Source: a virus. Taken from it: DNA of 64,000 nucleotides. The notes under the pieces are model-generated. The model did not search any database and was not told the DNA's origin. It worked only from the letters and a program-made list of their open reading frames with translations. Position numbers and translations under genes: made by a program. The DNA lies in IMG/VR virus record IMGVR_UViG_3300003322_001323, positions 1-64,000 of that record; one strand, 5' to 3'. Below are positions 1 to 64,000 of the stretch, one piece after another; position 1 is the first letter of the stretch; each line of letters begins with the position of its first letter.

Positions 1-2819
1 CCTGCGGCGGTGGCGGTGGCGGCTCTCCCGGCGGCTTGAACACGCAGCTGCAGTACAATAACAGCGGCTCCTTTGGCGGAATCTCCAGCGCGGTGTTCAG
101 CGCCGGAGTTCTAACCCTCACCTCGCCGGTGCTGGTCACGCCCGACCTGGGAACGCCTAGCGCCATCACCCTCACCAACGCCTCCGGCCTCCCCCTGTCC
201 GGCCTTATTGGCCTGGGCGCCGGCGTTTCTACGTGGCTGGGCACACCCTCCAGCGCCAACCTGGCGACCGCCGTAACGGGCGAGACCGGCTCGGGCGCGC
301 TCGTCTTTGGCACGAGCCCGACCCTCACCACCCCTAATCTGGGCACGCCCAGCGCGCTTACCTTGACCAACGCTTCCGGCCTTCCGATCGGTGGCATCAG
401 CGCCACGGGAACGCCAAGCTCCACTACCTTCCTGCGGGGTGATGGGCAGTGGGCAACGCCGGCCGGCAGCGGCAACGTCAGTGGTCCCGGCTCCGCCGTA
501 GCCGACAACGTAGTAACCTTTAATGGCACCTCCGGAACCCTCATCAAGGACAGCGGCATTGCCTCCACGGCAATCGTTACGCTGACAGGAACGCAGACCC
601 TCACCAACAAGACGCTGACGGCTCCAGCTCTCGGCACTCCCACGTCCGTTACCTTGACCAATGGTACAGGTTTGCCGATTAGCACGGGTGTGAGCGGCCT
701 GGGAACGGGCATCGCGACGTGGCTGGGTACGCCCTCCAGTGCCAATTTGATTTCAGCGATGACGGATGAAACCGGCACCGGCTCGCTGGTGTTTGGGACG
801 AGCCCGACCCTCACCACTCCCAACCTGGGCACGCCGTCAACGCTTACCCTCACCAACGCCACCGGCCTTCCGCCGTCCACCGGCTTATCCGCGGCGGTGC
901 CGGTTACCAAAGGCGGCACCGGCTGCACGGCCGCAGCCATCGCCTGCGTAACCGCAATCAGCGGGGCTACCGGCACGCCGAGCTCCACCACCTTCTTGCG
1001 GGGCGATGGGCAATGGGCCGTTCCAGCAGGGGGTGGCTCGGGCATTACGGACCTGACGCTGGGCGCTGGGCTCTGCAGCTCCACCACCAATCCCATTACC
1101 GCGGGCGGCGCGACGGTTTCGTGGTGTCAATCGCTGAACGCGCAGACCGGCACGACCTACACGCTGCTCTCCAGCGACGGCGGCAAGCTCGTGACCTTTG
1201 CGAACGCCGGTTCGATCGCGGTGACGGTGCCGCAGGCCACGGGCAGCTTTGGAGCTGGCTATGGTACCAATTTGTACAACAATGGCGCTGGTGTTGCGAC
1301 GCTGACTCCGACCACCAGCACGATTGCGGGCTTAACGTCAATTCCGCTGCAGGCCGGTCAGGGTCTCAGCTTGGCGTCGGATGGCACGGATTATGACGCC
1401 ATCGTGGGCTTGCCAAAGCTGGCCAATAACACCTTCTTTGGCAATAACAGTGGCTCAACCAGCTACGGGAACGCGATGACGGGCACGCAGGCGACCGCCC
1501 TGCTCGATGCCTTTACATCTGGAGCCAAGGGCCTCGCGCCCGCTTCGGGTGGCGGCACGACCAACTTCTTGCGCGCCGATGGCACCTGGGCCGCGCCTCC
1601 GGGCGGTGGCTCTGGTTGCGTGCCTTCCGGCTCTGCCAATCAGGTGCTGACCGATAGCGGCGCGGGAGCCTGCACGAGCAACGCCGCGCTGACCTTCTCC
1701 AGCGGCACCCTGGCGGCGGGAACGGCCGGTTCGGTGCAGGGCAAGGTCAATCTTTCGGGTGCCACCTCGGGGACGGTATCGATCGCGGTGCAGGCTGCGG
1801 CTGGAACGTTCAACTTCAATCTGCCCACCACGGCCGGCAGCGCCGGCGACTGCCTAAAGTCGGGTGGCGGTGGTGCATCCGCGATGACCTGGGGTTCCTG
1901 CGGCGGTGGCGGTTCGTCCTATACCGCAACATTCACCGGCAACGTATCGGGTACGCCCTCGGCGGTGGGCCTCGGTCTTGACTTGGCCGCGGCTACCTTC
2001 ACCGATAATAATACCGCAGCTTCCGGCACCGCCGCGGTATTCGCTGCGCACTCGGTGGAGGCGCCGACGCTGGCCGCAACCAACACGGGGGTAACGACCA
2101 CGCACGCCGCTACCTTCTATGTGGCTGGCGTTCCCGTTACCGGCACCAATGAAACGATAAGCGCCAAGAGCGCCGTTTATATCGCAGCTGGCGACTTGAA
2201 CTTCGGTACGGCTGGTCAGAAAGTTCAACTTTTCAATGTTGGTACTCCGGGTGCAACCAACACGGAATTTGGTAGCTTGTCCTGGGTGAGTAATTCTCTT
2301 GTTCTTACGACTGGTAAAACCGGCACGGGTGTTGGTCGAAGCATTACTATCGATACCTCAACTAATGGCGGTATTGATCTAAAAGCTTCTTCCGGAAATG
2401 CTGTTAGCATATATACCGGCGGGACATTGCAAGTAACCATGGGCGGTTCTGGATATACCGTTAACAATTCCAGTGGTCCACGTTTGCTCAACGCTGCCGC
2501 ATCGGCGACCGCGGCCTCGATCTTGCCGAATCGGGCCAGTACGGCGGCTGGTATCGGCGCGCAGGCATCTGGTAACATGTCACTAATCGCCAATAACACT
2601 GAGCAAGTTCGCATCGATACCAACGGCATGTCGATGCAGGCTGGGGTGCTTACCCTCAAGGGATATACGGTCGCAGGTCTACCCGCTTCTCCAGCTACCG
2701 GCTCCATGGCCTACGTTACTGATGCGAATGCTGCTTGCAGTTTCAATACTACTCCCACCGGCGGCGGTTCGACCGTTTGCAAAGTTTGGTACAATGGCAC
2801 GGCTTGGGTTCAAGGCTGA
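1..2819 (+). CDS. Tail-fibre/adhesin-like Gly/Ser/Thr-rich repeat protein, 5'-truncated
   Basis: Frame is open from base 3 (CGGGGGGSPGGLNTQLQYNN), so the start is upstream of the window. Repeated LGTPSxxTLTNxxGLP and FLRGDGQWA modules; C-terminal YTVAGLPASPATGSMAYVTDA...VWYNGTAW fibre-tip-like motif. Confidence 0.7.
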   Translation, partial: CGGGGGGSPGGLNTQLQYNNSGSFGGISSAVFSAGVLTLTSPVLVTPDLGTPSAITLTNASGLPLSGLIGLGAGVSTWLGTPSSANLATAVTGETGSGALVFGTSPTLTTPNLGTPSALTLTNASGLPIGGISATGTPSSTTFLRGDGQWATPAGSGNVSGPGSAVADNVVTFNGTSGTLIKDSGIASTAIVTLTGTQTLTNKTLTAPALGTPTSVTLTNGTGLPISTGVSGLGTGIATWLGTPSSANLISAMTDETGTGSLVFGTSPTLTTPNLGTPSTLTLTNATGLPPSTGLSAAVPVTKGGTGCTAAAIACVTAISGATGTPSSTTFLRGDGQWAVPAGGGSGITDLTLGAGLCSSTTNPITAGGATVSWCQSLNAQTGTTYTLLSSDGGKLVTFANAGSIAVTVPQATGSFGAGYGTNLYNNGAGVATLTPTTSTIAGLTSIPLQAGQGLSLASDGTDYDAIVGLPKLANNTFFGNNSGSTSYGNAMTGTQATALLDAFTSGAKGLAPASGGGTTNFLRADGTWAAPPGGGSGCVPSGSANQVLTDSGAGACTSNAALTFSSGTLAAGTAGSVQGKVNLSGATSGTVSIAVQAAAGTFNFNLPTTAGSAGDCLKSGGGGASAMTWGSCGGGGSSYTATFTGNVSGTPSAVGLGLDLAAATFTDNNTAASGTAAVFAAHSVEAPTLAATNTGVTTTHAATFYVAGVPVTGTNETISAKSAVYIAAGDLNFGTAGQKVQLFNVGTPGATNTEFGSLSWVSNSLVLTTGKTGTGVGRSITIDTSTNGGIDLKASSGNAVSIYTGGTLQVTMGGSGYTVNNSSGPRLLNAAASATAASILPNRASTAAGIGAQASGNMSLIANNTEQVRIDTNGMSMQAGVLTLKGYTVAGLPASPATGSMAYVTDANAACSFNTTPTGGGSTVCKVWYNGTAWVQG

Positions 2820-2835
2820 TCGGAACAAAAGATAC

Positions 2836-5800
2836 ATGAAATTCTTCCGATACAAATCGCCCTACGAGCAGAAGCTAGCCAAGCGTTTTAATGTCTCGCG
2901 TCGTTGTACGCTCATGGCATTGGGATTTGCGGGGCTGCTTTGCGGCGCGCCGGTTGAAAAGGCTGTGGCCTTTATCTTTGCCGGTGGCGCAGCCCAGACT
3001 TCTCCCCCTGGTACCCTGATTACCAGCGTTGGGGTTCGCAACCTGGCGGGCTCGACGCAGACCAACTCCATCATCCGGCACGGCATGCTGTTTGAGCAGG
3101 GGGAGCTGCCGGCCGGCTATACGGCGGTACACGCGCCGTCCGGTTCCACCACACCGCTAACCAATACCAATATGTTCGCCATGAACTATTGGCCGGACGG
3201 TTCGGTGCGGCAGGCCGTGATGGCGGCGCAAATCCCGTCATTGGGTACTGGAACCGTCGTAGACCCACGCGGCAATTCCATTCCGGGCACAAATCTGGAC
3301 ATCATCAAGGTTGCCGGCCAGTCGGTGGCCGCGGGAATGTCCAAGGCTAACGTCATATCTTACATGACGTTAAATACCAATACCGCGACTGCGAACTGGG
3401 TTGGGGTGGACATCAACGGCATAACCTGGACTGCCGACGCGCTCACCGCGATGAATGGCTCAACTTCCTGGTCGATGACCGCCGCTTCCTATCGGGGTAC
3501 CTTTTATACCGGCGCCTTCATGGACTGCTTCTGCGCGACCATGCCGTTGATGAACGGCGCGACGCCGCATCCCATCCTCCTGGCTGAGTTTTGGATTTTC
3601 GTCTATCACAACGGCAACACGGTGCTAGACATCTGCACCGATTGCGTCATTGAGAACGGGGTTCTCGGACTTGGTAATCCGGCGATCGGCGTCAACAATG
3701 GCGACTATTTCTTCGCCGATTTGACCCTCTATCAGGGCATGGCGCAGACCAACATCGCGTGGCAGCGGTTGGCCGAAACGCCGGACAACACCCTCAACTT
3801 GACGCTTGGCCGTGTCTCGACACTTCCCGCCTCGCAGGCCAATGGCGCCTATCTGACTGGTGGCACCTTTACCTTCCAGCAGCGCCATATTGGCCGCATT
3901 CTGGAGGCGCAGGGACAACTCGCTTACATCTTCCGCACGGGAGCTACCGGCTACGCTACGGTGACGTCGCCGGGTAGTGGTTATACCTCCGCCTCTACCG
4001 TGACCAACAGCGGTGGTACGGCGCTCTGCAGCGCCATCGTCGATTCCGCAACGGGTGGGCTGCTGGGCATCAATATTTATGATGGCCCGATCAGTGGTAA
4101 TCAGTTGCTAACCATGGGGACGTTGGGCACGCTCACCGTGTCGGGTGGCACTGGCGCGGTTATCAGCAAGAATACCACCGCTTCCAACGCTTGCCTCCTC
4201 CCGGCGCCATGTCTGATTGGTTCTGTGTGTCGCCAGCAGAGCACGGCGGGCGGTACGCTGACCATCACTGGAAACGCCGCGTATAGCGGGGTTGCCTATC
4301 CCGGCCGCTGGGGTGGCTCGTGCTTTCTTTATTCACCCAACGACAATTCGGCGCTGACGTTTACCGTTGCCGGCACGCTGCACGGAAGCTCAACCCCGAC
4401 CACGCAAAACTTCACTGGTCCGGCCGCTGGAAACATTGTCAATATCGGCGCCTGGGACAAGATTACCGGCGTTACCTATACGGGCGGCACGCCAAGCAAC
4501 ATCAACCTGGGGACGGGTGGCCTGGATTGCCCCACCAACGCCGTTTCCAACAAGGGTGGCAACGTCACCTTCGGAGGCACGGTTGCGCCGGGTAACTGGC
4601 GAATTTTGGGTTGTCATATTCCAAACCACAACGCGCTGCATCAGCGGACCTGGATGAACGGGACACCGCGCAATTACGTCTCCTTCGACTCGACCTATCT
4701 GCTGGGCACGAAGGTCTTTTCCAACTACGCAATCAATGACGTTACCAAGAGCGACTACGCTACTAATGCCACGGCGGAAATTGCCCTGTTGAATGGCTGG
4801 CCACAGGGGTCCTCCACGAATTTTCCCGATAGCGTTGATTACAACCCGTTCTATTCCTCCGGAAACGCGACCATCAACGGCCAGGTCTTCGGCTTCCCGA
4901 TCTTTGAGTCGCAGTCTGGCGCGGCGGCAGGCCTCAGCTCCGACAGCGAATTCGACGTCCAATGGCTCGTCTGCCAGACCTATGACGCCTGGCGCGATAC
5001 CTACGAGCGCGCCCGTTTCAACTGCATGTACACCCCGATGTACCTGCGCGACGAAACGACCGGCATGTGCCCGGACATGGCGACATACCCAAGCTGCAGC
5101 ACGGGCTCCGGAGGTACCAGACCAATTCTTTATACCACGGCCGCGCAGGCGAACGGTTACGACGGCGCGGTGGGCGGACTCAGTTCCGGCTTCAACTGGT
5201 ACAACATCGACGGCGCGCACCAGAATACGCGTTTCCGCATGGCTGCGGTCATGTCCGGCGATCCCTTCCTGCTGCGGGGACTGCAGTACGAAGCGTTCAT
5301 GCGCTGGACGGCGAATCTTTCCTCCTGGGGCCTGGGATACGATCGGCCCGCCACGCCCAGCAGCGGAAACCAGATACGGTGGACCGCCTGGAACCTGAAG
5401 TCTCCCAGCCAGGCTTGGATACATCACAACGAGAACGCCGAGGTCGGCGTGCTCGCGCCCATGTCGATCTTCCAGACCTACACCACCCGGATGCTGACCA
5501 ACCCCAGCAAGGGCAGCGGTCTTGACGATTATTATTCCTCGACGGCGCCCGGCAACAACCCCAACGGCTTCAACAAGGCCAGCTATGGCAATTTCCGCTG
5601 GCTGGTCGGCGGCGACAAGAACTCTACCGTCAGCAGCTCGCAGACCTTCCAAACCAATTACCTTATGTCCACCATCGGCGGTATCATCTCCAATGGCAAG
5701 GCCACCGCAGAGATGCTCAATTTCGTGCAGTGGTATGGGCAGTCCGTCGTCCAGAACATTCTAAACACGACCGACATTAACCCGCGCTGGCAGTATAAAT

Positions 5801-6687
5801 CAATCGACGTGCCCTTCGCCGATTTCTGCGATGGTACCTTCATCGGAAACTTCTCGCAGATTTTTCCGCTTTATATGAAATATTTTCCGTCTCAGATGGC
5901 TGACTATTCCGTTAGCTATAGCCGGCCCAACACCTCGCTGACCCTGAGCGCGGCTTCGGGCTCTGGTGTAACGGTTACTACGGGCTCTGCCGTCTTCTTT
6001 AGCGATATGGTGGGAGCCTACATCGCGGATACGCTCTACACTTCAACTCTATTGACCAGCAGCCCGTGGACGGTGACGATCTCCGGCGGCCATCCCTTCG
6101 TGAATGGGCAGGCGATCCAGGCAACGCCGACGACGCGCCCCTCCGGCTTTGGTCAGCCTGCAATGGCCGATCCCTTGACGTTCGGCACCACCTACTATGC
6201 CGGAAACGTCACTGCCACGACCTTTGAACTTTTCACGGATGCCGGCCTCACCAACCGTGTGCAGTTCACCAACGCCCGCACCGGCACGTCGTTCTTTGCC
6301 GGCTTGGCGCAGATCACCGCCGTTTCGCAAAGCGGTTTCAACCCGGTTACCACCTGTACCGTCAATATCCTGCGGCCCTTCGCACGCACCAATATGCCCA
6401 ACAATACTTCGGGTAAGGAGTGGCAAATCAGCCCCCCACCTGCTGGCCCCAACGTTCCCCAGACCTTCCTGCCTGCGGGCACGGTGACCAACCAGAACAG
6501 TGGTGAGGTTAAGGGCTACTACTTCGATACGATCGGTGCGCTAGCCATGTTCGCGCTGCACCCATCGCTGGAGACCCAAGCCAAGCTAGCCTGGGATACC
6601 TTGTGGCAGTGGGGCATAAATTCCGGATACGTCATCAGCGATTTTGCCAACAGTGGCAACCTGTTTACCACCTATCGGTACCGCTGA
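2836..6687 (+). CDS. Large Tat-signal protein: N-terminal RIFT-barrel-like domain, PL26/PcRGLX-like alpha-toroid, C-terminal FCCH-like beta module; putative depolymerase or attachment protein
   Basis: ATG at 2836 just after the fibre stop. SRRCTL + hydrophobic stretch + AVA; HGMLFEQGELP...WPDGSVRQAV; DGAHQ...SGDPFLLRGLQYEA...QIRWTAWNLK; GHPFVNGQ...GTTYYAGNVTATTFEL. Confidence 0.55.
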   Translation: MKFFRYKSPYEQKLAKRFNVSRRCTLMALGFAGLLCGAPVEKAVAFIFAGGAAQTSPPGTLITSVGVRNLAGSTQTNSIIRHGMLFEQGELPAGYTAVHAPSGSTTPLTNTNMFAMNYWPDGSVRQAVMAAQIPSLGTGTVVDPRGNSIPGTNLDIIKVAGQSVAAGMSKANVISYMTLNTNTATANWVGVDINGITWTADALTAMNGSTSWSMTAASYRGTFYTGAFMDCFCATMPLMNGATPHPILLAEFWIFVYHNGNTVLDICTDCVIENGVLGLGNPAIGVNNGDYFFADLTLYQGMAQTNIAWQRLAETPDNTLNLTLGRVSTLPASQANGAYLTGGTFTFQQRHIGRILEAQGQLAYIFRTGATGYATVTSPGSGYTSASTVTNSGGTALCSAIVDSATGGLLGINIYDGPISGNQLLTMGTLGTLTVSGGTGAVISKNTTASNACLLPAPCLIGSVCRQQSTAGGTLTITGNAAYSGVAYPGRWGGSCFLYSPNDNSALTFTVAGTLHGSSTPTTQNFTGPAAGNIVNIGAWDKITGVTYTGGTPSNINLGTGGLDCPTNAVSNKGGNVTFGGTVAPGNWRILGCHIPNHNALHQRTWMNGTPRNYVSFDSTYLLGTKVFSNYAINDVTKSDYATNATAEIALLNGWPQGSSTNFPDSVDYNPFYSSGNATINGQVFGFPIFESQSGAAAGLSSDSEFDVQWLVCQTYDAWRDTYERARFNCMYTPMYLRDETTGMCPDMATYPSCSTGSGGTRPILYTTAAQANGYDGAVGGLSSGFNWYNIDGAHQNTRFRMAAVMSGDPFLLRGLQYEAFMRWTANLSSWGLGYDRPATPSSGNQIRWTAWNLKSPSQAWIHHNENAEVGVLAPMSIFQTYTTRMLTNPSKGSGLDDYYSSTAPGNNPNGFNKASYGNFRWLVGGDKNSTVSSSQTFQTNYLMSTIGGIISNGKATAEMLNFVQWYGQSVVQNILNTTDINPRWQYKSIDVPFADFCDGTFIGNFSQIFPLYMKYFPSQMADYSVSYSRPNTSLTLSAASGSGVTVTTGSAVFFSDMVGAYIADTLYTSTLLTSSPWTVTISGGHPFVNGQAIQATPTTRPSGFGQPAMADPLTFGTTYYAGNVTATTFELFTDAGLTNRVQFTNARTGTSFFAGLAQITAVSQSGFNPVTTCTVNILRPFARTNMPNNTSGKEWQISPPPAGPNVPQTFLPAGTVTNQNSGEVKGYYFDTIGALAMFALHPSLETQAKLAWDTLWQWGINSGYVISDFANSGNLFTTYRYR

Positions 6688-7217
6688 TGCAGCTCGCCTG
6701 GGGCCAGAAGGTTTCAGAGCAGTTCGCCCGCGCTACCATCTCCATGAGCGCGCGCCTCGGTATCTCGGAACCCTCATGGCTCATGGCTTGCATGGCCTTC
6801 GAAACCGGCCGCACCTTCTCCCCCTGTATTCGCAACGCGGCTGGCTCGGGTGCGGTTGGGCTCATTCAGTTTATGCCCGCCACCGCGACTGCCCTGGGCA
6901 CCACCACGGAGGAGCTCGCCACCCTCAAGGCCGAGGACCAGCTGTTGTACGTGGAGCTGTTCTTCAAGCCCTGGGCGCGCCGGCTCAAGTCGCTGGGCGA
7001 CGTCTACGGCGCGATCTTGTGGCCGGGAATGATCGGCAAGCTGGATACCGCAGTGATCTTTGAGCGCGACGATCCGGAGCGTCCCAAGCTTTACCTGCAG
7101 AACAGGGGGCTGGACCTGAACCATGACGGTCACATCACGCGCGGCGAGATTATCGCGCGCGTGACCAGAGAGTTGGATGAAGGATTGAACGCGCCGAACG
7201 TGTTGGAGCTATTATGA
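6687..7217 (+). CDS. Endolysin, lytic transglycosylase (SLT-like)
   Basis: TGATG overlap with the upstream stop. WLMACMAFETG...GAVGLIQFMP; C-terminal LDLNHDGHITRGE EF-hand-like motif. Confidence 0.85.
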   Translation: MQLAWGQKVSEQFARATISMSARLGISEPSWLMACMAFETGRTFSPCIRNAAGSGAVGLIQFMPATATALGTTTEELATLKAEDQLLYVELFFKPWARRLKSLGDVYGAILWPGMIGKLDTAVIFERDDPERPKLYLQNRGLDLNHDGHITRGEIIARVTRELDEGLNAPNVLELL

Positions 7218-7456
7218 GTGAAGACATCAAGGGGAAAATTGCGCTGGTATTCGCCTATACCCTGGCGATCATCGTCGTGTGGTGCGTGTTTTCGATCACG
7301 GTTGGATTTATCGCCGCGCGCTTGTTGAACCTAGAGGTCAAGATAGACAACTTCTATAATTTCATCATGTTCGTCGTCAGCAACTGTCTCACCGCGATTG
7401 TCTCTACGCTTGCCGCCAGTCGCAAGCCCAATGAAAATATCCAGGAGAATAAATAA
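7214..7456 (+). CDS. Putative holin (2 TM)
   Basis: 80 aa, two hydrophobic segments and a charged C-terminus, directly after the endolysin. Confidence 0.55.
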   Translation: MSEDIKGKIALVFAYTLAIIVVWCVFSITVGFIAARLLNLEVKIDNFYNFIMFVVSNCLTAIVSTLAASRKPNENIQENK

Positions 7457-7827
7457 TGAATCCGAATATCGTTGCCGTCTTCGCCGCCGCTCGCGGCCTG
7501 CTGATTGCGCTCGGCGCCGCGATGGTATCGCTCAACCTGGGCGACACGCACGCCTATTCGGTGGTGATGCAGGTTGCCGGTTCAATCATGATCGTTGGAC
7601 CGATGGTCTGGGCCGTCTTCGAGAAGCTCGTGACTCTCAAGCGTGCCATCGCCGCGGCCGTGCAGGCCGGCATCAACCTCACGGTCAGCGGTTCAGCCGT
7701 GACCAAGGACGGTTCGGTGGTGGACAAGAATGATGGTACCATTCCGCCGAAGCCGGTAACGGTAAAGACGGCGGAGGAAATTGTGAAGGATTTCGCGCCC
7801 CCACCTAAATCAATAACGAAGGTGTAA
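7456..7827 (+). CDS. Membrane protein, holin/antiholin-like
   Basis: Two N-terminal hydrophobic helices; GGAG RBS; inside the lysis cassette. Confidence 0.5.
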   Translation: MNPNIVAVFAAARGLLIALGAAMVSLNLGDTHAYSVVMQVAGSIMIVGPMVWAVFEKLVTLKRAIAAAVQAGINLTVSGSAVTKDGSVVDKNDGTIPPKPVTVKTAEEIVKDFAPPPKSITKV

Positions 7828-7831
7828 CACC

Positions 7832-8080
7832 TTGTGGGTTATAAATATCCTGCTGGCCATTGCATCGTTGGGCTTGAAGCTCTGGCGATTGCTGAAGCCA
7901 AGCTCCGAACGGCAGCTGGGCCGAGCGGAAACCGAGCGCGACAACGCGCAAGGAGGGCTTGATGAGGTTCGCAGAGCTGTTGAGGCTGGCGATCGCCAGC
8001 GGGGTGCTGATGCTGGGCGCCTGCTCGATCGAGAATCCCCCGCCGCCGATCGTCGCCCGTGGCGACCCCATCCCGACTAA
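7832..8080 (+). CDS. Putative inner-membrane spanin (Rz-like)
   Basis: N-terminal TM followed by a charged helical region; overlaps a lipoprotein ORF in another frame. Confidence 0.55.
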   Translation: MWVINILLAIASLGLKLWRLLKPSSERQLGRAETERDNAQGGLDEVRRAVEAGDRQRGADAGRLLDRESPAADRRPWRPHPD

Positions 8081-8285
8081 GCCCCTGGCCTGCACCGAGC
8101 TTCCCTTCATTCCGTTCCAGGCCGGCAAGCCCGGGGTGACGGTGGCGGACGTGGAGGCGGCGCTTCGGGAACCCTCGGACCCACTCGGCTACGCCCGGGG
8201 AACCCTCGGGGACACCCGAAGCACCCGGCTCGCCCTAAGCGATTACGCCGCGCGCCGGCGGGCGCTAGGCTGCGTGGACCCGTAG
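7959..8285 (+). CDS. Putative outer-membrane spanin (Rz1-like lipoprotein)
   Basis: Lipobox LGAC, Pro-rich mature part; GGAGGG RBS lies inside the upstream gene. Confidence 0.6.
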   Translation: MMRFAELLRLAIASGVLMLGACSIENPPPPIVARGDPIPTKPLACTELPFIPFQAGKPGVTVADVEAALREPSDPLGYARGTLGDTRSTRLALSDYAARRRALGCVDP

Positions 8286-8460
8286 CAGGTGGGCCTGGAC
8301 GCGCCGCAAGCGCCATCCCAAGAGCTCTAGGCGGGCCAAATCCAGCACTAAGCGGGTAAGGAGAACCCCCAGCTGGAACCCGTCTCGAAGGCCCTCGCCG
8401 GCCGATTTAAAGAATATCAGCATGGGCGAATAACGCCCCACCCACAGAAGGGTTCCCAAG

Positions 8461-8685
8461 TTGAGCCAATTATCCGACGAAGCCCGCATCGCCGTTCTGG
8501 AGAGGGAGATGGAAGACCTCAAGGCCCAGTACGTAACTGACATGAATATTATTAAGACCGATTTGAAAGACCTCCTCAGCAAATTCAACCAGATGACCGG
8601 TGGTCAAAAAGCCTGGTTCGGGCTCATGACGCTTCTTGGTGGATTTATTGGCCTTATCATTGGTCTGCTTTCCTCGCATCGCTAA
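8461..8685 (+). CDS. XhlA-like coiled-coil protein with C-terminal TM
   Basis: RIAVLEREMEDLK coiled coil followed by a hydrophobic tail. Confidence 0.55.
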   Translation: MSQLSDEARIAVLEREMEDLKAQYVTDMNIIKTDLKDLLSKFNQMTGGQKAWFGLMTLLGGFIGLIIGLLSSHR

Positions 8686-8823
8686 TCGGCCTCAGCGACG
8701 GGCCGCCCGATTGCCATACTCCTGCGGACACCTTCTCCCCTCCGGGTGCGAAGTAAGACGCGGCAATCGGACGGTCTTTCACTGCGGCTGGAATGTTTCC
8801 ATCGTAGTAACCCGGAGAGAAGC

Positions 8824-9216
8824 ATGAAACACGCATTGAAGATGCTTGCGCTCGCCGGCAGCCTAGCTCTAAGCCTGGGTGCCTGCGCGCTCCTGCAGAA
8901 GACCAATCCCGACGTGGCCAGCGATGCCATTCGCGCGACGCAGGTGGCGATCACCACCTATGCCGACGTCTATCAGCCAGCCGTCATCGCCTATGGCAAT
9001 CTGCCGGTGTGCAACGGGTCCACGCCTATCTGTCGCGACCAGGCGCTGCACGCCAAAATGAAGGCGGCAGACCTGGCGGCGAGCACGGCCATTGAGACCG
9101 CGCGAAAGGTGATGAACACCAACGTCGGTGACGGCGGCGAGCTCACCGCCGCCATCCAGGCCATCATCTCGGCCGAAACCACGATCGCGCAGGCCGGCGC
9201 GATCCTCAAGAAGTAG
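8824..9216 (+). CDS. Lipoprotein
   Basis: GGAG RBS; MKHALKMLALAGSLALSLGAC lipobox. Confidence 0.7.
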   Translation: MKHALKMLALAGSLALSLGACALLQKTNPDVASDAIRATQVAITTYADVYQPAVIAYGNLPVCNGSTPICRDQALHAKMKAADLAASTAIETARKVMNTNVGDGGELTAAIQAIISAETTIAQAGAILKK

Positions 9217-9225
9217 GAGGCGCCA

Positions 9226-9423
9226 TTGAACGCTCAACAGGTATTGGCCATCGTGCTGCAGGTGCTGGCGCTCTTTCCGACGCTGGAGCCGGCCATCGTG
9301 CGCGCCATCGAGGACTTCAAAAAGCTGTTCGAGAACGGCGGCGAGCCCACCCAGGCCGACATCGACGCCCTGCTGGACCGCGTGAAATTGCAGAGCAGCA
9401 TCATTCAGAGCCAGCCCGACTAA
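9226..9423 (+). CDS. Hypothetical small helical protein
   Basis: AGGAGG RBS, TTG start, last gene before the terminator. Confidence 0.6.
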   Translation: MNAQQVLAIVLQVLALFPTLEPAIVRAIEDFKKLFENGGEPTQADIDALLDRVKLQSSIIQSQPD

Positions 9424-9447
9424 AAGTCGCTGGATCATTGCAGAAAT

Positions 9448-9490
9448 AAAAAGGCCCGCCGGGTTCTCCCCGAGCGGGCCTTTTCTTTTT
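9448..9490. terminator. Bidirectional intrinsic terminator
   Basis: AAAAAGGCCCGC-CGGG-ttct-CCCG-a-GCGGGCCTTTTCTTTTT between convergent gene blocks. Confidence 0.85.
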
Positions 9491-9578
9491 CATCGGTCGT
9501 AACTCTCTGCACGTTCACATATAACCCTCCCACCTTGGTTCAACCAGTTGGTTCAACATCTCAGACCCCACCAGCCTA

Positions 9579-9743
9579 TCACAGCCACCGCGCGCCCGCC
9601 ATACCCCCTGGCTCCAGCAGTGCGACGAGCGCCTGCAGCTCCACCAGCAAGCCAACAATCACCGCCAGGCTGACGGTGAAGACGATCGCGTAGAACAGGG
9701 GGCCGCAGGGCTTTGGTGGCGGCGGGGGTTCGTAGCAGGTCAT
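9579..9743 (-). CDS. Small membrane protein
   Basis: ATGA overlap with the upstream gene; one TM segment. Confidence 0.5.
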   Translation of the reverse strand: MTCYEPPPPPKPCGPLFYAIVFTVSLAVIVGLLVELQALVALLEPGGMAGARWL

Positions 9744-10066
9744 GGGCAGTTCCAATCGGGGGTGCCGAGCTCGTCGGTGGGAAAGGGCTTGATAAACTGA
9801 CGCTTGGGAGCAATCACCTGGCGCACGTAGCTTCGCATGCCAATGGCCTTGATGACCTTGCAGCACTCTGCGCATGGAATGAAGCCGGAGCCGGTCCAGG
9901 GACCGCGCGGCGGCTGCGGCAGCAGGTTCAGCATCATCTGGCAAAAGGCGGTGGTGCAGCATTCCGGGTAGCCATAAAGCACCCCGTAGTCTATCCAGCT
10001 TCCTATCAGCGCTACCGTGTTTAGCTCCACGTCACCGAAGTCGATTTCAATTAGTTTCTTGCTCAC
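9740..10066 (-). CDS. Hypothetical Cys-rich protein
   Basis: YGYPECC...GFIPCAEC; coupled starts and stops. Confidence 0.6.
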   Translation of the reverse strand: MSKKLIEIDFGDVELNTVALIGSWIDYGVLYGYPECCTTAFCQMMLNLLPQPPRGPWTGSGFIPCAECCKVIKAIGMRSYVRQVIAPKRQFIKPFPTDELGTPDWNCP

Positions 10067-10569
10067 ATTATCCTCGCGTGTGGACTGAAGAAGTTGGTGG
10101 CGTCACCGGAGAGGGAGTTTTTATCCAGCTCCTCCAGTACGCCAATCTTTCGGGGCTCCTTCCCCGAGGCCGCGGCGATGTCGGCCGAGGCGTGATAGCT
10201 CTCGCCGCCAATAGCACGCGCCATTACCGCCAGTACCTCGCGCCGATCCTCGGCGTCCGCCGGCTTCACGTCGGGATCGGTGCTGGCCCAGGCCTCGCTC
10301 ACCATGACGTAGCCCCAGGCGCCGGTATCGGCGATGAGCTTGCGCACGGTGGCGTAGGCGTGCGCTTTTTCGAACTCGGTGTTGAAGGGTGCAATTACGA
10401 CGCGGAGCCGGTGCTCGGTCATGATGAAAAAGGTAGGATCGATTCCGCCATGCTGGGCAAGTTGGGCCTGCGCCGCCTCCACGGCTGCTTCCACCAGCTC
10501 CATGAGGGCGGACTTGGGCTGCTCCACGATGAGGTCTCCTTCTTTAATGGTAAAGCGATCTTGGCTCAT
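10063..10569 (-). CDS. Hypothetical protein
   Basis: YVMVSEAW...DRREVL motif; translational coupling. Confidence 0.65.
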   Translation of the reverse strand: MSQDRFTIKEGDLIVEQPKSALMELVEAAVEAAQAQLAQHGGIDPTFFIMTEHRLRVVIAPFNTEFEKAHAYATVRKLIADTGAWGYVMVSEAWASTDPDVKPADAEDRREVLAVMARAIGGESYHASADIAAASGKEPRKIGVLEELDKNSLSGDATNFFSPHARIM

Positions 10570-10760
10570 TTCATATCCCTTAAGCGATAAACGCGCCGGC
10601 CGAGCTCCTGCAGCTCCGGCCCAATGGGCACGCCCTCGCAGGTAGCGAAGACCCGGGCCACGCGCTCGGCCTGGCGGACGATCGGACCGGCGTTGACGTG
10701 GTAGCGCCAGCAGGTGAACAGGACGCCGGTGATAAAGCCGATGGCGAGGCCGACAATCAT
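10566..10760 (-). CDS. Small membrane protein
   Basis: ATGA overlaps at both ends; N-terminal TM. Confidence 0.5.
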   Translation of the reverse strand: MIVGLAIGFITGVLFTCWRYHVNAGPIVRQAERVARVFATCEGVPIGPELQELGRRVYRLRDMK

Positions 10761-11203
10761 GACACGCGCTCCGGAAAGGGGTGGCCGGCGGCCTCGTAGC
10801 TGACGCAGGCGCGCGTTACCCAGTCCACCTGCCGCTTGTCCAGTTCCAGCAGGAGGCCGCCCCAATGGGCGTGCTCCGCGGTAATGGGCCCGATGCCGCG
10901 CGCCATGCGCCACATCTCGGCGCCGGCTTCGGTGTAGGCGGCTTTGCGACCCTCCTCCTTGGCGCGCTGTTTTTCATAGGCCACGTCATCGCGATCGGCG
11001 CGGCAAACGTACCAGTCCACCTCCCAGCGCTTGACGATGGCCTCGGGGATCGGCTGCTGGCGCCGGTTGAGGAAGCCGGCTACGGCCCTGGCCTCCTCCT
11101 CGGTGAAGGAGACGCCCTGGACGGCAGCCGCTGGGTCCACGAACCAGCTCTTGCAGCTTGCGTGCCCACAGGGACATTTTACTGCGTAAAAGGTTTTGGT
11201 CAT
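10757..11203 (-). CDS. Hypothetical protein
   Basis: CPCGHASC motif; GGAG RBS. Confidence 0.6.
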   Translation of the reverse strand: MTKTFYAVKCPCGHASCKSWFVDPAAAVQGVSFTEEEARAVAGFLNRRQQPIPEAIVKRWEVDWYVCRADRDDVAYEKQRAKEEGRKAAYTEAGAEMWRMARGIGPITAEHAHWGGLLLELDKRQVDWVTRACVSYEAAGHPFPERVS

Positions 11204-11391
11204 TGGCTTTCTCCCATCGACTCAATCAGAATATCAATGTCATCCTTGTCGGCCGCTTCGATCGCCAGGCTCTCCTCCCACAGCTTCTCATCGCGGAACT
11301 TGCGCACGGCATCCTCAATGATTTGCGCGATGTACTCCGGTGGCAGCGCGTCCAGCTCCCAGCTGCTCTCGCCGTGAACCTGGCGGTAGCC
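11200..11391 (-). pseudogene. C-terminal remnant of a phage Toprim (topoisomerase VI-A-like) gene
   Basis: Start-less frame GYRQVHGESSWELDALPPEYIAQIIEDAVRKFRDEKLWEE...; in-frame TAG just upstream; stop still coupled (ATGA) to the next gene. Confidence 0.6.
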
Positions 11392-11433
11392 AGGTGGGAC
11401 AGGCTACCTTCTTGGCTTCTTTCCGGTTCATGC

Positions 11434-12966
11434 TCAGCCTCCCACGAACATAAGTTCAAGCTTCGCGCGGGTATAGCCAACGTACATTAGGTTGTACTCC
11501 TGCTGCAGCTGCCACTCCTGCTTCGCCGACTTGGACGGGCACAGCTCCGGCTTGTAGATGGCGCAGCGCTCGAACTCCGCGCCCTTGAGCTTGTGCATGG
11601 TGGAGAGGCTGAGCACGTCGGCCTCGCCGGCCTCGCCGAACAGCCCCTCGATCTTGACGATGAGCGCCGGCACGGTCCGCTGGTTCTCAGGCAGGTGCTC
11701 GGCGACGATCTTGATGCAGTCCACCCGATCGGTGATGGATTCCGCGCGCGCCTCGTTGCCCTCGGAGATGGCCTTGGCCACCTCCCGCTCGCGATAGCGC
11801 TCCAGCTTGTCCAGCAGGTTCTGCAGGCCCTTGGCCTTCTGCCGGCGGACGAGGTTCACCAGGTTGGCGCCGATTTCCCGGCCCAGCACCCGGCACCCCC
11901 TGCCTTGAGCGACTAGGCTGAAAGCCAAGTCGATCAAGGGCGCCGTGTTGCGGCACATGATGGCATCCCGATTGGAAAGCCGGGTAAGCGCGTCCTTGAG
12001 GGTGGTATGCGTGATGGCTCCCTCGGGCGCTCCCGGCGCCGCCTCGATCTGCGGCACCAGCGTCTTGGCGAGCTCCACGATGCGGCGGCCGCAGCGATAG
12101 CTGACGGACAGGGGGAACTCGGCGCAGTTGAAGGCGTTCTTGATGAGGTCCATGGCGTCGTGGCTCGCGCCGGTAAAGCCGTAGATGGCCTGATGGCGAT
12201 CACCGACCGCGATCAGCCGGCCGCCCGGGCGCAGGGCCTTGGTGGCGATGGCGCGGCGCACCGGGTTCGTGTCCTGGGCTTCATCAATGAATACCCAGTC
12301 GTTCTGCCACAGCCGGAGCTTCCAGAGGAGTGGAATGTAGAGATGATCGTCGAAGTCCAGCACGGCTTCGCGTGCGAGCTCATTGGAGCGGCGCAGGGCG
12401 TTGCGGGCGAACTGCACCGCGGCCTCCTCGCTGGCCTCCTCGGAATCCAGAAACAGGTCGTGGTGGTGGATGAGGTCCAGCCAGTCGTTGGTATCAGCCG
12501 CCACCAGCGCGCCGAAGCCCTGGCCCTTGGCGAGCCCGACGAGCTTGGCGCAGAAGGCCCCGTAGGTATCATAGTCCTCCTCGGAGAGCTGTTCCTGCAG
12601 GATTTTGCGGACCTTGCTGGAATCCGTTTCCACCTGGTCGGGCTTCTTGTTGAGCCGCTTGCAGATGGCGGAGAAGCCGACCGAATGGAAGGTCGTGACC
12701 CGCACGCGGGACATGTCCCGGCCGGTATCCTTCCCGAGCTTTTCAATGGCCTCCCGCATCTCCTTGGCGATGATGACATTGAAGGCGAAAATGTGAATGC
12801 ACTTGCTTGTCGGGATGCGGAGCACGCACTGCTTGATGGTGGTGGACTTACCTGAGCCGGCCACCGCCTCCACGATCGCGGACCCGCGCCCGCGCTCCAC
12901 GAAGTCAAAGATGGCGACCTGGTTGGGGGAGGGTTGGAAGGTGGGTTTCTTGATGGTCTGGAGCAT
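11434..12966 (-). CDS. UvrD/Rep-like SF1 helicase
   Basis: AVAGSGKS, IDEAQD, VGDRHQAIYGF, SYRC, STMHKLKGAE, YVGYTRA. Confidence 0.92.
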   Translation of the reverse strand: MLQTIKKPTFQPSPNQVAIFDFVERGRGSAIVEAVAGSGKSTTIKQCVLRIPTSKCIHIFAFNVIIAKEMREAIEKLGKDTGRDMSRVRVTTFHSVGFSAICKRLNKKPDQVETDSSKVRKILQEQLSEEDYDTYGAFCAKLVGLAKGQGFGALVAADTNDWLDLIHHHDLFLDSEEASEEAAVQFARNALRRSNELAREAVLDFDDHLYIPLLWKLRLWQNDWVFIDEAQDTNPVRRAIATKALRPGGRLIAVGDRHQAIYGFTGASHDAMDLIKNAFNCAEFPLSVSYRCGRRIVELAKTLVPQIEAAPGAPEGAITHTTLKDALTRLSNRDAIMCRNTAPLIDLAFSLVAQGRGCRVLGREIGANLVNLVRRQKAKGLQNLLDKLERYREREVAKAISEGNEARAESITDRVDCIKIVAEHLPENQRTVPALIVKIEGLFGEAGEADVLSLSTMHKLKGAEFERCAIYKPELCPSKSAKQEWQLQQEYNLMYVGYTRAKLELMFVGG

Positions 12967-12984
12967 TGAAGCTCTCCCTTTTCT

Positions 12985-13341
12985 CTATTCTACGCGGTCG
13001 TGGATGGCCACGGGGTCGTACATGCGGACCCGGGTGCCAAGGAGCTTGGCGACGGCCTCGCCGAAGGAGCTGTCGCCCTTGGCGTAGTTGCCGCCGAACA
13101 TGACCCACTTGGACTGCTCGGACTTGAGCGGGCGGACGCGGATCGCGCCGGGAACGTGCTGCTCCAGTACCAGAATGGGAGTGGGATGATCGTCGGCGCG
13201 CTCCCGCTTGAGGGCCTCGCCGTCGGCGTCGCTGAGGGCGACCAAAAAGCGTTCGTGCTTGGAGGAGAGGCCCCCGTTGGTGCAGTCGTAGGTCCGCGAG
13301 CCGTAAAGCACGCTCACGCTGTGATATTGGATTTTGGCCAT
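12985..13341 (-). CDS. Hypothetical early protein
   Basis: DCTNGGLSS...MFGGNY...PVAIHDRVE; AGGAGG RBS. Confidence 0.7.
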   Translation of the reverse strand: MAKIQYHSVSVLYGSRTYDCTNGGLSSKHERFLVALSDADGEALKRERADDHPTPILVLEQHVPGAIRVRPLKSEQSKWVMFGGNYAKGDSSFGEAVAKLLGTRVRMYDPVAIHDRVE

Positions 13342-13362
13342 TGAAGACCTCCTATGTTGATT

Positions 13363-13563
13363 TTAATTTTCTTCGGAAATTTCCAGATAGTCGTAGCCGA
13401 CCAGCTCGCTGGTCAAATCGGGCTTGTGCCCGACCACCCCGCTGTCCGCGGCCGCGAGGAGCTGCTCAAAGGTGGGATAAAACCCAATGAAGGTCTTGCA
13501 GACCGTATCTTGCCCTGGGAAGGTGAAGCAGGCTATGAGGGCGTATTTATCATTGTTGGTCAT
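13363..13563 (-). CDS. Hypothetical early protein
   Basis: AGGAGG RBS; first gene after the promoter. Confidence 0.6.
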   Translation of the reverse strand: MTNNDKYALIACFTFPGQDTVCKTFIGFYPTFEQLLAAADSGVVGHKPDLTSELVGYDYLEISEEN

Positions 13564-13591
13564 TGAAGACCTCCTTGGGTTCTGTTGGGAG

Positions 13592-13625
13592 GACTACACC
13601 ACGGCCCTGAACAAATGTAAACCCC
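13592..13625 (-). promoter_or_regulatory. Putative early promoter, copy 1
   Basis: Minus strand GGGGTTTACA...TGGTGTAGTC; 29/34 identical to 31614-31647. Confidence 0.65.
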
Positions 13626-13673
13626 CGCATGAAGATATTTTGCAGGCCCCTTTAAGCCTGCAATTTCAAGGAC

Positions 13674-14030
13674 TTAGCTAAAGCGGAAGCCGCGGCCCTC
13701 CCAGAAGGCCCGCAGGTCCGGGTGGCTGGCGGCCTCCCGGCGCAGCAGGATCACGTGGCTGATCCCCATCCTGGCGGCCGTCCGGCGCAGGGAGAGGCCC
13801 GTACGGCGCCGGGCCAGGGCGCAGAGGTCCCCAACCGAGGGCTCCACCCCATAGCGCCACCAGCGGGGCAGCTCAAACTCGATTTGATCCGTTTCGCGCA
13901 GCCAGTAGGAGGTGCGCCCGAGCCCGAAGCGCGCGGCGGCGTGCACCTGCTTGATCCCTTCACGCCGGCGCCACAGCCAGAGCTGCTCGCCGAAGGTCTG
14001 GTCGGTCAAATCCTTGTTGGTGCTGTTCAT
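13674..14030 (-). CDS. Tandem XRE-like HTH protein
   Basis: GEQLWLWRRREGIKQVHAAARFG and ALARRRTGLSLRRTAARMGIS. Confidence 0.65.
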   Translation of the reverse strand: MNSTNKDLTDQTFGEQLWLWRRREGIKQVHAAARFGLGRTSYWLRETDQIEFELPRWWRYGVEPSVGDLCALARRRTGLSLRRTAARMGISHVILLRREAASHPDLRAFWEGRGFRFS

Positions 14031-14458
14031 GATGATATGAGGCTCTTGATGAGTTGCGTGGTAGGAAAGATTCCAGTGCCTATAACGTAACGCTCCAGCG
14101 CGGCGCGGTGAAGCCGGCGCTCGAAGATGAGCCGCAGCGCGAGCGGCGAGACAAAGAGATAGTCGCGGTCCACCTGGATGAGTGTCGCTACCCGCCCCCC
14201 TGCCGCGTGCCAATCCTCCTGCCACTGAACCTGCTCCTTGAAAAGCTTGGGCAGGTGCAGGGGGGTTTCGGGGCGCGCGGGCCATTCGCCCTTCTTGAGC
14301 TCCAGCCACCCATTGCAGCGGCTCGCGACGGTGGGAATCTTGCCGGCCCAGGCGACGTCCGGTGTCCCCCGCTCGCAGGCGTTCTCCACGCGGTGCAGGC
14401 AGAGAAATACTCCCACCTTGTCGCGCAGGGTTTTCCAGAGACCGTCCTCGCTGCTCAT
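14027..14458 (-). CDS. PD-(D/E)xK nuclease, Holliday-junction resolvase/VRR-NUC-like
   Basis: HRVEN...GTPDV...WLELK...QVQWQ. Confidence 0.8.
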   Translation of the reverse strand: MSSEDGLWKTLRDKVGVFLCLHRVENACERGTPDVAWAGKIPTVASRCNGWLELKKGEWPARPETPLHLPKLFKEQVQWQEDWHAAGGRVATLIQVDRDYLFVSPLALRLIFERRLHRAALERYVIGTGIFPTTQLIKSLISS

Positions 14459-14859
14459 GCATATTGATCCAGGTTACGGAATAGCGCCGACTTTTGCTTT
14501 GGGCTGAGCGACCCACGCTGATCCCACTGTTCCTTGAGCGAAGTGATAAATTGCTCGGTGCCGGAGGGCAGGTTGACGCGCTCCAGGCGCCCGAAGGCCT
14601 CCTCGATCTGGGCCTGGTCGGGATCGCGCCGGGCCGGTGCTGGCCTATCCTGCGGCAGGGTGTCGCCGCCATCCTCCACCTCCGGCGCGCCGCCATCCAC
14701 CTTCACCAGGCGGGCGAAGGCGTCGGCCCAGGTGTAGTTGTACTTGGCGAGCAGGGCGTTGGCCGCCCGCAGCGCGTTGAGCGCCTCCGCGTCGTTGGTG
14801 GAGGTCGTTTGCATCATCGTCTTTTCCAGCACGCGGAAGTCGCGCAGGGACATGGCCAT
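14455..14859 (-). CDS. Hypothetical protein
   Basis: STNDAEALNA...LSPKQ motifs; coupled to neighbours. Confidence 0.65.
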   Translation of the reverse strand: MAMSLRDFRVLEKTMMQTTSTNDAEALNALRAANALLAKYNYTWADAFARLVKVDGGAPEVEDGGDTLPQDRPAPARRDPDQAQIEEAFGRLERVNLPSGTEQFITSLKEQWDQRGSLSPKQKSALFRNLDQYA

Positions 14860-14874
14860 TTTGCGTATTCCTTT

Positions 14875-15294
14875 TTAAGGTGTCCAATGCTCCGGATCGG
14901 GAGCGCCGTCCATGCGCCGGCCCGTGTTAAACTCCACCTGTACGGCGCGATCGTCCCATAGTTCCGTCATGGCGAAGTCCTTGGTGGCCGTAATGGCGAG
15001 CACGCGGCCGATGTGCTGCTTGCACCAGCGCTCTATGGGCTTGCAGGCTAGGTCCAGCTCGCCGGGCGTACCCACGCGCGCGGTGAAGATGCGCACCTCC
15101 CGGCCCTCCTTAAGCCAGTTCTTTACGCGACGAATCATGGGCATGATGGGCGGTCCGATATGATTATATCCGAGCCAGATGCCGTCCCAATGCGCGAGCG
15201 TTCCATCCAGGTCCACACCAATCCACCCTCTGGATTTTGGCTTGGTGGCTCGGGTCTTGGAATGCTTGGCCGTATCAAACCGCTTGTTGGACAT
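14875..15294 (-). CDS. HAD-family phosphatase (PNK phosphatase-like)
   Basis: WIGVDLDGTLA, IFTAR, LWDDRA. Confidence 0.8.
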   Translation of the reverse strand: MSNKRFDTAKHSKTRATKPKSRGWIGVDLDGTLAHWDGIWLGYNHIGPPIMPMIRRVKNWLKEGREVRIFTARVGTPGELDLACKPIERWCKQHIGRVLAITATKDFAMTELWDDRAVQVEFNTGRRMDGAPDPEHWTP

Positions 15295-15880
15295 TCTGTT
15301 CCTTCATGATGGCAAAATAAACTTCGGCCGTGGCGCGGCAGTCCACTACCGCGCTGTGAGCGCCCTCGAAGCCGTCCGGATGCACGAAGTATTTGTAGGC
15401 TTCCTGCAGGTTCGGGGGCTTGTACTTGTCGAAGCCGGCCGCGCGCATGCGCTCGGTGGGCGGCAGCTTCATGATGGGCGTGGCGAGTTCCATGCAGCAG
15501 GTGATCTTGTCGGGACCTGGGTGCGAAGGCTGCCGGCCATAGCGATGGAAGGCGGTCCGCAGCACGGTCTCGTCGAACTTCTGGTTGAAGCCCACTACCT
15601 CGCTGGCGCGCGCTCGCAGCTGGGCAAAGACGCTCAGCGCCGTGGCCATCGGCACGCCGCACTCGCGCGCAATCTCGGTGGTGATGCCGTGAACGCGCGC
15701 CGCGCCCTCCGGTATGGTCCAGCCGTTGGGCTGGATTATGAGGTCGGCGGAGCAGACCTCCTTGCCCTCATCGGTGACGAGCAGGCAGCCCAGCTGCACC
15801 AGGTGCGGCTGCGTCGGGTGCCCCGGCGGCAGCGAGCTCTGCACTAGGCCGGTGGTTTCGGTGTCGTATACAAATATCAT
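15275..15880 (-). CDS. DEDDh 3'-5' exonuclease (DnaQ-like)
   Basis: YDTETTG, VGFNQKFD, AHSAVVD. Confidence 0.9.
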   Translation of the reverse strand: MIFVYDTETTGLVQSSLPPGHPTQPHLVQLGCLLVTDEGKEVCSADLIIQPNGWTIPEGAARVHGITTEIARECGVPMATALSVFAQLRARASEVVGFNQKFDETVLRTAFHRYGRQPSHPGPDKITCCMELATPIMKLPPTERMRAAGFDKYKPPNLQEAYKYFVHPDGFEGAHSAVVDCRATAEVYFAIMKEQNVQQAV

Positions 15881-15895
15881 GGTGAATTATCTCCG

Positions 15896-16156
15896 CTATT
15901 TCGCGTGAATTGCGGGCAGGAGGACACACGCCACCAGGTAGACGATGCCGACCCAATAAAGAAAATCGACGATGCGGACCCCCGCGTGCTCGGCCCATTT
16001 AACTCGCGGGTGCTGTCCAACCGCGCGAGAGCATATTCCATCGTGGTCGGGATGGAGCTGGCAAAAGTCTGAATGTTCTCTCATTGAGATTCCTCCTAAC
16101 AGTTTGGTGAACTCGCGGCTTTGGGTCAGATCGACGGTGTTCAATTTGCGCTCCAT
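15896..16156 (-). CDS. Hypothetical protein with C-terminal TM
   Basis: Fills the gap between neighbours; CQLHPDHDGIC motif; start uncertain. Confidence 0.45.
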   Translation of the reverse strand: MERKLNTVDLTQSREFTKLLGGISMREHSDFCQLHPDHDGICSRAVGQHPRVKWAEHAGVRIVDFLYWVGIVYLVACVLLPAIHAK

Positions 16157-16615
16157 TTATCCGGCCAGGCGCCGCAGCCAGCGCCGCTTTGGCTCTGGCC
16201 GCACCGCCTTGGCGCGAGGGCGTGACGGGCGGGACCATTCCCCGCCGTCCGTCAAACCCATGTCCATAAATCCTGCGGCCCGCAGGCTGGTGCCGGGTTC
16301 CTCCGGCAAGGTGTATGTCCAGGCTTCCCGATACCCGAGTGCCTTTGCAGCTCGGCACAGGGCGCCATAGAGACAGGAGCAGGCATTCTCCGCGCCCTCG
16401 GTCGCCACCCTCGAAATCACGATGCGCCCGCTGTCCTGCCAAACCCGCGAAGGGTTGCCGGCGACGGCCACGCCCAGCACCGCGCCGTCATCACCCAGGA
16501 CGCGAGCTGCAAAAAGACCCCCTTGCAGCTCGGGCAGGTGCCGGTGCCAAGCGCGCACGATGGCTCGCGCGGCTTTCACCGTGCAGGGCGCAATCGTGAG
16601 GCGGGACTGGCTCAA
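16157..16615 (-). CDS. XF1762-family (GNAT-like) protein
   Basis: WHRH, NACSCLYGA, TYTLPEEPGTSLRAAG, WSRPSRPR. Confidence 0.8.
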   Translation of the reverse strand: MSQSRLTIAPCTVKAARAIVRAWHRHLPELQGGLFAARVLGDDGAVLGVAVAGNPSRVWQDSGRIVISRVATEGAENACSCLYGALCRAAKALGYREAWTYTLPEEPGTSLRAAGFMDMGLTDGGEWSRPSRPRAKAVRPEPKRRWLRRLAG

Positions 16616-16627
16616 GCTATGGGCTCC

Positions 16628-16801
16628 CTAGCCTTGCTCGGCTGCATAGGTGGAAGCGGTATCCGCCACCGCCTGCCACATGATCTTGCGAAATTCTGGC
16701 GCCCAGCCGTTGCGGTCCATTTCCCGTTGAAGGGGGCGCAGCAGGTCGCTCGCCTTGAAGGCGATCCGCTCGGCCAAGATTTGTGCCTTATCGTCGCTCA
16801 A
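16628..16801 (-). CDS. Hypothetical protein
   Basis: GGAGG RBS and TTG start. Confidence 0.5.
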   Translation of the reverse strand: MSDDKAQILAERIAFKASDLLRPLQREMDRNGWAPEFRKIMWQAVADTASTYAAEQG

Positions 16802-16814
16802 TGAGCCCTCCCTT

Positions 16815-16955
16815 TCAGACGTGGATTTCAGATTTGCGAAATGACAGGCCAACCGGCCCCAGGCACAGCGTCACTTCCCACTCGGAAACGATGACGCCGA
16901 CAACCCACCAGTGCAGGTCAAAGTGCGGCTGAAATCTCCATTGCGTGATCCACAT
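16815..16955 (-). CDS. Small hydrophobic protein (46 aa)
   Basis: GAGGAG RBS at the end of repeat copy 1; MWITQWRF... Confidence 0.45.
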   Translation of the reverse strand: MWITQWRFQPHFDLHWWVVGVIVSEWEVTLCLGPVGLSFRKSEIHV

Positions 16956-16975
16956 GGTTTTGGCTCCTCAAAAGT

Positions 16976-17046
16976 TGGCGGGTGAGCAACAAGCTACGAG
17001 GACTTCCACCCCGTGCCCGGTTCTAGACCTTCGCCTGCGCTCACCC
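16976..17046 (-). ncRNA. Candidate 71-nt structured RNA ending in GCCA, copy 1
   Basis: 8-bp terminal stem GGGUGAGC/GCUCACCC plus GCCA; two internal hairpins. Confidence 0.55.
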
Positions 17047-17060
17047 ATAAAATCGCTCGA

Positions 17061-17312
17061 TTAGTTGGCGGGACGAATTGATGGCTGGTTGCCGCATTCG
17101 AACGCTTGGTTGCAGGAAATTTCATGGCCGTACATGCCGTCGCTCAGAAGAATTTGAGGCGACCCCATAGCGCAATAGTAGCAACGCTCGGCTTTGAGCT
17201 TGCACTCCGGGCATGTGCTGGACCGCTTCTGGCCAAGGTAGTGATTGCCGCAGCGGCCACACTCGCATTCATACTGATCTTCTTTGGCGAAATCTGGTAT
17301 CAGGTTGGTCAC
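17061..17312 (-). CDS. Zn-finger-like protein between the repeats
   Basis: CGRC, CPEC, CYYC; RBS supplied by repeat copy 2. Confidence 0.65.
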   Translation of the reverse strand: MTNLIPDFAKEDQYECECGRCGNHYLGQKRSSTCPECKLKAERCYYCAMGSPQILLSDGMYGHEISCNQAFECGNQPSIRPAN

Positions 17313-17332
17313 AGCAAGCCCTCCTCAAAAGT

Positions 17333-17403
17333 TGGCGGGTGAGCAACAAGCTACGAGGACTTCCACCCCGTGCCCGGTTCTAGACCTTCGCCTGCGCTCA
17401 CCC
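17333..17403 (-). ncRNA. Candidate 71-nt structured RNA ending in GCCA, copy 2
   Basis: Identical to 16976-17046. Confidence 0.55.
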
Positions 17404-17418
17404 ATAAAATCGCTCCTT

Positions 17419-17640
17419 TTAATCGTCCAATGCAGCGCCGTGCGGCTGCAAAAACCAATCTGCAAAACCGCTGACGATCCCGTAGAGCGTAAAGAGGGGC
17501 CAGCAGGTCGATACCGCGAAAATCTTCCAGCGTGGCACCTTGGTCATGCGCGAACCGCCGTCAGTGATCCAGATAACAAGATTGATGCCGCCGCCGATGT
17601 AGGCCACGAGAGCGATCCAGAACCAAGGGTCTTGTGTCAT
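17419..17640 (-). CDS. Small membrane protein
   Basis: AAGGAG RBS; two hydrophobic segments. Confidence 0.55.
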   Translation of the reverse strand: MTQDPWFWIALVAYIGGGINLVIWITDGGSRMTKVPRWKIFAVSTCWPLFTLYGIVSGFADWFLQPHGAALDD

Positions 17641-17654
17641 GTTGAGGCTCCTTT

Positions 17655-17801
17655 TTAATCCTTATCCTGCCGCGCCCAGCTCTCGCGCTGGCGCTTAATC
17701 ATGGCGGCTTTTTTCGCCGAAGTCATCTTGGCTACTCGTTTCTTGGCCGCCGCCAATAGCTTTTCCAGGTCAGGCCGAATCTTCGCTTTTGACTTCCTCA
17801 C
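17655..17801 (-). CDS. Small basic protein (48 aa)
   Basis: GTGA overlap with the polymerase stop; ...QRESWARQ. Confidence 0.45.
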   Translation of the reverse strand: MRKSKAKIRPDLEKLLAAAKKRVAKMTSAKKAAMIKRQRESWARQDKD

Positions 17802-19843
17802 GAGCAGGCTCCCCAATCCGCGCCGCGATCGCTCTCCACCAGCACCGGCACCTTGAGCTGGATGGCATTCTCCATGATCCGCGTCAGCTCCCGGCCGGCC
17901 TCGTCCGCGGCCTTGGTCTTGGCGATGGAGCTGCCGAGCTCGTCGTGGACGGTAACCAGGAACGGCCCAATTACGTCCAGGATGCCGGCCTCGTGCGCGT
18001 CCACCATGGATTTTTTCGTCAGGTCCGCGGAGGAGCCCTGCATCTTTCGGTTCATTGCCATGTAGGTGTTAACCCGCTCCACCTGGCGCACGCTGTAGCC
18101 GCGGTATTTGCGAAAGCCGCGCTGCGCCTCCTCGCTCGTGATCCAGTAATGCACGGCCTCGGCGCGATCGCGAAACACGGCTGCCGGGATTTTCCGCTGA
18201 TAGCGCACCGGCCCCCAGAAAGGAAAGCGCTGCTTGCGGCCCAGGATCGTGGTGACGTAGCCATTGCGCTGCGCCCAGTAGGCGCAGGCATCGAAGGTAT
18301 CCTTGGTGAAGGGCAGCTTCTCCTCGTACTCGCGCACAAACTCCTCCGCCTCCTCCACCGAGCATCCGAAGGTGAGCGCCAGCTTGGGCGGCTGGGCGCC
18401 ATAGCCCTTGGCGAAGTTGGTGTTCTTGACGCGCTTGCGCTTCTTCGAATCCTCCGGGTCCACGCCCAGCATCTGCGCCGTGAGCTTGTGGTAGTCGGTC
18501 TTGGGGTCGTTGCGGTAGGCGTCGCGCGCCTCCTCCGCGCCGCGACCCACGGCAAAGTGCGCGGTAAAGCGGTACTCGATCTGGCTGAAATCGTCGCGCT
18601 GCCACTCCTCCCCCTGCTCGGGTTCGAAAACGCCGCGCACCAGCGGCGCGATATTTTGATCCTCCTGCCAGTCGGACTCGCGCGCCGGAATGAATTGCAT
18701 GTTGGGATGCGAGCCGGCAAACCGGCTGAGCGAGCCGCCCTCGTCGTCCTTGCCCTGCTTGAAGGTCGGATGCACCCGGCCTTTATGCAGGTGGCCTAGA
18801 ATCTGACCGTCAATGAAGGTCGTTACCAGCGTATTGAACTTGCGGCCGTTCAAGAGCACGCGAACCAGGGGGTCGTTTTGATACTGCTCCATGAAGGGCT
18901 TGGTTATGGAGGGAGCGTTGGTTTTCTTGGTGCGCGGTACCTCAATACCCTTTTCTTCCAGCGCCCGATAGAAGCTGAGGGGCTCGGTGAGCTCGGCCTT
19001 TGGACCCGCCAGCCGCTTTAGCTCCTTGGTCCAGCGCGCCACCTCCTTGGTGAAGCGGGCGCGCAGCTTCATAACCTTGGCCTCGTTGACCGGTACGCCG
19101 CGCTGGCGCATCTTCACCAGGATCGGGATGAGCTTGCGCTCCAGCTCGTAGACCGGGAGCTGCTCGTCTGCTTCTAGCAGCGCCAGCTGCTTTTCCAGAA
19201 TTTGCAGCGGCCGTAGCGCGTCCACTTGCGCGTAGGGTCCCACCACGCCGGCGGGCATGCGATGAATGTTGCGTTTAACGGCGTCATCGCTGGCGCCGAA
19301 TCCCAGCGCGCTGGCCGCCTCGCGCAGCAGGTCCTCGTCCTTGCCGAGCCCCAGATGGGTCTGCGCCACGGCCTCCAGCGAATAGGAATCGCGCCACTCG
19401 TCCAGCAAAGGTTCAGCCACCAGCACGTCGTGGAATACCTTTACGTGGGTAAACTCCACGCCCCAGCAGGTGGAGAGGCCATCCAGGTCGTAGCCCAGCG
19501 ACGCGCCGACGAGCTCGCCCCGATACTCGCTGGCAAGCTTCTTCATGAAGCGCTGCACCAGGCCACGGTCCAGGTTGCCGCCGCCCTCGTGGTCGGTGGG
19601 CAGGTACCAGGCGCGCCCATCGTCGGTCGCCAGCGACACGCCTACGGGCTTGGCACCCCAGCGAAAGCCCGGCCCCTTCTCCTGCAGCTCCGGGTCGTGG
19701 GTCTCGGTGTCGATCCCCAGGCGCTTGACGCCGGCCAGGTTGATGGTGTTGAGGTCCGGCGCCACCCACTTGACCTCCGGCTGGAACAGGGCCATCTGGC
19801 CCATCTCCGCGGCCTGGAGGTGGCGGCGCGCGCCGGCGCTCAT
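17798..19843 (-). CDS. polA: Family A DNA polymerase with 3'-5' exonuclease domain
   Basis: Exo IDTET; motif A DFSQIEYR; motif B RKRVKNTNFAKGYG (Phe at the 762-equivalent position); motif C VHDEL. Confidence 0.95.
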   Translation of the reverse strand: MSAGARRHLQAAEMGQMALFQPEVKWVAPDLNTINLAGVKRLGIDTETHDPELQEKGPGFRWGAKPVGVSLATDDGRAWYLPTDHEGGGNLDRGLVQRFMKKLASEYRGELVGASLGYDLDGLSTCWGVEFTHVKVFHDVLVAEPLLDEWRDSYSLEAVAQTHLGLGKDEDLLREAASALGFGASDDAVKRNIHRMPAGVVGPYAQVDALRPLQILEKQLALLEADEQLPVYELERKLIPILVKMRQRGVPVNEAKVMKLRARFTKEVARWTKELKRLAGPKAELTEPLSFYRALEEKGIEVPRTKKTNAPSITKPFMEQYQNDPLVRVLLNGRKFNTLVTTFIDGQILGHLHKGRVHPTFKQGKDDEGGSLSRFAGSHPNMQFIPARESDWQEDQNIAPLVRGVFEPEQGEEWQRDDFSQIEYRFTAHFAVGRGAEEARDAYRNDPKTDYHKLTAQMLGVDPEDSKKRKRVKNTNFAKGYGAQPPKLALTFGCSVEEAEEFVREYEEKLPFTKDTFDACAYWAQRNGYVTTILGRKQRFPFWGPVRYQRKIPAAVFRDRAEAVHYWITSEEAQRGFRKYRGYSVRQVERVNTYMAMNRKMQGSSADLTKKSMVDAHEAGILDVIGPFLVTVHDELGSSIAKTKAADEAGRELTRIMENAIQLKVPVLVESDRGADWGACS

Positions 19844-19847
19844 GCTA

Positions 19848-20108
19848 TTACCGCGGGCCATTGTGATGATACCGGCAGCCCGGTTCTCCGAAATTGTGAT
19901 AACGATTTTCACCGCAAGAGGCATCGCAGTTGCAGCGCTCCGGCAATGTCCTAGAAACCTTGCTAATATAATCGCGCAAACTGCGTACCAGGTTGAAAGC
20001 CTTGCGGTGGAGCTGACGCGAGTGCCGATCGCGCGAGGCCTCGTCTACGAACTTGCGGGCGCAAAACTCGCAGGGCACGCGGCGAATGGATTTGGTGGGC
20101 TTAGGCAT
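19848..20108 (-). CDS. C2H2-like zinc-finger protein
   Basis: CEFC...HSRQLH. Confidence 0.6.
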   Translation of the reverse strand: MPKPTKSIRRVPCEFCARKFVDEASRDRHSRQLHRKAFNLVRSLRDYISKVSRTLPERCNCDASCGENRYHNFGEPGCRYHHNGPR

Positions 20109-20601
20109 GGCGCAGCAGCTGGCGCTCCTCCGGCGTGAGCATTATCTCTAGGCGATCCAGCACGGTTTTGCTTTGCGCCCAATAATTTTCGGTCGCCAAC
20201 TTTACCAGCTCGGCGTAATACCAGCGGCCCTTCTTTAGGTCGTCCTCACCGTTCTTGTTCTGGTAGCGGCGCACGTATTTGAGGGCGTTGCCGGCGGCGA
20301 ACTCGGGCGCCCAGCCGGATGCTACAATGTAGTCCCAAGGCTGTATGCCAGCACCGTAATGGGAAGCGCGCTGGCCCACCTCGGCCGCGTCGCCCTTGAC
20401 CTTCTGGTGTAGCTGCACCTCCAGGTCGTGGATGCGGTGTAGCATGGAAGTGATAACCTTGGAGTGCTGGAAGCTCTGCTGGGCTGCGTCCCACGGTTCG
20501 CCGTGGCGCAGCCAGCGCGTGCCGCCGCCCACCAGGTATATAACGGTATATTTTCCGCCATCCAGCTCCACGCGAAAGTCCTCTTGGCCAATGTCGCTCA
20601 T
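20101..20601 (-). CDS. DUF3310 (SaV-like) domain protein
   Basis: HYGAGIQPWDYI...GNALKYVRRYQNKNGEDDLKKGRWY. Confidence 0.85.
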   Translation of the reverse strand: MSDIGQEDFRVELDGGKYTVIYLVGGGTRWLRHGEPWDAAQQSFQHSKVITSMLHRIHDLEVQLHQKVKGDAAEVGQRASHYGAGIQPWDYIVASGWAPEFAAGNALKYVRRYQNKNGEDDLKKGRWYYAELVKLATENYWAQSKTVLDRLEIMLTPEERQLLRHA

Positions 20602-20798
20602 TTCTTGCTCAACTCCACCTCAATCAGGTTGATCGGAATGCCGCTCAGGTTGGACGCGGTTCGCAGGCGGTCCTGTGGGGTGCCATCGCGGCCGTCGCGT
20701 ACGTAGCGCACCGCGGCCGCGAGCAGCTGGGCGCGTTGTGTCTCCAGGTTTCGGCACATGTCCCGGTCTGGAAAGGTATATATGGCGGTGCTATTCAT
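20598..20798 (-). CDS. Hypothetical protein
   Basis: GGGAG RBS; coupled to neighbours. Confidence 0.45.
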   Translation of the reverse strand: MNSTAIYTFPDRDMCRNLETQRAQLLAAAVRYVRDGRDGTPQDRLRTASNLSGIPINLIEVELSKK

Positions 20799-21747
20799 CG
20801 CGATACTCCCTTGGTAATGGGGCTTTGGCCTCGCCGGGCAGCATCTTGCGATACTGACGCCAGCCGGTGAAGTTGCCGTGCTGTTCTTTGTTCTTCCATT
20901 CATACTGGCCGGAGGTTCCATAGCTTTTGAACTCAAAAGTGTCGGGAGTGGCCTGGTGCTCCGCCGGCGAGGCGTGGATGGGCTCGTCGGGGTTGTAGTA
21001 TTCCGTGCCGGGAATGTTGAGCCGGGCGTAGGTGCGCAGGTCCTCGCCCCAGCTGCTCTCCTTGCCGGTCTCGAAGCTGGAGGACGTCACGCGGGCGCAG
21101 CGCGCCACCGAGGTGATGCGCAGCCGGCGCTGCAGCTCCTCCCGGCTCAAATGCTTGGAGCAGTCCTCCCGCTCGCAGGTTAGGCGGTTGGGGTCGGTGG
21201 GGCCCACGTAGGGCAGATGCCACTCTCCCGGCGCCAGGTTAATCGGCACGCTGGCCTTGATCGCCGGCCACATCGCGTCGGCCAGCGCCTTGAACTCCGG
21301 CATGGCCATGTGATGGAGGCGCAAGCCGAAAAAGTTGTCGAAATCGGTAGCAGTGATGACGCCGTGAACCCACATAAACGGCTCCAGTAGCCGATTGGCA
21401 AGCTGCTTATGCAGTCCAAGAGCAGCTAACTGCTCCGCGTGCTCTACAGCTGATTGCGCGGCTCTATGCCATTCGTCCTTAGCGCAATTCAATGCTTCAC
21501 CAGTCAATTCTTCCGCCGCCTGCATGCCGGCCTGGTTCTTTCCCCAGAAGACGGGCATGGCGGGGTTGGTGCGAACCTCCTCCAGCAGCTTCTTTACCGG
21601 CACGGCGCGCGAGCTCCGGTAGTTGCGGCTCAGCATGCGGTGCGTGTTGATTTCCGCCAGAATGAAGCGGTGCGCCGTGACCTGGACCGTGGTGAGCCGG
21701 ACGCCGGCCGGCGAGAGGCTGTCGCAGATAACCTGGGCCTGAATCAC
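20791..21747 (-). CDS. thyX: FAD-dependent thymidylate synthase
   Basis: RFILAEINTHRMLSRNYRSSRA, HKQLANRLLEPF, HASPAEHQA. Confidence 0.9.
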   Translation of the reverse strand: MIQAQVICDSLSPAGVRLTTVQVTAHRFILAEINTHRMLSRNYRSSRAVPVKKLLEEVRTNPAMPVFWGKNQAGMQAAEELTGEALNCAKDEWHRAAQSAVEHAEQLAALGLHKQLANRLLEPFMWVHGVITATDFDNFFGLRLHHMAMPEFKALADAMWPAIKASVPINLAPGEWHLPYVGPTDPNRLTCEREDCSKHLSREELQRRLRITSVARCARVTSSSFETGKESSWGEDLRTYARLNIPGTEYYNPDEPIHASPAEHQATPDTFEFKSYGTSGQYEWKNKEQHGNFTGWRQYRKMLPGEAKAPLPREYRDE

Positions 21748-22244
21748 TTCTTGCGCTCCTTGCGAAAGAGGGTAGTTTTCGGTCCAAGCTCGGTAAGCGG
21801 CGCCGTAACCTCGCCCCGATGGATTTTTTCCACCGTCTCCTGCACGGTGGCGTAAACCTGGAAGGCCACGTTGTTGGCGCGCTCCACCGTAACGAACCGG
21901 GCAAGCTTGTACTGCTCCGGGGTCAGCTTCTTCTGCTCCTTCGTTTCCGGCGCCATGTCCATGAAGCCACTGGCATAGGCCATGCCGGCGGCGAACAGCG
22001 CGCCAATGAAGACAGCATCGCCCGTGGGAATATCAATATCCATGGCCTCCCGAATTTCCTCCAACGACCGTTTTACGGCCGGCAGGCGCTGCAAAATGTC
22101 AATGGCCGCGGTGGCCACGGCGGTTGCCTTGCGGTCCAGGCCGCCCTGCGCCTCGATCTGCTCGCGCACCTGCTGCCTGAACGCCTCCTGCCGCAGCTCG
22201 GGTGGAATGTCCTCCAGCAGCTTCTTGATAAAATCCGGGTTCAT
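21744..22244 (-). CDS. Hypothetical protein
   Basis: AGGAG RBS; helical. Confidence 0.6.
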   Translation of the reverse strand: MNPDFIKKLLEDIPPELRQEAFRQQVREQIEAQGGLDRKATAVATAAIDILQRLPAVKRSLEEIREAMDIDIPTGDAVFIGALFAAGMAYASGFMDMAPETKEQKKLTPEQYKLARFVTVERANNVAFQVYATVQETVEKIHRGEVTAPLTELGPKTTLFRKERKK

Positions 22245-22254
22245 ATGAGTTCTC

Positions 22255-22797
22255 CTATGGGCTCTGCTTAATGAATATCTGGCCGCCATAAACCTTCTGC
22301 GCCCGGGACATGCGGCGCGCGTCCTCTAAGCCCAGGCCCAGAAGCAACGAGGGAAACCACTTTTGCTCAAAGGGCTTTCCGGTCGGCTTGTAGAAGGTCA
22401 GGCGGTGGTCGGGAAACCAGATGGCCGCGCTATGCTCCATGATGAGCTGCGTCGCCCGGGTCTCGGTGGAGCGCCCGTTGAGCAGCGCTATCCCACTACG
22501 CTGCTCTATAAATTTTTTCGCCCACCGCAGCACGCCGCGATAGGGCGGATTCATGAACACCCGGTCGCTCTCCCGCCACGGATACTCCAAGCCGCAAAGC
22601 GTCGCCGGATGGTAGAAACCCTTACGCGCCTTCCTAGCGCTGCCATCGGTCAACATCAACCGCGCAGTCCGCCACGGCATCTGCGGCGGGCAGCACGGGT
22701 CCAGGTCAAACGGCCCGAGCAGCTTCACCAGCTCCGGATCGGTGAGGTAGGTGTTGGACCAGTTCTGCTGGTCGGAATAGGGCTTGGCGTCAGGCAT
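22255..22797 (-). CDS. Phage N6-adenine DNA methyltransferase (Dam_phage-like)
   Basis: LGPFDLDPC, VFMNPPY. Confidence 0.85.
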   Translation of the reverse strand: MPDAKPYSDQQNWSNTYLTDPELVKLLGPFDLDPCCPPQMPWRTARLMLTDGSARKARKGFYHPATLCGLEYPWRESDRVFMNPPYRGVLRWAKKFIEQRSGIALLNGRSTETRATQLIMEHSAAIWFPDHRLTFYKPTGKPFEQKWFPSLLLGLGLEDARRMSRAQKVYGGQIFIKQSP

Positions 22798-23257
22798 GCT
22801 GTCTCCAGGTATCCAGAGGCACACCCCTCAAATATACAAAGCTCCCCCTGCTCCGCTGCCAAAGGCTCCGCGAAGCGCTATCGTGGGCGTAGGGCTCGCG
22901 GAACACAATTCGCTTGCAGCCCGTATTCATCAGCAGCTTGACGCAGTGCAGGCAGGGGGAGTGTGTGGTGAAGCAGGTAAAGATGCGTCGCACGTCGGGG
23001 CACTTGAGCAGCGCGTTGGCCTCGGCGTGAATGGCCTCGCACAGCTCCAGGCCGGTGCCGGGCGCGCAATTGGCGCCGGCGCAAGGCGTATCAATGCAGT
23101 GCGGCATGCCGCTGGCCGGGCCGTTGTAGCCCGAGCTCAGCTCCACCCCGTCCACGTCAAACAGCACGCAGCCCACCTGCCGGCGAGCGCAGGTGCCGCG
23201 ATCGGCCCACACGGCCGCCAGGCTCAAGCCGGTGTCGTCCTTGCTGATCCGACTCAC
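22790..23257 (-). CDS. dCMP deaminase
   Basis: TCARRQVG, GYNG, HAEANAL, SPCLHC. Confidence 0.92.
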   Translation of the reverse strand: MSRISKDDTGLSLAAVWADRGTCARRQVGCVLFDVDGVELSSGYNGPASGMPHCIDTPCAGANCAPGTGLELCEAIHAEANALLKCPDVRRIFTCFTTHSPCLHCVKLLMNTGCKRIVFREPYAHDSASRSLWQRSRGSFVYLRGVPLDTWRQHA

Positions 23258-24153
23258 GCGAACAGCTCTCCGAGGAAGTGGCTTGATTGCAACGACCATT
23301 GCCCCCGCGCGCAGGCCAAGAGGTGGGAAATCAGGTCGTCGCTTGACTGGAACTCGGCGAGGTTGAGCGAGCGTAGCGCGGGATTGCTCGCCTCGTTAAG
23401 GCAGGCCCGCGCACCCTCCAGGTCCACCTGGTAGAGGTGCTGCGAGCCGGCGGTGAGGGTGAGGTAGCCCAGCTGGAGCTCTTGAAGTGCTTCCAGATGA
23501 CTGGTGGCTTCTTGAATGGTTTGCCCGTAGCATGAGCTCATTGGAACGTCACCAACATTTTGCAGGAATTTAGTGGCGCGCTGTCGTAGTTCTAGCGCCA
23601 CCACGGCCGCGGCCATTGAGAAGTTGAAGACGTCGTAGACCCAGCCGGTCCAGATGTCGGAGGAGCGCATGGTGGCAACGCAGTGAAGCTTGCCGCCGCG
23701 AATGAGGAACTGCCACGAGAGCGTGCAGGGCGTATCCTTGCTCGGGCGGGGCTGCTCGCGCCAGATGTTCACCACCGCCTGGCGCGAAGCCGGGTCCTTG
23801 ATGAGGGTGTCCACCACGAAGGAGAGTTGGTCCACGAACTTGGGCCCATAGGCGCCGAAGTAGCGCCGGCCGTCGTCGCTCAGCTCCTTGATGGCTTTGG
23901 CATAGGGCGCGATCGTGGCGACGCGATTGTCGCCGGACAGAATCCAGGCGGCCTCGGCGCACATGAACTTGTAGCCGAGCTTGCGCGCTGGTGAAATCAC
24001 CACGGGATGCTCCATTGGGATCACGGTCTGGTAGCCGATCAGCTCCCGGTTCTCGCGGCCGCGCCACGCGGCGCCAGCCGACATGGGTGATACCCGGACG
24101 CCGCTGTGCATCAGGTCCAGCAATGCTTTCTTCCAAATCAGGGTGGTGGTCAC
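23254..24153 (-). CDS. Thymidylate-synthase-fold enzyme, probable dCMP methyl- or hydroxymethyltransferase
   Basis: GAYGP, SRQAV, catalytic PC, MRSSDIWTGWVYD (Asp at the ThyA Asn177 position), GSQHLY. Confidence 0.8.
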   Translation of the reverse strand: MTTTLIWKKALLDLMHSGVRVSPMSAGAAWRGRENRELIGYQTVIPMEHPVVISPARKLGYKFMCAEAAWILSGDNRVATIAPYAKAIKELSDDGRRYFGAYGPKFVDQLSFVVDTLIKDPASRQAVVNIWREQPRPSKDTPCTLSWQFLIRGGKLHCVATMRSSDIWTGWVYDVFNFSMAAAVVALELRQRATKFLQNVGDVPMSSCYGQTIQEATSHLEALQELQLGYLTLTAGSQHLYQVDLEGARACLNEASNPALRSLNLAEFQSSDDLISHLLACARGQWSLQSSHFLGELFA

Positions 24154-25163
24154 AGCTGCAATGCCTCCTTTAACAGGGCTTGATATTTTTCGGGATGGCC
24201 GGCCTGGAAGCGGCGCGCCCACTGGGGATGCGGTACGTTGACCGCGTTGGGAAATCCCAATTCCTCAACGCTCCGCGCCGCGATGCCGCCCAGCGCAATC
24301 ACGCGCGTGGTAGCGGAGAGGTAATCGCGCAGGAACGGCAGCCAGCGCTCGGGTGCGAGGGCGTTGGTCCATAGGGCCTGATCCTCGCAGAACTTTAGGT
24401 CGCGCAGGTGCGCATTCAGGTAGCTGGCCGAGCTCGGCGCGTCGCTCCACAGGAACGGCGCGGCGCGCGGGCAGGCCCGGGGCGAGAGGCCCTCGCCCAC
24501 GAATAGGTATTTGGGATCGCGTGGGTTGCCGGTGAGATTTCCGGTGGGAGCTAGAAAGTCCCCACCAATGTCGCGCTGCAGCGCCCTCATACGACCCACG
24601 ATGGTATCCATGCTGAGGCCCAGCATCTTGGGCGAGAGGCCCGCCACCTCGAAGTCGTACACCAGCACGTCATCGCGCAACGGATAATCCTGGAACTGGG
24701 TAAGCTGCTGATAATACCATTTACCACCCGCCGCCAGGTTGCCGTCGGCCAGGTCCAGGTAGCGCTGCGCCACCATCTCGATGCGAGCGAACTTCTCCCT
24801 GCGGCTATTCTTCAACTCCTCAAAATGGTGCATGTGCCTAGCGAAGTCGTGCCGCACGCAGAGCACCGTCACCGCACCGTAGCGCATCAAAGCACGATCT
24901 AGGCATCTTGCGCCTAGATCGTACTTTGGCCCGCCGCGGAAGGTGTCGCCATATATCTGCTCGGAGAGCCAGAGCCGGTCAATGACCACCAGCCGCTTCT
25001 GGCTCATCTTGATGGCCAGGTCCACGGTCGCCAGGTGACGGAGCCAGATGTTGGGCCAGAGGCCGTTGTGGATATAGAAGGCGCCGTAGCGCTTAACCAG
25101 CTCGCGCGCGAGCGTGGTCTTGCCCGTGCCGTCGGCACCCTCTAGAACGATGATCCCACGCAT
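24150..25163 (-). CDS. dNMP kinase fused to a UDG-superfamily domain
   Basis: N-terminal LEGADGTGKTT...IDRLWLSEQIYG; C-terminal LFVGE, WTNA, VIALGGIA, VPHPQW. Confidence 0.75.
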   Translation of the reverse strand: MRGIIVLEGADGTGKTTLARELVKRYGAFYIHNGLWPNIWLRHLATVDLAIKMSQKRLVVIDRLWLSEQIYGDTFRGGPKYDLGARCLDRALMRYGAVTVLCVRHDFARHMHHFEELKNSRREKFARIEMVAQRYLDLADGNLAAGGKWYYQQLTQFQDYPLRDDVLVYDFEVAGLSPKMLGLSMDTIVGRMRALQRDIGGDFLAPTGNLTGNPRDPKYLFVGEGLSPRACPRAAPFLWSDAPSSASYLNAHLRDLKFCEDQALWTNALAPERWLPFLRDYLSATTRVIALGGIAARSVEELGFPNAVNVPHPQWARRFQAGHPEKYQALLKEALQL

Positions 25164-25164
25164 C

Positions 25165-25353
25165 TCAGTCCTTCGGCCCAATCAGGTTGAGGCTCAGCTT
25201 GACGCCCTCCGGCGCGCCGTCCACCTTGGCGAAGCCGCCGGTGCTCGCGATCATGCGCGACTTGCCGGTGCCGCTCAGCGGCGCGGCCTTCACCTGCTCG
25301 GCGCTGCACGGAATGCGCACCACCACCTCGCCGTTTTCGTATGCGATCTTCAT
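25165..25353 (-). CDS. Hypothetical protein
   Basis: SGTGKSRMIASTGG motif; GGAG RBS. Confidence 0.6.
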   Translation of the reverse strand: MKIAYENGEVVVRIPCSAEQVKAAPLSGTGKSRMIASTGGFAKVDGAPEGVKLSLNLIGPKD

Positions 25354-25419
25354 TTAATTCTCCCAGCTCTGCTTCGAGGCTAAACCCTAACCTCTCGGGT
25401 AAACAAAAGTAAACATCGT

Positions 25420-25908
25420 TTATTCGCCGACCCGGAAGCGCGCGGCGTGCCGCTCCAGCGCCGGCGCGTGATCCGGCGGCACAAAGTCAACCGGCTTCAC
25501 CACGTCTAGGCTGTGTCCGCGAGTCGATCTTTCGTCGCTCGCGGACACGGCGCGCTCCTTGCTCATGTTGGCGCGCTGCACCTCGGCAAAGACCTCGTTG
25601 AGCGGAACGCCCATCATGTGCGCCGTGCCATCCAGAACATATTTCAGGTCGGCCAGTGCATCGGCGCCGCCCTCAAGGTCCTGCTGCGCTGGGTCCACGG
25701 GGTAGCTCTCGATGCTGCGGCTCATGTTCTGCAGCTGCACGCCAAGCCGGATCATGCCGCAGGCCTGCGCAAACTCGGCGAGCTCCTCCAGCAGAAAGGC
25801 CATGCGAAAGCGAACCACGTCATCGGTCGGAAAGCCCGGCGGGGTACCATCGGCCACCGCCAGCCCAAACTTCTTGTGAAACTCACCCACGGCCGTGAAG
25901 GTATCCAT
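25420..25908 (-). CDS. MazG-like (DR2231/PRA-PH type) NTP pyrophosphohydrolase
   Basis: EFHKKF, LLEELAEF, DALADLKYV, EVQRANMSK, VVKP. Confidence 0.88.
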   Translation of the reverse strand: MDTFTAVGEFHKKFGLAVADGTPPGFPTDDVVRFRMAFLLEELAEFAQACGMIRLGVQLQNMSRSIESYPVDPAQQDLEGGADALADLKYVLDGTAHMMGVPLNEVFAEVQRANMSKERAVSASDERSTRGHSLDVVKPVDFVPPDHAPALERHAARFRVGE

Positions 25909-25913
25909 AGCTC

Positions 25914-26453
25914 TTATCTCCGATTTAGAACGTTGATGATTTCGACCTCGCTGATGGGACGATAGTCGGCGTAGTCGCAGTCCACGCCCACGTCCAGGAA
26001 GGTGCAGCCTTCCAGCCGGGGCGAGTGCAGCTCGGGTCGGCCCTTACGGCCGTGCAGGTGCCCGTGCAGCACCAGGCCGGAGCCCATCGGGGCGTGCAGG
26101 TGGAGCCGATAGGGGTCATGGATCAGATGCGCCGGCGTACCGTTGGCCAGCGTCAGGGTCCGGTAATGGAAGACCTCACCCCAGCCGTTCGCCTTGTAGA
26201 CATCGCGGTGATCGTGGTTGCCGATGCCCAGATGCTTGCGGCCCTTGAGACCGGCCAGCACCTGCTCCAGGTCGCGCCGGCGCCAGTAGAGCGCCACGTC
26301 GCCCAGCACCCAGACGTCATCGGCGTCGCCCACGGTGTCGTTCCACCGCTGCGTCAGCTGTTCCGTCATGTGGGCCAGGTCGCGAAATGGCCGCTCGCAG
26401 TAGTCAATGATCTTGTCGTGACCGAAATGGAGGTCGGAGGTAAAATAGTTCAT
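25914..26453 (-). CDS. Calcineurin-like metallophosphoesterase
   Basis: SDLHFGH, LGD, GNHD, HGHLH, DVGVD. Confidence 0.9.
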   Translation of the reverse strand: MNYFTSDLHFGHDKIIDYCERPFRDLAHMTEQLTQRWNDTVGDADDVWVLGDVALYWRRRDLEQVLAGLKGRKHLGIGNHDHRDVYKANGWGEVFHYRTLTLANGTPAHLIHDPYRLHLHAPMGSGLVLHGHLHGRKGRPELHSPRLEGCTFLDVGVDCDYADYRPISEVEIINVLNRR

Positions 26454-26662
26454 CCGTCCACCATCTTCGTTAGATGCCGCGCCCGCGCCGTTTCGCCACC
26501 TACATCGTGGAATGGACACGCCTTCTTGTGCGAGCCGCGCTGATAATAGTTCGCGCCGTTATAACCGCAAAAGACGCAGGGCGCCGCCAGCAGATTGCTA
26601 GCTAATACTGGCTCTAGCAACCGATCCAGTATGGCCTTAGCCTGTTTATTCAGCAGCTTCAC
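26450..26662 (-). CDS. Small Cys/His protein
   Basis: CVFCGY...HKKACP; GAGGAGG RBS. Confidence 0.55.
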   Translation of the reverse strand: MKLLNKQAKAILDRLLEPVLASNLLAAPCVFCGYNGANYYQRGSHKKACPFHDVGGETARARHLTKMVDG

Positions 26663-28163
26663 TTTCCACCTCCTCGCTCTCCAGCTCCGCCTCCAGGGAC
26701 CGCTTCACGGTGAAGGGCAGGAGCTCGGCCGGGAACTTGCGCACCTCCGGAACGGCATCCTTGCCCTTGAGCAACTTGAGGTTCCGGCGCTGCGTGGACA
26801 CGTCGGCCTTGCTCACGAGGCTCTCCGGCCAATGGTGCTTGACGATCGCCACCAGCTGGTCGATCGTGAAGCGGTCCAGCATGATGAGTTCCTGCAGGTA
26901 GCGCATGCGGCCCTGCTTGCGATCAGGCTCGGGGATCGGCGCACCCACCACCAGGTTCGCCACGGGCACCTCCACGCGGCGCCGGTTGCCCTCCCCCTGA
27001 CTTTTGGCTCGTGGCGCGCCCTCAAAGCGAGCGGCCGGAATGTGCTGAACCAGCTCACGGTCAGGGGGGAGCTCGTGAATGTGGGGGTGCCCGTCGGCCG
27101 GCGGCTCGCGCAGCTCCACGTGGAAGACGCTAGGCTGCGACGTCTTCTTGCCGTCGCGAATGGCGCCGGCCACAACGCCGCCGAGCCAGGAGCCGATCGG
27201 TGGGCAGACGCCGCGCGCGATGAGGGAGAAGGCGGCATTGGCGGTCGTGGCCATGAACTCGTAGTCCGGCGGGAAGCCGCAGAGCGCCGCGCCCTCGTTG
27301 ACGGTAATGAAGCGCTTTTCGGTGGGATGAATGAGGGCGTAGCCCACGAAGGCGTCGGCCGGCCGGTCCACCGGCAGGCGGCGATGGCCGAAGCTGGGCC
27401 GGCCGATGATCTGGCCCTGCGCGCCGCGCTGCCATTTTTCCTGCGGCACGAAGCGCTCCCAGTAGTCGCGCACCTTCTCGCCGGGCTCCATCTCGAAGTA
27501 GGTGTTGTTCAGCCACTTGGCGACGAGCGGCTCGATCTTCACCGTCCAATCCAGCCGGGTCGGCGTGACATCATTTAAACATTCCAGCGCGGTCCTGGGC
27601 GGAGCCCAGTTGGGCAGCGGCCACGCGATGGCGACCTTGGAGCAGATCATGAAGAAGCGCTTGCGCGACTGCGCCACCCCGTGCCACTTGGTGTCGTGCA
27701 GCACGTAGTAAACGTTGTAGCCCAGCGCCAGGGCGCGGCGCTCTAGCTCGCGCAGCACCTCCTGGCCCTTGCCGTAGGCCTGGGTCACGCTCTCGGTCGC
27801 CCAGACGGTGGGCTTGAGTTTTTCCAATAGCTCGAAGTGCCGCACGGTACACTGCACGCGGGGGTCGGTCCGCCACTTGTCGGCGCCGCGGGTCTTGGTG
27901 TAGCCGGCTACCGACCAGGCAGCGCACGGCGGGTTGCCGTAGATGAAGTCGAGCTCGGAGAACTCCGGATCGTCCACGGGCCATTCGGAGTTGGGATAGT
28001 GGATGGGCAGGTCCGGATAGTTGCGCTGGACCGTGGCCACGCCATAGTCGCTCTCCTCGAAGTGGGCGAGCACCTCAAAGTGCTCGCGCACCCCGATGGA
28101 GAAGCCGCCGGCAAAGACGTTGGCGGCGAGGGCGCGAAGGGGCTTGAGCTTTTTCTTGGTCAC
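26646..28163 (-). CDS. DNA cytosine-C5 methyltransferase with C-terminal accessory domain
   Basis: NVFAGGF, GNPPC, ESV (motif VI variant), QSRKRFF, LCGFP, RGVCP. Confidence 0.85.
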   Translation of the reverse strand: MTKKKLKPLRALAANVFAGGFSIGVREHFEVLAHFEESDYGVATVQRNYPDLPIHYPNSEWPVDDPEFSELDFIYGNPPCAAWSVAGYTKTRGADKWRTDPRVQCTVRHFELLEKLKPTVWATESVTQAYGKGQEVLRELERRALALGYNVYYVLHDTKWHGVAQSRKRFFMICSKVAIAWPLPNWAPPRTALECLNDVTPTRLDWTVKIEPLVAKWLNNTYFEMEPGEKVRDYWERFVPQEKWQRGAQGQIIGRPSFGHRRLPVDRPADAFVGYALIHPTEKRFITVNEGAALCGFPPDYEFMATTANAAFSLIARGVCPPIGSWLGGVVAGAIRDGKKTSQPSVFHVELREPPADGHPHIHELPPDRELVQHIPAARFEGAPRAKSQGEGNRRRVEVPVANLVVGAPIPEPDRKQGRMRYLQELIMLDRFTIDQLVAIVKHHWPESLVSKADVSTQRRNLKLLKGKDAVPEVRKFPAELLPFTVKRSLEAELESEEVESEAAE

Positions 28164-28181
28164 TAGATATTCCTTTGAGGG

Positions 28182-28550
28182 TTAGCGGCGACGGTAGAGG
28201 CCTTTGGCCGGTGAGGTGATAAGCTTGTAGGTGTTGTTCATGAGAGACATCTGCGGGCTGCAATTGCTCTCCTTAAAGTTATTTTCCTTCAAGAAGGTCT
28301 TGACCTGCTTGATGGTAATCTCGGTTCCGCTCGGCATCTGCTCCACCCAGGCTTTAACCGCTTCGGTGATCGGAGAACCGCGCAGTGGCGAGTTCCGCTT
28401 TTTGGCGGGCGCGCTCGCCGTTACGATCGGCCCGGTGCCAATGGTTTTTACCTCAAGGTTGCTAACCTCTTTGGTCAGCACCTCCAGGACGGTGGTAAGC
28501 CGATTTTGCGGAATGTCAAACGAAACGTGGAACATGCTTTGAACTTTCAT
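28182..28550 (-). CDS. Hypothetical protein, possible winged helix
   Basis: Basic; ends ...SPAKGLYRRR. Confidence 0.55.
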   Translation of the reverse strand: MKVQSMFHVSFDIPQNRLTTVLEVLTKEVSNLEVKTIGTGPIVTASAPAKKRNSPLRGSPITEAVKAWVEQMPSGTEITIKQVKTFLKENNFKESNCSPQMSLMNNTYKLITSPAKGLYRRR

Positions 28551-28582
28551 GGTGCTCTCATTTGGCTCTATGGTAGGTTATT

Positions 28583-28894
28583 TCATCTTAAAAAACGTCT
28601 GTCACCAACAAGAATGATGACGTCGCCGACTATCGTGGCGCGATCCAGGTGGAATGGCCCCTTGGTTCCAAGGTGCTCGCGCCAGAGTTGCGTGGCGTTG
28701 AGATTGCGCGGAAGGTTATGAAGTAGGCCTTCCTCGTTGCAATAGGCGATACAGGATTCGCCCTCGAACTTGTCCCAGTCCGGCACGCGCTCGATGTAGC
28801 CGCCCACCGCCTTCTGCAGGGTTTCCAGGCTGGGCTTATCGCTGGGAATGTCCAGCCGGCCGCCGCCGGCGCCCAGAAATACGACCTTGTTCAT
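28583..28894 (-). CDS. DUF3846-like protein
   Basis: LETLQKAVGGYIE, YCNEEG, NLNAT, IVGDV. Confidence 0.8.
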   Translation of the reverse strand: MNKVVFLGAGGGRLDIPSDKPSLETLQKAVGGYIERVPDWDKFEGESCIAYCNEEGLLHNLPRNLNATQLWREHLGTKGPFHLDRATIVGDVIILVGDRRFLR

Positions 28895-29589
28895 TTCTTC
28901 TTGCGCTCCGGCGCCGGTGCGGGCTTAATGGTGGTTGCCTTGAGCGCGGGCTTGGCCTCCTTCTCGGGCCACGCCGGCACGTCGGATCGACCGAACCTGT
29001 TTAAACGCTCCTCCGCCGTCATCTCGACGAGAATGTTGTAGTTGTACTTGACGTCGGATTTCTTGGTGGTGCGGCCGGGCCAGTGGCTCAGCACGATTTC
29101 CACCAGGCGCTCGGGCGTGTAGTTTCCGGTCATCCACAGCCGCTGCATGAGCTTGCCGGAGCCCTCGTTCTGGCCGGGCTTCTCGCCCTCACCCGGAACG
29201 TAGACCTTCTCGACCTTGGCGGCCTTCAAGCGCTCGCCGGCCTGCTCGCGGGCCAGCTTCTGCTCCGGGGTCAGCTCCGGCTCGGCCACCGGGAAGCCCA
29301 GCAGCTTCATTGCGAGCCGGTAGGTAGCAGAGTTGCGCTCGTACTCGCGCGCGGTCCGCTCCAGCCGCACCGCCATCTCCTGGTAGTTCCAGGCCGGCAG
29401 CAGCAGCTCCACCGGCTTGAGCCGGTCCCAGATGTCAATGGGGCTTCTGTCGTAGGCGCAGTCGGAGGGATTGAGCAGCGTCACCCACTTCTGGCCGCGC
29501 TCCACCACGAGCAGCCGGCGCTTGCCGGCCCCGAAGGTCGGAATCTCATCCTCTAGATGGACCTGCCAGTAGGTGATGTCGTCGGTCAT
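28891..29589 (-). CDS. Hypothetical protein with shared C-terminal 'V..H(W/Y)P..DV' domain
   Basis: C-terminus aligns by eye with the methyltransferase tail and 30180-30881. Confidence 0.7.
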   Translation of the reverse strand: MTDDITYWQVHLEDEIPTFGAGKRRLLVVERGQKWVTLLNPSDCAYDRSPIDIWDRLKPVELLLPAWNYQEMAVRLERTAREYERNSATYRLAMKLLGFPVAEPELTPEQKLAREQAGERLKAAKVEKVYVPGEGEKPGQNEGSGKLMQRLWMTGNYTPERLVEIVLSHWPGRTTKKSDVKYNYNILVEMTAEERLNRFGRSDVPAWPEKEAKPALKATTIKPAPAPERKKK

Positions 29590-29665
29590 ATCGGATGCCC
29601 GGTAAGAAGAAAATAGAGGAGGATGGCGGCTGCGGCCATGATGCCGAGCGCGAAGGATTCTGAGC

Positions 29666-29983
29666 TCATTGATCGCGCCCCTGGTTGAAATAGGCCTCAA
29701 CCTGCTCGTTGCTTTGACCGCGAAACAGATTTTCATTCACGACAGACCAGCCGAAGGAGGACCAGCGCCCTTCGGTAGGCCGCGCGCCCACCTCGTTGCA
29801 GCTCAGAGTTATTACCCGCATCCGCCGTATCCAGGCGCGCTGCTCCATTTCCGTGAGTGAGCGAATGCTCAGCGACAGCTTCTCCGCGCTGGCGCTATCG
29901 CTGGGCCAGCTGCCGTCATAACGAAGCATATCCATCGGGAAGTCGCTGCGCCCGATGACGCGATATTGCATGATTTTGCTCAC
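29666..29983 (-). CDS. Hypothetical phage protein
   Basis: FPMDMLRYDGSWP...PTEGRWSSFGW. Confidence 0.75.
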   Translation of the reverse strand: MSKIMQYRVIGRSDFPMDMLRYDGSWPSDSASAEKLSLSIRSLTEMEQRAWIRRMRVITLSCNEVGARPTEGRWSSFGWSVVNENLFRGQSNEQVEAYFNQGRDQ

Positions 29984-30179
29984 GATTTACCTCCCGTAGA
30001 AGAACAGGAAGCCAATGCCGAGGGCCACGATCGCGCCTCCATAGACGGCAAGGGCCATGAGCTGCGGGACTAATCCCGTAATGGTATGTTCAAGCATCGT
30101 CACCTCTCCTTGGGCTCGGGTGGACCCGCGACCTCCCCTCCGGGCGATCGCGGGCCCACGCCGAACTCACCGAGCGGGG

Positions 30180-30881
30180 TTACTCGGCGGCGGCGGGCAG
30201 CTTCTTGCCGGCGTTCCGCAGCTTCTGGCGGTTCCAGCTGACGTCGCTGGCCTTGGCCTTGCTGTCCGGATAATGCTTTTTCACCAGTTCCAGGATGGAC
30301 TCGGTGGTAGCGCTCTTGCCGCCGCGCATCAGGAGCGAGCGGATATAGCAGCCGTTGGTCATGTTGGCCTTCGGCGCCGTGGAGCTCAGCTCCTCGAACA
30401 GCGGGGCGGTCGCGCGCGGCTTGCGCTCGCCGGTCTTCTTGGCCGCCTTCTTCGCGGCCTTCTTCACTGCAGACTTCTTCTTCGTGGCCATCTGGCCCTC
30501 CATTGGTTGATCCGTCCCCTCCGAGGGGTCGGCGTTGGTGGCGGCCTGGGTGTTATCCTTCTCATCGCCGGCCGTCGGCTGCGGGTTGAAGGGTTCCTCG
30601 GGTTGCTTCCCGTACTTCGCTTCCAGCGCGGCGAACACCCGGCGCTGGCCATCAGCTTTGGTGGCGAACTTTGAGACATGCTTGGCCTCATCGTCCGTCA
30701 GGCGGTTGAACAGCACCGCCAGGTTGGGGCCTGAATATGGCAGGTCCTCCGCTGCAATTACCACGACGTTGGTCTCTTTGCCAGAGCCGGCCAAATATTG
30801 ATTTGCGGCCGGAACGTGCGGATGGGTGGTGATGCTCAGCTCCTTGAACAAGGCGCTGTGCGCAAGCGCAAATACTGTCAT
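30180..30881 (-). CDS. Early DNA-binding-like protein (KKAAKK tract plus shared C-terminal domain)
   Basis: AGGAG RBS; histone-H1-like linker. Confidence 0.7.
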   Translation of the reverse strand: MTVFALAHSALFKELSITTHPHVPAANQYLAGSGKETNVVVIAAEDLPYSGPNLAVLFNRLTDDEAKHVSKFATKADGQRRVFAALEAKYGKQPEEPFNPQPTAGDEKDNTQAATNADPSEGTDQPMEGQMATKKKSAVKKAAKKAAKKTGERKPRATAPLFEELSSTAPKANMTNGCYIRSLLMRGGKSATTESILELVKKHYPDSKAKASDVSWNRQKLRNAGKKLPAAAE

Positions 30882-31013
30882 TTCATTCTCTCTCCTTGGC
30901 TCTGTTGCTACCTTAAACGTCCGCGTGGACATCTGAGGTAGCAAGCCCGGCCGGTCGGTTCGGGGCTGGGGGGCTTGTTGACCGCCGACCGGGCTCGCCT
31001 CAAGGGTCTCCCC

Positions 31014-31430
31014 TTAAGCCGCGTTCTTCAAATCCGTCGCCTTGCGAATGCGCTCCACCACGTCCGTGGTATAGAGCATAATCTTTCCCGTCGCGACGTT
31101 GCGCATCTTGATGGGATACTTCTTGCGGTTCATGGCGAAACCCGCAACCTCATATGGCACCCCGCTCAAAAGCACCCTAGTCCCAAAATCAATCCCCCGC
31201 AGGCCGAACAGCTGCGCATAGGCGCTGAACTCCCGCTTGTCGTTCTGCTCCAGCACCGAGGTGTCCGCCACCTTCATCTCCAGGGTGAACTTCGCGCTGA
31301 CGTCGCCGAAGTTGCCGTTGCCGACGCGGAACGATATTCCATATTTGTCGCCCAGCTCCTTGAGGGCCTCCTCAATCGGGGAACGAAGCCCCTTGAGGGC
31401 GTCCTTGTTGAACTTCATGATCTTTGGCAT
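31014..31430 (-). CDS. Hypothetical early protein
   Basis: AGGAGG RBS; first gene downstream of promoter copy 2. Confidence 0.7.
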   Translation of the reverse strand: MPKIMKFNKDALKGLRSPIEEALKELGDKYGISFRVGNGNFGDVSAKFTLEMKVADTSVLEQNDKREFSAYAQLFGLRGIDFGTRVLLSGVPYEVAGFAMNRKKYPIKMRNVATGKIMLYTTDVVERIRKATDLKNAA

Positions 31431-31613
31431 TTAAGCCTCCTGGTTGGGTTCTGCGCCGATCCGGTGCGGCCTTGGGGTTCATTGCCGCGCCGAAGCACTG
31501 CTATCCCAAGGCCCACCTTCCGTAACCTCCCTATGACCTCTCCCTCCATCATCGGCAACCTTTAAGGCCGCCAGTTAGGAGTGTGAGCCGGTGCAGGGCC
31601 GATCACTGATGAT

Positions 31614-31647
31614 GACTAGACCATGGCTCTGAACATTTGTAAACCCC
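31614..31647 (-). promoter_or_regulatory. Putative early promoter, copy 2
   Basis: Minus strand GGGGTTTACAAATGTTCAGAGCCATGGTCTAGTC, with an AT-rich stretch upstream. Confidence 0.65.
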
Positions 31648-31684
31648 CTTCCACCACTTTTTTCAAAAATTTTGGCCATTGATT

Positions 31685-33148
31685 TTAAAGGGGAAATCCG
31701 TAGGCCGTCTTCGGGGCGGCCAGATAGAGGACCTCCGAGGCCCGCGTTAGGCCGACGTAGAACACCCGGTGCTCGCTGTCCGGGTCCAGCCGGTAGCCCC
31801 GCTGGGTCCGGTAGGTAAGGTCCGTGGCGAGCAGGACGTTCTGGGCCTCGGCGCCCTTGGCCCCGTGAATGGTCTCGATCCGCACGCGCGGCTCGTCGTC
31901 CAGCCGCTCGCCGCGGCGCCGGCAGGCCAGGTAATACTCGCGATCGTCGAGGGGCAGCCGAATGAGCGCGTCGTGCCAGATGGGTGAGCAGTCCATGCCC
32001 AGCTCGGTTGCCGTGTAGGTGCTCGCCTCCTTGAGCTCGCGCGACACGCCGCAGAATCGCAGCACCTCGGAAACGTCGCTCGCCTCCACGCGCTTTCCGG
32101 CCCGCAACGCCTCGTAGGCCTTGATCGCAATGAGATGCGCCGGCTTCACGCTCGGCTCGCCCTTCAGCCGGTATGCCACCCCCTGCTCGCGCGCTAGCTG
32201 GGCAAAGGGTGCCAACTGGGCTCGGGTGCGAGCGAGCAACAGCCACTTCCCCGAGTGCAGGTCCACCTCCTCCGGCCGGTTGATCCACTCCACGCGACCC
32301 GCGCGATCCTGGCTGCGCCATTCCTTGGCGTAGCGATGCTCAATTCGGGAAGCCACCGATTCCGCCAGCTCGAAAATCGATTTTGGCAGGCGGTGGGACA
32401 GGGGGAGAACGCGGCGCTGGAACGGCAGGTTGAGGAAGTGCTCCTCCGCGGCGCCGGCCCAGCGATGAATGGATTGCAGGTCATCACCGGCGTAGTAGAC
32501 GTCCTCGGCGTCGGCGAAGGCCTTGCGCGCCACGTCGTATTGCGCCAGCGTGAAGTCCTGGGCCTCGTCGAGAATGGCGAGCTTCACCGGCGCGGGCGGA
32601 ACGTGCGCGTGCGTATAGTTCGTGAGCATGTCGGTGAAGTCCATTAAGTTCCAGTCGCGCTTGTAGGAACGATAGGCATCAGAGAAGCGCTTCAAGCGAT
32701 ACCAGTCCACATCGCCGCCGTGATCGCGCCAGGCTCCCTCCAGGCCGCGCTTGGTGGTGCGCGCCAGGTGATCGATGGTTAGCAGCTCATCGGCGTTGCG
32801 GCGCATGGCCGGTGAGTCCAGCATCGGGTTGAGGTCGTTGATGAGCTCGCCCGTAGCCGCCGACAGCTCTCCGAGATGCTCCTCGCTTAGAACATCTCGG
32901 GAAGTTAGCCCGAGCTCGCGGAACGCCAAGCTGTGGAGCGTGCGGAAGTATGGCAGCTCCTTCTCGCTGAGGTTAAAGCGCTTGGTGGCGCGGTCTTTGG
33001 CCTCCTGGACGGCTGCGCGGGTGAAGGAGACAAACGCGATTGAGGATGGCGACAGGCCCTCCTCCATGGCCCGCTCCATTATTCCTAGCAGCTCGGTAGT
33101 CTTGCCCGCGCCGGGCCCACCCAGGATGAGGGTCTGGTTCTGGCTCAT
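31685..33148 (-). CDS. UvrD-like SF1 helicase (second copy)
   Basis: GGPGAGKTT, LDEAQD, GDDLQSI, TIHGAKGAEA, YVGLTRA. Confidence 0.92.
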   Translation of the reverse strand: MSQNQTLILGGPGAGKTTELLGIMERAMEEGLSPSSIAFVSFTRAAVQEAKDRATKRFNLSEKELPYFRTLHSLAFRELGLTSRDVLSEEHLGELSAATGELINDLNPMLDSPAMRRNADELLTIDHLARTTKRGLEGAWRDHGGDVDWYRLKRFSDAYRSYKRDWNLMDFTDMLTNYTHAHVPPAPVKLAILDEAQDFTLAQYDVARKAFADAEDVYYAGDDLQSIHRWAGAAEEHFLNLPFQRRVLPLSHRLPKSIFELAESVASRIEHRYAKEWRSQDRAGRVEWINRPEEVDLHSGKWLLLARTRAQLAPFAQLAREQGVAYRLKGEPSVKPAHLIAIKAYEALRAGKRVEASDVSEVLRFCGVSRELKEASTYTATELGMDCSPIWHDALIRLPLDDREYYLACRRRGERLDDEPRVRIETIHGAKGAEAQNVLLATDLTYRTQRGYRLDPDSEHRVFYVGLTRASEVLYLAAPKTAYGFPL

Positions 33149-33723
33149 CTTAGCAACGTCAGCGCGGCCTCGGTGGCCAGCATTACCTCGTCGCGGGTGG
33201 CCGGCCGCGGCCGCGTTGAGGTCCATTTGTGATGGTCTATCTGCCAGAAGACCCGCGTCGTGTAGCTCTCGATCGGTGGCGTGCGGTCGTTGAGGGTGAC
33301 GGTGCCGCGAACCGCCTCGGTTTCGTGCACCTCGTTTAGGAGCTGGGAGTATTTCATGCCGGAGTCGTAGCTCTCCAGGCCCTTGCAGGCCAGCTGGCAG
33401 GTAAGCTCGCCGCTCGCGTCCGCGCCGTCGGGCCCGGTCTTGATGCGCTTATAGAAGTGGGTGGGATAGGAGCTGTCGTCGTCGCAGGCGTAGCGCCGGT
33501 TGCGAATGCGGCCAACGAGCACGTGGCTGGTGAAGCTCCACGGGTGGTCGTGAATCAGCGAGACCTCGGGCGCGCGCAGCCGGTCGTCCCAGACGTTGAG
33601 ACGCCAGCGCTGCTCGGGGTCTAGGTAGGTTCGGATCATGCCGAAGCCCTGTACCGTCCAGTCGCGGTCCATGGGCCGATAGAGGATGGGCTTGAGAAAG
33701 GCCTGCGCGATGGCGAGGTTCAT
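33145..33723 (-). CDS. Cupin/DSBH-like protein
   Basis: IHDHPWSFTSHVLVG plus a distal VH. Confidence 0.55.
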   Translation of the reverse strand: MNLAIAQAFLKPILYRPMDRDWTVQGFGMIRTYLDPEQRWRLNVWDDRLRAPEVSLIHDHPWSFTSHVLVGRIRNRRYACDDDSSYPTHFYKRIKTGPDGADASGELTCQLACKGLESYDSGMKYSQLLNEVHETEAVRGTVTLNDRTPPIESYTTRVFWQIDHHKWTSTRPRPATRDEVMLATEAALTLLR

Positions 33724-34172
33724 GCGGTTTTCCTCTTGTATAGAACGGCGTTCCCGCGCTCGGTGTTGACCTTGACGGTTACCGGCTCCAGGTGAAAGGG
33801 GTTGCAGCAGTCGCGCCACCGGCAGCCGCGCGCCTTAACGTGGTCCAGCACGTCGGCGTCGCCGAGCGGTGGCAGACTGAGAGACTCCTCCAGTAGCTTG
33901 TACACCACGCGATGGACCTGGCGGTGACGGCCGCAAACGCTCATCTTGGCAAAGCCGTTGTCGCTGTTCCAGCCAACCACGCGCCAGCAACTTCCATCCT
34001 TAAATATGCGATCAATAATGCGCGCGGGCAGCTGTGGATCGCAGGCGCAATAGGTGTTTGGAACTGCCGAGAGTATTCTGAAAACGGCAAGCGTAACGGC
34101 CGATAAGTTCTTTTGTGGCTCGGCCCGCAGCGCCGCCAGCTCGGCCGCGGTGATGGGTTTAATGGTTCGCAT
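33720..34172 (-). CDS. HNH endonuclease
   Basis: CW, HRVVY, LDH...CCNPFHLEPVTVKVN. Confidence 0.85.
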   Translation of the reverse strand: MRTIKPITAAELAALRAEPQKNLSAVTLAVFRILSAVPNTYCACDPQLPARIIDRIFKDGSCWRVVGWNSDNGFAKMSVCGRHRQVHRVVYKLLEESLSLPPLGDADVLDHVKARGCRWRDCCNPFHLEPVTVKVNTERGNAVLYKRKTA

Positions 34173-34334
34173 TTGCACCCCGCTTCGCTACTTCCCGGTC
34201 GTGCTCGGCCAGGGCCTCGCGCGCCTCCTTGAGCGCCGGAGCCGCCACCGAAAAGACGTAGCGGGTGCCGAGCTGAGTCACGCTCACCTCGGTGGACGCA
34301 CCCAGCAGCCGGCGCAGCGCCTCAGCGATCCGGC

Positions 34335-34862
34335 TCATAAATGCCGCTGTGCGCTGGTAAGGCGCTGCTGCAGATCATTATGTAACTCGCTCATTTTTTC
34401 TATAATTGCCTCGGCTTCCGTCTTGCGGTAGCGAATGCGGTCGGTGATCTTTTGCAGGGCCAGGTTGAGGTCCTTGATGTGGTAGATGCCCTCGGCGTGC
34501 TGCCACTCCTTGTAGCCCTCGTTCTCGCCCACCAGGTAGATGGGCTTGCGGTGCGCCCAGGCGTTGCCGATTTCGAAGATGGAGGTATTGAGCTGGTCCT
34601 CCTTCTCGGCGTAGCACAGCACCACGTCCGAGCGCACCATGTCGTCGTTGTTATCCTGCATCCAGAACCGCGCCGGGCGGGCCTGCTCGGCGGCGATGTC
34701 GCGCACGATCGGCCAACGCGCGGTAAAGTAGAGCTTATCCCAGCTTCCCCGCAGGTCCAGCAGCTTGGCCGCATGAATGCGCTTGCTGGTGACGTAGACC
34801 GAGACGAACTTTCCCGGCGGATAGTTGAGCTGGTTCGTGGGTTGAATGGTAGTGCTACTCAT
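34335..34862 (-). CDS. Nucleoside 2-deoxyribosyltransferase-like N-glycosidase
   Basis: DMVRSDVVL...SIFEIGNAWAHRKPIYLVG. Confidence 0.7.
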   Translation of the reverse strand: MSSTTIQPTNQLNYPPGKFVSVYVTSKRIHAAKLLDLRGSWDKLYFTARWPIVRDIAAEQARPARFWMQDNNDDMVRSDVVLCYAEKEDQLNTSIFEIGNAWAHRKPIYLVGENEGYKEWQHAEGIYHIKDLNLALQKITDRIRYRKTEAEAIIEKMSELHNDLQQRLTSAQRHL

Positions 34863-35265
34863 GATATAAACCCTCCTTGATGGAATGTTGAAGTCGGCGC
34901 GCCTCCGAGAGAAGCTGCTCCAGGTTGGCGACAAGTTCGTCGATGGGTGAGCCGGTCGTGCCGTAGCGCTCGTTGGCCGGCATCAGCACATAGCCCTTGC
35001 CCCACTCGGTTTGGATGGCCTTCCGACCCAGGCCAGCGCGCAGCTTGTTCACCACAATGCGCACCGCGTTGATGGAGCTGGCGCCCGTTAATCTCTGCAA
35101 GTGCTCCGGTAAGGCAAAACGCTTCCAGCTGTTGCCATGCTTCAACCGAAGCTCCATAAGTTCGCGCAGCACGAGCGCCTCCTCGCGCTGCAGGCGCACG
35201 CGGCGCGGCGACAGCACCAGGGTACCCCGCAGCTCCCAGCCGCTCCATACCAGCCGCTCGCTCAC
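34855..35265 (-). CDS. OmpR-type winged-helix protein without receiver domain
   Basis: VRIVVNKLRAGLG...IQTEWGKGYVL. Confidence 0.75.
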   Translation of the reverse strand: MSERLVWSGWELRGTLVLSPRRVRLQREEALVLRELMELRLKHGNSWKRFALPEHLQRLTGASSINAVRIVVNKLRAGLGRKAIQTEWGKGYVLMPANERYGTTGSPIDELVANLEQLLSEARRLQHSIKEGLYHE

Positions 35266-35669
35266 ATCGAGCTCCGGGCCGGCAGCACGGCCGGCGGATC
35301 AAAGGGCAGCGCGTAGTAGCCCTTGCCCCACAGTGTGGCAATGAATTTATCGTGCCCATAGGTACGCCGCAACTTGGTGCGCAGCTTGGACACGTAAACG
35401 TCCACCGTTTTTATCTCTGGCCAGTCAGCCTCCGCCTTGTCGTGGCAGATGGCGGCGTAGAGCCCGCCATCCTTCTTCACCAGGCGGCCCTCCGCCCGCA
35501 GCAGGGCTCCCACCACCGCGCCCTCGTGGTTGGTCAACGTGATGCTGAGCCCGCCGGCCAGCAGCACGCACAGCTCCTCGTCGTAAACCCAGCCTCCCCA
35601 ATCCAGCAGGCGGGGCATATCCAGATTTCCATTGCAGTGTGGACAAAACCGCAGCACTTGTCCCGTCAT
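35262..35669 (-). CDS. CtrA-like winged-helix protein without receiver domain, N-terminal CPHC
   Basis: PEIKTVDVYVSKLRTKL...FIATLWGKGY. Confidence 0.8.
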   Translation of the reverse strand: MTGQVLRFCPHCNGNLDMPRLLDWGGWVYDEELCVLLAGGLSITLTNHEGAVVGALLRAEGRLVKKDGGLYAAICHDKAEADWPEIKTVDVYVSKLRTKLRRTYGHDKFIATLWGKGYYALPFDPPAVLPARSSM

Positions 35670-35680
35670 CTTCCAGCTCC

Positions 35681-37252
35681 CTACATGGCCTCCGGCTTGG
35701 AAAGAGCCGGCAGCTTGAACTCCTCGGTCTGCTTCGAAAAGGCCGGGAGCACCCACAAATTCACAATCTTGCCCTTGATGGTCCGCACCTCGCTGATGGC
35801 GCGGCGCCGGTGCAGAAACTTCCAGATGGCGCGCTCGTCAATGCCGGACACGCGATGCTGCTGGAGATATTGGAGAAAGTCCGAGGACTGAAAGTAAACC
35901 AGGCCCGCCGCCTCGTCCGTGTAGGGCTTGCCCATGATTACCTCGTCCAGCTCCTTGGCAATCACCTTGCCGGTGCAGAAGCGGTGCAGGAAGCTCCACC
36001 ACTGACCCTCGCGGGTGGCGTCCTCCGGCACGTCCACTTCCTCCGCCTCGTCCATCAGCCCCTGGACCAGCTCCATCCACTTGGCGGGCTTGATCGGCCG
36101 CGGCCAGAAGCTGGTGGCCTCGATCACGGCCGCGGCAAACCGCATCTGGTTCATGAAGGTCGGTGTGTCAATCTCCAGACGGCGCTCATTTACCTCGATG
36201 ATCCAGGTTACTGGATCGGTCTTGAGCTTTACCACCTTTCCAAACGCGACGTCGCTTGTATCGGAGAGCGGAATCTTCTCCTTTTTCTTCGGCGTTATTC
36301 CAAACTCGCACTTGGCGCAGGCCTTCTTGTCGCACAGCTCCTTGATCGGTGACTGCTCGCACATGTAGAAGTAGTCGCGCTTGGTCACCGAGCGCGCCAC
36401 CCCCTGCATTTCCTTGAAGGGCAGGGGGTTTTCCAGCAACTCGTTTAGCGGCTGCATATGGTCCATGAACTTTTCCAGCCCGTAGCGCGCCTTGGCGTAG
36501 CGGGCCAGGTTGAAAAGCATATTGTTGTCCCAATCGCCGAACTTTTTCTCGCGCACCCCGCGCGTGAAGCACGGTGGTGCACCGCGCAGCAAATCGTCCA
36601 GGCCGCCGGTGGACGGCAGCGCCTGGACCTCGATCGCCGCGAGCATTCCCGGTCCGCTCAGCGCCGCGTCGGCCGCAACCGCCAGGAACCCTTCGGGAGT
36701 CATAGCCTCGCCGGTTACCGGGTTCAGCGCGTAGCGATTGGAGAACTCGCCGCCGGCATAGGGCATGTTGATCCAGTTGCCCGTACCGTCATCGTCGATG
36801 GTATCCTGCTTGGGAAAGACTTCCACGCCGGCGTAGCCCAGGGCTTCCGCCCACTTGGCGAGTTGGGCACGCACGAGCGCGGCCGGCGCCGGGTTATCGA
36901 GAAATAAATATAGATGCGCACCGCCGGACTTGGTGCGACAGACGATAAGCGGCAGCTTTAGCCGCTGTACCCGTGCGTTGAGGGCCTTAAGGTCCAGGCC
37001 ATCGTAGATGTCAATATCGATGGCGCCAAACCGGCACTCGCTGTTCTCGTTGATCGGCACGACGCCGATGGCGTAGGAGCCGCTGAGATGCTTCTCCCAG
37101 AGCTCGGCCGTATAGGTGCTGTGAACGGTCTTGCGCTTGCCGGTCAGCTTGCCCTTGGCGTCGGCCGTGAGGCCGCCACCCAGCGCGTAGGTGCCGTGGC
37201 CTCGTTGAAGCCCGGCGAAGCGCGCATAAAATTGTTCGGCAAGCGATGACAT
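35681..37252 (-). CDS. AEP-superfamily primase (TOTE-type primase domain)
   Basis: WEKHLSG, FGAIDID, RTKSGGAHLY, EVFPKQ, GNWINMPY. Confidence 0.85.
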   Translation of the reverse strand: MSSLAEQFYARFAGLQRGHGTYALGGGLTADAKGKLTGKRKTVHSTYTAELWEKHLSGSYAIGVVPINENSECRFGAIDIDIYDGLDLKALNARVQRLKLPLIVCRTKSGGAHLYLFLDNPAPAALVRAQLAKWAEALGYAGVEVFPKQDTIDDDGTGNWINMPYAGGEFSNRYALNPVTGEAMTPEGFLAVAADAALSGPGMLAAIEVQALPSTGGLDDLLRGAPPCFTRGVREKKFGDWDNNMLFNLARYAKARYGLEKFMDHMQPLNELLENPLPFKEMQGVARSVTKRDYFYMCEQSPIKELCDKKACAKCEFGITPKKKEKIPLSDTSDVAFGKVVKLKTDPVTWIIEVNERRLEIDTPTFMNQMRFAAAVIEATSFWPRPIKPAKWMELVQGLMDEAEEVDVPEDATREGQWWSFLHRFCTGKVIAKELDEVIMGKPYTDEAAGLVYFQSSDFLQYLQQHRVSGIDERAIWKFLHRRRAISEVRTIKGKIVNLWVLPAFSKQTEEFKLPALSKPEAM

Positions 37253-37283
37253 AAACCCAGCCCATTGTTTTTATTATCAGCAA

Positions 37284-37318
37284 TGGGGTCACGGTCTCGA
37301 CAAAGCCCCGTGACCCCA
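37284..37318. promoter_or_regulatory. Intergenic hairpin
   Basis: TGGGGTCACGG...CCGTGACCCCA, 11-bp stem; no U-tract on the coding strand. Confidence 0.45.
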
Positions 37319-37336
37319 CTCTTACTCAACTAAAGG

Positions 37337-38296
37337 CTACATGGGCGGTTCGTTGCCGTGCTTATCGCCGACACCTTCATCAGCGCCGGTTTTGTCGGTG
37401 CTGATGTCGGCGCTGGCCTTGCCCTCCTTGAGCATGGCGTGGAAGGCCTTGGCATCCTGGTAGAGCGGATCACTCACCGGAATGAGGCTCTTTTGATAGG
37501 CGTCCTCGCTGCCGTCCTCGCGCTTGGTGGCAAGCGTGAGGTTGTAGCCGTAGAAGTCGCCCTTCTTGTTGCCCTCGAAGGCCGTCTTCAACGACCAGCG
37601 ATGCGCCCACATCGGCGGTGTCACGTCCGGCAGCGGGGCGTTTTCCGTGGACTTCGGGTTGGGATACTTGAAGTTGGTCACGCGTCCCATAAAGCCCTGG
37701 TACTTCTTGATCTGCGTGGACTTGAAGCTCAACACCGCCCGGAAGCGCTGACCACTGTTCGGGTCCTTGAAAATGCCGAACAGCGAAAAGACCTCCGTGA
37801 TTTCGGTGCCGTCCAGCGCCTCGCCCTTGTCGTTGCGCTTGGTGACACCGCGCGGCAGACGCCCGAACTTTCCGTGCTCGGCCTGGAGCTTGAGCACGAG
37901 TGGGTCGCTGGGCTCATAGACGGCAACCAGGCCGCCACCCAACGGCCGAGGCGTGAACTCCAGGAACTTGTGGTCACGGAACACCGGAATAAACTCCATC
38001 GCGGTCTCATCGATCGCGTAGAGCTCGCCGGTGGCGCCATTCAGCAGCATGCCGGCCTTCGCGCCCGGCATTCCGCCCGCGGCCACGGGCTTGACCTGCG
38101 GCGAAAGGGGTTGGAGCAGGTTGAGGAAGGGAATCTTCAGCTCCGCGCTGGAAACTCCCTCCAGGCCCGCGCCGGCGTCCTCGCCGAAGTCGTAGGTCTG
38201 AATCGCCGTGCCGGTGGACTGCTCCGCCGGCAGGTTCTTGGTTTCTTCCTTCTTCACTTCTTCGTTCTTCACTTCTTCATTCTTCGCTTTGGACAT
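37337..38296 (-). CDS. Putative ssDNA-binding/annealing protein
   Basis: GLEGVSSAELKIPFLNLLQPLSPQV; NKKGDFYG; acidic tail; located in the replication cluster. Confidence 0.6.
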   Translation of the reverse strand: MSKAKNEEVKNEEVKKEETKNLPAEQSTGTAIQTYDFGEDAGAGLEGVSSAELKIPFLNLLQPLSPQVKPVAAGGMPGAKAGMLLNGATGELYAIDETAMEFIPVFRDHKFLEFTPRPLGGGLVAVYEPSDPLVLKLQAEHGKFGRLPRGVTKRNDKGEALDGTEITEVFSLFGIFKDPNSGQRFRAVLSFKSTQIKKYQGFMGRVTNFKYPNPKSTENAPLPDVTPPMWAHRWSLKTAFEGNKKGDFYGYNLTLATKREDGSEDAYQKSLIPVSDPLYQDAKAFHAMLKEGKASADISTDKTGADEGVGDKHGNEPPM

Positions 38297-38355
38297 ACTA
38301 ACTTTCCTTCTTCAACTGCCCGAACTTTCTAGCGGCAACGGGCTAACCGCGCTTC

Positions 38356-38388
38356 TGTCTGTACGCGTCAAATTGATGCGTACAGACA
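38356..38388. repeat. Near-perfect 33-bp palindrome
   Basis: TGTCTGTACGCGTCAA-A-TTGATGCGTACAGACA, one mismatch. Confidence 0.85.
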
Positions 38389-38392
38389 AACC

Positions 38393-38584
38393 TTATTTTT
38401 TAAGCGCGCGATACATTCCAATGGAAATAAACGCAACGGTGAGTAGAAATAATACGGCTAAAATCCCCATAAGAATGATTTGCCCAACCTCAAACGTGGT
38501 AAGCACTACCATTCCTAGCATGATGGCTACAGCCACCAGCCAAGCCAGGACAACAGAGGCGGCGGCGCGCTTATTCATTGGCAT
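38393..38584 (-). CDS. Small 2-TM membrane protein
   Basis: Very hydrophobic 63 aa; GGAG RBS. Confidence 0.55.
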   Translation of the reverse strand: MPMNKRAAASVVLAWLVAVAIMLGMVVLTTFEVGQIILMGILAVLFLLTVAFISIGMYRALKK

Positions 38585-38753
38585 ATCTCCAATGCGTCAC
38601 GTCGTTGTCGGGGTCGCGCGGGTCGTGGTGCCACGACAGGCTGGCCGCGCGAATGCGCAGCCGCTCGCCGCCGTCGCGATGAATCACGGAAACGAAGGCC
38701 TGGGCATTACACGGCCGCTCCCCGCCATCGTGGGGTCGATAGCCCTTAACCAT
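38571..38753 (-). CDS. Hypothetical protein
   Basis: PHDGGERPC...LSWHH...DVTHWRY. Confidence 0.6.
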   Translation of the reverse strand: MVKGYRPHDGGERPCNAQAFVSVIHRDGGERLRIRAASLSWHHDPRDPDNDVTHWRYANE

Positions 38754-39645
38754 CGAACGCCGCCACGCCCTTCTTGCGCTCCTTTTTCTCGAAGGTGGCG
38801 TAACGGAGCTTAAACTGGTCCACGGTATCCGGCAGCGCCTCGTCGGGGTTGAGGCCCTTCTGAATGAAGGTCTCGCGCTCACCCTTGCAGTAGGCCTGCA
38901 GGGTCTGATAGTGGATTTCCTCCTTGATTTCCGGGTGCAGGTCCACCTTGCGCTTGGCAAGGTCGGCGAGGAACTTCTTGGCGGCCTTCACCTGGTCACG
39001 GCCAAACTTGATGACGATGGTACGCTTGACAATGGCATCGTCCTTCTTCTTTTCCAGCCAGCCGATGAACTTCGAGAGGTTATCCTTCTTGATGGAGAAC
39101 TTCACGTCCTCTACCAGCGCGGTCTCCCACTCACCGTCGTTGCGGTCCTTGTAGACCCAGCCACTGGTGCGCGCGTTGGTCATGGCATTGGGAAGGGTTA
39201 TCTCGGTCAGCTCCTTGAGCTCGGCGTGGAGCTTGGCGAGATGGGCCTCCGCTTCCGGTATTAGCAGTTCCTGCAGCTTCAAGCCGCGGCTCACCAGGTG
39301 CGAAATGTTTTCGACCTGCTCCGCGGTGGGGCCAGCGGCCTCGCCGGCGTCCTCCGCGGCCTCAACCTCCACGGGCGGGTTGCTGAAGCTCTTGAGCACG
39401 TCGGCCACGGTCAAGATGTGCACCTCCTCCCCCTGCTGGACGTAGCGGGCGCGGCGGTTGCTCACGTTATGGTCGGCGCACAGGCCGCACATCGGCAGGC
39501 ACACCTTATCGGTCCCCATCACCACGAAGGTGGCGGGCTGGCGGCACGGGATATAGGTGGGTGAACCCATAATGCACTCGGCGCACTCCACGCCGGGGCC
39601 GGGATGCATGTTCTTGGAAACGGGCGGTTTAGATTTTTTCGTCAT
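38746..39645 (-). CDS. Conserved replication-cluster protein
   Basis: TLPNAM, WLE...IVKR, IHYQTLQAY; sits beside the SSB-like gene. Confidence 0.65.
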   Translation of the reverse strand: MTKKSKPPVSKNMHPGPGVECAECIMGSPTYIPCRQPATFVVMGTDKVCLPMCGLCADHNVSNRRARYVQQGEEVHILTVADVLKSFSNPPVEVEAAEDAGEAAGPTAEQVENISHLVSRGLKLQELLIPEAEAHLAKLHAELKELTEITLPNAMTNARTSGWVYKDRNDGEWETALVEDVKFSIKKDNLSKFIGWLEKKKDDAIVKRTIVIKFGRDQVKAAKKFLADLAKRKVDLHPEIKEEIHYQTLQAYCKGERETFIQKGLNPDEALPDTVDQFKLRYATFEKKERKKGVAAFDG

Positions 39646-40060
39646 AGGCAAGTTCTCCAGGCTCTGTGGGGTGGGTAAGATGATTGCTAGCGGGAAACAG
39701 GGGGATTTTGCAGGCGGCATAGCCGAGCTCGCGCCCGCGCCACACCAGCACGTTGAGATTGTCGCACGCTGAGGGGCCGAACACGCCCGCGACGTCGTAG
39801 CCACCTATGATGGAAGCGGCGGCCGCGATGAGCGCGGGATGCCCGATGGGCAACAAAAAATCCTCATCGGGATTGAAGTCCAGTAGTCTCTTGGCCATCT
39901 CCGGCCACCAGCCTTGCGGGTCCAGCGGCGGCTCGCCCGCGGCCGACAGAAAGATGAGCTCGCCGAAGGGCTCGGCCGGGCGCAGGTCGATGGCGCGACC
40001 GTACTCCGCGGAGCCGGGAATGCGCTTGAGGGGTTCGTTGACGACAAAGACCTTGGGCAA
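39629..40060 (-). CDS. Hypothetical protein
   Basis: DLRPAEPFGEL, DFLLPIGHP. Confidence 0.65.
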   Translation of the reverse strand: MPKVFVVNEPLKRIPGSAEYGRAIDLRPAEPFGELIFLSAAGEPPLDPQGWWPEMAKRLLDFNPDEDFLLPIGHPALIAAAASIIGGYDVAGVFGPSACDNLNVLVWRGRELGYAACKIPLFPASNHLTHPTEPGELAYDEKI

Positions 40061-40064
40061 AAGA

Positions 40065-40385
40065 CTATTCCTCGTTCAGGATGGCCGATACCACGCGCGC
40101 GGCAAGCTCGGTGGGGGTGAGCGCGGCGTAGTTTATTACGTCCAGCATGGCTTCCACGCGCTTCTCCGCCTCGCTGCGCTGGCCGGTGCCGATGGACACG
40201 GGGCCCAGGCTGCCGGCCAGCTCCGCCGCCTCGAGGGGCTCAAAGAGAAAGTCGAGCCATCCCTGCGTCGGGTGGCCGAGCCGCAGCACGGGGAAGCTCG
40301 CGCCGCCCAGCGTCACGGTTCCAATCTGGATTGGGGGATTGATGGCGGCGAGATGCACGTCACCTTCCAATTTATCGATACTCAT
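40065..40385 (-). CDS. Hypothetical protein
   Basis: GGAGG RBS. Confidence 0.5.
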   Translation of the reverse strand: MSIDKLEGDVHLAAINPPIQIGTVTLGGASFPVLRLGHPTQGWLDFLFEPLEAAELAGSLGPVSIGTGQRSEAEKRVEAMLDVINYAALTPTELAARVVSAILNEE

Positions 40386-40578
40386 AGGGCCTCCCATCGG
40401 CGTCCTGAAGTTCAAAGGGCTTGAAGTGCACACCACCGATCATCATGGAGGTGCCGTAAAGCATCATCTTGGAGCGGGCCAGCAGGTGCGGGTCCACCCA
40501 TACCACGCTTCCCGGCGCGCACTCCTTGGCGCGCTGGCGCAGGTGGACCTGAGCCTGGTTGGTTGGATCGCCTCTCAT
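40372..40578 (-). CDS. Hypothetical protein
   Basis: Coupled small ORF. Confidence 0.45.
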   Translation of the reverse strand: MRGDPTNQAQVHLRQRAKECAPGSVVWVDPHLLARSKMMLYGTSMMIGGVHFKPFELQDADGRPYEYR

Positions 40579-40766
40579 GGGTGCTCATCCTCCACGAAGC
40601 GATTCAGGCACGCGACACCCCAGACAAAAAATACAACCGTTCCAGCCATAAGGGGAAGCGCGTTGAGCTTCTCGTCGTGAAAAATATCGACCGCTATCAG
40701 CATTAAGATGGCGTTGGTGAAGAAGCTAAGGGCGGAAGCGAAATGGCGGCGCTGGCGCTTGGTCAT
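40575..40766 (-). CDS. Small 2-TM membrane protein
   Basis: ATGA overlaps; hydrophobic. Confidence 0.5.
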   Translation of the reverse strand: MTKRQRRHFASALSFFTNAILMLIAVDIFHDEKLNALPLMAGTVVFFVWGVACLNRFVEDEHP

Positions 40767-42421
40767 ATCCACTTCCCCGAATGCTCGTTGAGGATCAGGT
40801 CGGAGAGCTTGCGGCGCTCGCGGTGGCTGCGCACGATGTCCTCGTCCTTGGTGTCCTGGGCGATTAAATCGACAATGCCGGTGGCTACAGTCCGAAGGCC
40901 GGTTTGAGCCCGGACTTCGGACTGTAGACGCTGATTGAGGCCAAACTCGGAGGAGTAGTACATCATCCAGCGCGCCGCCGAGACGTTGACGGCGCGGCCG
41001 GCCGAGCGGGTCTTGGCGACGAAGGTGTCAAACTCGCCCGCCTGGAAGCCCGCCTTGTTGCGATGCTTGGTTTCGTCGTCCACCTTGCCGTCGTAGCGGC
41101 AGGGCCGGCGCCCGAGGTCGCGGCAGAGCTGGAGCACGTCGGCTATGTCCTGGTCGAAGCGGCACCAGATGATAGCCGGATCGGGAGAGACCCGAAACTC
41201 AGCGGCGAGCCCGAGCAGCTTAGGGTTGCGATCAAACGGAACAAGGCGCTGTAGGGGGACGTCGCTTTCAAGGACGCCAAGGCCGTCACACGCCGCGCAG
41301 TCATCGCCCTCTCCCAGGCATCGCTCGCAAACGGTCGCGGATTTGGAACTGGGCCAGAAGCCGCTAGTGAGCTGCTGCAGGCGCAGATAGCGCGTGAGTA
41401 CGTTGGCCACGCTGACCTTGCCGAGAGCTTCCAGCTCCAGCTCGTAGTCAACGGACAGCTTTTCGTAATGCGCGCGCTGCTCATCGGTCAACTCCACGTA
41501 GCGCTTCTGATAGATGGGCTCGGGTACGTCCTTGAAGACGTCCTTGAAGAGAACCCGATAGGTATGCGGCGCGATGATCCGCTGCATTTTATCCAGGTTC
41601 TTGTAAATGGGCCGGCCATTCTCGTCCTTCTTGGTCCGGCTGAAGGCCTTGGCGTCGCGGCCATACTTGACGACCTCCTGCTCGCAGTATTTGGCGCGAA
41701 AGACGGTGGCGTTGGTGCCGAAATAGTGGTCGCCGAGAAAGCGATACTGGGTAAAGACCGGCACGGGCTCGCCGCCGTTGGGCGTACCGTCCAAGACGCG
41801 CTTCATTACCGCGTGCTTGCTCATGTAGTAGAGCGACTTGGTGAGCGCGGCATCGGGGGTCTGCATCAGGAGCGTACCCTCGTCGCCCACCAGCAGGACC
41901 TTGCGCTTCTTGAGGAACCTGGTCAGCATGAACTCGGTGAAGGCGTCGGTGCGGGCGCTCTCGCCGTTGATGCAGATGATGGAAAGCCCGTCAAAGGCGA
42001 GGAGGTTGGCGAGCTCCTCCGCATAGGACAGGTTCCGGGCCTTGCGCCGGCCGTTGGGCAGGCGCACCTTCTTGTTGAAGCCCGCCTTGGTGTTGTCCCA
42101 CAGCAGCACGCGCTTGGGGATGAAGTTCGGCAGCATGCCTGCGTTGATCTCGTCCACCCAGTTGCGCGGCGCGCCCGAGGGCATGGCCACGATCACCAGG
42201 GCGTCAATTTTCTTTTGGAGAAAGTTGTAGGCGGCCGTGTCCAGGATTACCTGGGTCTTGCCGGTGCGCTGCTCCATGGAGAGGTAGAAGCCGCCGCGAT
42301 CGTGGCTGCGGGCAAAGCCCTCCACCTGATGATCCCAGCGCGTGCGGCCGGGCAAGGGCGTGGCGGCAATGTAGTCGCCGGGGCTCCAGCCCGCGGCCTC
42401 GCTCAAATTCGGCACCGACAA
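40763..42421 (-). CDS. SNF2-like SF2 helicase
   Basis: MEQRTGKT, VGDEG, LDGTP, LRLQQLTSG, IIWCRF, QSEVRA; several motifs degenerate. Confidence 0.85.
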   Translation of the reverse strand: MSVPNLSEAAGWSPGDYIAATPLPGRTRWDHQVEGFARSHDRGGFYLSMEQRTGKTQVILDTAAYNFLQKKIDALVIVAMPSGAPRNWVDEINAGMLPNFIPKRVLLWDNTKAGFNKKVRLPNGRRKARNLSYAEELANLLAFDGLSIICINGESARTDAFTEFMLTRFLKKRKVLLVGDEGTLLMQTPDAALTKSLYYMSKHAVMKRVLDGTPNGGEPVPVFTQYRFLGDHYFGTNATVFRAKYCEQEVVKYGRDAKAFSRTKKDENGRPIYKNLDKMQRIIAPHTYRVLFKDVFKDVPEPIYQKRYVELTDEQRAHYEKLSVDYELELEALGKVSVANVLTRYLRLQQLTSGFWPSSKSATVCERCLGEGDDCAACDGLGVLESDVPLQRLVPFDRNPKLLGLAAEFRVSPDPAIIWCRFDQDIADVLQLCRDLGRRPCRYDGKVDDETKHRNKAGFQAGEFDTFVAKTRSAGRAVNVSAARWMMYYSSEFGLNQRLQSEVRAQTGLRTVATGIVDLIAQDTKDEDIVRSHRERRKLSDLILNEHSGKWI

Positions 42422-42599
42422 ATCTCCAAGCTCTGCGATCGGTTCAAATAAATATGTAGCGGGCGAGAAGCGCGATTGGCGCTACTCGTTCCATTAGCTT
42501 TACGCGGTGATAGGCCCCGGCTCCTCGCCCAGAATCCGACGCTATAAAAAGTAAACAATTGGTGTCCATAGCTGAGCGAAGTTATTTTTTGACGGATTG

Positions 42600-43133
42600 T
42601 CAGTCAAGCTCGTAGGCCTGGGTCGAGGTGAGCTGATAGGCAATCTTGCCCTCAAAGGTATAGGAGCGCTTCACCAGGCCCTCCTGCTTGAGCTTGTGAA
42701 GGGCAACCAGCGCCTTCTGACGCGCGAACTTTCGCTCGTGCGGGGTGTCGTTGGCGCCCTTCATGTAGAGCTCGGCAATGGCGTCCACGGCGATGGGCCG
42801 GTCCACCCGCAGGCTGCGAATTAGCTCCATGCGAGTGACGCGCTCGTAGGTATGGCGCTGGTTGTTGAACGTGCCCACCTCGGAGAGCGATCGCTCCACG
42901 ATGTCGATGCCGAGGTTCTTCAGGGCGCGGCGCGCGCGGTTTAATTCATCGCGCTGCTCGGGTCTCCAATCTGTGACAAGTTGCCGCATTGGAGAGAAGG
43001 AGAGCTCGCTGTCGGGCCAGGTCAGGCCGTTCTTGCTTACGTCGTCAACCTCCGCGGCCTCGACGAGGGCGACGCTCAGGCCGGTGCGAGGTCCAGAGGT
43101 GCGGCCAAAGCGGCCAGAACCGGGTCCACCCAT
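42600..43133 (-). CDS. Hypothetical protein, possible winged-helix regulator
   Basis: AAGGA RBS; first gene of the leftward block; ALHKLKQEGLV. Confidence 0.6.
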   Translation of the reverse strand: MGGPGSGRFGRTSGPRTGLSVALVEAAEVDDVSKNGLTWPDSELSFSPMRQLVTDWRPEQRDELNRARRALKNLGIDIVERSLSEVGTFNNQRHTYERVTRMELIRSLRVDRPIAVDAIAELYMKGANDTPHERKFARQKALVALHKLKQEGLVKRSYTFEGKIAYQLTSTQAYELD

Positions 43134-43416
43134 AGTAGATAAATCCTTTCAAGGGGTTACAGGGGGTTAGTCGTAATTCGCCTCAATTCGCGCTCCTGGT
43201 CTATATAAGCGCGGTGGGACATTACGAGAGCATCCTAATCTAAAAAAGTAAACAGCAAAGTTTTTAGGTTAGGATAGCTTCGAAATGCATCTATACGTGT
43301 ACCCGCGCGCGAACCGCGGTGGGTGGACCCAATAGGTCCTGGGTGGGCGAGCGAGGGAGTTACTCAGTTTTTACGATTTGCGAGCCAGGATGCGGCGGGT
43401 TTGTCGAAGGCGGCGC
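43134..43416. promoter_or_regulatory. Divergent early/late control region
   Basis: AT-rich non-coding gap at the strand switch; contains AAAAGTAAACA. Confidence 0.55.
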
Positions 43417-43923
43417 ATGCGGCGATGGTACGTGGCGAGAACGCAGGCGGGGCTTGGCTCCATCGCGGAGCGAGAGCTTCAGCGTGCGTACGGCGATCGG
43501 CCGGCGTTCAAAACGCTGATGCCATTGGACGACAAGGGCCGCTCGGTCTTTGGTCCGTACATCTTCATCGAAATTGATCTTGACACGGACTATTGGGAGC
43601 CGATCAACTCGGTGCGCGGCGTGATGCGCCTGTTGCCCATTGGTCTGCCATCCCCCCTGCCACTTCGCGATGATTTCATGCGAAGCTTGCAGAAGCGCCT
43701 GAACGATGGCGATTTCAACGAGAAGGTCGCGGTTGAGCTGGTTTACGCCTATTCGGCCCAGGAGCCGGCGCTGGTTACCTCGGGGCCTTGGGAGGGTCAC
43801 GTTGGCAATTTTGTGCGACGACGTAAGGGATTTATAAACCTTTCGCTGTTATTGTTCAACCGACCCTTCGAAATCCCAATTCCGGCCCACCAGGTCCGAC
43901 CCGCGTCGCCAAAAGCAGCTTGA
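43417..43923 (+). CDS. nusG: NusG/RfaH-family antiterminator
   Basis: WYVART, FGPYIFI, NSVRGV, KOW-like TSGPWEG; start could be 43390. Confidence 0.85.
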   Translation: MRRWYVARTQAGLGSIAERELQRAYGDRPAFKTLMPLDDKGRSVFGPYIFIEIDLDTDYWEPINSVRGVMRLLPIGLPSPLPLRDDFMRSLQKRLNDGDFNEKVAVELVYAYSAQEPALVTSGPWEGHVGNFVRRRKGFINLSLLLFNRPFEIPIPAHQVRPASPKAA

Positions 43924-43977
43924 GGCTGAGTGCGGCAGCTATTGGCCGCTTGATTTAAACCAAGAACAATTCATGTA

Positions 43978-44463
43978 ATGGGCAAGGCGCTAGCGAAGAA
44001 AACCAATGGGCATGGAGGAGCCAGGCCCAACGCTGGCCGCAAGCCCGGCGGCCTCGGTGAGAAGGCGCGGCTCTATGCGGCGCAAGCCGCGGAGGATGGC
44101 GTACGGCCCATTGACGTGATGCTTGGCAACATGCGCTACTACCACGAGCGCGCCGAGGATTTCGACAAGAAGCTGGAGGCGGTTGCCACCTCCATGACTC
44201 CGGAGCAGATCGCCGCGGGCGGCGAGGAGGTGCTCAACGTTCTGAAGCTGGTGGCCAAGATTGGCGAGTTTCGCATGAAGGCGCAGACTTGCGCCGTGGA
44301 CGCGGCACCTTACGTTCATCCACGCTTAACCGCGATTGCGGTGAAGGTGGACAATGGCGATTCGAAGAAGCCATTGATTTCCATCTCCGAGCAGAAAACG
44401 CCACAGATGGCGGCTGAGGCCTACGCGCAGATGCTGGCGGAAGGTTATGACGAAGAAGCCTAA
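43978..44463 (+). CDS. terS: Terminase small subunit
   Basis: GGARPNAGRKPG; AAPYVHPRL; immediately precedes TerL. Confidence 0.75.
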   Translation: MGKALAKKTNGHGGARPNAGRKPGGLGEKARLYAAQAAEDGVRPIDVMLGNMRYYHERAEDFDKKLEAVATSMTPEQIAAGGEEVLNVLKLVAKIGEFRMKAQTCAVDAAPYVHPRLTAIAVKVDNGDSKKPLISISEQKTPQMAAEAYAQMLAEGYDEEA

Positions 44464-46219
44464 GCCGGGCAGGTTTTATCCACCCAAGGTTTTAGGTAAA
44501 GCTCATTGGCCACCGAGCTATGAGCGCGTGCATAAATGGCGCCAGCTGCAGCTGCGAACGTTCAAGCGTGATCCAGCTTCATTGGAAGCGGCACTGCGGT
44601 ATTACGCCGAGCCCAAGCACGCGGCCGAGTTCATCTGCCACTGGGTGGACACCTACGATCCGCGCAACGCCGGTTCAAAGTTGCCCACGCGATTGCCGCT
44701 CGTGCTGTTTGAGAAGCAGGCCGAGCTTGTGGATTTCCTGAACGCACTGGTTGAGAACCAGCAGAATGGGCTCATCGACAAGAGCCGCGACATGGGTGCA
44801 ACCTGGCTCTGCTGCGCGTTCAGCGTTTGGATGTGGCTGTTCGTTCCGGGCGCATCGATCGGTTGGGGCTCGCGCAAGCAGGAATTGGTGGATAAGCTTG
44901 GCGATCTGGACAGCATCTTTGAGAAGCTGCGCCAACTCATTCGCGGTCTGCCGCGCGAGTTCCTGCCACACGGTTTTGCCTATTCAAAGCATTTGAGCTT
45001 TGAGCGCATTTTGAACCCGGAGACGGGCGCCAGCATCACGGGCGAGGTCGGCGATAACATCGGCCGTGGCGGCCGCAAATCGATTTACTTCAAGGACGAG
45101 AGCGCCCACTATGAGCATCCCGAGCTCATTGAGGCGGCGCTGGGCGACAATACCCGCGTCCAGGTGGACATCTCCACGCCGAACGGCATCGGCACGGTCT
45201 ACGACCGCAAGAAGGAAAGCGCCATAGAGTGGAAGCCCGGCGACAAGATGAAGCCGGGCTTTACGCAGATGATCGTGATGGACTGGTCACATCATCCGAT
45301 GAAGACGCAGAAGTGGTACGACGAGCGCGAAGCCAAGATGAAGCGCGAGGGCCTCATCCACATCTTCCGCCAAGAGGTGGACCGCAATCCAGCCGCCTCG
45401 CTCGTCGGCATCATCATCCCGGCTGAGTGGGTGAACGCCGCGGTGGATGCCCACGTCAAGCTGGGCTTCGGCGCGACCGGCAGCCTGGTAGGCGCGCTAG
45501 ACGTGGCGGATGAGGGCGGTGACCTCAACGCGCTCACCATGCGCAAGGGCGTGATTCTGCAGCTGGCCGAGGACTTCGCGGGCGACGAGGAGGGCGTGGG
45601 CAAGAGCGCGCGCTACGCCATCGGGGAGCTGCAGCAGCGGGGCTGCTTCAATCTTCAATACGACTGCATCGGCGTTGGCGCCGGCGTTAAGACCGAGGCG
45701 GCGCGGCTGCGAAAGGAGCAGAAGCTGCCGCGGGGCTTTCAGGTCATTGCCTGGGATGCGGGCCAGTCGGTGCTCCGGCCGAAGGAGCGCCTGGTGCCGG
45801 GCGACAAGACCTCGCCGCTGAACGAGGACTTCTACAAGAACCTGAAGGCGCAGGGCTGGTGGGAGCTGCGCCGACGGTTTGAGAAGACCTACCAGATGAT
45901 AAAAGAGCCCTACATCTATCAGTATAAGTTCAACGAGCTCATCTCGCTGCCGAGCACGCTGCCCCGGTTGCCGCAGTTGAAGAGAGAGCTTTCCCAACCG
46001 ACGATCGCGCGCGATGGAGCCATGCGCATCCTGGTGGACAAGAAGCCGGATGGCGCGAAGTCGCCCAACCTTGGAGACAGCATTATGATGAATTATTTCC
46101 CGCTCCAGGGCGCGATGATCGTGACCGACGAGCACATTGCAAGCATGGCCAGGCCAACACCCATGAAGTTGCGCAGCGAGCGGCAATCGCAGGCCGACCA
46201 GGTGGCGCAGTTCCGGTGA
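44447..46219 (+). CDS. terL: Terminase large subunit
   Basis: KSRDMGATW, YFKDESA, ISTPNG, LDVADEGGD, YDCIGVG, SPNLGD. Confidence 0.95.
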   Translation: MTKKPKPGRFYPPKVLGKAHWPPSYERVHKWRQLQLRTFKRDPASLEAALRYYAEPKHAAEFICHWVDTYDPRNAGSKLPTRLPLVLFEKQAELVDFLNALVENQQNGLIDKSRDMGATWLCCAFSVWMWLFVPGASIGWGSRKQELVDKLGDLDSIFEKLRQLIRGLPREFLPHGFAYSKHLSFERILNPETGASITGEVGDNIGRGGRKSIYFKDESAHYEHPELIEAALGDNTRVQVDISTPNGIGTVYDRKKESAIEWKPGDKMKPGFTQMIVMDWSHHPMKTQKWYDEREAKMKREGLIHIFRQEVDRNPAASLVGIIIPAEWVNAAVDAHVKLGFGATGSLVGALDVADEGGDLNALTMRKGVILQLAEDFAGDEEGVGKSARYAIGELQQRGCFNLQYDCIGVGAGVKTEAARLRKEQKLPRGFQVIAWDAGQSVLRPKERLVPGDKTSPLNEDFYKNLKAQGWWELRRRFEKTYQMIKEPYIYQYKFNELISLPSTLPRLPQLKRELSQPTIARDGAMRILVDKKPDGAKSPNLGDSIMMNYFPLQGAMIVTDEHIASMARPTPMKLRSERQSQADQVAQFR

Positions 46220-48516
46220 AGCCCCACAAGCCCGGCGAATATACCCGGCGCAAGCGCCGGCAGCCCAAGGCCGCCAAGCCGCGGCCGGCGATCGCGCGCC
46301 ATCCGGTCAAGGCCAAGGCCAAGCGTGGACCCCGGTTGCGCGAGGCCGGCCTGGGCGCCGACCAGCTCTCGCAGTTCACCGGCATTCAGCGGGAGCTGAA
46401 GCGGGTCAAGGACAAGCCCTTAAAGGGCAAGCGGGTCTTTCGCATCACCGATCAGATGCTGGCCAATGCCAGGGGTCACACGGGCGCGAGCGTGGAGCTG
46501 GCGCGCAAGATATTCGCGGCGGCCAAGCCCTTGCCAACGGTGCTGCCGAAGAACAACCAAAAAGCCCTGCTGGCGATGGATGAAAACATCAGCCTGTTCA
46601 CGGCCTGGGCGGCGCAGAGCATCTACAATGGCGCCTTCCAGCAGGGCGTAACCTTCCTGGGCTATCCGTACCTGGCCGAGCTCACCCAGCGCGCCGAATA
46701 TCGTCGGATCAGTGAGGTGATCGCCACCGAGATGACGCGCAAGTGGATCGAGATCAAGGCCCACAGCGCGCAGAAGGTAACGGCCGCGCTTACCGATGAG
46801 GAGGGCGAGGACACCGAGGAGGAGGACCTCAACGCGGGCGGCCCCGAGGAGGCGGAGGAGCTCCAGGGTGATGACCCGAGCTTCCAGTACGACGACGGCG
46901 TGGCCACCGATGAGGTGGTCAAGTGGGTGGACAGCCCGGAGCAGGCCGCGGCCGAGGTGGACCAGCTTGCGCAGACGCAAAACGGCGAGGCGCCTACCGA
47001 CCCCAACGCCAACCTCGAGGTGGACGGCGAGGAGGACGTGGACGTGGACGGTGCGGTGGCGCCGAGTGCGCCCGCCGCTCCGGATAAGACCGCCAAGATC
47101 AAGGAATTGGAGGACGAGCTAAAGCGTTTAAACGTCCAGGCCCTGTTCAAGAGCATCTGTGAGCAGGACGGCTTCTTTGGCCGCGCGCATCTCTACATTG
47201 ATACGGGCCATACCGACAACCTGCCCGAGCTGAAAATGCCGATTGGCGACGGCCAGGACCAGGTAAGCCAGGCCAAGCTCAAGCCGGGCAGCATCAAGGC
47301 GCTCAAAACCGTGGAGGCTATCTGGTGCTACCCGGCCAACTACGACAGCTTTGATCCGCTCAAGCCGGACTGGTATCGACCATGCTCATGGTTCGTGCAG
47401 GGCAAGGAGGTGCACGCCTCACGCCTGCTGACCTTCGTCGGGCGCGAGGTACCGGATATGCTGAAGCCGGCCTATTCGTTCGGCGGGCTATCACTCTCGC
47501 AAATGGTCAAGCCGGTGGTGGACAACTGGCTCAACGTGCGCCAGAGCGTGGCCGACATCATCAAGGCCTTCACGGTCTTTGTACTTAAGACTAACCTGCA
47601 GACCTTAATGCAGGAGGACGGCGACCAGGTTACACGCCGCGCCGACTATTTCAACGCCACGCGCAGCAACCGCGGCGTGATGATGGTGGACAAAGAGACC
47701 GAAGACTTCATGAACGTCTCGGCCTCGCTGGCATCGCTGGACAAGCTCCAGGCCCAGGCCGAGGAGCACATCTGCTCAGCCTCCGGCCTCCCCCTGGTCA
47801 AGTACACCGGCATTTCGCCCAGCGGCCTTAATGCCACGAGCGAGTTTGAGATTCAGGTCTTCTACGATTTCATCAAGGCCTTCCAGAACTTCTTCTTCGC
47901 GCCCAACCTTACGCGCATCTTTCACATGGCCCAGATCAACCTGTGGGGTGCGGTGGACCCGGACCTGTACTATGAGTTCCTGCCGCTGCAGGAGCTGACC
48001 GAAAAGGATCGCGGCGACAAGGAGAAGGCCGAGGCCGATCGCGACAAGACCCTTATCGACGCGGGCGTGCTCCATCCCGAGGAGGCCCGCGCGCGGCTGA
48101 GCCAGGAGGCCGATGGCCCCTACGCCGGCATTGACGTGAACAACGTGCCGGAGCCGCCGATGCCGCCAGGCGGCGAGGACCCGTTCGGGCGCGAAGAAGG
48201 TTTTGACGAGGGCGCTGAGCCCGGCAGCGAGGAGCCACCGGCCTTTGATGCCGATTTTGATGAGAGCAAGCATCGGCGCGGCCCGGGTGGCCAGTTTGGC
48301 AGCGGCGGCAAGAGCGCGAGCGCAAAGCCGGTGAAGCATAAGGCCGGCGAGGTGCATCGCGTGGGCAAGTTCTCCGTGCGCCACGACCCGGCGCGCGCCA
48401 AGAAGGGCCTGCCGTCCTACGCCGTATTTGAGGACGACAACGTGAAGGCGCATAGCGCGCACCACGACTTAAACGAGGCTAAGGGTGCCGCCGAGAAGCG
48501 CCACCGCGGCGAGTAA
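46216..48516 (+). CDS. Portal protein (DUF1073) with basic N-extension, acidic insertion and C-terminal appendage
   Basis: FLGYPYLAELTQRAEYR, VHASRL, KPAYSFGGLSLSQ, GISPSGLNA; follows TerL. Confidence 0.9.
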   Translation: MKPHKPGEYTRRKRRQPKAAKPRPAIARHPVKAKAKRGPRLREAGLGADQLSQFTGIQRELKRVKDKPLKGKRVFRITDQMLANARGHTGASVELARKIFAAAKPLPTVLPKNNQKALLAMDENISLFTAWAAQSIYNGAFQQGVTFLGYPYLAELTQRAEYRRISEVIATEMTRKWIEIKAHSAQKVTAALTDEEGEDTEEEDLNAGGPEEAEELQGDDPSFQYDDGVATDEVVKWVDSPEQAAAEVDQLAQTQNGEAPTDPNANLEVDGEEDVDVDGAVAPSAPAAPDKTAKIKELEDELKRLNVQALFKSICEQDGFFGRAHLYIDTGHTDNLPELKMPIGDGQDQVSQAKLKPGSIKALKTVEAIWCYPANYDSFDPLKPDWYRPCSWFVQGKEVHASRLLTFVGREVPDMLKPAYSFGGLSLSQMVKPVVDNWLNVRQSVADIIKAFTVFVLKTNLQTLMQEDGDQVTRRADYFNATRSNRGVMMVDKETEDFMNVSASLASLDKLQAQAEEHICSASGLPLVKYTGISPSGLNATSEFEIQVFYDFIKAFQNFFFAPNLTRIFHMAQINLWGAVDPDLYYEFLPLQELTEKDRGDKEKAEADRDKTLIDAGVLHPEEARARLSQEADGPYAGIDVNNVPEPPMPPGGEDPFGREEGFDEGAEPGSEEPPAFDADFDESKHRRGPGGQFGSGGKSASAKPVKHKAGEVHRVGKFSVRHDPARAKKGLPSYAVFEDDNVKAHSAHHDLNEAKGAAEKRHRGE

Positions 48517-49318
48517 CGCCAAGCCCAAGCTGCTCAAGCCGGTGCGCCCCTCCGCGGCGATTGACGCCTGGTACAAGCGCAAGCTGGACCAGCTGGTTGA
48601 GGAGATGAACGCCTCGATTGCCTTCTGGCTGGAGCGATCCTACGCCAACCGCGAGGACCAGATTGTGGCCATGGATGAGCTGCCGGCCAAGCAACTGAGC
48701 CGGGCGCTGGCCCGGTTGCGGCGGCGCTGGCAGAAGAACTTCGACGAGGCGGCGCCCAAGATCGCCAAGCATTTTACCCAGCAGGTGGACCAGCGCAGCA
48801 AGAAGCAGCTGCAGGACATTCTGAAGGAGGCCGGCTTCTCGGTCGAGTTCACGATGACCTCGAAGCAGGCTGATGGTATTCGCGCCAACATTCAGGAAAA
48901 CGTGTCGCTGATCCGATCCATTCCGCAGAAGCACTTTACGGATATTGAGGGCATGGTGATGCGCTCAGTGCAGGCGGGTCGGGACTTGCACACGCTTTCG
49001 ACCCAATTGCAGAAGCAATACGGCAAGACCAAGAAGCGCGCCGCGCTCATCGCGCGCGATCAGAACAACAAGGCAACGGCCTTTTTGACGCGGACGCGGC
49101 AGGGGGAGCTCGGCATCAAGAAGGCCATCTGGATGCACAGCCACGCGGGCAAGGTCCCGCGGCCGACGCACCTGGCCAACGACGGCAAGCCCTACGACGT
49201 GGAGAAGGGCTGGTACGATCCCGATGCCCACGGCAAGGGCAAGGGCGCCTACATCTTTCCCGGCGAGCTCATCAACTGCCGGTGCGTTTCCAGGTCCATC
49301 ATTCCGGGTTTCACATGA
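48485..49318 (+). CDS. Head morphogenesis protein (MuF/SPP1 gp7)
   Basis: RAALIARDQNNK, PRPTH, PGELINCRC. Confidence 0.9.
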   Translation: MPPRSATAASNAKPKLLKPVRPSAAIDAWYKRKLDQLVEEMNASIAFWLERSYANREDQIVAMDELPAKQLSRALARLRRRWQKNFDEAAPKIAKHFTQQVDQRSKKQLQDILKEAGFSVEFTMTSKQADGIRANIQENVSLIRSIPQKHFTDIEGMVMRSVQAGRDLHTLSTQLQKQYGKTKKRAALIARDQNNKATAFLTRTRQGELGIKKAIWMHSHAGKVPRPTHLANDGKPYDVEKGWYDPDAHGKGKGAYIFPGELINCRCVSRSIIPGFT

Positions 49319-49509
49319 GCATCTTGAGATTGGACGCTAACGACACGCAGTTTGCCGCGCTTGCCACCACGCTCGGGTTCACCGAGATGGAGGGGCGCTA
49401 CCTGGTGCGTGGCAAGCCGCTTACCAACGACGAGGCGGAGCGGGTGCGCGACGCGCTCCAGGACGGCATGTACAAGCTCTATCACATGGAAGCGCGGGGC
49501 AACGCGTGA
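49315..49509 (+). CDS. Hypothetical protein
   Basis: ATGA and GTGA coupling. Confidence 0.5.
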   Translation: MSILRLDANDTQFAALATTLGFTEMEGRYLVRGKPLTNDEAERVRDALQDGMYKLYHMEARGNA

Positions 49510-50129
49510 GCACACCGCGACGCCAGGTACTGGACTTTTTCAAGCTGTATCCGACGCGCCGACCCATCTCGCGCGCCGCGCTCTCGGGTGTGCTGGGAAT
49601 CGCCTTTCCAACGTTGGACCTGGCGCTGGAGCAGTTGCGCTCCGAAAACATTCTGGAGCCGACCAGCTGTGGCGAGTGGCGCCCCACCATGGCCTTTGTG
49701 CGGGTAGAGCTGGCCAAGCGCGATTTCATCGTGGAGCAGGCCGATGCCGCAGCGCAAAAGATCGCGATAAAAAACGAGGAGCGCCAGCGCAAGCGGGCGG
49801 AGAAGCTGGCTCGGCGCGAGGAGCGCGCGCGGGAGCGCCTGATTCAACGCCTGGAGCGCCAGGCCCAGCAGGCGGTTGACCGGGAGAAGGCGCGCGAGGA
49901 GCGGGCCAACCAGCGGCTAATCGATCGGCTGGAGCGGAAGCTGCTGGATCAGCAGGAAAGCGCTGGCAAGATACCGCCGGCCGTGGTGGAGCCGATCATC
50001 TTTGAGCCCAAGGTCATCACCCCAAGCAGCGAGGCCTGGGCGAAGGTGCGGGAGCGTCGCTATGCCAAGCCGGCCTACCTGGGCAGCGAGTTTACGCTTG
50101 ATCCGCGCAAGCTGATGGGCTCGCGGTGA
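49506..50129 (+). CDS. Hypothetical protein (winged-helix-like plus coiled coil)
   Basis: ISRAALSGVLG...; E/R-rich helix. Confidence 0.6.
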   Translation: MSTPRRQVLDFFKLYPTRRPISRAALSGVLGIAFPTLDLALEQLRSENILEPTSCGEWRPTMAFVRVELAKRDFIVEQADAAAQKIAIKNEERQRKRAEKLARREERARERLIQRLERQAQQAVDREKAREERANQRLIDRLERKLLDQQESAGKIPPAVVEPIIFEPKVITPSSEAWAKVRERRYAKPAYLGSEFTLDPRKLMGSR

Positions 50130-50533
50130 GCCTGGAGGAGCCGGTACAGCGCTTTCAGCGCCTGAGCGCCAAGCTGATCCGGCGCTGCGGCTATCACTTT
50201 CCGGTCGGGCACTGGACCTACGCGCACTGGTGTCCGGCCTGCGAGGAGCTGCACGACTTCGCGGTGGAGCAGCCATTTACCAATGGGGCGCAGTGGACGC
50301 TATGCGCGGACGGCCTGGAGCTGCCTACCTTCAGCCCGAGCATGAACATTCGCATTGGACCGTTACCAGCGGACAGCCACAAGCCGGGTGGCTTCGAGGT
50401 TTGCCATTACTTTCTGAGCAAGGGCCAGCTGCGGTATCTCACCGACTGCACGCACCGGCTATGCGCCCAGACGGTGGACCTGCCCGACATTCCGGCGCGC
50501 GCCCTGCAATATATGACCGAGGTCAAATCATGA
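50126..50533 (+). CDS. DUF6527-like protein
   Basis: WCPACEELH, PTFSPS, CHYFL..G.LRYLTDCTH. Confidence 0.75.
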   Translation: MSLEEPVQRFQRLSAKLIRRCGYHFPVGHWTYAHWCPACEELHDFAVEQPFTNGAQWTLCADGLELPTFSPSMNIRIGPLPADSHKPGGFEVCHYFLSKGQLRYLTDCTHRLCAQTVDLPDIPARALQYMTEVKS

Positions 50534-50814
50534 GTCATCTAAGCGATTTTACTTATCATCTGATCGAAAACCGCGAGGGTACGCCCGTGGAAGTGGGGAC
50601 CATCGTTTCGGTCTTTACCAACCTGGGCAACTATCTGCCGGGCAGCACGCCGGCGGAGCAGCGCGATTACGCGCGCCGCGAGCTGATGCCTGAGAAAATG
50701 CTGGCCTTCGATGCGGAGGCGGACACCTTCGACACCATCAACGAGGGCGAAGCGCCAGAGGATTTTCTCATTCGTCGCGACAAGGGCCTAAAGGACAGCG
50801 GGTTCCGTGCCTAG
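50530..50814 (+). CDS. Hypothetical protein with LAFD motif
   Basis: GAGG RBS; ATGA overlap. Confidence 0.55.
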   Translation: MSHLSDFTYHLIENREGTPVEVGTIVSVFTNLGNYLPGSTPAEQRDYARRELMPEKMLAFDAEADTFDTINEGEAPEDFLIRRDKGLKDSGFRA

Positions 50815-51439
50815 CGTTTCGGAGAAGCAGCACAACGCGATGGAAGCGGCCGCGCATGGTCACTCCACGCTTGGTATCCCCAAGAGCGTGGGCCAGGAAT
50901 TTGTCGAGGCCGACAAGGTGGCCAAGGACGCGGAGCCGCGCGCCGCGGGCGTGCTGGTACGGGATGCGGACGGTCGCGTGCTGTTCGCGCGCCGCTCGGG
51001 CACCGGCGACTATGGTGGGCACTGGGCGCTGTTTGGCGGTGGCGTGGAGAGCGGCGAGACCGATGAGGAGGCAGCACGGCGTGAATTGATGGAGGAGAGC
51101 GGCTACCAGGCCGACAGCCTCACCCCGGTGCACGAGCATTACTTCAACGGGCTCAACTTCGCGACCTTCGCGCACGACGCCGGCTCGCAGTTCATTCCCA
51201 AGCTCACGGGCGAACACGACGCCTGGGCCTGGGCGCACCCGAGCTCGCCGCCATCCCCCCTGCACCCCGGCGTGGCCGCCACGCTCGGCGACATCGCGCG
51301 CGAGCAGGAGGCGCGGTTCACCTGGGGGCCGGATCAATTGGAGATAATACAGCCGGAAAATCCCCAGCCGGCGCCGCCGTACATTGAGGAGATTGACGAC
51401 CCCGGCGAGGCCGCGGTGGAGCTGGAAATCTCCGAGTGA
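50807..51439 (+). CDS. NUDIX hydrolase with head-associated N-terminal peptide
   Basis: Nudix box GGGVESGETDEEAARRELMEESG; leader MPSVSEKQHNAMEAAAHGHSTLGIPKSVGQEF. Confidence 0.9.
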   Translation: MPSVSEKQHNAMEAAAHGHSTLGIPKSVGQEFVEADKVAKDAEPRAAGVLVRDADGRVLFARRSGTGDYGGHWALFGGGVESGETDEEAARRELMEESGYQADSLTPVHEHYFNGLNFATFAHDAGSQFIPKLTGEHDAWAWAHPSSPPSPLHPGVAATLGDIAREQEARFTWGPDQLEIIQPENPQPAPPYIEEIDDPGEAAVELEISE

Positions 51440-52932
51440 TCCCGAACCTGAACGCGCTGGCGCGCCTGGCCTTTGACGAGGGCGATTGGAAGGAGAGCCA
51501 GCATCCGCGCGACCCGAAGGGTCAGTTCACGAGCGGGGGCGGGAGCTCCGGCACCGGCCCGAGCAACTCGAACAAGCCGGTACAGGTCTCCACCACGATC
51601 GGCACGCCGCTGAGCAAGGCCGGCTTCAAGAAGGTGAAGCAGCCCGGACCGAACGGCAGCGTGACCTTCTTTCACCCGAGCGGGGTGAAGGTCCACGTGC
51701 ACCCGGCGCCCGAGGGCAAGAAATATTCCAGCAAGTGGACGCATGAGGCGGAAGGCGCGCAGACGCAGGGGGAGGGCTCCAAGCTGGAGCAGCTTCTCGC
51801 CAAGCTGGTGCAGAAGGCGGAGGCGGCGAAGCCGGCGCCAACGCTGAAGGCAATGGGCACGCACGAGTTTACGCCGAATGGCAGCAGCAACGCCGAAAAG
51901 ATCGCCGACATCGAGAGCAAGGGATGGAAGTTTGCCGGCGTTAGCAAGGAGGGAGATAAAACCCTCTTTAATGGTGGAGGAGCGGGTTGCGTCTTCAACA
52001 ATAAGACGGGAACTGCCACCACCTACATGCATTTTAGCGACGCGCAGCAGGCGGTTAACGCAGAAGCGCCTGCGCTAAGTGAAAACGAACAAGCGTTCAT
52101 AAAGGCGAGTGGTACCTTCGCCAAGGAGCAGGGCTACAAGCCGATTGACATAGATGGAAGTACGATAATCTATGCTAAGGAAAACGGGGCCAAACTACAA
52201 ATCAGTGCTGGCAATGGACATTGGGTTGCTTCAACTCCGGGACACGTGACCAAGGAAGGTTATAGCCTGGACAATTTGAAACAATTGCTAACCACGAATA
52301 CCGTACCTTCTGGCGTTTTTAATTCGCAATTCGCCATTCAGACCCAGGCTGAGAAGGTAGCCGCCACCAAAGCGCAGAAAGAGGCGCAGAAGGCGCAGGC
52401 CGAGGCTAGCAAGCACAAGAAGCTCTATACCAAGCTCAAGGACCAGGCGCCGCACCCGACCTCGACGCAGCAGAATGCCATCGCCAAATACAGCGGCTCG
52501 GGCTATTCGTCCTGGAACGATAAGCTGCGGCACGATCCGAACTACGCCAAGACCGACCCGCTGACGAAGCACCTGGATGATTATTTGAACAACGCCACCT
52601 TTGAGGAAGATTTCACCGTTACCCGTAAGGTGGATGGTGAATACGCCAAAATCCTCAAGAGCATCATCTTCGAGGGGACGAAGTTCATCGATCGTGGCTA
52701 CGTTAGCACCAGCGCCACGGGGCAATGGCATGGTAGCTTAAAGTTCATCATCAACATCAAGAAGGGCCAGAAGGGCGCGGCGATCGGCAAGTGGTCGCAC
52801 CACCCGAGCGAGGACGAGGTGCTGCTACCGCGAAATTCGGCCTTTGTGGTCAAGACCTATGACGCGGCGAACAACACCATCCACGTGGATTTGGACCAGA
52901 GCCATTTTGAGGAGAAGAAGGCGGCCGCATGA
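51436..52932 (+). CDS. ADP-ribosyltransferase (VIP2/Alt-like, R-S-E class) with HPR leader
   Basis: YSGSGYSSWNDKLR, VTRK, YVSTS, SEDEVLLPR. Confidence 0.88.
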   Translation: MIPNLNALARLAFDEGDWKESQHPRDPKGQFTSGGGSSGTGPSNSNKPVQVSTTIGTPLSKAGFKKVKQPGPNGSVTFFHPSGVKVHVHPAPEGKKYSSKWTHEAEGAQTQGEGSKLEQLLAKLVQKAEAAKPAPTLKAMGTHEFTPNGSSNAEKIADIESKGWKFAGVSKEGDKTLFNGGGAGCVFNNKTGTATTYMHFSDAQQAVNAEAPALSENEQAFIKASGTFAKEQGYKPIDIDGSTIIYAKENGAKLQISAGNGHWVASTPGHVTKEGYSLDNLKQLLTTNTVPSGVFNSQFAIQTQAEKVAATKAQKEAQKAQAEASKHKKLYTKLKDQAPHPTSTQQNAIAKYSGSGYSSWNDKLRHDPNYAKTDPLTKHLDDYLNNATFEEDFTVTRKVDGEYAKILKSIIFEGTKFIDRGYVSTSATGQWHGSLKFIINIKKGQKGAAIGKWSHHPSEDEVLLPRNSAFVVKTYDAANNTIHVDLDQSHFEEKKAAA

Positions 52933-54425
52933 TTGAGCTGCACTTTACCGACAATCAGTGCGTAGTCAAGGGGCGCCCCGACCTGGGCGGCTTTCCCAAT
53001 CCCTTCGCCGCGCTCAAGGCGGTGGAGCTGCTCGGCATGGATGAGATGCCGAACCGCAACTTTGATCGCGATGGTCGCATGCACGTTCGCACCTCGAACA
53101 TCTCGAAGGCGAACATCTGCGATTATTACGGCCGCGAGATTCCGGGCTGGCAGCGCCTGGGCCTGGACCCGCTGAAGAAGTACAAGCTTTTACGGCATCC
53201 CGATGAGCTCGCCAAGGCCGCGCCGACCTTCAACAATCTGCCGATCCTCATCAAGCACACGCACGTAACGGCCGACGATCATCAGCCGCACCTGATCGTG
53301 GGCACTACGGGCTCGGAGGCGCGTTACGAGCATCCCTACATGAAAAACGGGACGAGCTTCTGGGCCGGTGGCGCCATCGACGGCATTCGCACCGAAGCCA
53401 TGAACGAACTTTCCAGTTCCTACCATTACCGCCCGGATATGACGCCGGGTGAGTATGAGGGAGAGGCCTACGATGGAGTGATGCGAGACATCGTAGGAAA
53501 CCACGTCGCATTGGTCCGTGATGGACGAGCCGGGGACGACGTCGTCGTCGGCGACAGCAAACCAGAGGAGTATCTTATGAGCAAGACTGTGTTGTCGCGC
53601 ACGGCTCTCTACGCGGCCGGGGCCTTGCAAGCCCTGATCGGTGCGAAGCTGGCGATGGACTCCAAGCCGATTGACACGTCGGCGCTGTTCGAGGGTGTGA
53701 CGTCCAAGAACTTTGACGAGCAGAAGGCGACCGTCAAGGCGCGCCTGCTGGAAGCGTTGAAGGGCGAAGGCGTCAAGCTGGCGCAGGATGCGCTGCCCGA
53801 AAACCTGGCCGGCCTCGCCGAGAAGATGGAGATGCCGGCAGTGCAGGAGGGTGCCGACGCCGACCCGGAAACGGGCGCACCGCTGGATGCGGAAGCCCTG
53901 ATGAAGGCGATGCACGATCCGGGCGCTTCCGACATCGATGTTGATTCCAAGCGGCGCGAGTTTCTCGCAGGCAAGCTCTCCGCCGATGACATGAAAGCCT
54001 ACGACGCGATCGGCGGCGCACCGTCCGAAGAAACCGTGGTTGTACCTGAAAAGGAGAAAATCGAGGACATGATCACCAAGCCGGCCATGGATGAGGCCAT
54101 CAAGTCTGCCACTGACGCTGCCATTGCAGGCGAGCGTAAGAACCAGCAGGCCATCCAGGCCGCGCGCGAAGCGGTCGAGCCCTATGTCGGCAAGCTGGCG
54201 CTTGCGTTCGACAGCGCGCCCGACGTCTATCGCAAGGCCTTGGGCATGATGGGCGTGAAGGACGCGGACAAAATCCACGCCGATGCGCTCCCCCACGTGC
54301 TTTCTGCCCAGCGCAAGCCGGGTGAGCGCGTCAACAGCGGTCGTCTGAGCCTGGCCCACGACGCCAAGCCGTCGGACGACTTTCACACCCGCTTCGCCGG
54401 TGCCTCGCGCATCGGGGTGGCGTAA
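52929..54425 (+). CDS. DUF2213 prohead protease/scaffold
   Basis: ISKANIC.YYGREI, ELSSSYHY, GNHVALV..GRAG.DV; internal GAGGAG plus ATG at 53577 may start a separate scaffold. Confidence 0.9.
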   Translation: MIELHFTDNQCVVKGRPDLGGFPNPFAALKAVELLGMDEMPNRNFDRDGRMHVRTSNISKANICDYYGREIPGWQRLGLDPLKKYKLLRHPDELAKAAPTFNNLPILIKHTHVTADDHQPHLIVGTTGSEARYEHPYMKNGTSFWAGGAIDGIRTEAMNELSSSYHYRPDMTPGEYEGEAYDGVMRDIVGNHVALVRDGRAGDDVVVGDSKPEEYLMSKTVLSRTALYAAGALQALIGAKLAMDSKPIDTSALFEGVTSKNFDEQKATVKARLLEALKGEGVKLAQDALPENLAGLAEKMEMPAVQEGADADPETGAPLDAEALMKAMHDPGASDIDVDSKRREFLAGKLSADDMKAYDAIGGAPSEETVVVPEKEKIEDMITKPAMDEAIKSATDAAIAGERKNQQAIQAAREAVEPYVGKLALAFDSAPDVYRKALGMMGVKDADKIHADALPHVLSAQRKPGERVNSGRLSLAHDAKPSDDFHTRFAGASRIGVA

Positions 54426-54453
54426 AGATCAATCTTGAAAGGAGATTGAAATT

Positions 54454-55422
54454 ATGAACGGCATTCAAACTCAGGTTGGCGCCGCACAGGCCCCCGCGGT
54501 AGCGGGTGATTGGGCCTCCGGCAACCCGCGCTCGTTCTTTGACGCTGGTCCGGGCGGTCTCGTGGCCGGCCTCGCTGGCGTTACCGTGGGCGTTTTCGCC
54601 TGGACGAGCGCACTGCGCGTCGATGGCGACGGCGCTCCCGCGGTGGCAAACAATTTCGGTGCGGGCCTTCCCACCGGCATTGTGCACCGCCAGCAGCAGG
54701 GCCTCATCACGACCTTCCTGGCCGACGCCTCGATGGTCATCGTTCCCGGCACCCAGCTCGCCATCTGCACCGCAGGTGACATCTGGGTCAAGAACGATGG
54801 CTCCACGCAGGCGCTACCGGGCCAGAAGGTCTATGCGAACCTCACGACCGGCAAGATCAACTTTGCCGCGACCGGGGCCGCCACGGCCGGCGCCACCAGC
54901 TCGGCGTCTTCCATCGCTGCCAGCACCTTCTCGGTGACTGGTTCCATTGCCGGAAACGTGTTGAGCGTTACCGCGGTGGGCTCGGGCACGGTGGTTCCCG
55001 GCGGCACCATCTCGGGCACCGGCATCGCGACCGGAACCAAGATCGTGTCGCAGCTCACCCCCCTGCTCTCGGGCGAAGCGCTGGGCGGCATTGGCCGTTA
55101 CGCCGTTTCGATCCCCGAGCAGACCGTTGCTTCCACGACCGTCAGCGGTACTTATGGCACGCTGACCGTGGGCGGCACCGTGGCGGGCACCTTCGCCGTC
55201 GGTCAGGCCCTGGCCGCGACCGGCTCGGTGGTGGCGGGCACGACCATCACGGCGCTGGGCACCGGCACGGGCGGCGCCGGCACCTACATCGTGGACAACA
55301 ACACGGTGGTTGCCTCGCAGGCGATCAACGTGCTGGCGGTCAACATCGAAACGCGGTGGTACGCGGTCAGTTCCGGCTTGGCCGGAGAGCTGGTCAAGAT
55401 CACCACGCATCCGGTCGGCTAA
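54454..55422 (+). CDS. Head decoration/cement protein with beta-rich insertion
   Basis: APAVAGDWASGNPR, GVTVGVFAW, GDIWVKN, GELVKIT; sits between protease and capsid. Confidence 0.8.
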   Translation: MNGIQTQVGAAQAPAVAGDWASGNPRSFFDAGPGGLVAGLAGVTVGVFAWTSALRVDGDGAPAVANNFGAGLPTGIVHRQQQGLITTFLADASMVIVPGTQLAICTAGDIWVKNDGSTQALPGQKVYANLTTGKINFAATGAATAGATSSASSIAASTFSVTGSIAGNVLSVTAVGSGTVVPGGTISGTGIATGTKIVSQLTPLLSGEALGGIGRYAVSIPEQTVASTTVSGTYGTLTVGGTVAGTFAVGQALAATGSVVAGTTITALGTGTGGAGTYIVDNNTVVASQAINVLAVNIETRWYAVSSGLAGELVKITTHPVG

Positions 55423-55451
55423 CGGCCAACTCGAGAAGGAGCAACTGAACA

Positions 55452-56540
55452 ATGAATTTGATTGAAGCACAAGCCCTCTTCGAGTCGGATCGTCCGCATC
55501 TCGAAGAATTGGGTATCAGCCTGCCGGCGGTACAGTCGTACCTGCCGACCGGCGCCAAGAAGGACTGGACGCTCGCCTTTGACGCCCAGCCCTCCCTCGT
55601 CACGGACCCGAACTCCGCCGTGCCGGCAATGCTCACCACCTTGATTGACCCCGATGTCATCAAGGTGCTGTTCTCGCCGACCAAGGCCGCCGAGATTCTC
55701 GGTGAAAAGCGCAAGGGTACCTGGCTGGATGACGTCATCATGTTCCCGGTCACCGAAGACACCGGCGAGGTTTCCTCGTACGATGACTTCGCGGAGAACG
55801 GGCGCAGCGGCCTGAACGTCAACTGGCCGCAGCGCCAGTCGTATCTTTTCCAGATCATGAAGGAATACGGCGAGCGCGAGCTCGAGCGTGCCGGTCTGGC
55901 AAAGATCAACTGGGTGTCGAGCCTGGACCAGGCGGCAGCGGGCGTGATGAACCGCTTTCAGAACCTGTCCTACTTCTTCGGCATCGCCGGCCTGCAGAAC
56001 TATGGTCTGCTCAACGATCCCAACCTGTCCGCCTCCCTTACCCCGGCCACCAAGGCCGCAGGCGGCGTCAAATGGATCAATGGCACCCAGATCGTGGCGA
56101 CGGCCAACGAGGTCTATTCCGACATTCAATCGCTGTTCTTCCAGCTGGTTTCCCAGGCTGGTGGTACCATCGACCAGAACGCGGAAATGACTCTCGCCAT
56201 GTCGCCGACCTCGGAGGTGGCTCTTACCGCCACCAACTCGTTCGGCGTCAACGTGACCGACCTGTTGAAGAAGAACTTCCCCAACATGAAGGTCATCACC
56301 GCCGTGCAGTATGGCGTGGTCTCTGCCGCCAATCCCAATGGCGTCGCGGCCGGCAACCTGGTGCAGCTGATCGCGGGTCGCGTGGACGGTCAGGAGACCG
56401 GTTTTGCGGCCTTCAACGAGAAGATGCGCCAGCACAACCTCATCAAGGCCACCTCGTCCTTCAAGCAGAAGGTCTCGGGCGGCACCTGGGGTGCGGTCAT
56501 CCGGCAGGCGTTCGCCATTTCCTCGATGGTGGGCGTGTAA
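55452..56540 (+). CDS. Major capsid protein (DUF2184)
   Basis: LAFDAQPSLVT, RQSYLFQ, YGERELE, NYGLLNDPNL, GTWGAVI. Confidence 0.92.
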   Translation: MNLIEAQALFESDRPHLEELGISLPAVQSYLPTGAKKDWTLAFDAQPSLVTDPNSAVPAMLTTLIDPDVIKVLFSPTKAAEILGEKRKGTWLDDVIMFPVTEDTGEVSSYDDFAENGRSGLNVNWPQRQSYLFQIMKEYGERELERAGLAKINWVSSLDQAAAGVMNRFQNLSYFFGIAGLQNYGLLNDPNLSASLTPATKAAGGVKWINGTQIVATANEVYSDIQSLFFQLVSQAGGTIDQNAEMTLAMSPTSEVALTATNSFGVNVTDLLKKNFPNMKVITAVQYGVVSAANPNGVAAGNLVQLIAGRVDGQETGFAAFNEKMRQHNLIKATSSFKQKVSGGTWGAVIRQAFAISSMVGV

Positions 56541-56603
56541 CTCCAACCCTTGGCGTCTTGCGGGGCCGGTAGGAGTCCGGCTCCCGTCGCCTGGAGAATT
56601 TCA

Positions 56604-57131
56604 ATGAGCAAAACCCAACAGAAGCTGGCGCTCGCGAAAACCGTGACCGTTGGCCTCAAGCATCCCAGCGGCCTCATCCTGCGTCTCTTCAAGGAGCAGG
56701 AGGTTACCGAGCAGACCCCCTCGGGTCCGCGCCAAGTCAGGCAGTTCTTCCCGAACCTGGAAGCGGGAACCGTGGCAATCAAGGGCTATGGCGGCGCCGC
56801 GTTCGGCCAGGTGCAGCCGCACCGCATCATCGGCCAGTACGCACTGACCCAGGGCGTCCCGGCCGATTTCATTCAGGAATGGCTGAAGCAGAACCAGGAC
56901 CACGACCTGGTGAAGAACAACCTCATCTTCATTCACGCGGATGAAGCCGACGCCGCGGCCCAGGGCAAGGACCAGCAGACCGTCTGGGATGGCCTCCACC
57001 CCCTGCGCATGCATTCCGCCAAGAAGGACCCCCGCGTGCCGAAGAAGGTGCGTCAGCTGTCCAAGAACGACGGCGACGAGGCCAACAACGACACCATGCC
57101 CATGACGGCGCCTGCCTCGGCGGCTGCCTAA
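56604..57131 (+). CDS. Virion-associated hypothetical protein
   Basis: VTVGLKHPSGLIL, YALTQGVPADF; conserved position after the capsid gene. Confidence 0.7.
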   Translation: MSKTQQKLALAKTVTVGLKHPSGLILRLFKEQEVTEQTPSGPRQVRQFFPNLEAGTVAIKGYGGAAFGQVQPHRIIGQYALTQGVPADFIQEWLKQNQDHDLVKNNLIFIHADEADAAAQGKDQQTVWDGLHPLRMHSAKKDPRVPKKVRQLSKNDGDEANNDTMPMTAPASAAA

Positions 57132-57133
57132 TC

Positions 57134-57598
57134 ATGGGTTGCGGAGGCGCCATCGCCACGCCGGACTACGCCGCGTGGCTGCTGCTTTTTCCCAACTTCT
57201 CCAATATCACGTCGGACCAGTATAACGCATGCTGGGACCTGGCCACGCAGTTCTGTCGCAACGATGGAACTGGGCCCGTGACGAAGGAAGCGGTGCAGCA
57301 GCGCCTCCTCAACCTGCTCGCCGCGCACTGGGCGTTCCTGCTTTATGGGGACGCCCAGAGCGGCGGCGCGTCGCAGCTCGTGGGTCGCATCAGCAGCGCG
57401 GCCGAGGGCTCGGTGAACGTCAGCACCGAAAACAATTATCCGCCGGGTACCGTGCAGTGGTTTCAGCAAACCAAGTACGGCTCGGCCTTCTGGGCGGCCT
57501 CGGCGCCCTATCGCACCTTCCGGTATCGCAGCTTCCTGACGGACGCAGCGATTGCCGGTACCTACAACCCGACCTTTCCGGTCATTTTTTCCAACTAG
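57134..57598 (+). CDS. DUF4054 head-tail adaptor
   Basis: LLAAH, VGRISSAAEGSVNVS, WFQQTKYGSAFW. Confidence 0.88.
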   Translation: MGCGGAIATPDYAAWLLLFPNFSNITSDQYNACWDLATQFCRNDGTGPVTKEAVQQRLLNLLAAHWAFLLYGDAQSGGASQLVGRISSAAEGSVNVSTENNYPPGTVQWFQQTKYGSAFWAASAPYRTFRYRSFLTDAAIAGTYNPTFPVIFSN

Positions 57599-57607
57599 GA
57601 GTGGATC

Positions 57608-57865
57608 ATGGATTTGGACGCACAGCTGAAGTCGTTGAATGCTCGCGTGACGGTTCTGGAGGGGCTGGTGCAGCTCTTGCTGGGCGTGCCCGGCCTGCGC
57701 GAGGAGGCGGAGCGCGCCGCGCTGGAGCGCGCGGAGGCGGAGAAGCGCGCGCCGCAGGTGGAGCAGGGGGGTAAGGTCGAGGAGGTCGCTCCGGTCGAGG
57801 AGGTCGCTCCGGTCGAGGAGGTCGCTCCGGTCGAGGACCCCGCCAACCCGAGCGCGCAAGCCTAA
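57608..57865 (+). CDS. Hypothetical protein with VEEVAP repeats
   Basis: GGAG RBS; tandem repeat in the 3' half. Confidence 0.65.
   Translation: MDLDAQLKSLNARVTVLEGLVQLLLGVPGLREEAERAALERAEAEKRAPQVEQGGKVEEVAPVEEVAPVEEVAPVEDPANPSAQA
57775..57837 (+). repeat. 18-bp tandem repeat, 3.5 copies
   Basis: (GGTCGAGGAGGTCGCTCC)x3 plus GGTCGAGGA. Confidence 0.95.
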
Positions 57866-58363
57866 ATGAAGGTAAAGGGCGGCGAGAAGTTTGAGGCGGC
57901 GCTCAAGCAAATCGCCGCCGACCTCTCGCAGCCCGGCAAGGTGCGCGTCGGCTTTCTGGAGGGCGCTACCTACCCCGACGGGCAGACCGTGGCGGAGGTG
58001 GCGTTCTATAACGAATACGGCCGCATGGTTCGTGGCAACCTAGAGGAAAGCGCCAGCGGGAAGGGCGATCTTTACTATCAGCTGCCGCGGCCGTTTTTTC
58101 GCAACATGCTCGACGCCAAGAGCGGCGAGTGGCCGGAAGCCGTGCGAAGGAACCTCAAGGATACGAAATACAACATTCCACTGACGCTGCAGCGTGTTGG
58201 AGAGGGAATCAAGGGCCAGCTGCAGCAGAGCATTCGCGACCTGGTATCGCCGCCATTGGCGCCGAGTACCATTCAAAAGAAGGGCTTTGACAAGCCCCTC
58301 ATTGATACGGGACACATGATAAATAGCGTGGCCTACCAGGTGGTGGCGGAGAAAATTAAGTGA
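57866..58363 (+). CDS. Neck/tail morphogenesis protein
   Basis: VRVGFLEGATYPDG, PRPFFR, KPLIDTGHM. Confidence 0.8.
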   Translation: MKVKGGEKFEAALKQIAADLSQPGKVRVGFLEGATYPDGQTVAEVAFYNEYGRMVRGNLEESASGKGDLYYQLPRPFFRNMLDAKSGEWPEAVRRNLKDTKYNIPLTLQRVGEGIKGQLQQSIRDLVSPPLAPSTIQKKGFDKPLIDTGHMINSVAYQVVAEKIK

Positions 58364-58752
58364 CGGTTGGTGGTGGGTTGAATCTTCATGGTATCGTGCG
58401 CGGTGCCATTACAACCGTCAACGAGGACGTAACGGTAGCCTATGAGCGCAGCAACGGCTTCACTATCGGCGCGAGCGGCAAGACTACGCCGGCTTATTCG
58501 CCGGTAGAGTCGATTCGAGCGCAGTTTCAGGCGTTGACCTTTAAGGACCTGCAGCAGCTTGATGGAATAAACCAGAATGGTATGCGTCGCGCCGTTTACC
58601 TTTATGGAACGGTTGACGGCGTGGTTCGGGCTGACGCCAAGGGAGGTGACCTTATAACGGATTCCGAAAATCATCTATGGCTCGTGACCCAGAACTTGGA
58701 GCAGTGGCCATACTGGTGCAAGGTGGCCGTAACCCTTCAAAATGGGAGCTGA
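58360..58752 (+). CDS. Head-closure protein
   Basis: NLHGIVRGAI, QFQAL, GGDL, LEQWPYWCKV. Confidence 0.75.
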   Translation: MTVGGGLNLHGIVRGAITTVNEDVTVAYERSNGFTIGASGKTTPAYSPVESIRAQFQALTFKDLQQLDGINQNGMRRAVYLYGTVDGVVRADAKGGDLITDSENHLWLVTQNLEQWPYWCKVAVTLQNGS

Positions 58753-58839
58753 ACATGCGCTATCTTTCAGATTTGTGGGCCGCGATGGTGACGGCGATGC
58801 TGGTCTTGGCTTTTCCGGATATGACGTAGGAGCTTTATT

Positions 58840-59190
58840 ATGAACCGTTTTCTCTCTTTCCTGTTCGGCGCGATCCTGCTGGGCCTTTCGGCCGACGTGG
58901 CGAGCGCGGACGGCTGGGTGCAGCAGGTACCGCTCGGTTATCAGCAGATTACGTCGCTGGGCACCGCTCAGGCCCTCACGGTACCCAGTGGCGCCACTCA
59001 GGCGGTGATTTATGTGGAGGCCCAGGCGGTGCGCTATCGCGACGATGGCACGAACCCCACCGCTACGGTGGGCGCGCCGCTTGCCGTTACCGGGAGCGGC
59101 CAGCCGTTGGTTTACAACGGGACCTTGAGCGCTATTCGTTTCATCGAGCAGACCTCGGGAGCGAAAATCAACATTCTTTATTATCGCTAA
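58840..59190 (+). CDS. Sec-signal beta-sandwich protein within the neck operon
   Basis: MNRFLSFLFGAILLGLSADVASA; VRYRDDGTNPTATVG. Confidence 0.75.
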   Translation: MNRFLSFLFGAILLGLSADVASADGWVQQVPLGYQQITSLGTAQALTVPSGATQAVIYVEAQAVRYRDDGTNPTATVGAPLAVTGSGQPLVYNGTLSAIRFIEQTSGAKINILYYR

Positions 59191-59970
59191 ATGGCGCTGC
59201 TCGTCTCCCCCACCCAGGAGGAGACCCTCACGGTCTTAAAGGGCTATCTGGATTCCATCGTGGGGCCGGCGCCCGTGCTGCAGGCTCAGGGCAATCGTGT
59301 GCCCGAGGTGGCGGCCGATGCCTTTGTGCTGATGACACCGGGAAACCGGGTACGGCTCTCAACGAACCGTGACAGCTTTTTGGACTGCGCCTTTACCGCT
59401 TCGATCAGCAATGACCAGCTAACGGTAACGGCGGTGGCGATCGGGGTAATTGTCACTCCAGCGCAGATTTTTTCACCCTCGTTCGATCTGGGTACGCCGG
59501 TTACCATTTTAAGCCAGCTTTCCGGTGATCCTGGTGGGGTTGGCGTGTATCAGCTCTCCGCGGCGCCTGACGTCGACGCGCATTCCGACGTGGGTGAGTT
59601 CGTGATTGGCGAGAGCCCGGTGGAGGGTACCAAGTTTGCCTCGGGCCAGGAGGGCGCGCTACAGCCCACCAAGTTCCGGGTGCAGCTGGACGTGCACGGC
59701 GAAGCCAGCGCGGACCTCTCCCAGATTATTTCAACCATGCTCTGGGATGAGCAGGCCTTTGACTTCTTCAAGGCAGCCAATCCCAACGTGCTGCCGCTCT
59801 ACTGCGACGATCCGCGTCAGCTGCCGTTCAACAACGATCAGAGCCAGGTTGAAAACCGCTGGGTTGTTGACGTCTATCTTCAAGTAAACGCTACGGTGCG
59901 GGCACCGCAGCAATTTGCCGACCAGGTAGCGGTTGGCCTTATCAATGTCGATGCCACCTATCCCCCGTGA
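59191..59970 (+). CDS. Tail terminator/neck protein with beta insertion
   Basis: QGNRVP, VQLDVHG, PLYCDDPRQ, ENRW. Confidence 0.75.
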   Translation: MALLVSPTQEETLTVLKGYLDSIVGPAPVLQAQGNRVPEVAADAFVLMTPGNRVRLSTNRDSFLDCAFTASISNDQLTVTAVAIGVIVTPAQIFSPSFDLGTPVTILSQLSGDPGGVGVYQLSAAPDVDAHSDVGEFVIGESPVEGTKFASGQEGALQPTKFRVQLDVHGEASADLSQIISTMLWDEQAFDFFKAANPNVLPLYCDDPRQLPFNNDQSQVENRWVVDVYLQVNATVRAPQQFADQVAVGLINVDATYPP

Positions 59971-59980
59971 GGAGTGAAGA

Positions 59981-61489
59981 ATGAGCCTTGTCAATAGCAT
60001 TCCGGCCAGCGAGCTGGTCCAGGTCAACCCCAACGTTTTGAGCGCCGGCGGCGAATCGCTGGACGTTATCGCCATGGTGCTGACCGACAGCGCCCGCGTT
60101 CCGATCGGCGCCGTGCAGTCCTTTGCCGACGCTGAGAGCGTTCGCGCCTATTTCGGTACCGGGTCCAATGAGGATACCTTCGCCACCAAGTATTTCGCCG
60201 GCTTTGTGGGCCGTTCCATGATTCCGGCATCCATCCTGTTCACGCAGTATCCGACCGCCGACGTCGCGGCCTTCATGCGGGGTGGATCGGGCCTGACGCT
60301 CAACCAGGTAAAGGCGGTGACCTCGGGCACGATTGCCGTTACGGTGGACGGCACGCTGAATACCTCCTCGGCGATCAACCTGGCCGCAGCCACGAGCTTC
60401 TCCAACGCTGCAACCCTGATCCAGGCCGCCTTTACCACGCCGAATTTCACCGTAACCTGGGACAGCATCATTGGAGCGTTCGTATTCACGAGCTCCACGA
60501 CCGGTGCCACCTCCACCATTACCTTTGGCAGCGGCGCTGCGGCGACCGCTCTATTGCTGACCTCGGCCACCGGAGCGGTGCTGAGCCAGGGCGCCGATGC
60601 CGCCACGCCCGATGCCTTCATGGATAACATCGTGGACAACCTCAGCCAGAACTGGGTGACCTTCGCGCTGACCTTCGATCCCGATACCGGCGGCGCCAAC
60701 ACCAACAAGCTGGCCTTCGCCCAGTGGAACAGCGATCAGAACCAGAAGTTTGCCTTTATCTGCTGGGACCCCGATGCCGCGCCGTTCAACAGCAGCTCGG
60801 CGCCCACCAGCCTGGGTGCGCTGATCGCGGCGGCCGACATCTCCGGTACCTGCCTGATTTGGGGCCCGAGCTTCGACAAGGCCGCCTTCATCTGCGGTAC
60901 CGCGGCCTCGATCGACTTTACCCGCACCAATGGCCGCATTACCTTCGCCTTCCGCCGGCAGGACGGCCTGGTGGCCGACGTCACCAACCAGTTTGGCGCC
61001 AACAACCTGCTGGCCAACGGCTACAATTTCTACGGCGCCTATGCCACGCGCTCCGACCAGTTCAATATCTTCTATGATGGCTCGGTATCGGGCGATTTCG
61101 ACTGGCTGGACAGCTACATCAATCAAATCTGGCTGAACAGTGCGCTGCAGGAGGCCATCGCTACCGGCATGCAGAGCGCCAAATCCATCCCGTACAACTC
61201 GGCTGGTTACGCGCTCATCGAAGCCTTCTGCATGGACCCGATCAACGCCGCACTCAACTTCGGCGCCATTCGCACGGGTGTAACGCTATCGGCCTCGCAG
61301 ATCGAGCAAATCAACCTGGCCGCCGGCGCCGATGTGGCACCCGTCGTGCAGACGCGCGGCTGGTATCTCCAGGTGAAGGATGCCAGCCCGCAGGTTCGCG
61401 CCCAGCGCGGCTCTCCCCCCTGCACCCTCTGGTACGCCGATGGCGGCTCGGTCCAAAAGATCGTGCTCGACTCGATCGAAGTGCAGTAA
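59981..61489 (+). CDS. Tail sheath (DUF3383)
   Basis: IPASELVQVNP, GYNFYGAYA, WLDSYINQIWL, WYADGGSVQ. Confidence 0.92.
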   Translation: MSLVNSIPASELVQVNPNVLSAGGESLDVIAMVLTDSARVPIGAVQSFADAESVRAYFGTGSNEDTFATKYFAGFVGRSMIPASILFTQYPTADVAAFMRGGSGLTLNQVKAVTSGTIAVTVDGTLNTSSAINLAAATSFSNAATLIQAAFTTPNFTVTWDSIIGAFVFTSSTTGATSTITFGSGAAATALLLTSATGAVLSQGADAATPDAFMDNIVDNLSQNWVTFALTFDPDTGGANTNKLAFAQWNSDQNQKFAFICWDPDAAPFNSSSAPTSLGALIAAADISGTCLIWGPSFDKAAFICGTAASIDFTRTNGRITFAFRRQDGLVADVTNQFGANNLLANGYNFYGAYATRSDQFNIFYDGSVSGDFDWLDSYINQIWLNSALQEAIATGMQSAKSIPYNSAGYALIEAFCMDPINAALNFGAIRTGVTLSASQIEQINLAAGADVAPVVQTRGWYLQVKDASPQVRAQRGSPPCTLWYADGGSVQKIVLDSIEVQ

Positions 61490-61516
61490 TTCAACCGAAC
61501 CGAGAGGATTTAATCC

Positions 61517-61948
61517 ATGCCCTCCTTGACCGGCGCAACCGCCGTTATTCAGCTCCAAATTCCGGGGCTCTACGATCAGCCGCAGTATCTTCAGGGGTTT
61601 GCGGCTGACGACGTTTTCGACACCGAAGCCATCCAGAACGTGGAAACCCTGATGGGTGTCGATGGAGTCATGTCGGCTGGCTTCGTCTGGGTTCCGAAAA
61701 CCATGAACATCGCGCTGCAGTCGGATTCACCTTCCAATGCCGTCTTCGACAACTGGTATTCGGTTCAAGAGGCGCAGACCGACGTTTATTTCGCCAATGC
61801 GGTGGTGATGCTGCGGGCCCTGGGTCAGAAGTGGAATTTGACCAAGGGCGTGCTGCAGAGCTATACGCCCATTCCGGCGACCAAGAAGCTCATTCAGCCG
61901 CGCCGCTATGGCATCCTCTGGAACCTGATGAGCCCCGCGCCCGTCTAA
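61517..61948 (+). CDS. Tail tube protein
   Basis: LQGFAADD, MGVDG..SAG, LQSDSPS; follows the sheath. Confidence 0.8.
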   Translation: MPSLTGATAVIQLQIPGLYDQPQYLQGFAADDVFDTEAIQNVETLMGVDGVMSAGFVWVPKTMNIALQSDSPSNAVFDNWYSVQEAQTDVYFANAVVMLRALGQKWNLTKGVLQSYTPIPATKKLIQPRRYGILWNLMSPAPV

Positions 61949-61982
61949 GGAGTTTTTCACCGCCTAATCGTAGGGAGACGAG

Positions 61983-62477
61983 ATGGCACGCCGAACTAAG
62001 GACGTTACGATCAAGGCCGAGGGCCGCGATCAGGGAAAAATGTTCCGCATTACCGAAATGGCCGCGGAACGGGGCGAGGAGTGGGCCATGCGAGCTATCA
62101 TGGCCCTCACCAAGGCGGGCGTGGAGCTTCCCGAGGGAACGGCCGGCATGGAGGGTATTGCCACTGCCGGCCTGACGGAACTTGGGAAGCTGCAGTTTAC
62201 CGAGGTAAAGCTGCTGATGGACGAGATGTTTGCCTGCATAGAACGCATTCCCGATCCTAAAAACCTCAGCGTGGTGCGGCCGCTCGTTTCAGATGACACG
62301 GAGGAGGTGCGCACGCGGCTCACCTTGCGCGCGGAGGTCTGGACGTTGCACACGGGTTTTTCATTTCCCGGGCTCCCCTCGACGGGCTCGAGCTCGGGAA
62401 CGGACGAGAAACCCGGCAATTCCTCCGCCCAGTCAACATCTCACCGGCCCTCTCGGCGGTTTCGTCGTCGGGGCTAG
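61983..62477 (+). CDS. Tail assembly chaperone (gpG-like)
   Basis: GRDQGK.FRITEM, DDTEEV.T...LR; precedes the tape measure. Confidence 0.8.
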   Translation: MARRTKDVTIKAEGRDQGKMFRITEMAAERGEEWAMRAIMALTKAGVELPEGTAGMEGIATAGLTELGKLQFTEVKLLMDEMFACIERIPDPKNLSVVRPLVSDDTEEVRTRLTLRAEVWTLHTGFSFPGLPSTGSSSGTDEKPGNSSAQSTSHRPSRRFRRRG

Positions 62478-62596
62478 CGAGCTGGGCAGATTTGAGCACC
62501 GTGCTGGGAGTAAAGGACCTCTATGACCTGCTGGAAATTGCCGCGGTGAACGCGCATAACGAACGCGTAGCTCGCAAGCTGGCGGAGCATAAGTAG
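62354..62596 (+). other. -1 frameshift site and gpGT-like extension
   Basis: In-frame G GGT TTT at 62354-62360; -1 frame open to TAG at 62594-62596 (...LSTVLGVKDLYDLLEI...). Confidence 0.8.
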
Positions 62597-64000
62597 TGCC
62601 AACCATTATTGACGCGCTCGTAGTTGAGCTTGGCTTTGACGCGAAGGGACTGGAAGCGGGCCGAAAGAAGGTCACCGAGACCTTCAACCAGACCAAAGAG
62701 AGCGCGGAAAAGACCGGCAAGGAGGTTGAAAAGTCGGCCAAGTCGGCCGAGCAATACATCACGCGCCTGCGCAACAACGTGCTGGCGCTGTTTGCCGCAT
62801 TCACTGCAGGCCGCGGATTGAAGGAATTTACCGCCGACGTTACCCACAGCAACGCGGAGCTGGGTCGCTTTGCCAAGACCATTGGCCAAAACGCGCAGGA
62901 GATTGCCTCTTGGCGCGCAGCCGGAAAGCTGATGGGGGTTGACGCGCGCGATATTGATGCCACCTTTGGTAATCTGGTGCAGCAGTTCCAGCAGTTTTCC
63001 ATTACCGGAGATTCCACGCTGGTGCCCTGGTTCCGTGCGCTGGGTCTCAGCATGACGGACGCCTCGGGTCAAATGAAGCCGGTTAGCGACCTGCTTTTGG
63101 AGCTATCCGAGCGCGTCAGCAAGATGGAGCCCGCCAAGGCCACCGCGTTTCTTAACAATATGGGCATATCCCCCGGCATGATAAACATCCTGCTGCAGGG
63201 GCCGCCGGCCATTCGCAAGCTGATTGACAGCCAGCGCGAGCTCGCGCGAGCCCAGGCCGAGGACATCAAGGCCGCGCAGGAGCGTCAGAAGGCCTGGAAT
63301 GCCTTTTTAAACCAGGCCGAACGCGTCGGCACCGTGCTTCTGACCATGCTGACGCCAGCGCTGACCGCGGTGGCGGGAATGCTGGAGGAGGTGGCGCGCT
63401 GGGCTGGCGACAACCCGAACGCCGCCACCGCGGTCTTCGGCGCGCTTACGGGTGTAACCCTACTGCTCAGTGGCGCGCTGCTGGTAAACCTGGCCGGCTC
63501 GGCGCTTACGGCCGTGGCTGCCGGCTTTGCCGGGCTTACAACACTTTCCACCGGGCTATTGCTGCGAATGGCGGTGATGACCGCTACGGCGCTTCCCGCG
63601 CTATCCAAGGCCTTTTTTGGCCTGGCGCTGGCAATCGAATCAACTCCCATTGGCTGGATCGTCACCGGCATTGCCCTTATTTCCGCTGCCGGTTTTCTGC
63701 TGTACCGCAACTGGGATTCCATCGCGAAATGGTGGAAGCGGCTCTGGACCGGCATGAGCGATGATACGGATACTGCCTCCAAGAGCATCGTAAATAACAC
63801 CAGGCCGCCATCGGCTCGCGGCACCACCTACGGCAGCAAGGGCGGTCCAACCCAAGCGGACGACATTAACATTCTAACGCGCTACGGCTGGTCGCGCGAG
63901 CAGGCTACCGGAATTGTTGCCAACCTTCAGGCCGAGAGCCGCGGCGACGCGGGTGCCGTGGGCGATAATGGTCGCGCCTATGGGCTAGGCCAATGGCACC
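62596..64000 (+). CDS. Tape measure protein with phage-tail-lysozyme domain, 3'-truncated
   Basis: GTG start (MPTIIDALVVELGFD), open to the window end; final GWSREQATGIVANLQAES...GDNGRAYGLGQWH. Confidence 0.88.
   Translation, partial: MPTIIDALVVELGFDAKGLEAGRKKVTETFNQTKESAEKTGKEVEKSAKSAEQYITRLRNNVLALFAAFTAGRGLKEFTADVTHSNAELGRFAKTIGQNAQEIASWRAAGKLMGVDARDIDATFGNLVQQFQQFSITGDSTLVPWFRALGLSMTDASGQMKPVSDLLLELSERVSKMEPAKATAFLNNMGISPGMINILLQGPPAIRKLIDSQRELARAQAEDIKAAQERQKAWNAFLNQAERVGTVLLTMLTPALTAVAGMLEEVARWAGDNPNAATAVFGALTGVTLLLSGALLVNLAGSALTAVAAGFAGLTTLSTGLLLRMAVMTATALPALSKAFFGLALAIESTPIGWIVTGIALISAAGFLLYRNWDSIAKWWKRLWTGMSDDTDTASKSIVNNTRPPSARGTTYGSKGGPTQADDINILTRYGWSREQATGIVANLQAESRGDAGAVGDNGRAYGLGQWH

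Follow-up and report, generated by a model that had tools for sequence, protein, structure and literature searches.

An exact 95-nt intercistronic repeat with a hairpin core on both sides of a single ORFan in a soil phage

Why does a phage operon carry the same non-coding sequence on either side of one small gene, and is the hairpin inside that sequence, which runs into GCCA, a tRNA-like RNA or a different kind of element? The locus lies in a window of 64,000 nt (positions 1 to 64,000 of the 74,533-bp IMG/VR record IMGVR_UViG_3300003322_001323). The record is a 74.5-kb contig of a soil/root phage with terminal repeats present. The phage lineage is siphovirus-like and unrelated to T4-type phages, and its best cultured DNA polymerase match is 39% identical.

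The repeat, its genes and the surrounding island

A 95-nt direct repeat is present in two copies that are 100% identical, have the minus strand as their sense strand and are spaced 357 nt from start to start. The repeats and the genes around them are as follows.

17419..17640, minus strand: gene for a small hydrophobic protein of 73 aa, 5' of copy A
17321..17415, minus strand: repeat copy A, occupying the whole non-coding stretch that separates the 73-aa and Zn-ribbon genes
17321..17326, minus strand: Shine-Dalgarno sequence GAGGAG at the 3' end of copy A, for the Zn-ribbon gene, read directly from the sequence
17061..17312, minus strand: 83-aa Cys-rich (CxxC pairs) Zn-ribbon-type ORFan between the repeats, with a GTG start
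16964..17058, minus strand: repeat copy B, separating the Zn-ribbon gene from the 46-aa ORF
16964..16969, minus strand: Shine-Dalgarno sequence GAGGAG at the 3' end of copy B, for the 46-aa ORF, read directly from the sequence
16815..16955, minus strand: 46-aa ORF downstream of copy B, with an ATG start
17325..17405 (copy A) and 16968-17048 (copy B), minus strand: 26-codon ATG mini-ORF within the repeat, judged non-coding

Copy A starts 3 nt past the stop codon (TAA) of the 73-aa gene, and copy B 2 nt past that (TAA) of the Zn-ribbon gene; each stops 8 nt short of the next start codon, the Zn-ribbon GTG for copy A and the 46-aa ATG for copy B. The earlier note had described two identical copies placed before a ribosome-binding site around one Zn-finger gene, and this arrangement was recovered as an exact 95-nt match in which both copies terminate in GAGGAG, 8 nt upstream of the next start codon. 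The repeat fills each junction from 2 or 3 nt past the stop codon up to the Shine-Dalgarno sequence, and the remaining junctions of the island measure just 12-14 nt. Within the module the order is an AU-rich linker, a hairpin with a 14-bp stem, GCCA with a U-rich linker, and the GAGGAG sequence. The minus-strand core of 71 nt agrees exactly with the sequence written in the earlier note. Its description as a CCA-ending RNA of 71 nt fared less well, as the RNA ends were only assumed and the repeat extends 12 nt beyond the core on the 5' side and 12 nt on the 3' side. No further copy was detected in the 74,533-bp record by BLAST (E<=10) or with a covariance model, giving a total of two. An exact repeat of this kind is not chance.

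The Zn-ribbon protein has no homologue besides itself among 5.8 billion proteins and no Pfam family match. Its weak matches (PHROGs 8931/10481, rubrerythrin/FYVE) are confined to the Cys knuckles, and an HNH homing endonuclease was ruled out on these two grounds. The 73-aa protein has a single homologue, P0003 (58% identity), which is absent from IMG/VR. By codon usage the 46-aa ORF scored +0.05 bits/codon, with -0.47 and -0.93 for the other two frames. All three forward frames of the repeat were negative, and the mini-ORF had a codon log-odds of -0.95 bits/codon, which is typical of sequence read out of frame and lower than the score of every in-frame 27-codon window in confident genes. The repeat is non-coding.

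The element sits in an island of small genes, beside a second gene unit that proved informative.

15881..17645, minus strand: hypervariable small-gene island, from the 53-aa gene that follows the DNA polymerase gene to the exonuclease gene, containing the element
16622..16811, minus strand: neighbouring single-gene cassette (57-aa gene and its Shine-Dalgarno sequence), common to other phages

The island has no DNA similarity to the closest relative, L007, and both of its flanks align at 80-84%. In this relative, whose DNA polymerase is 87% identical, the island is wholly swapped out. GC content is ~0.52-0.60 over 16750-17800, mostly lower than the ~0.60-0.75 of the DNA polymerase gene. The neighbouring cassette demonstrably moves between phages. 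Two soil runs of other studies have contigs that contain it at 99% identity (2 mismatches), between flanks unlike those in the window and with joints at stop/Shine-Dalgarno boundaries. The 57-aa protein is absent from IMG/VR and has the relatives P0004 (98%) and P0005 (66%). Intergenic duplications comparable to the repeat were not found in the relatives.

The hairpin core and its likeness to tRNA

The core of each copy folds around one long stem.

17333..17403, minus strand: hairpin core (71 nt) of copy A, its outer stem pairing 17390-17403 with 17337-17351, GCCA at 17333-17336
16976..17046, minus strand: hairpin core (71 nt) of copy B, its outer stem pairing 17033-17046 with 16980-16994, GCCA at 16976-16979

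An 8-bp stem, GGGUGAGC/GCUCACCC, is followed by GCCA and extended inwards by GCAGGC/GCUUGU with two G.U pairs and one bulged U, so that the outer stem comprises 14 bp. The earlier note had proposed this acceptor-like stem with G-CCA and its stacked helix, and the pairs formed with probabilities of 0.94-1.0 when the core was folded alone. In 215 nt of genomic context the values were 1.0 for copy A and 0.98-1.0 for copy B. G9 pairs with either U58 or U59, at ~0.5 each in the ensemble. The interior of 50 nt is branched or rod-like, and the minimum free energy (MFE) structure of the core is a rod with internal loops. The structure drawn in the earlier note lies 1.9 kcal/mol above the MFE: its 6-bp hairpin with a 7-nt T-loop-like loop has an ensemble probability of 0.15 and is not the favoured fold, and its small hairpin reaches 0.02. 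In the 215-nt context fold of copy A, four of the six Shine-Dalgarno bases are likelier unpaired and the central two are largely paired (0.08, 0.13); in the genomic-context fold of copy B, five of the six are largely unpaired.

The sense-strand core has an MFE of -34.3 kcal/mol (z -2.79), and 2/200 shuffles were as good. The antisense core, at -24.4 kcal/mol (z -1.29), was not better than shuffles. This difference fits an RNA or sense-strand structure with G.U pairs. Among all 71-nt windows the core MFE is within the best 2.1%, and within the best 1.1% once GC content is corrected for. Shuffled sequence would contain ~5.5 stems comparable to this 14-bp one in every 64 kb, a chance of ~0.4% for a given 95-nt locus. 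No intrinsic terminator was called at the element, where a U4 tract begins 7 nt past the stem, and a consensus scan for sigma-70 promoters, whose consensus may not be that of the host, found none on the sense strand. The best promoter match (9/12) is on the opposite strand, and the number of matches is within the shuffle expectation.

The core does carry an acceptor-like feature, a stem of 7-8 bp with a discriminator base and CCA, in GGGUGAGC/GCUCACCC and G-CCA, with the 3' end at CCA assumed. It has no D arm, no anticodon arm and no cloverleaf. The earlier note called the element not a canonical tRNA and expected ARAGORN to find none; this was confirmed, with no tRNA gene in the window and no tRNA at the default, -ps, -ps80 and default -mt thresholds. 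Calls appeared solely at 60% thresholds or with -mt and -ps80, scattered over a 580-nt segment and out of register with the core. Rfam models of the tRNA clan had no match at E<=10 in either 5 kb or 121 nt. On the same 121 nt tmRNA, YrlA/Y RNA, C4 and the other Rfam 15 families were likewise blank, so that the YrlA comparison suggested earlier gave no signal at E<=10; the output was noise (miRNA and lncRNA models, E 6-8, far under gathering scores). Known ribozymes and riboswitches were ruled out by the same Rfam search. What the earlier note observed stands for the duplication, the core sequence, the stem and the absence of a tRNA, and does not stand for the interior fold and the assumed RNA ends.

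A proposed duplicated cassette module or a neutral scar

Relatives of the element were sought in several collections. Exact 30-, 21- and 22-mers had no match in IMG/VR, an exact 24-mer none in JGI metagenomes and exact 22- and 23-mers none in GTDB genomes. PLSDB plasmids gave no match, INPHARED phages gave by blastn only chance matches of 24-31 nt, and 12 related loci gave nothing by blastn-short and nhmmer. A covariance-model search, as the earlier note had proposed, used model R1 and covered 17 loci and the full records of eight related viruses; nothing came up at E<0.7. A transition-tolerant R/Y stem pattern had no match. A stem-anchored gapped pattern matched twice, and since both matches are within coding sequence and neither is a tRNA, we regard them as chance. 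No RNA runs containing the stretch were listed. With two copies only and no homologue found, neither conservation nor covariation backs a function.

Our preferred reading, to which we give roughly even odds (about 0.5), is that the element is a portable, non-coding intercistronic module of hairpin and Shine-Dalgarno sequence that was duplicated by cassette recombination, its hairpin most likely acting in cis on the mRNA. The repeat, its non-coding status, the stem, the island and the mobility of the neighbouring cassette are shown by the data; the recombination history and any role at the RNA level are inferred. The module occupies two consecutive gene junctions in an island of accessory genes. 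Its exact duplication may be the footprint of a cassette gained by homologous recombination, in which a circle or other donor carrying the module and the Zn-ribbon ORFan would have recombined with a resident module to yield module-ORFan-module; the same duplication would be a ready substrate for loss. The suggestion of the earlier note that gene cassettes may recombine at this sequence is supported by its position around a lone ORFan in a hypervariable island and by the mobile cassette next to it. On a polycistronic mRNA the hairpin would most likely be a cis-acting processing or stability element, and the module would insulate the downstream cistron and supply its translation start. Counted against the module are that there are only two copies and no homologue was found, that it has no promoter or terminator, that its relatives lack similar duplications, that 14-bp stems are not rare genome-wide and that its stability is just in the top 1-2%.

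Two kinds of known element bear on this reading. T7 RNase III sites and REP-type stabilisers resemble the module in being stable hairpins between cistrons of long operons, just 5' of the next ribosome-binding site. RNase III sites of T7 need ~20 bp of near-continuous duplex, and REPs are multi-copy host elements; to our knowledge, neither typically occurs as an exact pair around one gene.

The layout is closer to that of the promoter-early stem-loop (PeSL) cassettes of T4-type phages, in which an ORFan lies between two regulatory stem-loops, and recombination, with crossovers near the Shine-Dalgarno sequence, removes or inserts the ORFan or forms a mini-circle (PMC2839356). In PeSLs, too, single ORFans of hyperplastic regions lie between short non-coding modules of stem-loop and Shine-Dalgarno sequence (Arbiol et al. 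2010, PMC2839356; PMC4122927), and the module-ORFan-module layout is the same in logic. PeSLs come with a working terminator and a strong early promoter of the sigma-70 type, and one genome contains many of them, with only moderate similarity to each other. In contrast, the present element has no detectable promoter or terminator, two 100% identical copies only and a branched or rod-like interior. With neither promoter nor terminator, it is short of the features that give a PeSL its regulatory character. Should the proposed mode of action hold, cassette shuffling by portable intercistronic elements would extend beyond T4-type myoviruses to an unrelated lineage of soil/root phages, by means of a promoter-less hairpin and Shine-Dalgarno sequence. 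It is a single, unconserved instance, and its value is mainly that of a clean, testable example: 357 bp, one ORFan and two identical flanks.

Several other systems were considered. Integron attC sites were rejected as there are no RYYYAAC/GTTRRRY cores on either strand (GTTGGCG, GTTGCTC and GTTCTAG fail GTTRRRY). Type III toxin-antitoxin repeats, a CRISPR-like mini-array and translational bypass are mismatched in architecture, and a replication origin was rejected because there are two long repeats rather than iterons.

It is also conceivable, although we consider it unlikely, that the repeat is a neutral scar of a recent duplication, in which insertion or shuffling of the Zn-ribbon gene brought with it the copying of an ordinary, longish 95-nt spacer whose hairpin serves no purpose. 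The 100% identity of the copies implies that the event was very recent. Also in favour of a scar, the element was missing from the eight related phage records and the other collections scanned and is thus a singleton, and chance alone produces several 14-bp stems in a genome. However, the chance of a 14-bp stem in this particular 95-nt insert is ~0.4%, the fold is strand-asymmetric and forms autonomously in both contexts, and ~90 extra nt, which stand out because the other island junctions are 12-14 nt long, are odd baggage in a tightly packed operon.

Rival readings: RNase P, assembly, leader peptide and tRNA mimicry

Bacterial RNase P cuts hairpin model substrates made of acceptor stem, T stem and T loop (PMC11143913). 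It uses RCCA-P15 pairing, its commonest leader base is U-1, and its further targets include operon mRNAs and the M3 and C4 RNAs of phages (PMC11143913). The element reads UUUUAU followed by GGGUGAGC...GCUCACCC-GCCA, with the stem base (A U before the first G, the last C before G CCA) placed so that the determinants A-2, U-1, G+1:C+72 and single-stranded GCCA are present, as judged by published bacterial criteria that may not be those of the host. In this respect it resembles the non-tRNA substrates of RNase P (hairpin models, P1/P7 C4 and phi80 M3 precursors, operon intercistronic sites; PMC11143913), which share a G:C-closed helix, U at -1, a 3' single-stranded RCCA and a place within a longer transcript.

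Host RNase P may cut at the base of the stem and split the cistrons, so that the downstream mRNA would keep a flush, stabilising 5' hairpin, and a 3' cut in the ACUUUU linker could free a CCA-ending RNA of ~71 nt. This reading, which we hold to be doubtful, survives as part of the earlier tRNA idea because A-2, U-1, G+1:C+72 and GCCA fit the published determinants. It is also favoured by the known activity of the enzyme on hairpin models, M3/C4 RNAs and operon mRNAs (PMC11143913), by a structure specific to the sense strand and by a 14-bp helical stack that is near the 12-bp measuring helix. Against it, these features were spotted post hoc in a single sequence, and NCCA after 8-bp stems is not enriched in the genome, at a base rate of 6/248 of which two are this element. 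Compared with a ~12-bp coaxial helix and T-loop elbow, the 14-bp stem contains one bulge, the interior is ambiguous between the MFE rod and a three-way junction, and there is no confident T-loop or elbow (hairpin probability 0.15). Similarity to C4 or tRNA is absent, the Rfam tRNA, tmRNA and C4 models being blank. If RNase P does cut the module, phages would have a simple, transferable way to stabilise and translate newly acquired genes independently. A bolder version, for which the chances appear slim, is that the module is tRNA-like punctuation for phage cassettes: cuts by RNase P and a 3' nuclease would give an acquired ORF its own stabilised, translatable mRNA and free the ~71-nt CCA-ending RNA, and the same sequence would be the homology patch that moves cassettes. 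If true, this would give bacterial viruses an equivalent of the tRNA punctuation of mitochondria, combined with a PeSL-like shuffling element.

The earlier note had named an assembly artefact as a concern for the duplication. In an independent re-assembly of run X1, the probable source run, a 387-nt Logan unitig with identical 30-nt ends spans 16970-17356. As a closed cycle of 357 nt it crosses the two inner junctions, from repeat to gene and from gene to repeat, and X2, a second sample of the same study, bridges the junction of copy B and the Zn-ribbon gene at 17058|17059. Such a cycle means that the gene has a spacer on both sides in real molecules. A mis-resolved loop, with one spacer copy and the module and gene present as a circle, tandem array or subpopulation, would agree with the isolated state of the 357-nt cycle in the Logan graph, with outer repeat junctions that are not bridged by at least 31 nt in X1 or X2 contigs and with a low depth of ~3-4x. 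Because the reads contain both inner junctions, 17058|17059 recurs in X2, the cycle demands real molecules with a spacer on either side of the gene, and depth in the loop (3.2) equals that of the flanks (3.2-4.4), we judge this very unlikely. Independent contigs reproduce the inner junctions only and do not fix how many copies of the loop exist, which counts against the cassette-module reading.

Translation of the repeat itself would offer a further explanation, in which a rare-Arg-rich leader peptide of 26 codons, starting from an ATG at the stem base, melts the hairpin and couples translation to the next gene. The ATG is 7 nt 3' of AAGGAG in copy A, the TGA stop overlaps the downstream Shine-Dalgarno sequence within UUUUGAGGAG, and four Arg codons occur in a row, three of the four rare. 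However, the mini-ORF scores like out-of-frame sequence (-0.95 bits/codon), and the good Shine-Dalgarno sequence of copy A lies partly outside the repeat, copy B having just GAG, which leaves a leader peptide highly improbable.

A free-standing tRNA mimic, a discrete 71-nt CCA-ending RNA serving as a defence decoy or as a substrate for aminoacylation or CCA enzymes, shares with canonical tRNA, the tRNA-like domain of tmRNA and YrlA a 5' GGG...CCC 3' stem, an unpaired base and CCA, and would be ~71 nt long if cut there. Its 8-bp acceptor-like stem with G73-CCA and an alternative fold, at most 1.9 kcal/mol from the MFE, with a 6-bp hairpin and a U...A 7-nt loop would suit this role. Unlike these RNAs, the element has no cloverleaf and no D or anticodon arm, and it matches none of their models. 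Its T-like hairpin does not adjoin the acceptor 3' strand, from which 8 nt (one A, the 3' strand of helix 2 and the bulged U) separate it in the structure of the earlier note. Without an anticodon arm, a mimic cannot decoy anticodon nucleases. With ARAGORN blank at default, at 80% thresholds and in default mitochondrial mode, Rfam blank, the T arm a minority fold, no own promoter or terminator, a position within an operon and fused straight to a Shine-Dalgarno sequence, and no homologues in the collections scanned, we dismiss the mimic as barely credible. The earlier interpretation is retained where it called the element no canonical tRNA and a possible cassette recombination site, and finds no support where it proposed tRNA mimicry. 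In favour of the cassette-module reading, the genome has other strong sense-strand intercistronic hairpins, such as that at 30104-30179, which is likewise followed by CCA-A and a Shine-Dalgarno sequence; its CCA is not counted as support, since NCCA after stems is at base rate genome-wide.

A 95-nt direct repeat on both sides of a Zn-ribbon gene

The virus record comprises 74,533 bp with direct terminal repeats, and the window is its first 64 kb. A repeat search of the window revealed an exact direct repeat of 95 nt at 16964-17058 (copy B) and 17321-17415 (copy A). BLAST and covariance-model searches of the whole 74,533-bp record found these two copies only. The neighbouring genes share the minus strand; they encode a family-A DNA polymerase, a 53-aa protein, the products of a small-gene island and a DnaQ-like exonuclease.

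17798-19924, minus strand: family-A DNA polymerase (best cultured match Dinoroseobacter phage R5C, 39%)
Between the DNA polymerase and the small-gene island, minus strand: 53-aa gene
16622-16811, minus strand: 57-aa gene with its Shine-Dalgarno (SD) sequence and that of the next gene (protein relatives P0004, 98%, and P0005, 66%)
15275-15880, minus strand: DnaQ-like exonuclease

Read in the sense of these genes, each copy starts 2-3 nt past a stop codon, that of a 73-aa gene for copy A and of the 83-aa Zn-ribbon gene for copy B. Each ends in GAGGAG, 8 nt ahead of the next start codon (GTG of the Zn-ribbon gene after copy A, ATG of a 46-aa ORF after copy B). Since the remaining island junctions are just 12-14 nt, the element is a discrete insert of ~90 nt before an ordinary SD, at two successive junctions. 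The repeat is real and sharply bounded. It holds an ATG-started frame of 26 codons, whose log-odds against the phage's own genes were -0.95 bits per codon, a value typical for out-of-frame sequence; none of the in-frame windows of confident genes scored as low. The two other frames were likewise negative, and the element was treated as non-coding.

Run X1, from a root metagenome and probably the sample of origin, contains 89% of the stretch's words, and its Logan unitigs are an assembly independent of the IMG assembly. A 387-nt X1 unitig spans 16970-17356 and has the same sequence at both of its 30-nt ends. It forms a closed 357-nt cycle of repeat plus Zn-ribbon gene that spans both inner junctions, and another sample from that study likewise spans the junction of copy B with the Zn-ribbon gene (17058/17059). 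Thus, real molecules carry the repeat on either side of the Zn-ribbon gene. At the outer junctions, no bridge of 31 nt or longer was present in the Logan assemblies, where depth was only 3-4x, so the number of loop traversals may differ or the population may be mixed.

Cassette exchange in a hypervariable island

The closest relative, L007, has an 87% identical DNA polymerase. Both flanks of the island align with L007 at 80-84% DNA identity, whereas 17646-15879 of the window has no DNA similarity to L007, which has other small genes there. The island (15881-17645, from the 53-aa gene to the exonuclease) corresponds to L007 8219-10010 and is wholly replaced by unrelated small genes. Its GC content is mostly lower, the codon bias of its genes is weak, and the bracketed Zn-ribbon protein had no relative among 5.8 billion proteins. 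The segment 16622-16811 (minus strand) recurs at 99% identity (2 mismatches) in two soil metagenome runs of other studies; the flanks in the matching contigs are unlike those of the window. Its joints lie directly past the upstream stop codon and within the spacer between the next SD and start codon. The island therefore swaps single-gene cassettes among phages, with joints at translation-initiation regions. A 152-aa protein encoded in the same accessory island (16157-16615, minus strand) scores above cutoff for the XF1762 family (NCBIfam NF045478, E 2e-39) and has a further match to PHROG 1384, a Mom-like DNA-modification group (E 9e-21).

The module-ORFan-module arrangement could have arisen by recombination of a resident module with a circle or donor bearing module plus gene, and the gene would be lost again if the two module copies recombined. 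Just such exchange has been demonstrated in T4-type phages, where pairs of promoter-early stem-loop cassettes (PeSLs) flank ORFans, mini-circles arise and crossovers occur near the SD (PMC2839356). The arrangement of the element follows the same logic. Unlike PeSLs, it lacks any detectable promoter or terminator, is present in just two copies that are perfectly identical, and carries an RCCA boundary. These four differences, and the lack of similar duplications in relatives, suggest that it lies outside the PeSL family while its working at the DNA level may be PeSL-like. The earlier note's proposal that the repeat may act as a recombination site for gene cassettes is reasonably supported, as a cassette-junction reading, by the genomic context and the PeSL precedent. 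A weak sigma-70-like match (TAGACC-18-TAAAAT, 9/12) lies in each copy on the plus strand, opposite the genes (17024-17053 and 17381-17410); the number of such matches is within shuffle expectation.

Predicted fold and candidate RNA-level roles

The 71-nt hairpin core folded in the sense orientation with a minimum free energy (MFE) of -34.3 kcal/mol (z = -2.79; 2/200 dinucleotide shuffles equally stable), compared to -24.4 kcal/mol (z = -1.29) for the antisense strand. Hence G.U pairs are needed for the structure, which is a property of the sense strand, in keeping with an RNA. In the predicted closing stem of 8-9 bp plus 5-6 bp, interrupted by a single bulged U, the pairs have probabilities of 0.94-1.0. 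The probability of the stem was ~1.0 for each copy folded within 215 nt of its own context, where the SD bases were mostly likelier unpaired than paired. The interior is ambiguous. The MFE structure is a rod with internal loops, and the three-way junction described in the earlier note lies 1.9 kcal/mol above it; within that junction, the 6-bp hairpin whose 7-nt loop was called T-loop-like reached a probability of just 0.15 and the small hairpin 0.02. Among genome-wide 71-nt windows the element ranks in the top 2.1% by MFE and 1.1% after GC correction. Comparable stems occur in shuffles at ~5.5 per 64 kb, or ~0.4% for a pre-chosen 95-nt locus.

The phage has stronger intercistronic sense-strand hairpins elsewhere, such as 30104-30179 and 30945-31013; another intercistronic hairpin is at 37253-37336. 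That at 30104-30179 (minus strand; ~-55 kcal/mol, in a 76-nt gap) begins 14 nt past a stop codon and is followed immediately by CCAAGGAGAGG and the start codon. Its layout is that of the element (stop, ~14 nt, hairpin, CCA, SD), and its sequence is unrelated.

At the RNA level, the most likely role would be that of a cis-acting processing or stability hairpin. RNase P cleavage would be the most specific candidate, as yet unproven. The element boundary fits tRNA biology (A-2, U-1 and G+1:C+72, then G-CCA), and these features are the determinants given in the literature for hairpin-type RNase P substrates (PMC11143913). RNase P uses RCCA-P15 pairing, U-1 as the commonest leader base and a measuring helix of ~12 bp, and its other targets include the precursors of phage M3 and C4 RNAs as well as mRNAs of operons (PMC11143913). 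The boundary was spotted post hoc in one sequence, and NCCA follows 8-bp stems at the base rate of this genome (6/248, two of the six being the element).

The element is not a canonical tRNA, as had been stated: ARAGORN gave no match in the window, and neither relaxing its settings down to 80% thresholds nor switching to mitochondrial mode with default thresholds produced one. It took 60% thresholds, or mitochondrial mode combined with 80% thresholds, to obtain any calls, and these were scattered and out of register. Rfam 15 gave no match at the element (E<=10) in 5-kb and 121-nt searches, which leaves tRNA, tmRNA, YrlA, C4 and self-cleaving ribozymes unmatched. The proposed tRNA mimic finds no support, given these empty ARAGORN and Rfam searches, a topology with neither D arm nor anticodon arm, and the position of helix 2 between the candidate T hairpin and the 3' strand of the acceptor.

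Search for relatives of the element, and other repeats and hairpins

Exact-word scans of IMG/VR found no copy of the element. A stem-anchored gapped pattern gave two matches only, both chance and within coding sequence, and a transition-tolerant stem pattern gave none. No copy or homologue was found in JGI metagenomes, GTDB genomes, cultured phages or plasmids. Related loci and the complete records of eight related viruses, searched with blastn/nhmmer and covariance models, yielded none either. The earlier note had named the lack of both covarying homologues and a discrete RNA as grounds for rejection; the first half has so far been borne out by the searches. As a singleton without conservation, the element is of modest interest.

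Where two genes converge, a perfect GC-rich hairpin (9449-9484) with flanking A-runs and T-runs resembles an intrinsic terminator that would work in both directions. At 57757-57828, three 18-nt units in tandem (GGTCGAGGAGGTCGCTCC) fall inside coding sequence of the structural module. In the related phage contig L006, 15-nt tandem units at 9884-10081 encode pentapeptide repeats of the A-N-A-Y-L type.
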